Source of the DNA: Leucoraja erinacea
Lineage: Eukaryota
Direction of reading: 5' to 3'
DNA length: 64,000 nt
NCBI RefSeq assembly: GCF_028641065.1
Contig: NC_073389.1
Span: forward strand, 18,414,001 to 18,478,000
The notes below the pieces were generated by a model, which was not told the DNA's origin, did no database searches, and saw only the letters and a list, made by a program, of their open reading frames with translations. Shown in pieces: positions 1 to 64,000 of this stretch. The position numbers and the translations under genes were made by a program. The number at the start of each line of letters is the position of its first letter. Within the stretch, counting starts at the first letter, position 1.

Positions 1-190
1 AATGCACAAGTTTCCTCCCACATTGCAAAGAGGTGTAGGTTTGCAAGTTAATTGCCGTCTGTAAATTGCCCCCAGTGTGTAGGATGCGATAATATGGAAC
101 TAGTGTGTGGGCGATCAATGGTTGACATGGACTTGATGGGCCGAAGGGCTTGTTTCTGCACTGTATCTCCAGACTCTAAACTAACCTAAA
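1..190 (+). mobile_element. HE1/V-SINE, 3' part
   Basis: V-domain (ttcctcccacattgcaaaga) and CR1-type tail gggccgaagggc..ctgtatctc..(ctaaa)n. Confidence 0.8.
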
Positions 191-614
191 TTACACAGAG
201 AATGAAATACAGCACAGGAACAGGCTTTTCGGCTCACAAAGATGGCTCAAAAATGGGTACCAGATGAACTTTAATGTAGAAGTAATGAATTATGGATTCA
301 AGCCCAGAAATGAAGAATAGATTTAATGGAAATACATTGAAGGTTATCCACTGATAAAGTGATTGCTTCTCATATTTCTTGCCTTATCTCTGTATCTTCC
401 TGTGGTTCAGATATTTATTCGATTTTCTTTTGAAAGAAAAGTGATCTTTGTCTCAAACATTACCTGTAAAAAAAATTACACCTTGTTGTAACATTGTACT
501 CTAAATTGTCTTCTGTCCTCTGGCCTCACTCTTTATGTGGCAAATTTTAGGTTATGAACTCCTGATCATTAAGTCCTAATCAAAGGAAATAATATTTCCG
601 TGTTCACTCAATTA

Positions 615-776
615 NNNNNNNNNNNNNNNNNNNNNNNNNNNNNNNNNNNNNNNNNNNNNNNNNNNNNNNNNNNNNNNNNNNNNNNNNNNNNNNNNNNNNN
701 NNNNNNNNNNNNNNNNNNNNNNNNNNNNNNNNNNNNNNNNNNNNNNNNNNNNNNNNNNNNNNNNNNNNNNNNNNNN
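615..776. other. Assembly gap (N run)
   Basis: 162 N. Confidence 1.
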
Positions 777-1140
777 GGCGTTTATTTTAATTTGCGCAAA
801 ATGGTACTTTTTATCGATAGGAATTCTTACTCACTGTTCCCCTCTGCTCAAAGCGCATCAAATTTTGTTCTGATTGGTGGAATATTACAAAAGTTATGAA
901 GGTTTAAAAAATCATAAGATCGGCAGATTAGTCTTCTCACCTGTCATTCACCATGAAGGTAACGCCCCTTCCGGCACCTGCTGTTAATCACCGGGCGGGG
1001 CGAGTAGAATAAACCCCCAGAGGCGGGGCTGAGACCACAAGCCGTGTTGATTGAGTCTGCAAGCCGTGCTGATGGAGTCCGTGAGCTGTGCGGAGGAGAA
1101 CGACCAGCCAAGCGACCAGCGCCCGCTGTGAGTCCACATC
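777..1140. mobile_element. Possible unclassified DNA-transposon fragment
   Basis: aaagttatgaaggtttaaaaaa-type subterminal motif followed by a CpG-rich stretch; any terminus is lost in the gap. Confidence 0.25.
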
Positions 1141-1339
1141 GCACCCCCAACCCCTTCTCCTCTGGTCCCCCTCACTGGCTCCTGCCCCCCCCCCGTAATA
1201 CCGCACACTCCCCCATGGTTCTTCCCCCGTCTTTTCTCCGAGCTCTCTCCCCCCTGGATGCCAAGTTAAACTTGGCATCCTGAAGTGCGTGTTCCTGTGC
1301 TCTACTGCTATTTATTCCCACCATCTTCCCCTAGAGTCT

Positions 1340-1530
1340 ACCGCTCATGCACACACTCTAGACGGTTGCCAGTTCACCTCCCGGGCTTCATGTCTTTGAA
1401 TGTGGGTGGAAACTGGAGCACGTGGTCACGTGGGGAACATGATGGCTCCAGACAGACAGCGGCAGAAATTAGGACTGAAGCAGGAGTTGTGAGGCAGCAG
1501 CTCAGCTAGCTTGTGCCAATGTGTTGCCCC
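1340..1530 (-). mobile_element. Degraded HE1/V-SINE
   Basis: tgtgggtggaaactggagcac and gtgaggcagcagctc match the reverse complement of the other copies. Confidence 0.6.
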
Positions 1531-1559
1531 CTAAATATTTATAAAATTATTATTATTTC

Positions 1560-1890
1560 ATAAGGTCACAAGGTCATCAGTGATAGGAGCAGAATTAGGC
1601 CATTCGGCCCATCAAGCCTACTCCGCCATTCAATTATGGCTGATCTATCTCTCCCTCCTACCCCCATTCCCCTGCCTTCTCCCCATAACCCTGACACCCA
1701 TACTAATCAAGAATCTATCTATCTCTGCCTTAAAAAAAATCCATTGACCTGGCCTCCACAGCCTTCTGTGGCAAATAATTCCACAGATTCACCACCCTGT
1801 GACTGAAGAAATTCCTCCTCATATCCTTCCTAAAGGAATGCTCTTTAATTCTGAGGCTATGACCTCTGGTCGTAGATTCTCACACTTCTC
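1560..1890 (-). mobile_element. CR1 (HER1-like) LINE 3' fragment
   Basis: Reverse strand encodes RVVNLWN..LPQKAVEA-like C-terminus; tail ggccgaatggcctaattctgctcct. Confidence 0.85.
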
Positions 1891-1901
1891 CCATTTTAAT
1901 T

Positions 1902-2172
1902 GGCGACAGATAGCACAATGGGCTAAGAGTTCGGCTGGCGACCGGAAGGTAGCCGGTTCAAATCCCGCTTGGAGTGCATACTGTCGTTGTGTCCTTGGGC
2001 AAGACACTTCACCCACCTTTGCCTGTAATGGAATGTAATTACGGCGGCAGGCGAGGGCACACCGCGACGCCCTGTGTCTCCCTTTCAAGGGAGATGCTAA
2101 AAATGCATTTCGTTGTCTCTGTACTGTACACTGACAATGACAATAAATTGAATCATTTCATTTCATTTTTTT
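1902..2172 (+). mobile_element. tRNA-derived SINE with CORE/Meta-like centre and Rex1-like tail
   Basis: A box (tagcacaatgg), B box (ggttcaaatcc), gtgtccttgggcaagacacttcaccc; tail catttcgttg..acaatgacaataaa(ttcat)n. Confidence 0.7.
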
Positions 2173-2192
2173 TTCAATTGCTTCCACATATA

Positions 2193-3797
2193 CAGTGGCT
2201 TGCAAAAGTATTCATACCCTTTGAACTTTTCCACATTTTGTCACGTTACAGCCACAAACGTAAATGTATTTTATTGGGATTTTATGTGATAGACCAACAC
2301 AAAGTGGCGCATAATTGTGAAGTGGAAGGAAAATGATACATGGTTTTCAAATTTTTTTACAAATAAAAAAACTGAAAAGTGAGGCGTGCAAAAGTATTCA
2401 GCCCCCTTTACTCTGATACCCCTAAATAAAATCCAGTGCAACCAATTGCCTTCAGAAGTCACCTAATTAGTACATAGAGTCCACTTGTGTGTAATCTAAT
2501 CTCAGTATAAATACAGCTGTTCTGTGAAGGCCTCAGAGGTTTGTTAGAGAACATTAGTGAACAAACAGCATCATGAAGCCCAAGGAACACACCAGGCAGG
2601 TCAGGGATAAAGTTGTGTAGAAGTTTAAAGCAGGGTTAGGTTATAAAAAAATATCCCAAGCTTTGAACATCTCACGGAGCACTGTTCAATCCATCATCCG
2701 AAAATGGAAAGAGTATGGCACAACTGCAAACCTACCAAGACATGGCTGTCCACCTAAACTGACAGGCCGGGCAAGGAGAGCATTGATCAGTGAAGCAGCC
2801 AAGAGGCCCATGGTAACTCTGGAGGAGCTGCAGAGATCCACAGCTCAGGTGGGAGAATCTGTCCACAGGACAACTATTAGTTGTGCACTCCACAAATCGG
2901 GCCTTTACGGAAGAGTGGCAAGAAGAAAGCCATTGTTGAAAAAAAGCCATAAGAAGTCCCGTTTGCAGTTTGCCACAAGCCATGTGGGGGACACAGCAAA
3001 CATGTGGAGGAAGGTGCTCTGGTCAGATGAGACCAAAATTGAAGTTTTTGGCCTAAATGCAAAACGCTATGTGTGGCGGAAAACTGACACTGCACATCAC
3101 CCTGAACACACCATCCCCACTGTGAAACATGGTGGTGGCAGCATCATGCTGTGGGGATGCTTTTCTTCAGCAGGGCAGGGAAACTGGTCAGAGTTGATGG
3201 GAAGATGGATGGAGCCAAATACAGGGCAATATTGGAAGAAAACCTGTTAGAGTCTGCAAAAGACTTGAGACTGGGGCGGAGGTTCACCTTCCAGCAGGAC
3301 AACGACCCTAAACATACAGCCAGAGCTACAATGGAATGGTTTATATCAAAGCATATTCATGTGTTAGAATGGCTCAGTCAAAGTCCAGACCTAAATCCAA
3401 TCCAAGACTTAAAAATTGCTGTTCACAGATGCTCTCCATCCAATCTGACTGAGCTTGAGCTATTTTGCAAAGAAGAATGGGCAAAAATTTCAGTCTGTAG
3501 ATGTGCAAAGCTGGTAGAGACATACCCCAAAAGACTTGCAGCTGTAATTGCAGCGAAAGGTGGTTCTACAAAGTATTGACTCAGGGGGGCTGAATATTTT
3601 TGCACGCCACACTTTTCAGTTTTTTATTTGTAAAAAAATTTGAAAACCATGTATCATTTTCCTTCCACTTCACAATTATGCACCACTTTGTGTTGGTCTA
3701 TTACATAAAATCCCAATAAAATACATTTACGTTTGTGGTTGTAACGTGACAAAATGTGGAAAAGTTCAAGGGGTATGAATACTTTTGCAAGCCACTA
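2193..3797 (+). mobile_element. Tc1/mariner transposon, Passport (PPTN)-like, full length
   Basis: ~210-bp TIRs (cagtggcttgcaaaagtattca..; 2193-2406 and ~3584-3797) with internal direct repeat tgcaaaagtattca; TA at both flanks; transposase inside. Confidence 0.95.
2573..3579 (+). pseudogene. Tc1 DD34E transposase pseudogene
   Basis: MKPKEHTRQVRDKVV* (in-frame TAG 2618-2620), WSDETK, KHGGGSIMLWGCF, frameshift near 3175, QQDNDPKH, SPDLNPI lacking ENLW, ends KGGSTKY. Confidence 0.95.
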
Positions 3798-4260
3798 TAT
3801 CTGGTCTTTTAGAGTGCCAACTTGCAAGAGGCCATTGGGGTAGACTATAGATAGTATATTTGTGCTGGGAACTAGCCATGGTTCACAAGCCTTCATAGTC
3901 ATACATTGGGCAATGCATTGTGAGCTGTTCAGCTGCAATACCTTGGTTTGGCCTTGAATTTAGCGTGATTGTAAGGTGTGGACCAGAATATCCAATGTCC
4001 AATGTCCTATCTATACTGGGATTCAGGACTGCATACAGCTGCGAATCATTCAATTTTGGTGCATATTTATGATTCATTTTTAATTTTATACAACTAATGT
4101 TCTCTGTGACTTTCTGTACATTCCATTTCAATGGTTTTCAAGAGCTGATCATATCATCCCTGAACATCTCTCCTGCAGTTGCCAACTGCCCTCATTCTTT
4201 TATCTGTAGTGGTCCCAAGGAAACCATGCTTGACTCGCTTACTCCTAACTTAGATGTTGA

Positions 4261-4306
<46 letters not shown>
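4261..4306. repeat. (TAT)n microsatellite
   Basis: About 15 TAT units. Confidence 0.95.
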
Positions 4307-4356
4307 GGACACAGCATTCACTATCCATGCTGAAATCATCTGGACCTAGCTTATAA

Positions 4357-4566
4357 TACCCCTGTCCCACTTAGGAAACCTGAACGGAAACCTTTGGAGA
4401 CTTTGCACCCCACCCAAGGTTTCTGTGTGGTACCCTGAGGTTGCAGGTAGTTGCCGAAGGTTGCAGGTAGTGGAAGCAGGTACGGAGACTGACAGAAGCC
4501 TCGGGGAACTGCACGGAAACCTTGGGTGGGGCGCAAAGTCTCCAGAGGTTTCCATTCAGGTTTCCT
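4357..4566. mobile_element. Palindromic MITE, right terminus clipped
   Basis: aggaaacctgaacggaaacctttggagactttgcaccccacccaaggtttc is inverted at ~4515-4566; left end tacccctgtcccac. Confidence 0.75.
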
Positions 4567-4754
4567 GCAGAATTTGTAGTGCCATTAGTGAAAGTACTAC
4601 GCATTGAAAATCAAATTAAGGGAAGGAAGACAAGGAATGGAGAAGAGTGAGCAAACTTGTGAATAATGAAGTCTTAGGGAGATAGCCTTGTTCTGCATTT
4701 GTACCAACTGGCGATGATGTTGAAAGGGATCCGGTCCCTCCATTGTTGGGGTAG

Positions 4755-5070
4755 CCGAGTGGCACAGCGGTAGAGTTGCTACCTTATAGTGCCAGAGACC
4801 TAGGTTCAATCCTGACCACGGCTGCCGCATGTATGGTTTGTACGTTCTGCCCCGTGACTACGTGGGTTTACTCCGGGTGCTCCGATTTCCTCCCACACTC
4901 TAAAGACTTACAGGTTTGTAGGTTTATTAGCTTTGATTAAAAAATTAAATTGTCCCTGATAGTGTGTAGGATTGTACTAGTGTACGGAGATCACTGGTCT
5001 GCACAGACTCAGTGGGCTGAAGGGCATGTTTCCTTGCTGTATTTCTAAAACTAAAACTAAAATCTAAAAA
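4755..5070 (+). mobile_element. HE1/V-SINE
   Basis: gtggcacagcggtagagttgct..ggttcaatcctgac head, V-domain, (ctaaaa)n tail. Confidence 0.9.
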
Positions 5071-5668
5071 CTAGACACCTCCTATTCCCTGTCTCCCACC
5101 ATGAGCATGAAAGTGTGACAACAGGAAAGCTTAAGACAGTTTACGTCAATCTTACTTCACGGTGAACCAATATTGATAAAAAGATGACTAATTCTTATCT
5201 GATGATGCTGCAGGGAATCAAATGTCAGTGTTGAACTTTTCAAACAGACTGTTGACTAGAAAGGAAATACTGAATTTTTTTAAACATGGGTATATTTTTT
5301 CTCTGGACATCTCCTACGTGTCATCTTATTGAATTGATCACAAGGTGGCTCCGCTGTTTGGAGGTTTGCCTCAATAAAACCTGTTAACAACTTTTTGTGT
5401 GATGGTAAACCTTTTCCTCATCAAAGCTTTGTTGTGATAATGGATGGACGTGAAACATTCATATATCATGGTCCCGTAGCAGACAAGTGGTGCAATCAAG
5501 AGGAAAGATTACGTCCACCAATGCCACGGATTTATATAGAGGGCTCAGGGAAGATTTGTGCAACTTGCAAGGACCGCGGGCAGGATTGTTTCAAGTAATA
5601 AATGGCCACCTGGGTGAGATTTGTCTAAAGGGTGAACGATAATTTTAAATATTTTAGCTAAAGACAAG

Positions 5669-5978
5669 AGCAGCACGGTGGAGCAGCAGTAGAGTTGCTG
5701 CCTTACAGTGCCAGAGGCCTGGGTTCGATCCTGACTATGGGTGCTGTCTGTACAGGGTTTGTACATTCTCCACGTGACCACGTGGGATTTATCAGGGGCA
5801 TCTGGTTTCCTCCCACACTCCATAGATGTACAGGTTTGTAGGCTGATTGGTAAAATTGTAAAATTGTCCCCAGTATGTAGGATAGTGCTAGTGTGCGTGG
5901 ATGACTGGTCGGCATGGACTTGGTGGGCCGAAGGACCTGTTTCTGCACTGTATCTCTAAACTAAAATAACCAAACTAA
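5669..5978 (+). mobile_element. HE1/V-SINE
   Basis: Full head, V-domain and tail. Confidence 0.9.
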
Positions 5979-6200
5979 GATCAGCTTCCAATGAAACTTG
6001 AAGCAGAATTGATCTGCTATGGATTGAGAGGGGTGTACTGTAAGTGAACAAATGCCATGAGTTACAGTTAAGGGTTAAAATTGCATAAGGTAGGCAATGT
6101 AGAGATCAAGTCAGAGTATGATAGTTTGCAGAACTTCTTTAGTAAATTTAAATAATATCACGTGTCATGTTCACTGTGGCCATTGTATTTACTATGGTGT

Positions 6201-6413
6201 AATAATAATAATAATCTTATTTATATAGCACATTTTTAGTCAACTTGCATTGACCCCAAAGTGCTTCACATAATTACATTACATTTACACACAGGCAAAG
6301 GTGGGTGAAGTGTCTTGCCCCAAGGACACAACGACAGTATGCACTCCAAGCAGGAATCGAACCGGCTACCTTCCGGTCGCCAGCCAAACACTTAGCCCAT
6401 TGTGCCATCTGTC
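6201..6413 (-). mobile_element. tRNA-derived SINE (same head as 1902 copy) with L2-like tail
   Basis: Head matches 1905-2040; tail gtgaagcactttggg..gtgctatataaataag(att)n; probable TSD gtaata. Confidence 0.75.
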
Positions 6414-6539
6414 GTAATAGTTCAAGGCAATCTCTTCTCAGCAAGCTATTATGCTTTTCAGTACAGTACTAACCTTGAGTAACTGGTCTGTATTCTATCC
6501 AATTCATTCATTAGTTATAGCATAATATTTTAGCCAGTC

Positions 6540-6860
6540 AGAACCTTTCTCCCAGTTTGGAAATGTCCAATACAAGGGGGTATAGCTATAAGGTGAGAGA
6601 GGGAACGTTTAATGGAGATGTGTGGGGCAAGTATTTACACAGAGAGCAGTAGGGGCCTGGAACTCATTGTCAGGGGTGGTGGTGGTGGGGGAGGCAGATA
6701 TGATAGTGATGTTTAAGATGTTTTTGGAAAGGCATATGGAAGTGGAGAGAATAGAAGGCTATGGATCATGTACTAGCAGATGAGATCAGTTTAACTTGAC
6801 ATTGTGTTCAGCACATCATAGTGGGCCGAAGGGCCCGTTTCTGTGCTGTTTTATGTTTTA
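6540..6860 (+). mobile_element. CR1 LINE 3' fragment
   Basis: tttacacagagagcagtaggggcctggaactcattg; tail gggccgaagggcc. Confidence 0.8.
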
Positions 6861-7319
6861 CGTTGTGTTACTGCTAAATTCACATTCCATATGGGGATTT
6901 CCTATCTCTTATGCCACCATTTATATTCAGCCTATATCTGCGGGAATCTTCATGTCCCCACTGAGGATGGTCCCAGCAATATGGAACTAAGTACGCTTGC
7001 TTCCACTATCTCCATTCTGTTACATGGACATGAAGGCAGATTGACTTAAACTGTCTTCAGCTTCCTTGTTGTCACACCTACTGTACATGCTCATAGTGGA
7101 AGGTAGGGAATAGGACATAACAATGGAGGGACAGGATTGTCTTCAATTTCATTAACAGTGGTAATAATGTAGAAGAACAAGGCTATCACCCTAATAAAAA
7201 TCACAATTAATATACGGGGAAAGGGAAATTACCACATAAGCCATTCCCACAGTAAGAAGATGTGAAATTGAAAATATATAAGACTAGGTGAACTGGTGAA
7301 AGGAAAAAGGACAAATATA

Positions 7320-7790
7320 TGTATAGAATTTGGGAGGCCATGTTGGAGTTGGTGAGACCACATTTAGAGTGGTGTGTTCAGTTTTGGGTATCATGTTATA
7401 GGAAAGATGTTGTCAAGTTGGAAAGGGTGCAGAGAAGATTCACGAAGATGTCGCCAGGATTCAAGGGCCTGAGTTATAGGGAGAGGTTGAGCAGGCTGGG
7501 ACTATTCCTTGGAGCGCAGGAGGATGAGGTTGATTTTTTAGAAATATATAAAATTGTGAGAGGAATAGATCAGGTAAATGCACAGAGTCTCTTGCCTAGA
7601 GCAGGGTAATCGAGAACCAGAGGACATAAGTTTAAGTTGAGGGGGAAGACATTTTATATGAACCTAAGAGGTAAACGTTTTACACAGAGGATGGTGGGTA
7701 TATGGAATGGGCTGGCTGGGGGGGGGGGGGGCTGTTGGGCCGAGGGGCCTGTTGGGCCGAGGGGCCTGTTTTCACACTGTATGACTATGA
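7320..7790 (+). mobile_element. CR1 LINE 3' fragment
   Basis: LVRPHLEWCVQFW..LERVQRRFTKM; FTQRMVGIWN. Confidence 0.9.
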
Positions 7791-8904
7791 TTCTAATTTC
7801 AAAATGCATTCAACTGGATCTTGTACAACTGCTTTAGTGGTCAATAGTTACGTGTCTACTCAGTATGAACAGGGAACGTGGGGGCATTTCTTTATAATTT
7901 ATGCTGTAAAAAGACCAGCAAAATGGGATCACAAGCCTATGGTTAGCCTGGGGCAGAATGTTGGGATGTTGCAGACTCCACTGCATATAGAGTTGGTATG
8001 TTTGCAACTTACATATGGTGTTATTTCTCCAATTGCAGAGAATGCAGCATAAAAGTCACATATTGCTTAACTGCTGCATGTGTTGAACTGAAAACAGAGT
8101 GTTTTAATCGAAACCGACAAGCATTGTGACTACAGGACAAAAGATTACATAAAGCACAGAAGCCTTGTTTACGTGTGACTGTGCACATATCTCTTACCAA
8201 CCATTGCTGTTATCTTAATGTAATTTTCGATATATTTTTTACTGCGATGTTTCTTCTTATCACAATTTCCTACGTCCGTAGGAACCAGGAGATTATCTAT
8301 CTGATACTCTGCCTTTTTAAAGAGCTTTAGAAGTTACAACATTTTAGATCAGGCGTTTCCATTGCATACGATTTTTCTCCAGGGCACTCAGTACAATGGT
8401 ATCATCAGATACTATATTAATAAACTAGGCTTGGATTCAACAGATTGAACTAGATTCATTTCAATAAATTAAATAGAGAGAATCTTACAGGTATTGGAAA
8501 ATAACAATCAAAAATTGATTTTTTTTTTAATCCCTGTCAAATGTCCAGGCAATGGATGTTCTCTTCACATTTCTTATTTTTCATTCTGTTTCATTCCCAT
8601 TCCATTCCACTGAGACCCGAATTACTTCTCACATCTTCATGGTGGTTTCCCTTTCCCTTTCTCTCTTTATGTCAGGTCAGAGATTTAAATGTTTCATTAA
8701 CCTTTGCAAGTGTCTGCATTGCATATTAATGACTTAATGTTTCCGCTGGCAGTCTTGTTTCCAGGTTGAACGATCTGAAATTGGGTGCTATCATTCAGAT
8801 CAGGTCTTCCTAGCTTAATTAACATGTTAATACTGTAAGGAAGTCAAAAGGCCATCCCCCTGAGCTAGGCACTCTGATGTGGGCAGGCATCCTGAAAATC
8901 ATAC

Positions 8905-9290
8905 TGGTTGAGTTTGAGTTTAGTTTATTATCATGTGTACCGAGGCACAGTGAAAAGCTTTTGTTGCATGCTAACCAGTCAGTGGAAAAACAATACATGA
9001 TTACATCGAGCCATCCACAGTGTACAGATACATGATAAAGGGAATAACGTGAATGATGTTTAGTGTAAGATAAAGCCCAGTAAAGTCCGATCAAAGATTG
9101 TGTGAGGGCCTCCAATGAGACAGATAGTAGCTCAGGTCTGCTCTCTAGTTGTTGGAAGGATTGGTTCAGCTGCTTCTTAACAGCTGGGAAGAACCAGTCC
9201 CTATATCTGGTGGTGTACATTTTCATGCTGCCCCTTTTGCTTCATAAGAGAGGGGAGAAGAGGGAGTGTCCAGCGTGCGACTGAGGAGGA
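8905..9290 (-). mobile_element. Rex1/Babar LINE 3' fragment
   Basis: TTRYRDWFFPAVKKQLN-like C-terminus; tail tttcactgtgcctcggtacacatgataataaactaaactc. Confidence 0.75.
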
Positions 9291-9544
9291 AAGGCCAGTA
9301 GACTGTGCAACCTCTCCAATAACAAACATGTGAAGCCTCGGCGCCGGCGTCAAAACCTTGCGGGTCGACCCATGGTCGGCGGTCGATGAGAGCGTGTGGG
9401 GGGACAGCCATGAGCGGGCAATGGAGCACCCGGCATGGGGGTAATGCCGTGAAGGATGGGGAAGAACAATGGGCAATGGGGAGGGAGGGGGGTGAAGAGG
9501 GAGAACAAGCCCAGCGCTGGATAACATGGACAAATCTGCTCAGA

Positions 9545-9780
9545 CAGTTCTCCTCGACAGAAGGATGCAGTGTTCAATAGCCTGATAATCGTGGGGAAGA
9601 AGCTGCTCCTGAACCTGGACATTACAGTTTACAGGCTCCTATACCTTCTTCCCGATGGCAGGAGTGAAATGAGCGGGTGGCCAGGGTGGTGTGGGACTCT
9701 GATGATGCTGGCTGCTTTTTTGAAGCAGCGGCTCTTGAAGATCCCGTTGATGGTGGGGATGTCAGTACCCGCGATGGACT
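9545..9780 (-). mobile_element. Rex1/Babar LINE fragment
   Basis: SIIRVPHHPGH..SLLPSGRRYRSL and RFRSSFFPTIIRLLN on the minus strand. Confidence 0.8.
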
Positions 9781-9784
9781 ATGC

Positions 9785-10003
9785 TAAGGGATGTATACGT
9801 GACCGCCTGAATCTACCTCTTGTAGACTCTGAACTTTTTATTTATTGGCACTTTCTCTGTAGTTGTAAAGCGATATTCTGCACTCCGGTACTTTTCTCTT
9901 GGCACTACCTGTTGCACTCATGTCTAGTTTGATTGTAATCACATATCCTGGATAGTACATACAAGAATGTTTTTCACTCTATCTCTGCACACGTAACAAT
10001 CAA
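9785..10003 (+). mobile_element. Rex1-type 3' UTR fragment
   Basis: Ends tttcactctatctctgcacacgtaacaat; similar to 52640-52830. Confidence 0.55.
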
Positions 10004-10109
10004 CCAGAAAAATACAGGCTACTGTACAGATGATCCCTGCTTTACAGCTTTTTGGATTATGGAAATTTGATCTTACAGAATTCATAAATCACTATCCAAA
10101 AGCTAAATT

Positions 10110-10465
10110 AGTCCGAGACGCATAGAGTTATACAGCGTGAAAATAGGCCCTTCAGCCCAACCTGCCTATACCAACAACATGCCCCATCTACACTAGTCCC
10201 ACCTGCTTGCATTTGTCCCATATGCTCTAAAACGACCTTATCCATGACCCTTTCCAAATGTTTTTTAAACACTGTGATAGTACATGTCCCAACTATCTCC
10301 TCTGGCAGCTCGTTCCATATACCAAGCACCCTTTGCATATCAGGGATGATGGGGAGAAGGCAGGAGAATGAAAGGTTGAGAGGGAAAGATGGATCAGCCA
10401 TGATTGAATGGTGGGGTAGATTTGATGGGCCAAATGGCCTAATTCTGCTCCTAAAACTATGAACA
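10110..10465. mobile_element. Two CR1 3' ends in opposite orientation
   Basis: 10110-10335 minus (RVLGIWNELPEE); 10340-10465 plus tail. Confidence 0.8.
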
Positions 10466-10673
10466 TATAAAAAGTTGCCACTCTAGTTCCCATTAATTAT
10501 TTTCCTTAAATCTATGTCCTGTGAAAAAAAATGTAAATAGTTCAACACAACAGTTATTTTATCTCAACGTGTTTTTTTATGTATGTGCAAATGACGTGGC
10601 TTCTCATTAAGTAAAATTTAAGGGTTGATGCCCTTCATAAGGGGCAGCATGTTATCAATAGCTTCTTTTGATT

Positions 10674-10903
10674 TGTGTAGGAAGGAACAGCAGATGCTGG
10701 TTTAAATCAAAGCTAGACACAAAAAGCTGGAGTAATTCAGCAGGTCAGACAGCATCTCTGGAGAAAAGGAATAGGTGACGTTTCGGGTCGAGACCCTTGT
10801 TCAGGCCCTACTGAAGAAGGGTCTTGACTCGAAATGTCACCTATTCCTTTTCTCCAGAGATGTGTCTGACCCACTGAGTTACTACAGCATTTTGTGTTTA
10901 TCT
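10674..10903. mobile_element. Penelope pLTR fold-back (inverted pair) with hammerhead-like cores on both strands
   Basis: Arms ..gacacaaaaagctggagtaa..gtgacgtttcgggtcgagaccc and ctgaagaagggtcttgactcgaaatgtcacc..cagcattttgtgtttatct. Confidence 0.8.
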
Positions 10904-11794
10904 TCTTTTGATTCAGATGGTTGTGTTAGGAACCGCGTAGGACACATAATACTCAGTTTTAACCATCCTGATACTTTTTCTGGCAGATTTCTGGGCAATA
11001 TCACTAGTTTATGCAGATAGTTGATCAGGGTTTAGTGCTAGAAGCAGCACATGCTTTCGGAATCGTGGGTGAAATCCCAGTTGTAGGTGTTACAGCTTCT
11101 TCATCCCCCCCTTAATGAGTTTAGTTCCCTGCAGGGAGAATCAGGTTCAATCACTACAGAGGTCTTAGCCTGGCTATTTCCAAATTAGATCACTTGGTGC
11201 GAGGTCTTATGAATTGGGTCAATCAATGGACCTGACTAAATCATTGCCATCTCAAATCATGCATTCGTCTATTGGAGGCAGTCACCGAGCATGGGTGACA
11301 GAATTCATGAAGGGTGACACAAAATCAAGGTCTCAAGTCAATAGAAACAAAGCAAATTTTATCACCAGATGTGGATGAGAAGACAATTCACTGACTAGTC
11401 TATTGAAGAAAAATAGTTCAATTTTGACCAGAAGGCAAGCCCAGGGTGGATATAGTTCCAATCTAACAGGAGAAGAAGAAATTGCAGACTGAATACAAAC
11501 ATAAATCCAAGCGAATTGTTGCATTGGAAATATGATTAAGCAAATAGTGGGATGATTTTTATCGGCATAAAAATGTCAATCTATGTTATTTGATAATAAA
11601 ATCTCATTAGCAGTGTGTAGTCTGGTGTAAATGGTGTTTGATTTATATCTAATTAATTTTTGAGGGGCAATCTGGCTAATTATTGTGTCTATTCAGCCCA
11701 TCCCCAACCGTCAGAATAGTGATGGAAGCCGTCAATCACACGACGAGCATTTACTCTCCAATAATCTACTCATCCATGCCAGCTTGGGTTGTAC

Positions 11795-12370
11795 CAGTGA
11801 CGTGCAGTGAGGTCAATGGCTGGCGAAGCACTGGCTTCTACCCCATCCTAACTTAGTTGTGTGTGTGTGTTAATTATCTGTGCGTGATGTGTGTGTGTTG
11901 GTTGTCTGTGTGTTAGTTATCTGTGCATGATGTGTGTGTGTTAGTTGTCTGTGTGTGATGTATGTGTCTGGGAGGAAAGGAGAGAAAGGAGGGAGGGAAG
12001 GAAGTAGAGAAAAGAAGGAGGGAAGGAAGTAGAGAAAGAAGGGAGGGAGGGAAGGAGAGAAGGGAGGGAGGGAAGTAGGGAAGGGAGGGAGGGAAGGGAA
12101 GGAGAGAAGGGAGGGAGAGGGCCGGCGGCAGGAATGGATGCCGGGGTCCTGAGCCGAGAGTAGATTACTCCAGTGTGGGGCCCAATTGGGAGCTCAGTCT
12201 CAGCGGCCCAGAGCCTCCGAATAGGCCACTACAAATCAACGAATCAACCAAAGATACTGGAGGATGCAAAGAAACTTTGGAATCAACCTACCAGTCAGCG
12301 TCGCCCGTGGCTGGAAAGTCAGCACCGCCGCTGCTGAAGCTAGCTAACATGGAGAGAAGGGGGAGAAGAA
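11795..12370 (+). mobile_element. hAT-like non-autonomous element (left end) containing TG-rich and purine-rich low-complexity tracts
   Basis: Starts cagtgacgtgcagtgagg; TG tract 11858-11970, GA tract 11970-12120; no right TIR seen. Confidence 0.4.
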
Positions 12371-12781
12371 GTTGAGACACTTTTAAGAAGCCAGACAACT
12401 TTTAATAGTTTAGCGGGCATTTAACATTACCGGTCGGTTTACTTACCGTTTTTTTCCTCAACGAGCATTGATTACCTTCGATTGCCTTCGATTACCTATG
12501 ATAACATTACGACCTACTACGACCTACCTTGACTAAACTTACGAGTAAAAAAATATCGATTTTTTCCATGGCGAACTTTTTTTACTCGCGGGCATTTTTC
12601 AGCTTGCAAAAAAAAAAATGCCGCGACCTAACCGAGGCCTCGAGTACGCGGGGCCTACTCTCGAGCATGAAAAAGAGTTACAAAGACCTCCTAGGACCTC
12701 GTGTTGACCATGCTGCGAGTAGGAGTCGAGGGCCAACTCTTCTAAACTCGCCAATTAGGTCCCCGCAGTGGGACAGGCCAT
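12370..12781 (+). mobile_element. MITE right part (family of 38092-38671)
   Basis: Ends ctaaactcgccaattaggtccccgcagtgggacaggcc; shares the taccttcga repeats. Confidence 0.75.
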
Positions 12782-13727
12782 TAAGTCTTCTCCTTGATCT
12801 TGCCTCATTCCTCTATAGTTAGAACCCTCTTTCCCCACCCACTCCTTCCATGACCCTCAAGTTGATTGTGACCTGGTTGATTGCCTTTTTGTAGCCAAAA
12901 ACTTTATGGCAGCAGTCTATCAAAAGTAACATTCCTTGGTCTGTTTCACACCCCTGACATAATTAATCTTTCGAAGTACCAAACCATTTTGAAAGTCTTA
13001 GCTAGTATGGTGTCAATTCTTAGCTGGTGTCAATTTTCATGATTTGTTACTGTATTTGACCAGTACTAACATACTCCCATTAATTGTCACATCATCTGAA
13101 GACTTAACTAACTTCAGAGTAAATAGAGCCATATTAATTATTAGAGATGTTTGGCATATCTAAACTGTCACCATTTTAGAAAAATTGCACGAAAGATGAT
13201 TTAATAATTATCTGTACATATAATAATCTAAAGCTGAGGAATTTAACGAGGCAAAAATATTGCTTAAAAATTAATCATTTTCAATCTGAATTTCAGTACT
13301 GTTCAAAAATATATAATACAAAATTAATCTAAAATACTGTTTTCCTTAATGTTGTTTGTTAGCAGTTCAGTGTTTAGAACATTGAAACAGTCAATTAAAT
13401 ATGAGTGCTGGTTAATTAACTGACATTTTCATTTTTGTCACACTTCAAAGACTTTATAATACCCTATAACTGTGTAGTTTCTGAGTGATTTCAATGTTAC
13501 ATCATTTACACCTCTTGAGATCACAGCCATATGGTGTCTGATGCTAATGGCTTGAATTTCTTAATGTTCACTTTGAAACATTGCGGTGCTGTAGTAAAAT
13601 GACAGCTTACCATCTAGTTGTGGTAAAGCAACCATATTTTACTGAGGAAATGATTAAACATCTTTCTTTATGACCTAAAAATGAATTCCCATATTAAGTG
13701 TATTTGAGCGACTGCCACCTGTTTCTC

Positions 13728-14128
13728 TTTAGTTAACTTTAGATATACAGTGAGGAAACAGGCCCGTCAGCCCACCGAGTCTGCGCCGACCTGTGATCAC
13801 CCCGTACACTACCACTATCCCACACAATGGGGACAATTTACAATTTTACCAAAGCCAATTAACCTACAAACCTTAGCTAGACACAAGATGCTGGAGTAAC
13901 TCAGCAGGACAGGCACCATCTCTGGAGAGAAGGAATGGGTAACGTTTCGGGTCGAGATCCTTCTTCAGATCTGTACGTCTTTGGAATACGGGAGGAAACC
14001 AGAGCACCCGGAGAAAAACCCATGCGATCACAGGGAGACCGTACAGACGGCACCCGTAATCAGGTATGAACCCGGGTCTCTGGCGCAGTAATGCAATAAC
14101 ATTAACCCTGCACCACTGTGTCGTCCCC
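13728..14128 (-). mobile_element. HE1/V-SINE interrupted by a Penelope pLTR piece (13874-13969)
   Basis: SINE sequence aacctacaaacct..ctgtacgtct is split by gacacaagatgctggagtaactcagc..cttcttcaga. Confidence 0.85.
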
Positions 14129-14399
14129 TTCTTAATACTTAAGAAAACTTAGCGGCAGCTTGGTATCAGTTCTGACGTTGGAGCCTGCGATGAAGAATAT
14201 CGGGCTGGGTTTTGCACACAGAAGCCGGTGGGTTGGCTCAGACCTTAATTTAACTTGGCAATTGTCTGAATATATCGAGAAGTCCCTGCGTTATGCCATT
14301 CGATTCCTTGTGAGGCTTTCCGATGGGGAAGTGAAGAACAATGCAGCTGGGAAACCTGCAAATAACCTATTGATTTTAATGGGAAGTAATGGCTTCCAT

Positions 14400-14770
14400 G
14401 CAGGCAACTGGGTCGAGATTAGATGGGGCATCTTGGTTTGTATGGACGAGTTGGGCTGAAGGGCCTGTTTCGGTGATGTATGACTATAACTCTATGGCGA
14501 GGCTGACAGGACAGCCTATTTGTACTCCTATTTTCAGCTCCTCTTAGACTCATGGAGCCATAGAATCATATAGCACGGAAACAGGCCCTTCAGCCCAACT
14601 CGTCCATGCCGACCAAGATGGCCTGTCTAACCTAGTCCCATTATCCCGGGGTTGGTCCACATCCCATGTACCTCTCAATGTACCTGTCCAAGTGTCTTTT
14701 ATATGCTATTATCATAACTTGCCTCAACTACCTCCTCTGGCATCTCGTTCCATGTACCTCACACCCTCTT
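14400..14770. mobile_element. Two CR1 3' tails (plus 14400-14495, minus 14560-14770)
   Basis: gagttgggctgaagggcctgttt tail in both orientations. Confidence 0.75.
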
Positions 14771-15172
14771 CTGTTCATATGATTTAAGGAATAGTACAAT
14801 ATAACATTTAAAAAAATAACTTTGATGGATTAAAACACTTTTTGTTTTGTTTCCAATTGTGTTCCAGTGTGTATGAGAATCTTTGCAATCATTTAGTTGT
14901 TTTTAATTGAATTTTTGTTTTTTATTGGTGTACTGGAGAGAAGGATCAAGGCCTCATTGACTGTCAGGGCAGTCTAGGGGAATCTGCTGTGTTTGGAAAG
15001 ACTTGGTCTGAAGAAGGGCTTCACCCCGAAACATCACCAGTTCTTTTTCTCCAGATCTGCTGCTTGACTCGCTGAGTCACTCCAGCAATCAGCTCCCTGT
15101 TGAAGACTGTGCCTAGGATCCCACAATGGAAGAACAGAGCGAGCTCAGGAAGATCTAGCTCATTATTTACGA

Positions 15173-15470
15173 CAGCATGGTGGTACTGCGCTAGACCTGC
15201 TGCCTCACAGCACCAGAGACCCGGGTTCAATCCTGGGTGCTGTCTGTACGGAATTTATATGTTCTCCCCGTGACCGCGTAGGTTTTATCCGGGTGCTCCA
15301 GTTTCCTCCCACACTCCAAAGGCATACAGGTCTGTAAGTAAATTGGCTTTGGTAAAAACTGTAAATTGTTCCTAGTGTGTAGGATAGTGCTAGTGTACGG
15401 GGGTCGCTTGTCGGCACGGACTCGGTGGGCCAAATGTCCTGTTTCTGCACTGAATTTCTAAACTAAACTA
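15173..15470 (+). mobile_element. HE1/V-SINE
   Basis: Head, V-domain and (ctaaa)n tail. Confidence 0.9.
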
Positions 15471-16594
15471 ATATTATTCACCCGAGTCTTCAGACTGTCC
15501 AGCAAAGTGTGAGGCAACTAATGCTGTAGCCACAGGATCTCACTTTGCCACAATCTGCAATGCAGTGTTATAATATTCAGATGCAGACAGCCACTTGTTA
15601 CAATCAGTAACTTGGCTAACATGCCCAGCTGGGCTCAGATACAATACCCATTTCTTCGCTGCTCCCTGAGGTAGCTGAATGCCAATTTGAATGTTTCCTC
15701 TGGAGGTCATTTGAATTTCAATTTGATTTCACCTGATTGTGCCAAAGGTCACAGAACACCACAAGGGGTGTGCTGGCTCCATGTGAACTTGTCATCTCAG
15801 GGCTCATCCCACCTGCGAGTTAATCGTGACATCTAAATTGACAGCAGCACTGGAAACAGAAACAGTTTATTTATGGTTCCCATGGCAATTGCGGTGCATA
15901 TATTTGCTTTAGCCGGTGTTTTGTATTCTCCCCTGCTTCTCCTTTAACTTTTGTTTTTAAGGAACCTCACTGCATGCACAGATGCGAAATGCCTTGCAAA
16001 CAGTCAGCGATTCCCTTCCTGCTGGTTATCTCAAAATTATTAACACTAACAAGCAAACAAAGGCATTTTTGTTCGATCGTTAAAATATAATGGTGCTAGT
16101 GTTTACAAAAGAATTATTATGCTAGCATGAGTTACATAGGCTTGGCTTTCGTTCATGTATTATTAAAGGAAAGCAGGAACAGCAGAGTCAATGATTTTTA
16201 CTGCATGAGGTAAAAATCTGAAAATTCATAAGGAAAAGAAGAGCATGAATTTTAAGGGAGTTGTGGAGCTGAATCTTTCTCATCTCCCACTTAAGTCTTC
16301 TGGCTCTCATCTGCAGGCAATTATTCCCACTAAAGTAGAGCTCCATAGGACTGCCAATCCTAACCCCGCAGTGAACAATATTTATCCATATATATCAGAT
16401 GACGTTGTGCGTTAATCAAGTGTGTGTAACTTTGCCAGCTCTCGCTAGTCTTCCACAGACTTTCTCACAGAGGCCACTGCATAACTCTCATGATGTTTAA
16501 CCCAAAGGCATAACACTGAAGATGCTGGAGATTTAAAATTAAATAGAAAATAATTGTCAAGCCGCATCCATGGTGAGAGACGTTGAATATAAGG

Positions 16595-17190
16595 TCATAG
16601 AATCAAAGTATCATACAGCATGGAAACAGGTCCTTCAGCCCAACTTGCCCATGCCGACCAAGGTGCCCCATCTATCCTAGAACCACCTGACCACATTTGG
16701 TCCATATCCCTCTAAATATTTCCTATCCATGTATCTGACCAAATGTCTGTGAAATGTTGTTATAGTACCTGCCTCGACAAACCACTCTGGCAGCTCATTC
16801 CATATATGCTCCGTCCTCAATGTGTAAGCTTGGTTTTCATAACATTTTATCCAACACTCCTTCAGCACTATTCAGAGTTGTTGGAGTCATAGTGACACAG
16901 CATGGAAACAGACCCTTCAGCCCAACTCACCCATGCTGACCAGGATGGCCCAGCTACTGTAAGCTCGTCCATTTGCCCATATTTGCTCCATATCCCTCTA
17001 AGCCTTCTCCTATCCGTGTACCTGTCCAAGTGGCTTATAAATACTTTCATAGTACCCGCCTCAACTGCCTCCTCTGGTAGCTCATTCCATAAACCCACCA
17101 CACACTGTGTGAAAATGTTGGCCCTCAGGTTCAAATTTAATCTTTCCCTTATCAGATTAAACCTATGTCCTCTGTTTCTTGATTCCCCTA
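16595..17190 (-). mobile_element. Two tandem CR1 3' fragments
   Basis: IWNELPEW.. and FTQCVVGLWNELPEEAVEAG. Confidence 0.85.
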
Positions 17191-18623
17191 CACTGCTTAA
17201 ACAATTTCAACAACTTCTCCTTCGACTCCTCCCACTTCCTCCAAATCCAAGGCACTCTTGGGCCACAGCTATGCCTGCCTCTCTGTAGTGTACATTTTAA
17301 TAATTGTCTGAAGAAGAAATGCCACCCATTCCTTCTCTCCAGAGATGCTGCCTGCCCTGCTGAGTTACTCCAGCATTTTGTGTCTTTCTTCAGTGCCTGA
17401 AAGACTCTGCAGATTCACCCTATCTATTCCCCTCATGATCCTATGCACCTCTATAAGATCACCACTCATTCTTGTGTATTGCTGTATTAGATGGTCATCA
17501 AGGATTGTGGGCAAGTTGGGCTGAAGGGTATTTTACCACACTGTATGACTCTAAGATGAAGCTTTAACTCCATGTCTTTATCCACAGATCCTATCTGACC
17601 TGTTCTAAAAAAGGGTCGGGACCCAAATCATCACTGTCCATTGCCTCCACAGATGCTGCCTGTCCGTTGAGTTCCTCCAGCACTTTGTGTTTTGCTCAAG
17701 ATTCCAGAACCTGTAGTTCCTTGGTCTCCATTTTACTGCTGTATATTTCCGTCAGATTCTGCATTATATTGGATTATACAATTCTGCTGCCCAGAAGCAC
17801 GGTGGTCAGTTGCCATCACTGCACTGTGATGGAAAATTTAACACAACAGATTGAATTTGTATTCCTTCTGATCTGTGTGATTCACTATCAAGGGTGACAT
17901 TCATCCCTTAAATATCACTTCAATTAGGACATTGAAGCAAAAAAACTGTTTCCAACCAGTGAAGCCTGCTAAAATATTAGTCTCAGTAATCCAAATGATA
18001 TGATTTTCTTTCCATCGATCCACTTATCCATGTTTACACCTGGGTGTCTGTCCATCAATCTATGAATGTGGTTTATCACTTAGTTCCGTACGTTTGTGGT
18101 TTAATATAAAGAGACAGCAGGGAAACACTCCCTTTGGCCCACCACCTCCATGCCAGTCATTAATCATCTGTTCTCACTCGTTCTGTGACCTATTTGTCAC
18201 CTATTTCCTGCACATTAGGGGCAATTTCTAGAGGCCAATTTAGTCTGACACTTCACCTTGCCCTGACTTCACATTTTAGTGTTTTGCCGTTTTGCTTTCT
18301 TATTTTTTTTTTCCTTGCATTACTATGTTTTATTTATCTTTTTGATCCAAGTTTAAAATGTTTACCTTTTCTTTTGTTTTCCCTCCAGCGCTCCTGATCT
18401 TATGGTTCACTGCACTTGAATACCTCTTTTCTTCATCATACCATTTAGAAAGACTTTTTGATGTGATTAATATTTTACAAATAGCTAATATTTAGTTGGC
18501 CAGTGCATAGGTAAAGGAAGTGACTGCAGCTGGGTTGCTACAAGAACATAGAGAGATGAGGTAGGTTTGGTGGTAAAAGTAATGTAGGTGGCAGGTGACT
18601 CAGTGATGATAAAGCAAGCAATG

Positions 18624-18935
18624 GGCAGCACATTGGGGCAGCGGTAGAATTGCCGCCTTACAACATCAGAGACCCGGGTTTGATCCTGACTAGGGGGTGC
18701 TGTCTGTATGGAGTTTGTACCTTCTCCCTGTGACCGCGTGAGTTTTCTCCGGGTGATCCAGTTTCCTCCCACATCCCAAAACCGAACATGTTTGTAGTTT
18801 AATTGGCTTTAGTAAGAAAATTGTCATTTGTCCCTAGTGTGTACGATAGTGTTATTGTGTGTGGTGATTGCTGGTTGGCGCGGACTTGGTAGGAGTAAGG
18901 GCCTGTTTCCGCACGGTATCTCTAAAGGCTAAAAT
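18624..18935 (+). mobile_element. HE1/V-SINE
   Basis: Head, V-domain and tail. Confidence 0.9.
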
Positions 18936-19154
18936 ATAAAGTCATTGGCCGATTGAGGAAAAGAGTGTTAGCAGGCCGAAGGAAGGAGCAGAAGAGAATC
19001 AGAGGCCAGATCATAGAAAATTGAACGTAGAACATTACAGCATGGGAACATCGGATCTTTGATTTCCTTATCATGTATGTATACACTGTACATGGATCGA
19101 TTGGTGATTCCTGATCCCAGGAATGAGTAGGTCAACCAATGCTGAGCGTTTGTC

Positions 19155-19580
19155 GGCACTGGTCCTGTACTCGCTGGAGTTTAGAAGAATGAGGGGAGAC
19201 TTCATTGAAATGTACTGAATAGTGAAAGGCTTGGACAGAGTGGATGTGGATGTGTTTCCACTAGTGAGAGTCTAGGACTAGAGGTCATAGCCTCAGGATT
19301 AAAGAATGTTCTTTTAGGAAGGAGATGAGGAGAAATTTCTTTAGTCAGAGGGTGCTGAATCTGTGTAATTCTTTGCCACAGAAGGCTTTGGAGGCCGTCA
19401 GTGGATATTTTTAAGGCAGAGATAGATAGATTCTTGATTAGTACAAATGTCAGAGGTTATGGGGAGAAGGCAGGAGAATGGAGTTAGGAGGGAGAGATAG
19501 ATCAGCCATGATTGAATGGTGGAGTAGACTTGATGGGCCAAATGGCCTAATTCTACTCCTATTCCTTATGGCCTTATGAT
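19155..19580 (+). mobile_element. CR1 LINE 3' fragment
   Basis: LYSLEFRRMRGD; tail ggccaaatggcctaattctactcct. Confidence 0.85.
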
Positions 19581-19794
19581 TGTAATCATGTATTGTCTTT
19601 CTGCTGGCTGGGTAACACCCAACAATAGCTTTTCACTGTACCTCGGTACACGTGGCAATAAACTAAACTCTGAAGTGTTATTTAAAAATGTATGTCACCC
19701 TTGATAGTGAGTCACACAGAGCAGAGGGAATACAGACACGATCCACCATGCTAAATTTTTCCAATACAGTGCAGTGATGACAACTGACCATAAG

Positions 19795-20560
19795 GTCTGC
19801 GCCAAACATAATCCCCAGATAAACTAATCTCCTCTACCTGCAAGTGATCCATATACCTCCATTCCCTGCATTTGCATGTGCCTATCTAAAAGCCTCTTAA
19901 ATGTAATGATCTTATTTGCCTTCTTCATCTCCTCTGGTAGCATGTTCTAGGCACCTACCACTCTCCCCCGTACAACGTCCCCCGTACATCTCCATTAAAC
20001 TTTCTCCGTCTCACCTTACAGCTATGCTTTCTAGTCTTTGATATTTCTACCCTGGTAAAAAGCTTCTAACTATCTATCTGATCTGATATGCTTACTTCTA
20101 TCAGGTCTCCACTCAGCATCTGACACTCGAGAGGAAACAATAAAGTTTGTACAGTCTCTCCTTAAAATTATTACCCTCTAATCCAGACATCATTCTGGTA
20201 AACCTCTACTGCTCCCCTCCCCACAGCCTCCACACCCTTCCTGTAATGGGGCAACCAGAACTGACACAATGATCCAAAGGTGGCCTAGCCAAAGTCCAAT
20301 AAAGTCGCAATATGGCATCCTAAATCTTATGTTCAATGCTTTGACCTATGGTGGCAAGCATGTGCCTACTTTGCCACTCTATCTAATTGTATTGTCACTT
20401 TCAGGGAGCTATGGACTTGACACCAAGATGCCTCTGTACATCAATATTATTGAGGTCCTTGCAATTAGCTGTATACCTTCCCATTAGATTCGATCCCCCC
20501 AAGTACAGCAACATACATTTGCTCGAATTAAACTCCATCTACCATTTGTCTACCCATTTC
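19795..20560 (-). mobile_element. Older CR1 LINE fragment
   Basis: Reverse strand shows degraded CVSVLVAPLQEG and lerlyklyc-like RT C-terminal segments. Confidence 0.7.
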
Positions 20561-21408
20561 AGTGGCAGCAAATGGGGGAATGGGATTGGTGGCCATGTAC
20601 TTTAGCAAGGAGCTGGTCTTTCTGATGATTGTCATTAACCTGAATGGAGACTGTCTGACCCATGAACATTCAAAGTCAAGAAGGGGAGCATACTTGAGGC
20701 AATCCTCAAGAGCAAACGCCCTGTGGTCTCAGAAAAGGACAAAAAGATGGGAGAAAATTGAGGGGAACAACCCAGGAGATTGCTGATGAAGTCAATGTCA
20801 GTGTGAATTCAGGAGGACGATGGGGTTACTGATGCAGAGAGCAGTTCCTGTTGTTGGAGGGAATAGATGTGGTGTCCTTCCACACTCACACTCATAGAAG
20901 GGAGCCGACCCCAAACATGGCCTATCCGTGTTCTCCAGAGATGCTCTCTGGTCTCCTGGGTTGCTCCAGCACTAAAGTGTCTTTTTTGGTAAACCAGCAG
21001 TTCCTTGTGCCTAAAGTTTAAATTTGCTTGTTTGATCTTCAAAGCAGACTGTGGTTGATGGATAGTCACTGTGGATAGCTCACTTTTCCCATTTTGGTAT
21101 CATTGTGATGCATTTGCCATAACAGGACTTCAATCGACATGAATGCATGACTCACACACTCAATGTTGGCAACCAGATTCCTGATGGGTAAAGGTGTCAG
21201 GGGATATGGTAAGAAGGCAGGAGAATGAGGTTGAGAGTGAAAGATCGATCAGTCATGATTGAATGATGGAGTAAATTTGATGGGCCGAATGGCCTAATTC
21301 TGCTCTTAGAACTTATGAACTTATGAATTACCTCATACACCTGAAAATTGGCATATGTATTGATCGGCTATTCCACCCAATCTGTTTTGAATGCCAGGCT
21401 GTTTCCAG

Positions 21409-22448
21409 TAGCAATGTTAGAACATTTTGAGATTTTAAAAATCAAGTCTGCAATTTACCCCATCAGATAAAGCATAAAAATAAGTTTAATTTGACACCTA
21501 ATTCACATTCATATCTCAAGTATTTAAAAAGTTATGGCCATTTTCATACTCGGAAATTAGCATCTTGTTCCCTATTGATTTTCTATGGACATAACAAAAA
21601 AGCTGTGATTGTGGACAGTCAAAAGCCCATAACTTTCTTAAAAATTAAGAGAACTGAATGAAATTTTCAGTTATCATAGATTGAAGCATTCTGAAACAAA
21701 TATAAAATAATCTTACTTGGATGACCTGAAATTAAAGCATATAATTAGTTAGTTACCCAATTGTAGCTAATTTCACTTCAATTACTAGATCTAAACATCT
21801 ATCCATTTCTTAATAAATGATTAACATTTTTAAATAGCCTAAGTGTCCAAATAATATTCACAAATAATTCACAATAAAACATGATTTTTAAGTCTCATTT
21901 ACATTAATTTATAGGCCAAATGGAAGGAATTTAGTGTTCAATTGCTGTAAATTAAAGTCCATTTAAATCAGCTTTCTAGTGGGATCCTGTGAACGCGCTG
22001 GTTTAGAACGTTCACATTGCAGTAGATTTGTGCCCTCAAATGCCCCAAAAAATATTGCGGGATATAATGGGCCCGAAATTAGCTACTCGCAACATTAAAC
22101 TTTGCATAAACGGATCTTAAGAAGCCCTTTTTAACGTAAAAATAAACAGCCTACCTTCTGCTTTCCCCTGTATGAGATCCGGCCAGTTGCTGGCGGTCGG
22201 GGTTTTAGAGGTTAATTTTTAACCTACTATAACAAGTATAGAAAGCCCTTAAAACTAAAAATAGCTCCAGCTACGGAATCTTCCAGCGATTTTTCATTAA
22301 TAATTAACTAGGCTGAAAAACCTCGATTTGAACAGCCTAGTGAAAAATCGCGTTTTAAACCCGCCCCCCTCTAAACGGCATCAAAATCGCGCACACGGGC
22401 TGGGACAGATTTTCAGCGACGCTTCAGGTAGGCTTTGCAACATACCTA
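21409..22448 (+). mobile_element. Non-autonomous DNA transposon, TAG..CTA ends, 7-bp TSD (tttccag)
   Basis: Ends tagcaatgttag..gcaacataccta; tttccag at 21402-21408 and 22449-22455; homologous to 26241-27288. Confidence 0.9.
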
Positions 22449-24007
22449 TTTCCAGGAGATAAAATCACCACAATGAAACAGGAAGGAGATTTAGAAAGCC
22501 ACGGATAATGGAAAACAAAGCAGCAGTCACAGTGGGCCATTGGGAATGGTAGGGAGGTGGAGGGAAGAATGATAGACAGTTGGATGGAGGGAAGAGATAT
22601 TCAGGCACAAAATACAAGCATCAATGAGATGTAGATAAAGCAAACTAATGACTTCCAGCCCAAATTGCAAAAATATTACTGCTGTTAAAGTAGCCCGCTC
22701 CCATATGCCAGGTTATTCACATCTGTTAATTAATGAAACATTGCTCCTGGCATGAGAATGCTCAGAAAATCTAGGGAAGAACTTGTTTAGATAATTCTGC
22801 AGCCCAAATGAGGCATCATGCACATCAATGCTGCTTCAAATATGGTGTTTATCCTGGCTACAAAATGCCAGTACGTCCAATTTTCATTCACATGCTACCA
22901 GCCAATATGGCTTGGTGCCATCTTCAGAGTTTATTAAATCCACCCTAACATGCAGATGGTGTCATTTTTGATTTGTTGGACTTGATCCTAAATTAGGAAA
23001 AAACAATTAACATCAACTATCGCTAGCCTGTTCCTTTGTGTTGGATTGAAAAATAATTTAACCACACGTATTCAACTGCAACAATGAAATTGCATTAAAA
23101 CTAAATGTGCGTATTTAGTCACATCAGAGTAATCCACTGGAAATATTTCCCAGTTAATTATTAGTTAATTTTAGTCTTTTGTTCGGTAATGCATAGAGGA
23201 GTAATCAAAACTGTTTAGTTTGAGCATTGAGTGCCATAGATTTTTATACAATAGTCTCGTGAAAAATATAGATATGTTTCTGCAGTAAGTCATTCTTGGC
23301 TGCGTTGCGAATGTGAATTTGATTTAAATGAGAATAACCTATGTGAATAAAAGATGTTACAAACAAAGCTGAGCATCTAATATGGATATATTAAGCAGAG
23401 ATGGCACTGGTTTAATTATTTTAACATTCTCGTTTCCAACTAATGTTCAAAATATGGATGATTATTTCCCTTCAAATTACTAAATAATCGGTTACATTTA
23501 TTCAGTTTATGACAACACAGCCTTGAACAAAGTATAGACACAAAGAACTGCAGATGCTGGTTTATTAAAAACACACACACTCAGGCAGCATCTCTGGAGG
23601 ACATGGATAGGAGACATTTTGGGTAATCCATGTTCCCCAGAGATGCTGCGTGATCCTCTGAGTTACTCAAGCACTTCGAATCTTTTTTTTGAACTAAGTA
23701 TTCTTGGTTCGCTGTGAAACAAAACATTAATGACTCTTCCAGCCTTACGCCAATAGATCCACTACAGCGGAACCTTATCCCTCCCCAAACACGCTTAATA
23801 CTTATCCTCTGCGTGTGTCTCATAGGTCCACATATTAATCCACCCCAATTCAATGCATCAATAAAATGGAACTCATAAGCCATTCCCCATCACCTATTCC
23901 AAAATATGCTCTGAAATTTTGTTTTTTAGGCATGAGACTCCTTTAGATATTGCTGATCAGCTCCTAACTTAATATTGTCAAGTAATTCGCTGCCAATGGA
24001 TTACCTT

Positions 24008-24291
24008 CTTAGTTTAGTTTAGTTTAGTTTAAAGATACAGGCCAGAAACAGGCCCTTCAGCCCACCTAGTCCACAACGACCAGCTATCCCCGCACATTAA
24101 CACTATCCTACACACACTAGGGACAATTTTACATTTATACCAAAAAATTAACATAAGTCTGTACGTCTTTGGAGTGAGAGGAAACCAAAGATCTCGTACA
24201 ATCTCCGTACAGACAGCACCCATAGTCGGGATCGAACCCGGGTCTCTGGCGCTGTAAGACAGCAACTCTACCGCTGTGCCGCCGTGTCGCC
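24008..24291 (-). mobile_element. HE1/V-SINE
   Basis: Reverse-complement head ggcgacacggcggcacagcggtagag; (tttag)n tail. Confidence 0.9.
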
Positions 24292-25069
24292 ACAAGGTTA
24301 ACAAAGTAGAAACTGGTCAACAAGCATGAAGAGTGAAACATATTTCTAGTGGAACCTATTGCTCCCACCCTCTCACAGGTTGGGACAAAAAGAGAGTTTG
24401 TCTGGTTCTTAACTTTCACCCCACCAGCCTCCTCAACAAACTCAAGAATGCTAGGAAATTAACTAGACCAATGGAGGGGGGAAGGAAATCATGTTGATTG
24501 ACAAGAAAATAATATCACCCCGTGAGAATAAGGTAACTATCACATTGGGAGGGATAACATTGGAGGGAAAAAGCAAAAACGGGAATGAAAATGTCTCCAG
24601 AGACTCCCATATTGACTCAGCTAGGAAGGGTCAAGGCAATAACTGTGTTGGTTTGGACAGCATAGTTGCCAAGGAACATCTACAGGGAGAGACAGATAGA
24701 TGGGTGTGAAGATGCAGATAGAGTAGACAGAGCATTTGCCCAGGGTGGAAATGTCAATGACTAGCCTTGCACTTTATCTTTTGCTGCCTTGGAGGAAAAC
24801 TTATTTGCATGAAACAAAAGCTCATCACCTACTCCATCACCCCAATATCAGCATAGTATATGAAGAGTTAATGCTTTGGTGTTAGTCTTTGGCTATTATA
24901 CCAAGAGGACTTGCTGATCTTTGTCGGGTGGTCACATGCTGGACTTTATTTAATGTTTTAACTGGAAGACAGGTCACCAGAACATATAGTCCATGGGCCA
25001 GAAGGGCCTACCGTGCACCCCCCCCTATGATCCTACTTCTTGGGGGGGTTCAGTATGAAAATCACCAAG

Positions 25070-26240
25070 CTCAGCCCGAGGTTTCACAAATTTGTTACGC
25101 TGTTGCATCAGTTTGATTGGCTGGACTTTGCCGATTCCTTTGAAGGCACTTGTTGAGCCACAGCCTGAGAACGCATGCAGTGCAAGTAATGCTGAGCAAT
25201 ATTCTGAGGAGGACTGCTTCTGGGTGACATCTATTAGCCTTTGCCTGTTGCCGCTCCCTGTGTCAAAGAACACCGTGGTGTCTTGAATGCTGTTTGCATA
25301 GTGAAGCAATATGAAGAAGATTTTGCTGTCTGGGCTTTTGACTTGTACGTGGTCATATCCTTGCTCTTTGCCATAGTTGCAGTAAAGGATGACTCGCAAA
25401 TCTGTTTCTTCTTGGTTTGACTTCAGGGATTGAATCTCAGACAGCGGTGTCTCTTTCCCATTCTGAAAAGTAAGACATGTGGCCTCTCCTTCCTTAATGA
25501 AGATCACTGTCCTCACTGACCAGGTAGCCTCTTTGCCATAATCATGCTCACTCCACACATAAAAAATAAGTTTAATGAGCTGTTTCTTGTTCTCATCATT
25601 GGTCAAGAACTGCTTCCAATCTCTTGGTTCTTTGGTCTTTCCTCCTTTGATTATTCTCTTCTCCGCACACCCACGCCGTGTTCGTTCACTTAACTTCACT
25701 GAATCTGGTTTGTACATATCGGTACTGAAGACTACATTATTATTGAAGATTTTTGATGCCAATCTCTTTGAAGTTTGCAGGAATCTCTTTGAGATAGTAG
25801 AATGCAACATTGCCATATCTTGTTACTGGCAGGAGGTTGTGAGTTGTCTACATCTTTCAATAGGTAGTGTAGGCCCTTGGATTTATATGTCGTTGCAAAT
25901 AAGTTGTCTGATGTACCAATGGAGTAGGGTACAGGGGTCAGAAAGTACTTCATAATTTCCTGTAGATTGAGCTGTCTGCCAGAACTTTGTGCTTTGACCA
26001 TCAGTTGAAAAGCAATATCTCCTTGTTGCTTGTACTCTATAACCTTTCGTTCAGATGTTTTCAACTTCACTCTTTTCTTTGTTTCTGCCATTGTTTTGAG
26101 CTTCAGATTCTTGATGGGTTCGGAGAATGCTGTCTTTTTCTCAAGTCGCTCTCTGATGAACGTCTCTTTCTGTTCTTTCCCTGTGGTAAATACCTTTATG
26201 ACATCTTTCTCAATTTCAGCCGGAACACGTGCACCAGAAG
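25070..26240 (-). pseudogene. Academ C-terminal XPG/FEN1-like nuclease region (frameshifted)
   Basis: Motifs matching DGNA, VFD.Y, EEAD, S.DTD and HAF.GCD..S.F.G.GK (H3TH); several acidic residues substituted (DSK, GCG). Confidence 0.8.
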
Positions 26241-27288
26241 TAGCAATGTTACAAAATTTTGAGATTTAAAAAATCAAGTCCGCAATTTATCCCATCAGAT
26301 AAACCATAAATAAAAGTTTAATTTGACACCTAATTCACTTTCATATCTTCAGTATTAAAAAAGAAATGGCCATTTTCATACTCTGAAATTAGCATCTTGT
26401 TCCCTATTGCTTTTCCATTGACTTAACTCAAAAGCTGTGATCAAGGACAGTCAAAAGCCCATAACTTTCTTACAAATTAACAGAACTGAATGAAATTTTC
26501 AGTTCTTATAGATTGAAGCATTTTGAAACAAATATGAAACAATCTTACTTGGATGACCTGAAATTAAAACATATAATTAGTTAGTTACCCAATTGTAGCT
26601 AATTACAAAATTCAATTACCAGATCTAAACATCTATCCATTTCTTAAGAAAAAGTTAACATTTTTAAATAGCCTAAGTGTTCAAATAACATTCACACAAT
26701 AATTCACAATACAATATGATTTTAAAATCCCATTGTCATTCATTTATAGGCCAAATGGAAGGAATTTGGTGTTTAATTCCCGTAAATTAATGGCCATTTA
26801 AATCATTTTGCGAGTGGGATTTTGTGGAACGCGCTGGTTTGGAATGTTGCATTTGCGGTGAATTTAAACGTCATATCGGCAGGGAAAATACTGAAATACT
26901 GAAATGTATATTTACATAATGATATTTTCACAATGTGAAATTTTGATTAAAGGCATCCTGAGAAGTAAGTTTATATATAAAATAAATGGCTTTCCTTTAC
27001 CTGTCCCGTACATGAAATCCGTCTCCGTTGTCGGCATTGACGGCTTTAGAAGATTACTTTTAATTTACTCCTGTTCGTAAAATATCCAGTGCAGTTTAAA
27101 AGAAACTTAATAAAACGGCAGTCAAAGCGATTATTCTTTAGCAGCTAAGCAGCCTGACAGACATCGATTTGAATAGGCTGGAGAAACAAGGCATTTTAAA
27201 CCCGCCCCCTCTCAAAGGCGCCAAAGTCGCGCACACGTGCAGCGACAGATCTGCAGTGTCGCTGAAGGTACGTTTTGTAACATACCTA
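26241..27288 (+). mobile_element. Non-autonomous DNA transposon, TAG..CTA ends, 7-bp TSD (ccagaag), inserted in Academ
   Basis: TIR tagcaatgttacaaaa / ttttgtaacataccta (14 of 16); ccagaag at 26234-26240 and 27289-27295. Confidence 0.92.
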
Positions 27289-27833
27289 CCAGAAGAGAAT
27301 ACATACAACCCAGTCTTGTCATCTATGTCAAAAGGATTCAGGAAGCTCTTCACAACATCGATGGCTTTCTTTACACATGCCTCACCTTTCCTTATCTCAG
27401 TTGATTGATGATGTCTGTGTTTGCTTCCACAATTGGTACCAGAAGTCATGTCTGCTAGGCTGGGAGTTGCAGAGAGAAAGTGTGCCCTTTCTGTTGAAGT
27501 TCGAACCCATCTCTGATAAGCACTGTGATTCTCCAAGATGCCGGAGAACCCAACACCACTACCACCACCTCGAGATTTGCCTTGCTTCATGATCGTCTCC
27601 TCAATCATTTTGTCAACAGCACATTGGTTTCCTGGTATGAACGACCTAGTGACACTGATGGCACCTCTTTCGAGGAAAGCCAGGATGTGGTTCTTCGATG
27701 TTTGCCAAGAACACAGCAAGGTAGGTCAGATAGTGGGAGTAATTGTGACCACCAAAGGTGAAGAAGAGATCAGCATAAGAAACAGACAGTGCAAGTAAAT
27801 GGAAAGTTGTTCTCTTTCACAGGCCTAATCAAT
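27289..27833 (-). pseudogene. Academ transposase middle segment
   Basis: FFTFGGHNYSHYLTYL; RGAISVTRSFIPGNQCAVDKMIEETIMKQGKSRGG; AYQRWVR; FLNPF. Confidence 0.75.
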
Positions 27834-29004
27834 ATAACCATATAACCATATAACAATAACAGCACGGAAACAGGCCATCTCGGCCCTACAAGTCCGTGCC
27901 GAACAAATTTTTTTCCCCTTAGTCCCACCTGCCTGCACTCATACCATAACCCTCCATTCCCTTCTCATCCATATGCCTATCCAATTTATTTTTAAATGAT
28001 ACCAATGAACCTGCCTCCACCACTTCCACTGGGAGCTCATTCCACACCGCTACCACTCTCTGCGTTAAGAAGTTCCCCCTCATATTACCCCTAAACTTCT
28101 GTCCCTTAATTCTGAAGTCATGTCCTCTTGTTTGAATCTTCCCTATTCTCAAAGGGAAAAGCTTGTCCACATCAACTCTGTCTATCCCTCTCATCATTTT
28201 AAAGACCTCTATCAGGTCCCCCCTTAACCTTCTGCGCTCCAGAGAATAAAGACCTAACTTATTCAACCTATCTCTGTAACTTAGTTGTTGAAACCCAGGC
28301 AACATTCTAGTAAATCTCCTCTGTACTCTCTCTATTTTGTTGACATCCTTCCTATAATTGGGCGACCAAAATTGTACACCGTACTCCAGATTTGGTCTCA
28401 CCAATGCCTTGTACAATTTTAACATTACATCCCAGCTTCTATACTCAATGCTCTGATTTATAAAGGCTAGCATACCAAAAGCTTTCTTTACCACCCTATC
28501 TATATGAGATTCCACCTTCAAGGAACTATGCACGGTTATACCCAGATCCTTCTGTTCAACTGTATTCTTCAATTCCCTACCATTTACCATGTACGTCCTA
28601 TTTTGATTTGTCCTACCAAGGTGTAGCACCTCACATTTATCAGCATTAAACTCCATCTGCCATCTTTCAGCCCATTTTTCCAAATGGCCTAAATCACTCT
28701 GTAGACTTTGGAAATCCTCTTCATTATCCACAACACCCCCTATCTTGGTATCATCTGCATACTTACTAATCCAATTTACCACACCATCATCCAGATCATT
28801 GATGTACATGACAAACAACAAAGGACCCAACACAGATCCCTATATAGCCCCGGCTATTTCTACACTAACTTCCCTCAATGTCCTAGGGAATATCCTGTCA
28901 GGACCTGGAGACTTATCCACTTTTATATTTTTCAAAAGTGTCAGTACTTCTTTTACTTTGAACCTCATAGTATCCATAGCTACTCTACTACATAGAGTAT
29001 ACTA
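27834..29004 (-). mobile_element. Young 5'-truncated, internally deleted CR1 LINE inserted in Academ
   Basis: Uninterrupted 304-aa RT C-half (27919-28833; YADDTK, RPNLEYGVQFW); (atggttat)n tail; probable 4-bp TSD caat (27830-27833 and 29005-29008). Confidence 0.95.
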
Positions 29005-29030
29005 CAATGAGAGAGCAATCCACACAGAAT

Positions 29031-29094
29031 CAAGATACAAGATACATTTATTTGTCACATGTACCAATTGGTACAGTGAAATGTGTGGTCACCA
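29031..29094 (-). mobile_element. Short Rex1-type 3' tail inserted in Academ
   Basis: atttcactgtaccaattggtacatgtgacaaataaa(tgtatct)n lies between the Academ codons for YM and DSVW. Confidence 0.65.
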
Positions 29095-29353
29095 TGTACG
29101 ACAACCAAAATTATGCAGTCTTCCTGAGAGATCCTTTTCGAACATCAGCTTTGAAGCTCTCATACGACTCCATCAATGTGCTGAGATCTGCATTGGCCAT
29201 GACTTCAGCAAGCGCCTGCTTTGTTGGCGATCGGATTAGCTCTTGAAAGATGCCCTTTGATTCCTCAGGTATACCTCAGGACAGCACTGCATCTTTTCCA
29301 GCCATAGCCAGGAATTCATCAAGAAGGAGCCTCTCCAAGCACTCCACCATCGT

Positions 29354-29496
29354 CAAAGCTGATCTTCAACATAGTCAAAGGAGGTCGAAGGAGGTCTTCT
29401 ACATAGTCGAAGGTGGTCTTCAACATAACATTTTTTTCAAACTCTCCTAAATTCTTCTAAACTCGCCAATTAGGTTGCCCAATTGGGACAGCCTCT
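29354..29496 (-). mobile_element. MITE end (family of 38092-38671)
   Basis: Reverse complement of ~38093-38235; ends tgggacagcctc. Confidence 0.75.
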
Positions 29497-29625
29497 TAAC
29501 TCAAAGAAGACCTATCCAGGCAGCAACTCTGCCCCTGTGCTACCATGCCACAAATCTGAAGATCTGAAAATAATTTTAAGGTTTGCTTGGTAAGTGTGTA
29601 GCATTACTCATATGATTTTTAACTA

Positions 29626-30349
29626 CAGGTGCACAACCTTTTATCCGGAGTTCCGGAAACCGAAAAACTCCGAAAACCGGCCATTTTTTCCAGGATGTCG
29701 TCTGCACACCAAAGCTCGAGTTTGGCGCCAAACTTGACCCGAAACGACCCACGGTCAACCCAGGTCTGTACTACTGTAGCGGTTGCCTCCTCCCTGGAGA
29801 CCGGGGAGACACCTAAACATCTGTAAATCATTGCTTAAATGTTTGTCAGTTAGTTTGGAGGGCTTTTATGTGAAGGGGGGGGTGAAGGGGTAAACTTAAA
29901 TTCTTAGTCCCCTACCTGGTCGGAGAGGCGGGGAGCGGTCAATGCCTTTGTTGGGAGTCGGCGGCGTCGCAGCGCTGGGATACCAGCGGGGAGCGGGCAA
30001 TGCCTTACCGGGTCGCCGTGCGGTAAGCTCCGGAGCGCTGTGGCCGCCGACTCCCAACATTCGCGGAGCTGGGGCTGTGGGCTGTAGGGGACTAAGAATC
30101 AAAGTTTCCCCCTTTACCCCCACCCCCCACCACCACATAAAATCCCTCCAAACTAACTGACTAACATTTATGCAATGATTTACAATGATTCCCCGGTCTC
30201 CGGGGAGGAGGCAGCCGCTCCAGACTTTTCAAGCCGCCCGCGCTACCTTCCTAATCTACGCTAAAAATCTTCCATTCGGAAATCCGAAAATGTCCGAAAT
30301 CCGCCAAGTGTCTGGTCCCAAGGCTTTCAGATAAAAAGTTGTGCACCTG
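29626..30349. mobile_element. Tigger/pogo-like (Tc1/mariner) MITE with internal palindromes
   Basis: TIR caggtgcacaaccttttatc / gataaaaagttgtgcacctg; TA at both flanks. Confidence 0.9.
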
Positions 30350-30889
30350 TATTTGCCTTTTAACATGAGGTGCAGGAATATCTGAATTGACCAGCTTGAT
30401 TCATTGAAGAGACTACAATCATTTGGTCTGCAATGTATTTGTAGGCAGGCAGATGCACAATACTTTGAAATTGTTGGGCATGAAATTCTGCCACAAGCGA
30501 AATAGCTTTAAAGGAAATCGGCTCCTGATTTACAGTACATTGCTATTCCAAGTTCCTGGAAACAAAAGCAAAAACTAGGCTCAGTGTAAAACAGAAATGT
30601 TTGTTTCAGGCCACTGATGAATGTCACCTTTTATCTTGCCTTCCCCGTCACATGTTGAAAGAGAGTTGTCCCATTGCACATTGCGCTTGATAGCAGATTT
30701 ATATATGGTTGGTGAGTAACGCTAACCAGTGCATACACAATGTTCTTCGTGAATGTATGATTAAATGTTTGTTGCACGCAATGAAGTTCGCTGTGACCTG
30801 TCACATGTGAGTATAAAGTATTCATTCATTCATGATTAGACACTGCACTTCATCTCTGGTACTTGAGTTCATATTTGGATGTGACACGA

Positions 30890-31352
30890 TGGTGTCAGTC
30901 CACCTTGGCCTTCGCGATCTCCCAGTTGCCAAACATTTTAACTCCCTTCCCAATCCCATACTGACCTTTCTGCCCTGGGCCCCCTCCAATGTCAGAGTGA
31001 GGCCTCACGCAAATTTGAGGAACAACACCTCATATTTTCCTTGCTTACAGCCCAGCTGTACGGACATTGATTTCTCTCATCTCAAATAACTCCTGCATTC
31101 CTCCCCCCTCTCTCCCTCTGTCTCCCACCCTCGTTGTCCTACTAATTCTACTATTCACATCCTTGTATCCCTCTCGTTAGTATATCTTCCACAGCCAAAA
31201 CTGGGCCGTTATGAACTCCACCTTTCCTGGGGTCATCTACTGCTGGCCCTACTTTATTCTGGCCTTTACTTGCCTCATGAAGGGTTCTGACCAGAAGCGT
31301 CACCTATTCCTTTTCTCCAGAAATGCTACCTGACTCCAGCATTTTGTGTCTA
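30890..31352 (+). mobile_element. Penelope 3' fragment (GIY-YIG C-terminus and pLTR)
   Basis: DLPVAKHFNS, KFEEQHLIF-like segments; decayed pLTR at 31278-31352. Confidence 0.7.
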
Positions 31353-31364
31353 TCTCACGTTCAC

Positions 31365-31590
31365 GTTAAAGGAGTAGAATTAGGCCATTCCGTCCATCAA
31401 GTCTACTCCTCCATTCAATCATTGGCTGATCTCGGCCACCTAATCCGATTTTTCTGCCTTCTCCCCATAACCCTTGACACCTGTTCTAATCAAGAATTGT
31501 CTATCTCTGCCTTAAAAATATCCACTGGCTTGGCCTCCACAACTCTCTGTGGCAATGAGGTCCACAGATTAACTACCCTTGGACTAAAGA
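31365..31590 (-). mobile_element. CR1 3' fragment
   Basis: ggagtagaattaggccattc tail; RVVNLW-like segment. Confidence 0.8.
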
Positions 31591-32362
31591 CAGTGATCGA
31601 TGTTGATTGCGATTACCTGATGTGAAAAGTGAGTTATTGTCCAATAATATCATTGTTCACTTCATGAATGCAAAACAGTGCAGTAAATATGTGGCCAGGC
31701 CACAAATTAATTCACTTATTTCTCTATGTTTTTAATTTCACATGGGTTTCACAATGTATAATTGCGTAATGGCATTGATCAATTGTGTGAACCTTTCACA
31801 TCAGGTCACCGTTCAAATTGGCTTCTCTTTAACGTTTTGGTTTGACAAATAAAAGCCTTATGATTAAGTGATTTCATAGTAAATAGAATTACGCTAACCA
31901 ATGCCTCTTTTATTGAAATACAATGACAGAGGCTACGTTATTAAATTGAGAAAAATATCCAGGATGATGCTCTACATGCTAATATTAAATTTGTTAGTAA
32001 TCGTTACAGCAGTTATAGTTTAAATTGTATATCTATCTGCCCTTGGAATGTAAGTAATATCTGAAATATCATTATAACTTTACAGTATGTGTTAAAAAGT
32101 CACATTTTATTAATTTGGTATAAAAGATTAAGTAATAAACACTGTAAGTAAATGCTGAAAAAAAAATCTCATGATTCTAAACCCTCCCTATACATTTGCA
32201 TGAACAAATATCTTACAAAAAATTGACTGGGTCTATTTAGCTCAGAGTATCTTGTCATTTATAGTATTTCAATCTATGTAGCTAGACAAGATCTATTCCT
32301 TCTGAATTCAATTTATAAGAGATGGCACCAAACTGGTTAAAGTTGCGAGAATATCTACACAT

Positions 32363-32600
32363 AGTTAGAGTTTGCTTTAGACTTTAAAGATGCAGTGCGG
32401 TAACAGGCCTTTCGGCCCACCAAATCCGTACCGACCAGCGATCACCCCGTATACTAACACTATCCTACACATTAGGGACAATTTACAATGTTTACCGAAG
32501 CCAATTGACCCTCAAACCTATGTGTATTTGGAGTGTGGGAGGAACCTGGATCTCTGGCACTGTAAGGCAGTAGCTCTACTGCTGTGCCACCGCACCGCCC
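32363..32600 (-). mobile_element. HE1/V-SINE, internally deleted
   Basis: Tail and head present, centre missing. Confidence 0.85.
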
Positions 32601-33344
32601 AGTTGGTAAACTCAGTGGATGTAGGACATAGGAAAGGAGTAAAGGTAATGCTACTCAACTGTTCGAACAGATCATGGCTCATTTGATCATTGTCTCAGCT
32701 ACACTTCACATACACCCACACCCGCCCCCCACCATCAAAAACAGCCTGTGTGACACAACCTATATAATTAACAATATAGCCTCCAAAATTCTCTTGGGAA
32801 GGGATCTGAAAAATTCATGACCCACATGAAGGGAAGTATTAATACATAATTCTTAAAAATCATCACAGGCACACATAGTTACAATGCCTGTCTGTCCATT
32901 TCATATCTATTTGTAAGTTTACCATGAAACTAGGAACTACAGACACTGGTTTATAAAATAAAACAAAGTGGTGGTAGTGGGTCAGGCAGCATATATGGAG
33001 AACATGGACTGGCGACATTTTAGTTGTGACTCTTCTTAACCCTGATTCTAGTAGGAGAGAGGAAACCAGAAAAGAGGTGGGGGCTGGAGTAACCCTGGCA
33101 AGTGATAGGTGGGGACAGCTGAAGGTAGACAAAGAAATTAAAACAAATGGCTGTAAGGTAAAGAAGAGAGAAGTGCAAAGTGAAGCCAGAGGAAGGGATA
33201 TAGGTGGAAGAGAAGGGAGGTAAGGAAATAGGGGGGAAGGCCAGGATAGTAGGAGACATGGGCGTGAACAAAGTCCCGTCGGCTGCCAAGAACGAAGACC
33301 CAATGGCCACGTGCCACAGAAGTTAGGAAGCCCCGAAGACTGGA

Positions 33345-34247
33345 GAGTGAGAGTGAGAGAGAGTCAATTTAATTGTCATTTGGACCCCTGGAGGTCCAAA
33401 CGAAATGCCGTTTCTGCAGCCATACATTACACACAAATAGACCCCAGACACAACATAATTACATTTTACATAAACATCCATCACATAGCTGTGATGGAAG
33501 GCCAAAAAACTTATCTCTCCACTGCACTCTCCCCCCCCCCCGATGTCAGAGTCAAAGTCAAAGCCCCCGGCTGGCGATGGCGATTGTCCCGCGGCCATTA
33601 AAGCCACGCCGGGTGGTGCGAGGTCGCACACCGGGTCTTGGTGTTGGAGCCCCCGGTGTGCGCTCGCAAAGTCCCGCGGCCATTCCAGCCGCGCGGGGCA
33701 GTGGTGTCAGGCCCCGCTCCAGGAGCTCTTCGACCCCGCAAATCGGGCGGGAGAATTCGCCGTTGCAGGAGCCCCGAAAAGCGGTCTCCCTCCAGGGATC
33801 CGCGGGCTCCCGGTGCCGCCGTCCGCAGACCCGCAGTAGCAGCCTCCGCATCAGCAGCAGCAGCAGCAGCGGCATCGGCAGCAGCAGCAGCAGCAGCAGC
33901 AGTGGCAGCAGCAGCGGCAGCGCTCCTCCACCGCTCCACCCGCTCCGGTCTCGGCCAGCTCCGCGACGGCAACGGTGAGTCGGCACCAGAGTCCCTGGCT
34001 TCTTCCCGTTGGAGGCCGCTCCTCGTTGCGGCCTCAACGACACCTGAGACCCGACGAGAAAAGGTCGGGTCTCCAGTGCAGGGAGAGATTCAAAAGTACC
34101 CCCCCCCCCCTCCCCCCCCCCCCCCATCCCCCCACACACACACACCCCAACATAAAATAACAAAAACTACATAAAAACACAGACAAAAAATAATAAAACG
34201 CGGACAGGCTGCAGAGGCCGCTGCTGGCCAGAGCCGCGCCGCCTACC
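33345..34247 (-). mobile_element. Non-autonomous Rex1-type retroposon, GC-rich, with a (CTG)n tract
   Basis: Minus-strand tail catttcgtttggacctccaggggtccaaatgacaattaaattgactc(tctcac)n; GCA repeat 33836-33920; no RT; ggag on both flanks. Confidence 0.65.
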
Positions 34248-35461
34248 GGAGGAGGGAGCTGCTGGCGGGACGGATGTGAGGAGTGGGCCGGTAGGAGAGG
34301 GACTGGGGTATTATCTCCAGCACCTTCAAGATTGGCTGATGAAGGCATCCCCGGGACACAGGGTGGGATCAGCAGAGGAGAGGGAGGTCGGGTTGCGGGC
34401 CTGTGGGCTTGGATCAGGGGCACTCCAGGACTTCCAACATGTGGACTGGACTTGGTGCTGTCCATATTTTCCGTTTTTTAAATTTTAAACGGTGTCAAAA
34501 CTGTGGCGACTGCATCTGTGGCCGTGCAAAAGAATTTCACTGTGCTGTGTATACGTGCCAACTTTTAACTAGTGAGCCACTGAGGGAGATTCATTAATCC
34601 ATCATCTTATTCAGGGTAGATTGGAGCTTAACATGCCGTGGATGGTTCTGTCACATTTGCAAACTTTTCTTGCCTACTTGGAGACAGGTCTTTTGGAATG
34701 TAAGCTCAGCTCTGATGGTTTGCACAATCTCCCTCCAGGCAAACGGAATTTGCCGAGAGGGACACCCTTAGGAATTCTCTTGTACCTGACATCTTCCAGC
34801 AGCACCTCCCTGTTATGCCAGGCAACTCTGGTGAAGTGACACACCAATGTGCCATTTGCTCACGGTGTAATGCAGAATGAGTGGGCGAGAAACAAACCTT
34901 CCATTAAGTGCCTGAAGCCATCAAGGCAGCAGCAGATATCCTGAACTTCCCTTGTCTGATATGTTAACCTCCAGCAGCGTACTTGAATGTGCATTGGTGT
35001 ATGACCCAGGCCTCTCAGGACAGCTGTATATTCTCTGGGTGGACACAATGCCCACATCTCCATGTTTATTGACAACAGGCTCAATCTGAAGAAGGGTCCC
35101 AATCCGAAACATCACCAATCTATGTTCTCCGCAGATGCTGCTTGACCCACTGAGTTACTCCAGCACTTTTTTTCCTTTTGTGTAATAACCAGCATCTGCT
35201 GGTGACACTTATTCTCATAGAAATAAATCAAATAATCTTAACATTTCCTGTTCTATTAGGAGTCTGCCTTGAATGCATCCCCCTTTCCCCAGTTTCCTTC
35301 AATATGCTAGATCATAAATAAAAAGAGACAAAATACAAATATTGTAATTACAGCAAGTTCCACTTAGATTCCATTTATGTATAGCATATTATAATGTACA
35401 CTGTTTACTGTGTAATCTTCATGCAAACAAATAATTTCTTTGCACAATGGTGTTCAGCTTA

Positions 35462-35840
35462 ACTTTAGTTTAGTTTTGAAATTAGGCGCGCAAACAGGTC
35501 CTTCGGCCCACCGAATCTGCACCAACCAAGGACCTGTTTGCGCGCCTAATTTCAAAATTAAACTAAAGTTAAGCTGAACACCATTGTGCAAAGAAATTAT
35601 TAATTATACAATAGCACTATACTACGCACTTGGGACAATTTACACTTTTTATCAGTCAAATTAACCTACTAACCTGTACCTCTTTGGAATGTGGGAGGAA
35701 CCTGGAGCACACAGAGAAAATCCATGTGGTCACAGGGAGAAGGTATAAACTCCGTACAGACAGCACCCGTAGTCAGGATCCAACCCGGGTCTCTGATGCT
35801 GCAGGGCAGCAACTCTACCACTGCACCACTGCGCCGCCCG
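35462..35840 (-). mobile_element. HE1/V-SINE with an inverted duplication of its tail and flank
   Basis: SINE head at 35840; 35528-35601 is the inverse of 35430-35503. Confidence 0.85.
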
Positions 35841-36659
35841 TGTATACGACAATAATCTAATCCAAATCAGTATTCAGTGCAAGAGCCCTTCTATCTATTT
35901 CTTATCTACTATTTCATTGTCATTGTTAAACATGACACCTGGCAGAATTGCATGATCAGATTTGCCTCTGGATTGAATGAAATGAACTGCATTAGGATTG
36001 ATGGCAGTAACTTCACTACAAATTTTCACTGCAAAAAAAATGAACCACCTCCCAATCTACCAAGTCATTGAAGCATTGTTTTAATCAGGTAGATTTCACT
36101 ATTTTATAGCATACAGTATCCAATTACAAATTACTACAGTAGAAATGACAGCCTTTTGGGAATGAAAGTCTATTCAAGAAGGTTACATCTTGCACTAACA
36201 TCAAAGCTGGCTTAATGTACTCCATTCATATAGCCCGGAAAAGTCCTTGACATTTATGCATTGAACATATAATTGCGATTTTACAAAGCTTTGCACTCTC
36301 CAGTGCCTTTCAATTCCCATTAACGTATATTGGATCAGGGAGGTATCAATACACTGTACAAATACCTTGACAAATTCGCTGTTGATAACATATGTGACAA
36401 GAGAGTTAATCACTATATTCACACTTGCTAGAAGCTGTATGGTGCGTTATATGGAGTTGCACAGTCGGCAAACAAATTATTTGCTTGAGGATCTACTGAA
36501 GTAGACAGGACAACAAGCTTTGTTTTTAACATAATAGGATTACATTCACACTGAGCTTTCTGTTCCATATTTATTAATGTTGAACTGTGATGTTGTAAAA
36601 TATATAATTGAATTGAGTAATTGATAAGAATTGGAGTGCTTTTAGAGGCTATTTGGTCG

Positions 36660-36915
36660 ATTTATTTCAGTATAAAGAAACAGCATGGAAACAGGTTCTT
36701 CGGCCCATCGAGTCAACAGCGACCATTGATCGCCTGTTCATACTAGTTCATCGTTATTCTACATTCCTATCTGAGATTTGGACACTTTTTAGTTTAGTTT
36801 AGAGATACAGCGGGAAAAACAGACCCTTCATCCCACTGGGTCCATGTCGACCAGCGATCCCCACATATTAACATTATCCTACACCCACAAGGGCCAATTT
36901 TACATTTACCAAGCC
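36660..36915 (-). mobile_element. Two HE1 3' fragments
   Basis: agcatggaaacaggttcttcggccc and agagatacagcggg tails. Confidence 0.7.
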
Positions 36916-37272
36916 CAAGTGAAATATTTCTCTGGCATCATCCTGTGAAACTCGGCCACATACAGGGACCACGCTGAGAATATCAGGTCTGAACTTTGGG
37001 GGCGAGCTCTACACTCATGGCATTTAAAGGGATCATCAATTACTTGTAGGTTTTTTGTGGGGTCAGTTGAAACAGAGCTCCTTGGAGGTAGATCCACAAA
37101 TATTTGCAACTGCAAAAAGCTAGATTCACTTTCAGATTCTGTACCAGGGTTGTATCCAGGGGCATGTGCCTGCCTCGCTATAATCATCTGATAATATATC
37201 TAATGTGAGATTATGAGCAAATGTTTACAATGCTACTTTACACTGAGACTTTTGTCTCGTGTACCAAGGTAC

Positions 37273-37783
37273 AGTAGTAAATTGCTCATTTCTAAGCTTC
37301 CCCCCAGTCTAATTTCAGTAAAAACACTGAATCAAGCACTTGAAACAACTAATCTTTATTTTAACAAAAGCGCATTACAGTTCAACTACTGTACCTATCC
37401 CATCGCTGGTTCGATCCTCGTACCTGCCTGCTCAGACAGAGACACTCCAGAAAGTCACACAGTCCCAAGCGCGCTCCCAGAAGATCGACCCTGGACCTCG
37501 TGGTAGTGGTCTTTTATATGTCCTGGGACCTTGTGGGGCCGAATCACGTGGAGGTGGTCTCTTAATAATCCAATTACAGATATCGATTAACCCCATACAT
37601 AATAGACATTTCCCTAACCCAATAATACAGCAGCTCAATGCATTGTATTCAAACCGGACTTCGCAAGGAAGCCAACTTAGAAACATTTACCCTAATCTGA
37701 CAGAAACCCCAACAAGGCTCAATACCTCATCCAATCAACTCTCGGCAAAGTTGTGCAAACACTCTGCAACATTATTTACAACT
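37273..37783 (-). mobile_element. Possible solo LTR
   Basis: Inverted ends agtagtaaat / atttacaact; minus-strand TATAAAA at ~37512-37518 upstream of AATAAA at 37355-37360. Confidence 0.35.
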
Positions 37784-38091
37784 ATTTACAAGGAGTATGT
37801 CTGGTTTGCAGCCATCCAATCCATTCTATGCATTTTGCACCTAATTGACAGGGTCTGCAGATGTTCTTATTCTTTTCTTGCAAATTGTATCTAGGCTCCA
37901 GACACACTGGCACCACTCCACAGCTTGTGCCAGCTCTGCAGAGAGCAATTCCAAATTGACCAAATCTCCCAGTAGCCTTGAAGCTTTTACCCCATTTTAA
38001 AGTCCTAGCCTCTCCAATTTGGCCAGGATTAACACAGTGAAGTTCATGTTTGTATACTGTTCACTCCAAGTGCCACTATACATACGGACTA

Positions 38092-38671
38092 AAGGGGCTG
38101 TCCCAATGCAGCGACCTAATTGGCGAGTTTAGAAGAGTTTAGGAGAGTTTGAAAAAGTGTCATGTTGAAGACCTCCTTCAACTATGTAGAAGACCTCCTT
38201 CGACCTCCTTTGACTATGTTGAAAACTAGCTTCGACTAGCTACAACTAGCTTCGGAAAAATTGGACACTGAATAGTGGCGAATGAAGTTGACCTCCTTCG
38301 ATCTCCTTCGACCTCCCTCCGACTATGTTGAAGACTACGACTACCTTCGACTACCTTCGATTACCTTCGACTACCCTCGATTACCTACGAATAACATGCC
38401 GACCTACTACGACGTACTTCGGCTAAACCTACGAGTAAAAAAAAAATTTTTTTTTTCCATGGCAACCTTTTATTACTCGCAGGCATTTTTCAGCATGTTG
38501 AAAAATACGCCGCGACCTAGTTGAGGCCTCGAATACGTGTAGACTACTCTCGAGTATGAAGGAGAGTTACAAAGACCTCCCAGGACCTCGTGTTGACCAT
38601 TCTGCGCGTATTAGTCGAGGGCAAACTCTTCTAAACTCGCCAATTAGGTTGCCGCAGTGGGACAGCCCCTT
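38092..38671. mobile_element. Complete MITE with long TIRs (aaggggctgtccca..), TA-flanked
   Basis: aaggggctgtcccaatgcagcgacctaattggcgagtttagaagagttt and inverse at ~38624-38671; internal taccttcgac repeats. Confidence 0.85.
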
Positions 38672-40116
38672 TAGATACATCTTAGATAAGCATCTCAGAT
38701 ACAGTTCAGTGTAGAGCAGCAGTACACTGAGACAGTATATAGAGTCGCCAGTTTTGGCACCATTTTCAAAGTGCATGTTTGAAAGTGCAGAGTTCTTGAC
38801 CTGACCATGAAGACCCATTATCCTGGTGGTGTTGCAGAGCCGGCCTGGTTAAGCGTAGCCTTGGTGTCCTCAGCAGTTGCTCCACCGCTGCAGGCCGCTT
38901 CCGGTCCACGTGCTCGGCCTCCTGGGGGAGTGCCCGTTCCAGGCGAGCACCAGGCTTTTTACAGGGCCTCCATCGTCACCCTGTTATGTTACAATTGTGT
39001 AAAAGAGCCGTCCAAATGTCAAGCAGTACACATTTTTCATGCATGCCACTACAATTCTTTGAAGAATTTTGAAGTAATATACAATCTAAAGTGACAGTGC
39101 CCTGTTGGCTTGCTTTCATTTATCAACTGAGATATAGAGGTGGAAACAGGATTAGAAATATTTAGAAAGTCAAGCAGCATTTGTGGAGAGAGAAACCAAG
39201 TTGATGACCTTTCACCATAACAAGTGAAAAATTATTGATCTAAAACATCGGCTCTCATTTTCTCTCCACAGATGCTGCCCGACTTATTGAGTCATTATAA
39301 TATATTTTTTATCTAAAAGTGATTACGCTTTTCATCTGGAAATCCCTCATTTAACTGAATGATATTTTATGATCTTATTCAGACCACCCATGGTGCCTCT
39401 GTCACGACCTTCCCCTGTTACAGTAATTTAAGATATGGCATTTCTAATCATTAACTTCATTTCAGCCCTCTGAGAACAGAGTGAAAAAGAAATCAAGGAA
39501 TAAAATTATTAACTATTAGAATGTGTAATAAAATGTAACTAAATGTCTTTTTTATGACAGCTGCCAGAGAGAGTACTTAAAAATCTAATCTTATTTTTAA
39601 ATGGATTTTTTTTGAATAGTCCTGTGATGTTAAATTAAACTTACCTGGCGTTCATATGTATGTTAATGTGTGGCTGTATTTCTTTACCTCCGGGGATTAC
39701 AGCATCTGCCCATGGTAAAACAATTGCACTCTAATCAAATAACTTAGTTTGTTCATTAGATGAAGGCCTAATTTCCTGGTGGCCTATTGCTATTTTTTTC
39801 ATTGAAGAATAGTTAGTCCTTTGAACAAAAGGAAGGATGGGTAGACTTGGATTGTTTTCTTGCAACGCTGGATGTTGGATTTCTCCCGCCAGAGATCTCG
39901 TGGTCATTTACGTGAGCTATATGTATTTCCCTGCCAGGTTGCCACTCTGTGTATATACCGACTTTTGATTATTGGTTCAAGAGAATTCATAGTTTCAGAA
40001 AACGTTGAAAATATCCTAGTCCACAATGGGGTTTTGAAGAATTCAGAGATCCTGCAAGGAAAGTTCTGCTCAGTCATCATTTCTTAAGAAGCCAGATAAC
40101 TTACAATGAACAAGAC

Positions 40117-40432
40117 TGGGACAGTGCCACAGCGGTAGAGTTGCTCCCTTACAGCACCAGAGACCTGGGTTCAATCTTGACTATGTGTGCTGTCTGCAGG
40201 GAGTTTGTCCATTCTCCCTGTGGCTGTGTGGGGTTTCTTCAGGTGCGCCGGTTTCCTCCCACACTCCAAAGATGTACATGTTTGTAGGCTAATTGGCTTT
40301 GTTAAAATAGTAAATTGTTCCTCGTGTGTAGGATAGTGCTAGTATATAGGGCGGTCACTGGTCAGCACAGACTCAATGGGCCGAAGGGACTGTTTCTGCA
40401 TTGTACCTCTAAAGTCTAAAGTGAAGTCTAAA
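40117..40432 (+). mobile_element. HE1/V-SINE
   Basis: Head, V-domain and tail. Confidence 0.9.
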
Positions 40433-40714
40433 GTTGAAGAAGGTCAACAGTCCTGATTTTTTGTTTCAAGACTTCTTGTTTCTCTAACAGAAAACATTGA
40501 TGACAGTGACAAGGAGATCCAAAATCTTCTTGGATTGGAAGCACTATTAATGATCAAGGGACAAAAAGAAAACCCTGCAGGTATTTGAAGACCCCAAATA
40601 ATCCAAAACAAAATGTTGACATAAAGAATAGATAGTTGGTAAAAATAATGCAGGAAATGGATTATTCAAGTTGTCATATCTATCTTAAACATCCAAAGAC
40701 TTAAAGACTCAAAG

Positions 40715-40897
40715 TAGAAACAAGGAACCACCGATGCTGGTTTATACCAAAGATAGAATACTAAATGTGGAGGAGAGAACTGCAGATGCTGGTTTAAATC
40801 AAAGGTAGACACAAAATGCTGGAGCAACTCAGCAGGACAGGCAGCATCTCTCGAGAAAAAGGATAGTAACGTTTCGGGTTGGGACTCTTCTTCAGAC
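40715..40897 (-). mobile_element. Penelope pLTR fragment
   Basis: gacacaaaatgctggagcaactcagc..aacgtttcgggttgggactcttcttcag. Confidence 0.8.
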
Positions 40898-41099
40898 TCA
40901 AAGACTGACCCTGATGAGAGCCAACAGCATACGAAGGGCAGAGAGGCTGTCAACACCAGTCGGAAGGAGCAGAGTTAGGAATTCCTTGCTAAGAGTCTGC
41001 TTTGACGTTAATGTTTAGTTTAGTTTAGTTTAGTTTATTGTAATTTGTGTACCGAGGTACATTGATGATGGATGCTAGATTAACCAAGATCATGCAGTG

Positions 41100-42370
41100 A
41101 TTATATACAGTATACCAATGATGTTAGTGATGCCTATATTCACAGGCCAAGTTTGAAGCCATCATTGGCTCCCTCACTGGTGTGTTTGAAAGGATGGCTT
41201 AACACTAATCATCCATGAATCAAAATAATTTCCCAACAATGGCACCATCACACAGCCCGTTCCTCAACAAATAAGATCCTGTAAAGCATTAATCACTTTC
41301 TATAGAATATGGTGGGAATCACCTCTCGATGAGGACCAACATAGATGATAAAGTTCACGATATCCTTGGTTACGTCAGCACACTCATTAGCCATCGGAGA
41401 AAAAAGGTTTTGTAGACCAAGATCTCAAACACATAGTGTACTGGACAACACTGATCTCTGCTATGTTACACACTTTGGAGAGATGAACTGCCTACTTCAC
41501 TCAAATCATGCTACTGATGCTGGTTCCACAATTACTTCCAAATCTGTCATCAGATTGTGTGAAGCAATATCGGTTCCTTTTCCCAGGGCAAGCTTCTGAT
41601 GAACCTCAACAAATGCTGGTGGATGTGCCTCATCATCCACATGTCTAACACCAGATTCCTTGATAAAAGATCATCACTCTGAGCTCAGGCATGTCCAGAG
41701 ATTTCTTGACATAGAGATCCTTTGAAGAGCATTTTCAAAGTTCCCTTGACAAAAAAAGTAACAAGCTCATTAATTGTGTCGAACATTGAAGATGGAACAT
41801 AGAACAGTGCAGCGCAAGAACAGGCCCTTTGGCTCACCATGTCTGTTCCGAACATGATGCCAAGATCAACTAATCTCTTCTGCTTGCACATGATCCACGA
41901 ACCTCCATTCTCCGCATATCCATGCATATCCATCTAAAAGCCTCTTAACGCCACTATTGTATCAGCCTCCACCCTGGCAGCATGTTCTGTGCACCTAGCA
42001 CCCTTTGTGAAAAACCATGCTCCTCACATCTCTCTTCAACTTTGCCCCTCTCACCTTAAAGCTATGCCTTTTAGTCTTTGACATTTTCACACTGGGAATA
42101 CATTTCTACCTTATCTATGCTTCTCATAATTTTTTATTCTTCTAACTGCTCTCCTGTCAACCTCCAGTGTTCGAAAGAAAACAACCCAAGTTTGTTTTGA
42201 CTTCCCTTGTAGCTAATGCCCTCTAATCCAGGTGACATTCAAGTAAGCCTCTTCTACACCTTCTCCAAATCCTGCACATCTTTCCTGTATTGGAACGACA
42301 ATGAGAAACCCTGGCCTTGACTACTGATAATGCAGAAGGAGACACCAACCATCTTGAGTCTCTATGACCA
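41100..42370 (+). mobile_element. Degraded RTE (BovB-like) LINE, interrupted by CR1 (41795-42299, minus)
   Basis: Relic peptides resembling GNHLSMRTNIDDKVH, KRVFEDQDLK, HMSNTRFL, SELRH. Confidence 0.55.
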
Positions 42371-42378
42371 TAAGATTA

Positions 42379-42688
42379 GGGCGGCAAGGTGAGCCGGGTT
42401 CGATCCTAATGGCGGGTGCTGTCTCTATGGAGTTTGTATGATCTCCCTGTGAATCACATGTGTTTCTTCCCAGTGCCCTGGTTTCCTCCCACATTCCAAA
42501 GACATGCAGGTTTGTAGGTTAATTGGCTCTGTAAATTATCTCTAGTGTGTAAAATAGAACTAGTGTACCGGGTGATGGCTAGTGCAAATTCGGTGGGCCG
42601 AAGGGTCTGTTTCCATGGTGTATCGCTAAACTAAACTAAACTAAACTAAACTAAACTAAACTAAACTAAACTAGACTAAACCAAACTA
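42379..42688 (+). mobile_element. HE1/V-SINE with expanded (CTAAA)n tail
   Basis: V-domain; about 12 CTAAA-like units at 42626-42687. Confidence 0.88.
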
Positions 42689-44314
42689 TAATAAGCTAAA
42701 AAAAATGTGTAGAAAAGAACTGCAGACGTTGGTTTATACTGAAGATAGATACAAAACGCTGGAGTAACTCAGCGGGTCAGGCAGCATCTTTAGAGAAAGG
42801 GAATAGGTGAAGTTTCTGGTTGGGGCCCTTCCTCAGAAAGTAAACAAAACAAAACAAAACAAAACAAAACATATGGAGGCAATGAGCTGATGGAAGGTGA
42901 ACATAACATCTTCAGCAACTTACCCAACCACCTTTAAATCTACACCTGTGACAGTCTCCAGTCTGCATTAGATTCTGTATTAAGCCCACAGACCTGGAAT
43001 GGAAGCAAGTCATTCTTGGACTAGAGACTGCTTGAAAGGTCAATATAGGTCTGTAGGCTCATTCAAGGAGAGTTAACGGTTTCAGAACACATTGTAAAAT
43101 ACTTAGTTCACAGTGGGATGTTGAAATTCCTATCAGCACCAAGTTAATTTATTTAAAAGATCAATATTTTGACATTGCCCTCTAAGTTCCTTTTCCAGGC
43201 CATTAACTCTCTCATTAGCATATGCTGTTGATGTTTCTTCATGTCCATCTCCATGGGAAACAACAAACGCTCTTCTCCAGCACTTAAACTGTGGGTGTAA
43301 TAAGAGCGGACAGCAGGACTCTGCCCTTAGCTCCTTTCAAAATAACATTTGTACAGAAACATTTAGTACTTAATAGCAAGGCAGCGATTGCACACTGTGG
43401 CAAAGCAAACTCAGTTATCATTAACACACAGAAATCATATTTGCTTTGGAAAACAACTGCATTATGACCTTATTTTTTTTAGTTTGTAATCAAAATCCAT
43501 TTATACATAACATAATTACCTCCTGTGCAGACTTAAAAAAAAATTGTAAATGAAATTGTTGCTGTACCCAAAGGGCTTCTTGGAAGAAAAACTTTATAGT
43601 ATAGTTCACTCATCCACATGATGTATAACTGGGGGTTCTGAGCATCATATTGTTTTCACCTTTGACTTCCAGCAGATAATTTGTTTTAGTTTTCTGTACA
43701 CCTCCATGGGTCAGTGAGAAGAGCTCATTTAAACCTGTTTAGCAACCCTATTATCATTAATTCTTGGGTCTTCTTGTCCTACATGGAATAATGAAGTATG
43801 CTTCAAGCACACTGATTCCAAAGCAAATATTAACGCTTGTTTGACTAATTAAATAAACAACAATTTGAATTTTAAACAGATAGGATATGGTATTTGTTGT
43901 AGCTCATGTGATCTCTTGCAATTTTTGCAAGTTATTTGGATTCTGATGAAACCATGTCTCTTTTAGATCCTATTTTCTATAACTAAATATGATTAAAATT
44001 CTGGAATAAACAAGAGGGATAATAATTTATTCTTATAAAATTATTCTACGTCTGAAGAAGAATCACAACCCAAAATACTATCAATCCTTTTTCTCCATGG
44101 ATACTCCTTGATCTGATGAGTTTCTCCAGCATTTTGTGTCTATCTTTGGTATAAACCAGGCCTAAATCTGCAGTTTATTTTTATTAGGCATAATAATTTT
44201 CTATTTTGTACAATATTTGTGCATGTCATCGCCGATGAGATTTTAAACCTGTCGTAGAGTTTTTATGAATAATTGAGCAAACATAAGCAACAAATCCAAA
44301 ACATATACAGAACT

Positions 44315-45140
44315 GGGCTGGGTGAGTGGGCAAATGTTTGGCAGATGCAGTATAATGTGGATGAATGTGAGGTTATCCATTTTGGTGGCAAAAACAGGAA
44401 AGCAGACTATTATCTAAATGGTGGCCGACTAGGAAAAGGGGAGATGCAGCGAGACCTGGGTGTCATGGTACACCAGTCATTGAAAGTAGGCATGCAGGTG
44501 CAGCAGGCAGTGAAGAAAGCGAATGGTATGTTAGCTTTCATAGCAAAAGGATTTGAGTATAGGAGCAGGGAAGTTCTACTGCAGTTGTACAGGGTCTTGG
44601 TGAGACCACACCTGGAGTATTGCGTACAGTTTTGGTCTCCAAATCTGAGGAAGGACATTATTGCCATAGAGGGAGTGCAGAGAAGGTTCACCAGACTGAT
44701 TTCTGGGATGTCAGGACTGTCTTATGAAGAAAGACTGGATAGACTTGGTTTATACTCTCTAGAATTTAGGAGATTGAGGGGGATCTTATAGAAACTTACA
44801 AAATTCTTAAGGGGTTGGACAGGCTAGATGCGGGAAGATTGCTCCCGATGTTAGGGAAGTCCAGGATAAGGGGGAAATCCTTTAAAACCGAGATGAGAAG
44901 AACTTTTTTCACACAGAGAGTGGTGAATCTCTGGAACTCTCTGCCGCAGAGGGTAGTCGAGGCCAGTTAATTGGCTATATTTAAGAGGGAGTTAGATGTG
45001 GCCCTTGTGGCTAAGGGGATCAGAGGGTATGGAGAGAAGGCAGATACGGGATACGGATGATCAGCCATGATCATATTGAATGGCGGTGCAGGCTCGAAGG
45101 GCCGAATGGCCTACTCCTGCACCTAATTTCTATGTTTCTA
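44315..45140 (+). mobile_element. CR1 LINE 3' ~0.8 kb
   Basis: WANVWQMQYNVDECEVIHFG..RPHLEYCVQFW..EGVQRRFTRL; tail ttctatgtttcta. Confidence 0.95.
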
Positions 45141-45449
45141 ACTGTATTTGTGGTAGATTATCCATTGTACCACAATTTTTTAGCAAATATTTTTAATGAA
45201 TCAAATCTATAAACCCTAACTTATGCTGTTATTACTGAAGAAGGTTGAAACGTGAACGTTATCAGACTTTTAATGAAATAATTTCATTTGACTATGTAGC
45301 GTTGGTGAAAATCTTTCTGAGCAAATAGCAACATACAAACACAAATATTATATCATCATTTATTTAATTATTGGTCAGTATGGAGGTCTTGATGAAAATC
45401 TTTGGTTTTCCATTTTGTAAGTGTCCCATATACATTAAAACATCATATC

Positions 45450-45720
45450 TTTAGTTTACCTTGGATATGCAGCATGAACAAGCCCTTCAGCCCACAACCT
45501 TCCATGCTATACAACTTTCTCATCCACTCCCGACACACTAGGGGCTATTTACCGAGGCCAATTAACCTCCAAACTCGCCACATCTTTGGGATGTGGGAGG
45601 AAACCAGAGCAGCCGGAGAAACCTAGGCGGTCACAGGAAAAACGCGTAAACTCCATACAGACATCATGGAGGTCAGGATTAAACCTGGGTCTCTGGCTTT
45701 GTGAGGCAGCAGCTCAACCT
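45450..45720 (-). mobile_element. HE1/V-SINE, degraded
   Basis: tgtgggaggaaaccagagc V-domain reversed. Confidence 0.8.
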
Positions 45721-46312
45721 TCCCAAATCTTATTACCTGTTTTTTTAGAATAAAGGTACAAATTGATTCTATGTCCATTCAATTTGCAAATAAAGGCATT
45801 GTTTTTAGTTTAAGAACCAGTCGGGAGGATCAATTATCCTATTAAAAATTATTTATCTTGCTGTCAGCAGAATTGAGTTTCTGTTTTTATCACATTTGTT
45901 CTATTGTTAATTCCACCTTTTCCATTTTGGTTTCCCTGTAAAAATTCACTCTTGAGTCTCACATAAATCATTCACGATTGTTTCAATGCTGGCCCTGGAA
46001 TTATACACACACCCCATGTTGGCACTTCTGTTTGCACATTATTGTCTTTTGATCGATTAAAAATCTGGCACTATTTTACAAATGTACATGACTTCAGGCA
46101 GAATCTCAGCAGCCCATCCAGACTTGCCATCCACAATATCTGCCTGCCTGCCTGCATGCAGAAAGCTAATCTTGCTCACCCTCCTCTCCAGAGGGACAGA
46201 ATATGATGAGGTTCTGTCCCCAGAATGATCTAACATCCTTCGACGCTGCCCCAGGTAAAACCTCAGGTTTGCAGCGCAACATCAGAGGGGAACCAGCAAG
46301 TTTAGGTCTAAA

Positions 46313-46890
46313 TATGTAGGGAGGAACTGCAGTTGCTGGCTTAAATCAAAGGTAGACCCAATAAGCAGGGCGTCATCTGTGGAGAGAAGGAATGGATGAT
46401 GTTTCGGGTCAAGACACTTCTTCAGACTGGGCAGTACATAGATAAGGAAGTGTATTGATAAGGATGTATAAGGTGTGAAAACAGGACAAAGGGAATGGCA
46501 ATCAAGAAAAATGTAGAATAGATCATTGTCAGTTGGGAAAAGATAACAACAAAGTAAACAGAGATAAAATGTAGTCGGAGACAGTAAGACTGGTTGGAGA
46601 ACTGGGGGGGGGGGGGGGGATGGAGAGAGAGGGAAAGCAAACGTTACTTGATGTTAGCAAAATCAATGTTCATACTGCTGGGGTATAAGCTGCACAAGCA
46701 AGATATGAGATGCTGTTCCTCCAATTTGCGCTGGGCCTCTGACAATGGAGGAAGCCCAGGACAGAAAGGTCAGTGTGGGAATGGGAGGGGGAGTTAATGT
46801 GTTGAGCAACCGATAGATCAGGTAGGTTTAGGCAGACTGAGTGGAGGTAGTCAGCGAAACGATCGCTGAGCCTGTGCTTGGTCTCGCCGT
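46313..46890 (-). mobile_element. Penelope 3' fragment
   Basis: GETKHRLSDRFADYLHSV..VAQHINSPSHSHTDLSVLG plus pLTR at 46313-46428. Confidence 0.85.
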
Positions 46891-48699
46891 TTTTGCGCAA
46901 ATAGAATGACCGTCAAACCGAAGATAACAAGATCAGAGTTTTAGTTATGTACAGATGACAGTCCCGCCATCCCGGGAATTAACCCTCGTGAACCTATTGG
47001 TTCGTGTGGGCAAGTTGGGCCGAAGGACCTGTTTCCACACTGTATGACTCTATGAACCTTTATTTTTGAAAATACTTAATTTCTGAACATTGAATTGCTT
47101 ATATTATTGCAGGACAGATGCCTAAACTATCAATCTTGCTGATATATGTATACTACAGCTGGTGTTTGTTTACTGGAGAAGGCTTTCCAGATGTACATAT
47201 AACACAGCTACAGCTGGAAGATTTTAAACCAATTGAGTAAATCCAATCCAGAGAATAATTTTGCTGTAGCTTCATTCAATAAACTCAGATCAAATAATTT
47301 AAATGGCACAAGACTTAGTGCAGAACCAATCTGGTGTTTTATTTTAACAGGAGAATCATTTCCACATTTCCAGTGGTACACATGCTGGAAGCTTGGCCAT
47401 ATGAGTTTGAATGCTAACAAGAAAGAGATGCAACATTGAATGAGTGTATTCCATGTGGCAGCAGTCACGACTTTAGAAGCTGAGAGGAATTATTTTGGGC
47501 CATGTGTTGTTTGCCTGTCCAACTGGCTGGAGGATTAGCAGGGTAAGCTTGCCTCAACAGTTGTTCTAAGGCTGGAACATTTCTCTCTCATCTGCTCCAA
47601 AGTCCTCTTGATAATTAAACGTTCCCTCCACCTACTCTCACAAACTCTGCATCGCTCTCCGTCTGGCAGTCTAACAGGAGCTTACCATGAACATTTAACC
47701 AGGTCTGATCCAAGAAGATGTCTCCGAGTGCATTGCATGAGTTTGCTGGGCACAAACTTGGCTGGAGAAAGAAAAACAATTTAAAAAAATGGAAAATCCA
47801 CACTCCGGAAACATCAGAGAAAGGCTACAGATGAGATAAATGTGTTTTTGTGTGAACAGTTTTTATTCTTATTTCACCATGTTTGACTAGAGAGGCAGCG
47901 AATGTCTCTGGGGCCTTTGGTTGTCAAAACACACTAGGCTTGTCCTCTGTCTCAATATGTGGGGCAATCTGGGAATGCACACTACAGCAAGCATGATCTT
48001 TTTAGAAATACCGAAAGTGACAATAGGTCTTTCCTTTTCTGTTACTGATATGTATTAATCCCCTGTAGACCTACAGCAGATCCAATCTAGTTGTTTGCAT
48101 CACAGGCCACTGGTACATGTAAAGCGCTGAGACTCTAAAAAATGTAATTAATAACACCTATTCCTCAGAATAGGATAACATACAAAACAAACTAGAAAAC
48201 CCCCTAAAGTTAACAACTAGCGTAAAAAAACAGGGAGACCTCCACCTAACGTTTAGGAAGGAACTGCAGATGCTGATTTATACCAAAGATAGACACAAAG
48301 CACTGGATCTCAACGGATGAGACAGCATCTCTAGAGAAAAAGAACATCCTTTTCCTCAGGAGATGCTGCCTGACCCACTGAGTTACTCCAGCAATTTGTG
48401 TCTGTCCACCTAATGTAAGTGTGCTATGTGAGGCAAAAGTAAAATGGCAGTATAACTTTGTTGGATACAACTCACTGATTTAGGCTGTGGGTACACATAA
48501 CATCCTTTCATCTTCGTATGCCTGGGAAAACACAATTCCACAATTGTAACTAGTGGGATGCAAGAGTTGAAGGAAGACAAAAGTTCCCAAATTTTCTTCC
48601 CATCCCCAAAAACAAAAAGGGCACTGGTGTTCAAACCCATGATTTTCCAACACTTTAAGAATAACTCATGTGCTGAGAGATGATACCTCTTGACATTAA

Positions 48700-48966
48700 C
48701 TGCCGTTTAGAGTCTTTGGTTCAATCCTAACTACGAGTGCTGTCTGCATGGAGTTTGCACGTTCTTCCTGCGACCGTGTGGGTTTATGCCAGGTTCTTCA
48801 GTTTCCTCCCACATCCCAAAGACATGCAGGTTTGTAGGTTAATAAGGCTTCTGTAAAATGCCCCTGGCGATAAGGACATAGAACTAGTGGACCAGTTATT
48901 GATGGTTGGCATGGAGGCAAAGGGGTCTGTTTCTACACTGTATCTCTAAACTAAACTAAAAACTAA
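48700..48966 (+). mobile_element. HE1/V-SINE
   Basis: B box, V-domain and (ctaaa)n tail. Confidence 0.85.
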
Positions 48967-49469
48967 AGGTGTGAGTCTGAGGAAGGACCCAGTCAGGGAA
49001 GGGCCCCAACCTGAAACGCCACCTATCCTTTCTCTGCTGAGATGCTGCCTGACCCGCTGAGTTACTCCAGCACCCTATGTCTCTCTTTGACTCAAAGACT
49101 AACCCTGATGAGAGCCAACAGCCAATGAAGGATGGAGAGGTTGTCAATACTAGATGGAAGGAACAGAGTTAGGAGTTCCTTGCTGAGAATCTGCTTTGAC
49201 GTTAATGTTTAATTTAGTTTAGTTTTGTTTATTGTCACATGTACCGAGCTACAATGAAAAAATGATGGGATCCTGTTATTCCACACGTTATGTCTATCTT
49301 TGGTATAAACCAGCATCTGTAGTTCTTTGTTTCTACATAAAATATGAAAGGTGTTTTCCTGCATGGTTTGTTGCCTGTAATTGAGCAAGAACTTCTGAAG
49401 AATTTATTTTTGCTTTGCAATTTAGGTTGCAATGGTCTTAGTATAACCCTTAAAGGAATTTACCGTAAA

Positions 49470-49795
49470 GGGCAACACGGTGGTGCAGCGGTAGAGCTGC
49501 TGCCTCACAGCACTAGAGACCTGGGTTTGATCCTGACTACGGGTGCTGTCTGTGCAGAGTTTGTACATTCTCCCCATGATCTGCGTGGGCTTTCTCCAGT
49601 TGCTCAGGTTTGCTCCCACACTCTGTAGACGTACAGGTGTGCAAGTTAATTGGCTTGGGTAAAAATAGTAAATGGTCTCAGGTGTGTGTAGGATAGTGTT
49701 AGTGTATGGGGATCGCTGGTCAGAGTGAATTCGGTGTGCTGAAGGGCCTGTTTCCATGCTGTGTCTCTGAACTAAACTAAACTAAACTAAAGTTA
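49470..49795 (+). mobile_element. HE1/V-SINE
   Basis: Full head, V-domain and tail. Confidence 0.9.
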
Positions 49796-50559
49796 AAGCA
49801 CTAAACTCAGATGCGGCTTCTCCATTCTTTCCAGTTAATTGCAAGATTTTCTTGTCAGTGACGATTTCCTTACATTAATAGGGGTGGGTTCAAAGGATTA
49901 CCAGGTGACCACTGTTCACTATTCAATTTCCTGTTTGCCGGTTAATTGCTGGTTTCAGTAGCAAGGGTACAAATGATGACAATCACCATCATCCTTCTTA
50001 GAGAAATAATTGTACATTTATGCTCAGGGATCAAGAGTTAAGTGATGAGTCAAGAGTTATTAATTGTCATACACACATACAGCCAACAGAACAATGGAAT
50101 TCTTGCTGTTCTTGAGCAAAGCACTGCAGCACTGTGATGCAGTTTGTTGAGCTGTGGTCTCACCGTGCCGGGAGCGGTCATCTCACTTTCCTCCCATATC
50201 CCAAAGACAAGAGTCATGAGAGTGAAGAGTCAAGAGAATCTTTATTGTCATATGTTCAGTGTGTGTACAGATTTGCAGGTTAACTGGTCTCTGTAAATTG
50301 TCTCTAGTATGTAGTATGTAGTGGACGCGAAAGTGGGATAACATGGCACTGGTCTGAATGGGTGACCAATGGTTGGCGTGGACTAGGTGGGCCGAAGGGC
50401 CTGTTACCTTGCTGTATCTCTAAACTAAACTGTAAATATATAATAGCCAACAATAAAATTAATTTAATAACCATGATACTAGGTGACCGTAAGAGTGCAA
50501 AGAAACAAAGTCTGTCGTACAATCAAAGACACGGGCCATGGAAGATCATGATTTCTGTG

Positions 50560-50797
50560 GAAGTGTTGAGCAGTTTTCAAGAGCTTGATTATTGCTGGGA
50601 AGAAGTTGTTCTTGAATCCGATGGTCATGGTTTTCTGGCTCCTGTCCTTTCTTTCCGAGATTAGGAGCAAAATTGGAGCGTGGGTAGTGTGGTCGGTTCT
50701 GGGTCTGTATTTGATGATATTGCCTGCCCTTTTGAGGCATGCCTCCTCTAGATCCGTTCGAAGATGAGGAGGCCAGTATCTGTGATGTACTGGGCAT
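50560..50797 (-). mobile_element. Rex1/Babar fragment
   Basis: TIGFKNNFFPAIIKLL-like C-terminus. Confidence 0.7.
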
Positions 50798-51104
50798 TTA
50801 TAGTTATAGAAATTATAACATCACAGATATCTTTTGTCACTGACGGGGGCCATTCAGCCCATCATGACTGTGCCAGACGAAAAGGTTAAACTACCCAGCC
50901 TAATCCCATCAGAGAGACACAGCTTTTCCAGTTTACAACACATACTGCCTAAATCTGGTGAGGATTTCTGGCTCTGACACACTCTCAGGCAGGGAGATCT
51001 AGATGCATCTCTTGATGTAGCATTTCCTTTGACCGTTTACTTTAAATTCATGCCCTGTGGGTTTTTTCCCCCCTCTATTAAGGGGACTGGATAATTTCTA
51101 TTTA

Positions 51105-51428
51105 CTCTAACTAAACTTTAGACTTTAGAGTTTAGAACTACAGCGTGGAAACAGGCCCTTTGGCCCACCGAGTCCGCTCTGACCAGTGATTACTCCATGC
51201 ACTAGTACTATCCTACACACTGGGGACAATTTAAATTTTTACCAAAGCCAATTAACTTACAAACCTGCACGTCTTTGGAGTGTGGGAGGAAATCGGAGCA
51301 CCCGGAGAAAAAGCACGCGGACACGGGGAGGACGCAGAAACTCCATACATTCAGCGCCTGTAGTCAGGATTGAACCCGGGTCTCTGGTACTGTGAGACAG
51401 CAACTCTACCGCTGTGGCACCATGCCAT
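51105..51428 (-). mobile_element. HE1/V-SINE
   Basis: Full reversed copy. Confidence 0.9.
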
Positions 51429-51569
51429 CCTTAAACTCTCCACCGAAGAAACACAATGTTTACGGATAGAACTGTGTATGTCCCACTCATGCATACCTCG
51501 TATGATGCTGGCCATCCCATCAAGCCAGCCAGATTATATCTGGTTTATATGATTATATCTAATTATACA

Positions 51570-51603
51570 GGTCTGAAGAAGGGTCTCGATCCGAAACGTC
51601 ACC
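51570..51603 (+). ncRNA. Minimal type I hammerhead ribozyme motif in Penelope pLTR (51570-51700)
   Basis: ggu-CUGAAGA-a-gggucucgaucc (stem II)-GAAAC-GUC/acc; palindromic ACGU stem III; stem I only about 3 bp. Confidence 0.6.
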
Positions 51604-51954
51604 CATTCCTTCTCTTCAGAGATGCTGCCTGTCCCGCTGAGTTACTCCAGCAGTTTTTATCTACCTTCGATTTAAACCAGCATCTGCAGTTCTTTCCTAC
51701 ACAGCCAGATTATATGGCAGGTTCAAACATACCTCCAGCTAGGTAGCCAGAACCCAGGGCCAGGAATGTAGATGGGTTTGTTAACCTCTCTCCATTGTTT
51801 AAAAAACAAGAAAGGAAGGGATAAACCAAGCATTTGTCCCAAAGAAAACAATCTGATCCTATTCAACCTTTCCTCACAGACAAAGCACATCTTTGTAAAT
51901 CTCCTATGCATCTTCCCCATTGCATTCACATCTTCCCTATGATATGGGATGTGA

Positions 51955-52345
51955 GCATGAATACCTCATTGAAACTTAGTGAATAGTGAAAGGCCTAGAT
52001 AAAGTGAATGTGGTGAGGAAGTTTCCACAAGTGGGAGAGTCTAGGAGCAGAGGCCGTAGCCTCAGAATAAAAAGACGTACCTTTAGAAAGGGGATGAGGA
52101 GGAAGGTCTTTAGTCAGAGGGTGGTGAATCTGTGGAATTAATTGCCATAGATGGCTGTGGAGGTCAAGTCAATTGATATTTATAAGGCAGAGATCAACAG
52201 ATTCTTGATTAGTACAGGTGTCACGGGTTATGGGGAGAAAGCAGGAGAAAGGATTTATGAAGGAAAGATAGATCAGCCATGATTGAATGGCGAAGTAGAC
52301 GATGGGCCGAATGGCTTAATTCTGTTCCTATAACTTATGAACATG
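51955..52345 (+). mobile_element. CR1 3' fragment
   Basis: FSQRVVNLWN; tail gggccgaatggcttaattctg. Confidence 0.85.
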
Positions 52346-53236
52346 ATCCAGGTTGTGGACTGTCACTGTAAATCACTGTATCAGCTGTAAGCTTTTTTTT
52401 TATTATCATGCCCTCTACTTTTAACATTATATTGCACAAAGTAGGGGAGCAAGTACTGAGTACTTGAGGCTCCACTGGTACCAGACTTCAAGTCACAAAC
52501 ACGACCATCAACATCGCCTTTGCATTCTGCCACTGAACCAATCAAAATAGATCAGCCATAATTGAATGGAGGAGTAGACTTGGGCCAAATGGCCTAATTC
52601 TGCTCATATAACTGATGAAATTATGAATTTATGAACTTCCAATCTACCCTGTTGCAGCCCTTGCACTTTTTTTATCTGCACTTTCTCTGTAGCTGCAACA
52701 CTATATTCTGCTCACTGTTTATTTTCTCTTTTGCACTATCTGATGTACTCATGCATGGTATGATTTGTCTGGATAGCAGGCAGATCTAGATTTCATGATA
52801 TCTTGGTGCACGTGACAATAAGAATAAACCAATACAAAATGCGGCAACCATGAAACATGGGTCATGCGGATGGAGGCCTGTGATATAAATTGTTACTCAA
52901 GCTCCAAAACCCAGAACTTGAGCTCTGCCAGATGATGATATCCCCCACATCGGTGGTTATGTAAATACAAGATGTTTCCTGAAGCTCGCACGTAATGGAG
53001 GCTGCGCATCCCGTAGGTCTATGTATGCTATGTGCCTTCTGCTCAGATTAGGTCATGAAAGGGAAAAGATGAGTTAGCACAATTGAATTCATTTAATTCT
53101 TTCAATTTAAAACCACACCATTGCTCTTGCCTCATCTAAGGCCCTTACACCACAAAGCCCACACTCTGTAGATCTAGTGGACAATGGATACTGCATGCCA
53201 AAACCATCACAAACTGATCAACGATATGCTATGCAG

Positions 53237-53538
53237 GGCAGGCACAGTGGCACGGCTGTAGAGTTGCAGCTTTAAAGCACCACAGAACTGGGTTCGATCC
53301 TGACTGCGACTGCTGCCCATACGGTGTTTGTACGTTCTCCCTGTGACTGTGTGGGTTTTGTCCGGGTGCTCTGGTTTCCTCCCACATGCCAAGAACGTAC
53401 ATGTTTGTAGGTTAATTGGCTTTTGTTAATTGTAGATTGTCTCTAGTGTGTAGTATAATGCTAGTGTACCGGGTGACCGCTGCTCGGTGGGGCGAAGGGC
53501 CTGTTTCCGCGCTGTATCTCTAAACTCTAAAGTCTAAA
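53237..53538 (+). mobile_element. HE1/V-SINE
   Basis: Full head, V-domain and tail. Confidence 0.9.
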
Positions 53539-53569
53539 GCTCGAGGTAGAATGTTGAGTTTCTCCAGCA

Positions 53570-54250
53570 AAAATGCTGGGGAAACTCAGCGGGCGAGGCA
53601 GCATCTATGGAACGAAGGAAATAGGCAACGTTTCGGGGTTGAGACCCTTCTTCAGACTGATGTAAGGGTGGGGGCGGGTAGAAGAAAGGAAGAGATGGAG
53701 ACAATGGTCTGAGGGAGAGCTGAGAAGGGAGGGGGAAAGTAGGGTCTACCTGAAATTAGAGGTCAATGTCTATATCGCTGGGGTGCAAACTGCCCAAGCG
53801 AAATATGAGGTGCTGCTCCTCCAATTTACGGTGGTCCTCACTCTGGCCATGGAGGAGGCCCAGGATAGAAAGGTCGGATTCGGAATGGGAGGGGGAGTTG
53901 TAGTGCTGAGCCATCAGGAGATCAGGTTGGTTACTGTGAACCGAGTGGAGGTGTTGGACGAAGCGATCGCCAAGCCTACGCTTGGTCTCACCGATGTAGA
54001 GCAGCTGACATCTAGAGCAGCGGATGCAATAGATGAGGTTGGAGGAGGTGCAGGTGAACCTCTGCCGCACCTGGAAAGACTGCTTGGGTCCTTAGATGGA
54101 GTCAAGGGGGGAGGTAAAGCGACAAGTGTAGCATTTCCCACGGTTGCAAGGGAAAGTGCCTTGAGAGTGTGTTGGTTCGGGTGGGAAGAGACAAATTGAC
54201 CAGGGAGTTACGGAGGGAGCGGTCTCTGCGGAAAGCCGACAGGGGAGGAA
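53570..54250 (-). mobile_element. Penelope-like element 3' fragment: GIY-YIG endonuclease, 3' UTR and pLTR
   Basis: FTCTSSNLIYCIRCSRCQLLYIGETKRRLGDRF..EEQHLIFRLGSLHP (53756-54070). Confidence 0.92.
53624..53659 (-). ncRNA. Hammerhead ribozyme-like core downstream of the Penelope endonuclease
   Basis: Minus strand: cagu-CUGAAGA-agggucucaaccc-cGAAAC-GUU. Confidence 0.5.
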
Positions 54251-54784
54251 GACTAATGTCTAAAGCTCACGATTCTTTGCTGCTGCTGAAATATTTTGCA
54301 CTGTGCCATGTCAATTCTAAGATCTTCAAAAGTTTAGTCTTGGGAACATTGCATTTTCAACATGCATCCACATAGTGTCAATCTGTTATTCCCCTTGTTA
54401 GCATCTCATTCATGTTGCAGTTGCAATGCTGCCTAGAGCAATTCATGCGACTATGATCACAGTTGAAGTCTGTAGAGCAAAGTTGCCCATGCAAAAGTTA
54501 GACCTTTTTTCTCTCCAGAAAGCTGCAATTGCTGTAAAGTTAGTAAAAAGAAGCATTTGAAGTGTCTTAAAAAGTGTGACATTCTTATACACTCTTATTG
54601 TATTTGAAGTTGATAAATTTCCTGCTTCCATTAAAAATATGATCTGCATTAGCATTTCTGCTCTTAGGATATCTATAATCAAATGTGAAACTTTGAATAT
54701 AATTCTCATTACCCTTCCCTTCCCTTGTTCCAAGAATGTTATTTTATTTTATAAGCAGGAGGAATTGGAGCCATCACTGGAAGT

Positions 54785-56320
54785 GTCTTGAGAGCAATCA
54801 AGGTTACTGTCGAAGAAGTACTGAAGGTACTGACGTGTTTGAAGGTAGACAAACGGCCTGATCAGATATATCCGTGGACATTGCGGGAAACTAGAGAGGA
54901 AATTGCGGGAGCACTGTTTGAAATTTACGAGTTGTCCTTAAATACAGGAGAGGTGCTGGAAGACTGGAGGGTGGCAAATGTTGTGCCACTTTTCAAGAAG
55001 GGCTGCAGGGAAAATGCTGGGAACTATAGGCCGGTGAGCTTAACATCTGGAGTTGGTAAGTTACTGGAGAGTATTCTGAGGGATAGGTTATACAGGTATT
55101 TGGATGGACAAGGGCTGATTAGTCAGCATGGTTTTGTACGTGGGAGATCGTGTCTCACAAATCTGATTGATTTTTTTTAAGACGTGACCAAAAAATGTCG
55201 ATGAGGGCAGAGCTGTAGATGTTGTGTACATGGATTTCAGTAAGGCGTTCAACAAGGTTCCACATGGTAGGCTGCTCTGGAAGGTTAGATCGCATGGGAT
55301 CCAAGGAGAAATAGCTGAATGGATAGCAAATTGGCCCCATGGAAGGAAGCAGAGGGTGAAAGGTTGCTTCTCAGACAGGAAACCTGTGACTAGTGGTGTG
55401 TCACAGGGTTCGGTGCTGGGCCCGTTACTGTTTGTCATCTACATCAATGATTTGGATGAGAACACACAGGGCAAGATTAGCAAGTTTGCTGATGATACAA
55501 ATGTTCATGGTTTTGGGTTAATACAGAAAAGTGTGAGATGTTGCATTTTGGGACGTCGAATAAGGGTAGGACCTACACAGTAAATGGTAGGCCTCTGGGT
55601 ATTGTTGTAGAGCAGAGGGTCTAGGAGTACAGGTGCATGTTTCCTTGGAGGTCGTCGCAGGTAGTTAAGGTGATCAAAAAGGCTTTTAGCACTTTGGCCT
55701 TCATCAGTCAGAGTATTGAGTATAGGAGGTCATGTTGCAGTTGTATAAGACGTTGGTGAGACCACATTTACAATAGTGTGTTCAGTTCTGGGCACCATGT
55801 TATAGGAAATATATTGTCAAGCTTGAAAGGGTTCAGAAAAGATTTATGAGGATGTTGCCAGGACTAGAGAGTGTGAGCTATAGGGAGAGGTTGAGTGGAC
55901 TGGGTCTCTATTCCATGGAGCGCAGGAGGATGAGGGGAGATCGAACAGAGGTATACAAAATCATGAGAGGAATAAATCTGGTAGATGCACAGAGTCCTTT
56001 GCCCAGAGTAGAGGAATCGAGGACCAGAGGACATTGGTTCAAGGTGAAGGGGAAAAGATTTAATAGGAATCCGAGGTGTAAATTTTTCACACAAATGGTG
56101 GTGGGTGTATGGAACAAGCTGCCAGAGGAGGTAGTTGAGGCTGGGACTATCCCATCATTTAAGAAACAGTTAGACATGTACATGAATAGGACAGGTTTGA
56201 TGGGATATGGACCAAGCGCAGGCAAGTGGGACTAATGTAGCTGGGACATTGTTGGCCGGTGTGGGCGAGTTGGATCGAAGGGCCTGTTTCCACACTGTAT
56301 CACTCTATGACCCTATGACA
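54785..56320 (+). mobile_element. CR1 LINE, ~1.5-kb RT-bearing 3' part, frameshifted
   Basis: DWRVANVVPLFKKG..NYRPVSLTS, YMDFSKAF, QGSVLGP, FADDT and tail. Confidence 0.95.
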
Positions 56321-56499
56321 CCACTGTATACTCACTTTTTAAATTAGCTAAATCCCACTTTGTAAATTCACATGAATAAATTCCACATCTGCGCAACTTA
56401 GATACCCATAGATATTCTACTCCAAAAGTAATTACTCCACAACGGTCTTGATGATATGGTAGATTGTTCTCTAGATATACGAGTGTCACATTCCATTTT

Positions 56500-57320
56500 C
56501 ATAGAAACATAGAAAATAGGTGCAGGAATTGGCCATTCGGCCCTTCGTGCCAGCACCGCCAATCAATATGCTAACTAATCCTTCCACATTACACAATACC
56601 CAGTTTAGGATGGCCTGCCCTCTAGTTGGTTCCTCTACATATTGGTTTAAAAACCCATCCCGTATACATTCCGGGAAATCCTCCTACTCAGCACTGTTAC
56701 CAATTTGGTTGGCCCAATCTATATGTAGATTAATATCACCCATGATAAATGCTGTCCCTCTGCTACACGCATCCCTAATTTCCTGCTTGATGTTATCCCA
56801 AACCTGTTTGGTGGTATATAAACCACTCCAGCAAGCGTTTTCTGCCCTTGGCTATTTTGCAGTTCTACCCATACCGATTCTACACCATCCAAGCTATTGT
56901 CCCTCCTTGCTATTGCATTAATCTCCCCTTTAACCACCAATGCCACCACACCTCTTCTTTCTATCTATCCTTCCTAAATATCAAATACACCTGGATGTTT
57001 AGCTCCCAGCCTTGGTCATCCTGGAGCCTTGTCTCCGTAATTCCAACTATATCACATCCCTTAACTACTAAGTGCACATTCAATTCATCCACCTTATTTG
57101 AATGCTCCTCGCATTAAGGCACAAAGCTTTCAACTTAGTTTTTCTTATCTCCCTTCTACCTTTTGCTTCTGTCCTCCTTTTATGGCCCTCTGTTTCCTTG
57201 CATTGGGTCCCATCCCCTGCCCTGTTAGTTTAAACGTGACCTTCCCTACACTATCTTTCCCTTTCGCTGCACGGATACACGTCCACGTTCTTGACTCCAT
57301 CCCCGCACTTTTTAGTTTAA
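56500..57320 (-). mobile_element. CR1 derivative: 3' tail joined to the APE endonuclease region
   Basis: catagaaacatagaaaataggtgcagg tail abuts GGVALVVK..ESVWVEL..GVVYIPPN; RT absent. Confidence 0.7.
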
Positions 57321-57662
57321 ACCCACCCATGTTTTCACACTTGCATGATAAATTACACTGGGAGGATGGAGCCAGTGATGATGGGTGAGGAGCGAGGCAG
57401 GTAGGAGAGGAGAGGGAACCAGGGTTGGGCCGATTGTTCCATTGTGGTCGGCTGCGGGAGGCGCCCCCAGGGAACAAAGGACGGGTGAGGAGAGGGACGT
57501 GATGTCCCAGGAAGTAGGTGGCTGGAGGCCCGCAATAACCTGGAACCGCCACATCTCATAAGAACTAAAGCGTGGACTTTGAAAATAACACCAAAACACT
57601 GCGTCTCTTGCATGTGGGCTCTGCTCGCTTGCTAATCGGGGACCAGGGGTATGGCTATACTC

Positions 57663-57906
57663 TGTGTAGGAAGGAACTGCATATGCTGGTTTATATCGAA
57701 GATCGACACAAAATGCTGGAGCAACGCACCAGGTCAGGCAGCACCTCTGGAGAAAAAGGATGGGTGATGTTTCGGGTTGGAACCCTTCTTCAAAGAAGGG
57801 TTCCCACTTGAAGTCTGAAGCAGGATTCTGACCCGAAATGTCATCCATCATTTTTTCCCAGAGATGCTGCCTGACCCACTGAGTTGCCTCAGCACATTGT
57901 GTCTAA
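57663..57906. mobile_element. Penelope pLTR fold-back pair
   Basis: Inverted arms centred near 57800; both hammerhead cores decayed. Confidence 0.75.
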
Positions 57907-59274
57907 CTATGGCAATACTCTACTGGACTGTTTGTAAGGTAAAGAATTTCACATTGTTAGCACTTTGTGACTTTAAAAACATCATATATTATATACTTAG
58001 GTGAGAAGGTATTGTTAATAGCACATTATCAATTTGACTGTGATTTGTGTGTTATGGGTTCTGAATGCAAAGTTTTCACTTTGGAAAATAGCCACAAACT
58101 AATTACCATGTAGATTTGTTATTTCAAAGAAAAAGGGGACAAATAAGATTCTCATGGCTGGTCATATCATTGTGGACATAGAACCTTGGTGCAATGAAAC
58201 TTCCCAATTACTGGTTTTCATTCCATTTTCTATTTGTCACTAACTGAATGGCCCTCAACTCATAGCACATAACTCCAACTTGTCCTAAACGATTATAGGA
58301 CTTTGTGTCAAGGTGAAGAGGTGCGGAGCAAAATGGTTTGGGTTAGGAAAAAAAATTATAATAAATTGTGTTTTTACAATCTTTAAATATTGCAGCAACA
58401 GAAAATCATAGTGAATCACCAGACACAAGGAGCTAGGGATTATAAATGCAACGTTAAAAGTACAGTAGCTGTTACAGAAAATATTTCCTGATTCCCCTTG
58501 AGAATGTGTTAAATATTCTCCTGGGAAGAACATGATTAACAGGGCTTATAAAGCAGTGCAATAGATGCAGCAGATCACAAGAAATTATTAGCAGAACAAC
58601 TTACAACTGCCCATAAAACAACTGTTCTTCTCAGAGATAGACACAAAATGCTGGAGTAACTCAACGGGTCAGGCAGCATCTCTGGAGAAAAGGAATAGGT
58701 GACCTTTTTGGGTTGGAATCCTGGAGTGGGGACACTGGATGCGAGATCACCATAAGTGGCTGTGCTGGCTCGAAGGGCCGAATGGCCTCCTCCTGCACCT
58801 ACTTTCTATGTTTCTATGAGAAAAGGTCAGAACAAATCAGGGCCGGCAACAGATGACCTCAAGAAGGGTGGAGCCCATAATGGCCCATTGTTGGCTGGGA
58901 AAGAGGTGTTAACTAGAGGGGTACAAGTACACGGCAAATGGAACTGATAGGGTGGAGGTCCTACTCATGTTATTACTGTTAAATTAAATACAATTGTTAG
59001 TCACTTGAATAGAATTGAGCTGCTGCCTTAACCAATTTGATTGGTAGTTCACTGATGAATGTGGCAAGCAGGGTCAGTAATGGAACCATCCATTTGTTTA
59101 TTTTAGTGATAATTCCACCGAATGATAACATATACAAAAGAGCTAATTTCCATTAAACTTCTCATTTTCCATAATTCTTTCTCTAGCCACCATCTCTTTT
59201 CCTCAGAATAATCCCGAATATTGTTTCCTTTTTCATACTTGAATACTGTGACAAACCTGTAGAGCTGCTGCCTT

Positions 59275-60312
59275 ACATAGAAACATAGAAACATAGAAAT
59301 TAGGTGCAGGAATAGGCCATTCGGCCCTTCGAGCCTGCACCGCCATTCAATATGATCATGGCTGATCATCCAACTCAGTATCCCGTACCTTCCATACCCC
59401 CTGATCCCCTTAGCCACAAGGGCCACATCTAACTCCCTCTTAAATATAGCACCAGAGGCTTAATGTGAAAGGGACAACGTTTAAAGAAGTGTTTTTACAT
59501 AGTGGGTAGTGTGTGCCTAGTACGGATAAATGTGGTGATGGAGGCACATACAATAGTAGCATTTAAAAGGATTTTAGATAGGCACATGGATATTGAAGGA
59601 ATGGTGGTATATGGATCACGTGTAGGCAGAGGAGATTAGTTTAACTTGCTATCATGCTCGGCCTGGACGTTATTGGCCAAACGCCTGTTTCTGTGCTGTA
59701 CAGTTTGATGTTCTTTGTTCTTGCTGCTCAATAGTAAACGCTTCCTCATTCTTCAAGATTCACTGTATATGTGATAACATATAAAGACTGCAACAGTTCA
59801 ATGTTAGACAGCAAGCAAAACATCGCATTTCATTCAACTTTCAAAATTTCACATCACTACCTTTGAAGATAGGTATGTAAGTCATACATAACAGTAAAAA
59901 GAAAAAAAGCAAGATATTCGGGAAAAGCACAGTTAGAAAACAAGTCCATGGAAGTGAAAGATGTGGTCCATAGTGTTCCGTTGCTGTGTTAGGGTTAGAG
60001 TTATGGTTTCAGAGTAAGGACATTGAATAGCAGAGGTCATAGTTTTACGGTGAAGGGGGAAAGATTTAATAGGAACCTGAGGGGTAACTTTTTTATACAA
60101 AGGGTGGCGGGTGTATGGAACAAGCTGCCGGAGGAGGTAGTTGAGGCAAGTACTATCGCAATGTTTAAGAAACATTTAGACAGTTACATGGATAGGATAG
60201 GTTTAGAGGGATATGGGCCAAACGCAGGCAGGTGGGACGAGAGTAGATGGACATGTTGGTCGGAGTTGGCAAGTTGGGCCAAAGGGCCTGTTCCCATGCT
60301 GTATGACTCTAA
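59275..60312. mobile_element. Cluster of CR1 3' fragments (59275-59450 minus; 59450-59720 and 60015-60312 plus)
   Basis: Tails and RGNFFIQRVAGVWNKLPEE. Confidence 0.85.
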
Positions 60313-60851
60313 GTGTGCAGGTGGCTGGCATAATTTGGCATGATTTTCTGAGTGTACGTTATCTTACCTTCATAGTGAAGTTATTGAACCTGTTGCTGCA
60401 GTGGACTGGAGAACCAGAGGAGGTGAATAGCAGACTGTGTCAATGTCTTATCTAACAGGTTTGCTGCCTTGGGCACTCAGCAGTGCACATATCCATGAGG
60501 AGATCTGGAATATATAAAAGTTTAAGAAATGTCTGTGTGGTGTATTTTGTCGACTGGCTACCTGGCTGCATCAACTAATCCTGGCATAGATGTTCTTGCA
60601 ACATTTAATGTTGCCTGCAGTGAAGTTAAGTAAGAGTCAAGTAGGTGAGGCACGAACCATTTCCATTTCCCACCAGCTTGCTTGCTGGCTGCAAAGTTCA
60701 GCTTGAAGGGCCTTTTATCATTTCTGCACAGTGCTTATGCCAAACATTACTCCAATGAAATGCTCGTGAGCTTACTCAGAAAACTTTTGCACAAATGCAT
60801 CTCTTCATTGTGCCACAAGTGAATAATTAAACCAATGCAAATCATTGGTTT

Positions 60852-61056
60852 NNNNNNNNNNNNNNNNNNNNNNNNNNNNNNNNNNNNNNNNNNNNNNNNN
60901 NNNNNNNNNNNNNNNNNNNNNNNNNNNNNNNNNNNNNNNNNNNNNNNNNNNNNNNNNNNNNNNNNNNNNNNNNNNNNNNNNNNNNNNNNNNNNNNNNNNN
61001 NNNNNNNNNNNNNNNNNNNNNNNNNNNNNNNNNNNNNNNNNNNNNNNNNNNNNNNN
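60852..61056. other. Assembly gap (N run)
   Basis: 205 N. Confidence 1.
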
Positions 61057-61269
61057 AGAGTGGATGTGGAAAGGATGTATCCATTGGTGGGAGAGTCTAG
61101 GACCAGAGGTCGTAGCCTCAGAATTAACGGGTGCTCTTTTAGAAAGGAGGTGAGCAGGAACATCTTTAGTTCGATGGTAGTTAATCTGTGGAACTCATTG
61201 CTACAGAGGACTGTGGATGTCAAGTCAGTGGATTTTTTTAAGGCAGAGATAGGCAAATTCTTGATTAGA
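61057..61269 (+). mobile_element. CR1 fragment
   Basis: RVDVERMYPLVGESRTRG..VVNLWNSL. Confidence 0.85.
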
Positions 61270-61507
61270 AGATAGACACAAAATGCTGGAATAACTCAGT
61301 GGGATAGGCAGCATCTCTGGAGAGAAGGAATGGGTAACGTTTCGGGTCGAGACCCTTTACCTACAGTTCATCTTCAGACTGAAGAAGGGTCCTGGCCCGA
61401 AACATCACTGATCCTTTTTCTCCAAAGATACTTCCTGATCCGTCCAGTTACTCCAGTACTTTGTGTCTATCTTTGGTATAAACCAGCGTCTGCAGTTCTT
61501 TGTTTCC
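61270..61507. mobile_element. Penelope pLTR fold-back pair
   Basis: aacgtttcgggtcgagaccc..cttcagactgaagaagggtcctggcccgaaac; arms inverted. Confidence 0.8.
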
Positions 61508-62439
61508 ATTATATGTTAAACTGTAATCAACCATTCTGTGTGAGGGACCCAAGAGGCTGCGGGTGCTGTGATCAGGAATAAAAAATATACACTGGTGGAG
61601 GGTCTCAGCATGTCAGGCAGCATCTGTGTAGGCAGAAGCATGGTTAACTTTTTGGGTCACGCTACCTCAGAACCTGATGCAGGGTCCCAATCTGAAATGT
61701 CATCCAGCCTTCTGCCTCCACAGATCCTGCCTGACCTGCTGAGTTCCTCCAATATATTTTAAATATAGCTGATCTGGCCTCTTCTTCTCCCCTCTTTGTA
61801 TAGGAAGAATACATTAGCATCCGTGCAAATTGGATATACTGGACATACATTGGCTACGATGAATGAAAGCATAAATGTGCTTGATAAAGCAGTTCGATTT
61901 TTGCACTATGTGGGCAAGAATGGCTTGGCAACGGTAAGTATATTAATCTCTCATTCAGAAAGTCATCAGCAGAAAGTTTGGACTCTTATCTCAGTTTTCT
62001 CAAGGTTTTTGGAACTTGCTTGAGAATTGAAGCAAGAACGCTTTGCCTGAAGGGTTATCAGATAAATCTGGGAATCAATTCTGCAGGTTTTTTTCAGGAT
62101 TTGTGCCAACTTTGAGAGTGCTGTTATTCACTTTCAACATTCTGGAGTTGTCCTTGAGATTGGATTGAGCAACGCTTCATGTGCACGTTAGTTCATAGGT
62201 TCGTAGGTTCTAGGAGCGGCATTAGGCCATTTGGTCCATCAAGTCTACTCCAACATTTAATCACGGCTGATCTAAATGTCCCTCTCAACCCCATTCTCCT
62301 GCCTTCTCCCCATAACCTCTGGCACTATTACTAATCAAGCACTTACAACTCGGAGGTCTCCTCAGGCTGACACACTGTGGGGCCCAGAGGAAGACAACTG
62401 TGTGTAATCACAAGAGGTTGAGATTCCCCTGGAAACATC

Positions 62440-62800
62440 TCTGTAATGCCTGCCACCGCACAATGTTGTATCCTTTATTAACCACTACTCCATTATGGAC
62501 ATTGGACTTTGTGTCTAGAACTGATGCACCACCAAGCTGAGAACTATATTTTCCAAGCCGTGTCTTTCCTTTTGCTCTACTAATTGTAGACACTCAACCA
62601 GAAATGTCGACTATCCATGTTCTCTGGAGATGCTGCCTGACCCGCTGAGTTACTCCAGCACTTTGTGTCCTTTTCTCTACCAATTGTACTTGAGTTTGGC
62701 TTGATTATATTTATATATAGTATTATCTGATTTGATTGAATAGCATGCAAAACAAAGCTTTTCTCTGCACCTCAGTACATGTGAATAATAATAAACCTGA
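62440..62800 (+). mobile_element. Rex1-type 3' UTR interrupted by a Penelope pLTR piece (62600-62672)
   Basis: Duplicated ctctac(c/t)aattgta around the insert; tail cagtacatgtgaataataataaacc. Confidence 0.65.
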
Positions 62801-62984
62801 ACCTCAGACTAAACATCAGGAAAGAAAGAATAGACCTTTGAGCAAGAGAGAACATATCTTCAATGTGTGGATGGATCGTTTGCCAGTGCCGAATGATGAG
62901 GCTGACTCTCAATGGCAGCTGAACAGTCAGTTGCTATGCAGAAGAGCTGAGAAAGATACGGATATCCAAGGTGAGGTGGTGTTA

Positions 62985-63268
62985 GTTTTGTTTAGCTTAG
63001 TGATTTGGCATGGAAACAGGCCCTTCAGCACACTGAGTCCACACCGACCATCGATCACCCATTCACACGAGTTCTATGTTGTCCCAGTTTTTCATCCACT
63101 CCCTACACACTAGGGGAAATTTTACGGAGGCCACGCATGCATTTGAGATGTGGGAGGGAACTGGAATACTGGAGGAAACCCATGCGGTCACAGGAAGAAT
63201 GTTCAAACTCCAAGCAGACATCACCCAAGGTCAGGATCAAACCTGCAGCCACCAGCTGCACCATGGTG
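62985..63268 (-). mobile_element. HE1/V-SINE, degraded
   Basis: gcatggaaacaggcccttcag tail and reversed V-domain. Confidence 0.8.
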
Positions 63269-63544
63269 CTGGCCAAGGTCTCAGAGATGATAATAATATA
63301 TTGCATGTTGTATGGCTTCACTGTGCATGTAGACCCTTTGCCAGATGGAAAAGGAGACCAAAGATGCAAGCCGCTGTTTTCACAAGTTCGGAAGAAACAT
63401 TTATGACGAACTCTGATTTCAGCCAAGATGAATCACATGACATCTTGAGCTGAAAGTATTATCTATCTAAAGCAGAAAAATCCTCTGCACATAAAGTGAA
63501 AATAGACTTACATTTTTAAAGTGTTTTTCCCATCCTCTGCACGA

Positions 63545-63695
63545 TATTTACCAACAAATGCAGTGGTTTTGAGGTGTAGTACATTGTTAGTTCATAAAAG
63601 GAAATGGCAGTAAAATTGTGCAAAGCAAGTTTCCACCAACATGAGGAACTCATTTGTTGAGCAGCATTTGTGGCAGGAAATGAATGGTTGACATT
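63545..63695 (-). mobile_element. Ancient DeuSINE (SacSINE1/AmnSINE1-like) relic
   Basis: ttttgaggtgtagt..ggaaatggcagtaaaattgtgcaaagcaagtttccaccaaca resembles the reversed Deu domain as I recall it. Confidence 0.5.
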
Positions 63696-63837
63696 CTAAC
63701 CCAACGTACATTACAGATACAATTAGCAATCTGAATAATTTAGTATGGTATTACGGCTTATTAGCTTATTCCCTCAATTAGTATCCATTGAGCTGTAAGC
63801 GCTTGGTCAGTTTGGGAGCTTCATTGCATTAAAGACA

Positions 63838-64000
63838 AGGCGGCACAGTGGAGCTGCTGCCTCATACCACCAGATATCGAAGTTAAATCCTGACCTCTGT
63901 CCGTGTGTGTTGAGTTTGTACATTCTCTGCGACCATGTGGGTTTCCTCCAGGTTCTTTAGATCCCTCCCACATCCCAAATGCATGTGGGATTGTAGGCTA
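63838..64000 (+). mobile_element. HE1/V-SINE 5' part (runs off the window)
   Basis: ggcggcacagtgg head and V-domain. Confidence 0.8.

What the first reader, a model, noticed from the sequence alone, without database searches (positions are those of the whole stretch)
24987..29353. Hidden AcademX-type transposase-XPG nuclease fossil in a vertebrate sequence
Seen: scattered minus-strand ORF pieces join into about 650 aa: ECLERLL..FWLSYMD..IR.VKENNF..GGHNYSHY..D..IEET..K.RGG (transposase part), then DGNVAF, VFSTDMY, EETDLR, SPDSK, HAFSGCGSTSAFKGIGK (XPG/FEN1-like with H3TH). The coding sequence runs into a ~70-nt GC-rich end finishing ..ggcccatggacta, with the expected Cys-rich tail missing. Known: Academ elements encode a transposase fused to an XPG domain and Cys8 finger, have YR termini, and are poorly characterised mechanistically. 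Inference: an internally deleted, dead copy of a chondrichthyan Academ family. Intact relatives would show how a flap-type nuclease assists transposition.
Basis: partly seen in the sequence, partly recalled or inferred. Interest (0 to 1): 0.7.

Follow-up and report, generated by a model that had tools for sequence, protein, structure and literature searches.

The report
Dead AcademX transposon copy, no Cys8
This is a broken copy of a known but little-studied jumping gene, one of about sixty damaged copies found in this genome; its intact relatives encode one protein predicted to join a cut-and-paste enzyme to a DNA-trimming nuclease, which likely processes the cut DNA ends.

Summary
Window 29354-24987 (minus) is a dead, 5'-truncated copy of a low-copy DNA transposon family (64 of 79 fetched loci), interrupted by three later insertions. 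The commonest form is 3.1 kb, with 198-bp TAG-ended inverted repeats and 3-bp target duplications (11 of 18 two-ended copies; 3% in mismatched pairs). Copies lie about 4% from their consensus. That consensus is 79% identical to residues 548-1427 of an intact 1575-aa homolog, so the whole 3.1-kb form lacks the first catalytic Asp and is non-autonomous. No full-length copy was found. An AlphaFold model of a homolog matches EXO1/XPG/FEN1/Xrn nucleases (Z 14.1-11) and, for the DDE part, P-element transposase (Z 10.1). Corrections: the Cys8 tail was not deleted, since this lineage ends in an acidic tail (0 of 33 close homologs have Cys8); the '70-nt end' is a remnant of the 198-bp repeat; 'DGNVAF' reads YGNVAF. 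Verdict: new member of a known kind (AcademX). This scan already reported AcademX copies in other genomes, rays included. The nuclease's role remains inferred.

The parts
29092..29354 (-). First surviving piece of the element (consensus nt 775-1034; helical insertion region of the transposase). The 5' 774 nt, with the left TIR and the second catalytic Asp, are absent from the whole window. One stop codon lies near 29113.
29032..29091 (.). 60-nt later insertion; a repeat fragment also seen in 3 of 79 other loci
29009..29031 (-). Short second piece of the element (SVWIALSL region)
27834..29008 (-). Later insertion: 5'-truncated LINE fragment with a reverse-transcriptase frame (Pfam RVT_1, E 6.2e-9). 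The CR1 label is recalled, not tested.
27289..27833 (-). Third piece: end of the DDE domain with the invariant D-x-x-x-E motif (VDKMIEET; D909/E913 of P0001)
26241..27288 (.). Later insertion: 1048-nt non-coding DNA element with TAG...CTA ends and ~16-nt imperfect inverted repeats, flanked by a 7-nt direct repeat; present in 8 of 79 other loci
25054..26240 (-). Fourth piece: linker and EXO1/XPG/FEN1-like 5' nuclease domain, frameshifted; three of seven conserved acidic residues are changed (DGN to YGN, SPDSD to SPDSK, GCD to GCG)
25045..25053 (-). Junction of a copy-specific ~230-nt deletion (consensus 2817-3046)
24987..25044 (-). Outer 58 nt of the 198-bp right terminal inverted repeat, ending ...GGACTA (5'-TAG on the other strand)

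Best explanation
The window holds a dead, truncated copy of a non-autonomous 3.1-kb deletion derivative of an AcademX DNA transposon, which was likely moved in trans by a now-lost full-length parent whose single protein is predicted to join a P-element-like DDE transposase to an EXO1/XPG/FEN1-type 5' nuclease that likely trims the non-transferred 5' strands at the cut ends. Shown: multi-copy family, TAG-ended TIRs, 3-bp TSDs, loss of the first catalytic Asp in the 3.1-kb form, lesions in this copy, conservation of both active-site sets in homologs. Predicted: the two folds. Inferred: the DDE site nicks the 3' ends and joins them to target DNA with a 3-nt stagger; the fused nuclease cuts or resects the other strand or removes 5' flaps (about 45% for this role, given an active nuclease); deletion forms arose by abortive repair of excision gaps.
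For: Multi-copy: 129 matches; 52 TIR ends against 0 for the reversed control; 64 of 79 fetched loci belong to the family. Ends: 198-bp inverted repeats, 97% complementary; exact 3-bp TSD in 11 of 18 two-ended copies and <=1 mismatch in 16 of 18, against 9 of 306 (3%) and 29% in mismatched pairs. The consensus keeps a 901-codon frame equal to P0001 548-1427 at 79%. DDE candidates conserved in alignment A1: D490 59/60, D659 78/78, H688 82/83, E913 106/106. Nuclease residues: D1162 119/122, D1199 120/121, K1207 120/121, R1214 119/121, E1301 118/119, D1303 118/119, D1327 115/117, D1329 117/117, D1386 109/111. Profile A2 ranks human EXO1 first in the PDB, E 0.004. Model of homolog P0042 (pLDDT 89.6): residues 679-1056 match EXO1 (Z 14.1, rmsd 3.7, 259 aligned) and Xrn1/XPG/GEN1/FEN1 (Z 11.0-11.4); residues 2-494 match P-element transposase (Z 10.1, rmsd 4.5, 299 aligned), then Tn5, integrases and Hermes. 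Foldseek gives XRN-family E 4.5e-4. Decay: 57 copies, mean K2P 0.042, 201 stops, pN/pS 0.78. AcademX is described as nuclease-encoding with 3-4-bp TSDs (PMC10045372, passage read).
Against: No Pfam XPG/PIN match for the window pieces, 16 whole homologs or 68 alignment members. The model of the window's own 231-aa piece gave no Foldseek hit at E<=0.001 and only Z 4.6-6.4, although its top 10 rows were all 5' nucleases. The P-element Z of 10.1 is for a helix-rich region, where middling Z is common. 7 of 18 two-ended copies lack an exact TSD. No Repbase Academ sequence was compared, and the defining papers were not readable. pN/pS 0.78 is below 1 and uncorrected for transition and CpG bias. The nuclease's role has no direct evidence here.
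Confidence: 0.9

Rival explanations
1. Same element, but the fused nuclease acts after excision: it would resect the empty donor site so that homologous gap repair copies the element back from the sister chromatid, raising copy number. Abortive repair would leave the deletion forms.
For: The best fold match is EXO1, a resection nuclease (recalled). Deletion forms break close to the inner edge of an end: left junction at nt 198, right junctions about 218 and 298 nt from the end. The left end of the N-terminally deleted forms continues with 40-75 nt of inverted right-end sequence, unlike the true left end in L071/L072, as a template switch would produce.
Against: Such deletion forms can arise with host repair enzymes alone (recalled for P and Ac/Ds). 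The extended left end may instead come from a sister subfamily with longer TIRs. Copy number is low (52 TIR ends).
Confidence: 0.25
2. Same element, but the nuclease acts at the target and sets the short TSD by trimming the strand-transfer product.
For: A passage in PMC10045372 links 3-4-bp versus 9-10-bp TSDs to nuclease versus helicase in the two Academ lineages. 3-bp TSDs are seen here.
Against: TSD length normally follows the stagger of the DDE attack (established knowledge). The correlation involves only two lineages.
Confidence: 0.15
3. The 3.1-kb form is a minimal autonomous element, or a domesticated host gene, because its consensus keeps a 901-codon open frame.
For: Uninterrupted consensus frame covering most of the DDE domain and the nuclease; the same deletion junctions are spanned by contigs of other coded organisms; pN/pS 0.78.
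Against: The frame starts after the first RNase H strand, so D490 and the N-terminal 547 residues are missing. 57 copies carry 201 stops, and the window copy has 7 frameshifts, 1 stop and three altered catalytic residues.
Confidence: 0.03

Closest known systems
AcademX lineage of the Academ superfamily (Kapitonov and Jurka 2010; Kojima 2020; neither text seen: known from recall and from passages of PMC10045372, and PMC5751038)
   Same: One protein with a DDE transposase followed by an XPG/FEN1-superfamily nuclease; TIRs; 3-bp TSDs; T-A termini; full-length homologs of about 1500-1610 aa.
   Different: No C-terminal Cys8 finger: an acidic tail in this family and in all 33 homologs at >=40% identity to P0001, whereas 31 of 63 more distant ones carry >=6 Cys there. 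Cys8 presence needs one change on a 43-row quick tree. All copies found here are deletion forms.
Drosophila P-element transposase (PDB 6p5a)
   Same: Best-scoring transposase fold for the DDE part, an RNase H core with a large helical insertion (Z 10.1). An invariant His follows the second Asp (G-x-x-H), where P/hAT/MuDR/Kolobok/Dada have C/DxxH (PMC9587614 passage).
   Different: P has no fused 5' nuclease, makes a 17-nt staggered cut and needs GTP (PMC7776569 passages). GTP binding and cut geometry were not tested here.
EXO1 / XPG / FEN1 / GEN1 / Xrn 5' nuclease superfamily
   Same: Fold match (Z 14.1 EXO1; 11.0-11.4 Xrn1, XPG, GEN1, FEN1). Seven acidic residues, the S-x-K-x-x-E-R-x-x-R segment and the G-C-D...G-x-G-K motif are conserved.
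   Different: 9-14% identity, no Pfam XPG_N/XPG_I match, fused to a transposase. The subfamily cannot be assigned.
AcademH lineage
   Same: Same superfamily according to PMC10045372.
   Different: AcademH has a helicase and 9-10-bp TSDs; here a nuclease and 3-bp TSDs.

Membership tests
AcademX | DDE transposase domain | tested here: met
   In homologs: near-invariant D490, D659, E913 on strand 1, after strand 4 and in a helix of the model; fold matches P element, Tn5, integrases and Hermes. The window copy keeps only the Glu.
AcademX | XPG/FEN1-superfamily nuclease in the same protein, C-terminal to the transposase | tested here: met
   EXO1 top sequence-profile hit, E 0.004; Z 14.1 EXO1 and 11.2 XPG on the homolog model; weak but same-superfamily rows for the window's own piece. 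Pfam blank.
AcademX | 3- or 4-bp target-site duplications | tested here: met
   11 of 18 two-ended copies have an exact 3-bp TSD against 9 of 306 mismatched pairs. Not testable on the window copy, which lacks its left end.
AcademX | Terminal inverted repeats with 5'-YR ends (feature recalled, from no call) | tested here: met
   198-bp TIRs beginning TAG; about 160 bp in copies with the true left end.
Academ (original description, recalled) | C-terminal Cys8 zinc finger | tested here: not met
   Acidic tail in L042, L043, L070; 0 of 33 close homologs, 31 of 63 distant ones. Whether Cys8 is required for AcademX could not be read: the one definition seen names only the nuclease and TSD length. 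The element is therefore filed as AcademX of a Cys8-less clade, not as the Cys8 type.
AcademX | Sequence or phylogenetic grouping with Repbase AcademX transposases | not testable with these tools
   No Repbase sequences on hand; no homolog returned carries an Academ label.
AcademH | Helicase gene and 9-10-bp TSDs | tested here: not met
   TSDs are 3 bp, none longer among 18 copies; no helicase family in Pfam scans of 15 full-length homologs.
Autonomous element | Intact full-length ORF with the whole DDE triad and both ends | tested here: not met
   None of 65 family loci has both D490 and the nuclease. Genome searches are floors.

The most novel reading that the evidence does not exclude
AcademX splits into Cys8 and Cys8-less clades, and its enzyme is a P-element-like transposase that carries its own EXO1-type nuclease. 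Instead of a long staggered cut it would resect its own non-transferred strands or the donor gap, a self-contained cut-resect-paste mechanism not described for a eukaryotic DDE transposase. The inverted right-end patches at the left ends of the skate derivatives would be its footprint.
Probability: 0.3. Interest if true: 0.6.

Novelty: new member of a known kind. Interest (0 to 1): 0.27.

Why it matters
The copy itself is an ordinary fossil. Its use is as a pointer: it fixes the TIR, the 3-bp TSD and the deletion history of one family, and it leads to intact Cys8-less homologs (P0001, P0002; 79% and 75% identical) in which both active sites can be mutated separately. That makes the open question of why a DDE transposase carries a second, 5' nuclease directly testable. 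The Cys8-less clade and the P-element-like fold refine the description of Academ.

Tried and rejected
Pfam on 6 window pieces, 16 homologs and the 68 members of A2: no XPG/PIN family; only sub-threshold DUF6589 (best 3.4e-5) and TCR/CXC in 3 of 68 members. Single-sequence PDB search: nothing. Foldseek on the window's own 231-aa model: nothing at E<=0.001. Search for a full-length copy by protein, TIR pattern and N-terminal DNA, with 81 larger loci read: only deletion forms. One search used a stricter first look, and 10-kb loci can cut copies with large insertions. The left TIR and 5' part were sought in the whole window and are absent. The sequence upstream of 29354 first looked shared with copy L103, but it is an unrelated abundant repeat. 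Expression: no RNA holder listed; one RNA run of another coded organism gave 22 scattered reads of 7.3 million, not used as evidence. Horizontal transfer: untested, because the two closest homologs are unnamed and run organisms are coded. The tree is the quick one; the careful search did not finish, and it used 42 chosen homologs of about 230 held. Paper searches 'Academ'+'XPG'+'transposase' and 'Academ'+'XPG' returned 0. The defining papers were not held, so absence from print is not shown. No supplements were read. My notebook says 8-bp TSD for the 26241-27288 insert; the junctions give 7 nt with TAG ends.
Full report
Observation. On the minus strand, 29354-24987 holds four coding pieces separated by three later insertions: 60 nt (29032-29091), a LINE fragment with a reverse-transcriptase frame (27834-29008; Pfam RVT_1 E 6.2e-9) and a 1048-nt non-coding DNA element (26241-27288). 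The pieces total 2011 nt and align at 93.6% to the family consensus. The host is probably a skate: a piece of this family forms the first 100 residues of a thorny-skate gene model at 88% identity. That is inference.

The family. The 265-aa piece has 129 matches in the own genome. Of 79 larger loci fetched at matches, 64 belong to the family at more than 45% identity to P0001 (neighbouring loci can hold one element), and one more was found later. A TIR pattern finds 52 ends against 0 for the control, so this is a low-copy family; counts are floors. Fourteen two-ended copies give a 3103-nt consensus with 198-bp inverted repeats starting TAG and a 901-codon open frame. Exact 3-bp duplications flank 11 of 18 two-ended copies, 16 of 18 with at most one mismatch, against 3% and 29% in mismatched pairs. 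57 copies lie at K2P 0.027-0.060 from the consensus (mean 0.042), with 201 stops and pN/pS 0.78, uncorrected: close to neutral decay after one burst (inference). Twenty of 22 listed runs, from nine coded organisms, hold part of one copy. In the three DNA runs laid, contigs cover all 30 bins and listed pieces span the deletion junctions, so the 3.1-kb form is shared with other organisms.

The window copy. It lacks the first 774 nt, which are absent from the whole window, and an unrelated abundant repeat abuts the break. A deletion of about 230 nt joins the coding part to the outer 58 nt of the right TIR. It has 7 frameshifts and 1 stop, lacks the first two catalytic Asp candidates, and three of seven acidic nuclease residues are changed. 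It is dead.

The parent. The search of longer proteins gave 52 homologs, 15 of them 1500-1610 aa. The consensus equals P0001 548-1427 at 79%. The 3.1-kb form therefore lacks the N-terminal 547 residues, including the F-H-S-x-F-D-N strand with D490, and the last 148 residues. Other deletion forms keep the N-terminus (L071, L072, L098, L111) or the C-terminus (L042, L043, L070); none has both D490 and the nuclease. The C-terminus ends in an acidic tail, not a Cys cluster. Among 96 scored homologs, 0 of 33 at >=40% identity to P0001 and 31 of 63 below 40% have six or more Cys there. On a quick tree of 43 rows the Cys8 label needs one change (shuffled mean 11), and the family sits with P0001 and P0002 at support 100 among Cys8-less rows. 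Named Cys8-less relatives come from a limpet, a sea urchin, a jellyfish cluster and a cavefish. A second, distant family in this genome does carry Cys8 (L051).

Domains. Pfam is blank. A profile of the C-terminal part ranks human EXO1 first (E 0.004), aligning the S-K-x-x-E-R-x-x-R segment and the G-C-D motif. The window's own 231-aa model (pLDDT 88.5) gave no Foldseek hit and Z 4.6-6.4 against Xrn, T5 exonuclease, FEN1 and EXO1; it lacks the first strand. The model of homolog P0042 (1118 aa, pLDDT 89.6) matches EXO1 at Z 14.1 and Xrn1, XPG, GEN1 and FEN1 at Z 11.0-11.4 over residues 679-1072, and P-element transposase at Z 10.1 over 2-494, followed by Tn5, integrases and Hermes. Foldseek agrees on the nuclease (E 4.5e-4). 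Candidate catalytic residues of both domains are 98-100% conserved in alignment A1, so both sites were likely active in the parent.

Ends. Copies that keep the start of the gene leave the inverted repeat at about nt 160. Copies that lost the N-terminus continue for 40-75 nt with inverted right-end sequence before jumping into coding DNA. This fits a template switch during gap repair, or a sister subfamily with longer TIRs; I cannot separate the two.

Mechanism. Shown: TIRs, 3-bp TSDs, two conserved active-site sets in one frame. Predicted: the two folds. Inferred: the DDE site nicks and joins the 3' ends with a 3-nt stagger, and the 5' nuclease deals with the other strand or with 5' flaps (about 45%). 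Alternatives are resection of the donor gap (25%) or target trimming (15%). The P element reaches long single-stranded ends by a 17-nt staggered cut (PMC7776569, passages), which makes end processing the natural guess for a P-like core with a fused nuclease. Nothing here tests it.

Known. PMC10045372 (passages) states that AcademX encodes a nuclease and makes 3-4-bp TSDs. PMC5751038 (passages) notes that Academ RNase H domains lack Pfam matches. PMC10294476 (passages) gives a mean length of 5565 bp for curated bivalve Academ elements. PMC9004415 (passages) lists an Academ fossil in amniotes. PMC9587614, PMC3627910, PMC4298943, PMC8230255 and bioRxiv 2021.09.26.461848 were seen as passages only. 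Kojima 2020, Kapitonov and Jurka 2010 and Yuan and Wessler 2011 were not seen; the Cys8 and YR features are recalled. Earlier notes of this scan report AcademX copies in other genomes, rays included; none lies near this window.

Verdict. Observation confirmed; interpretation right in kind and wrong on the Cys8 tail. New member of a known kind; interest 0.27.

Noticed in passing
window 2187-3803: Young Tc1-like DNA transposon: 184-nt arms 97% complementary, CAGTG ends next to TA, transposase in two overlapping frames, 2621-3250 and 3106-3579. The Tc1 label is recalled from its motifs.
   Followed up: partly
window 26241-27288: Non-coding DNA element with TAG...CTA ends and a 7-nt flanking direct repeat; 77-90% matches in 8 of 79 loci. 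Superfamily not assigned.
   Followed up: partly
window 29356-29500 and 38092-38236: Abundant ~145-nt repeat (2164 candidates, 90-94% identity) abutting the truncated 5' end; a second copy lies in the window.
   Followed up: partly
L051:2574-7350 (G000:C4): A second, distant Academ-type family (27% to P0001) spanning nearly the whole protein, broken, with a Cys8 tail; related pieces in L052-L059.
   Followed up: partly
P0052 residues 1-100: A thorny-skate CDHR2 gene model begins with 100 residues of this transposon family (88% to the consensus): exonization or an annotation artefact.
   Followed up: no
L042, L043, L100 and the 3.1-kb copies, left ends: Left ends of N-terminally deleted forms carry 40-75 nt of inverted right-end sequence beyond the ~160-bp repeat of L071/L072; L043 has an AT-rich filler after it.
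   Followed up: partly
L072:7378-7612 approx. (query 588-825): A ~235-nt near-palindromic insert with many 94-97% identical copies in the genome; looks like a young MITE.
   Followed up: no
window 33373-34477: GC-rich stretch (58% and 52% GC bins) with poly-Ala/Ser/Leu frames; possibly a CpG island or first exon of a host gene.
   Followed up: no
window 29660-30340 approx.: GC-rich stretch with matching ends (minus strand 'tacaggtgcacaac' near 30350, 'gttgtgcacctgta' near 29630), likely another non-autonomous DNA element just upstream.
   Followed up: no
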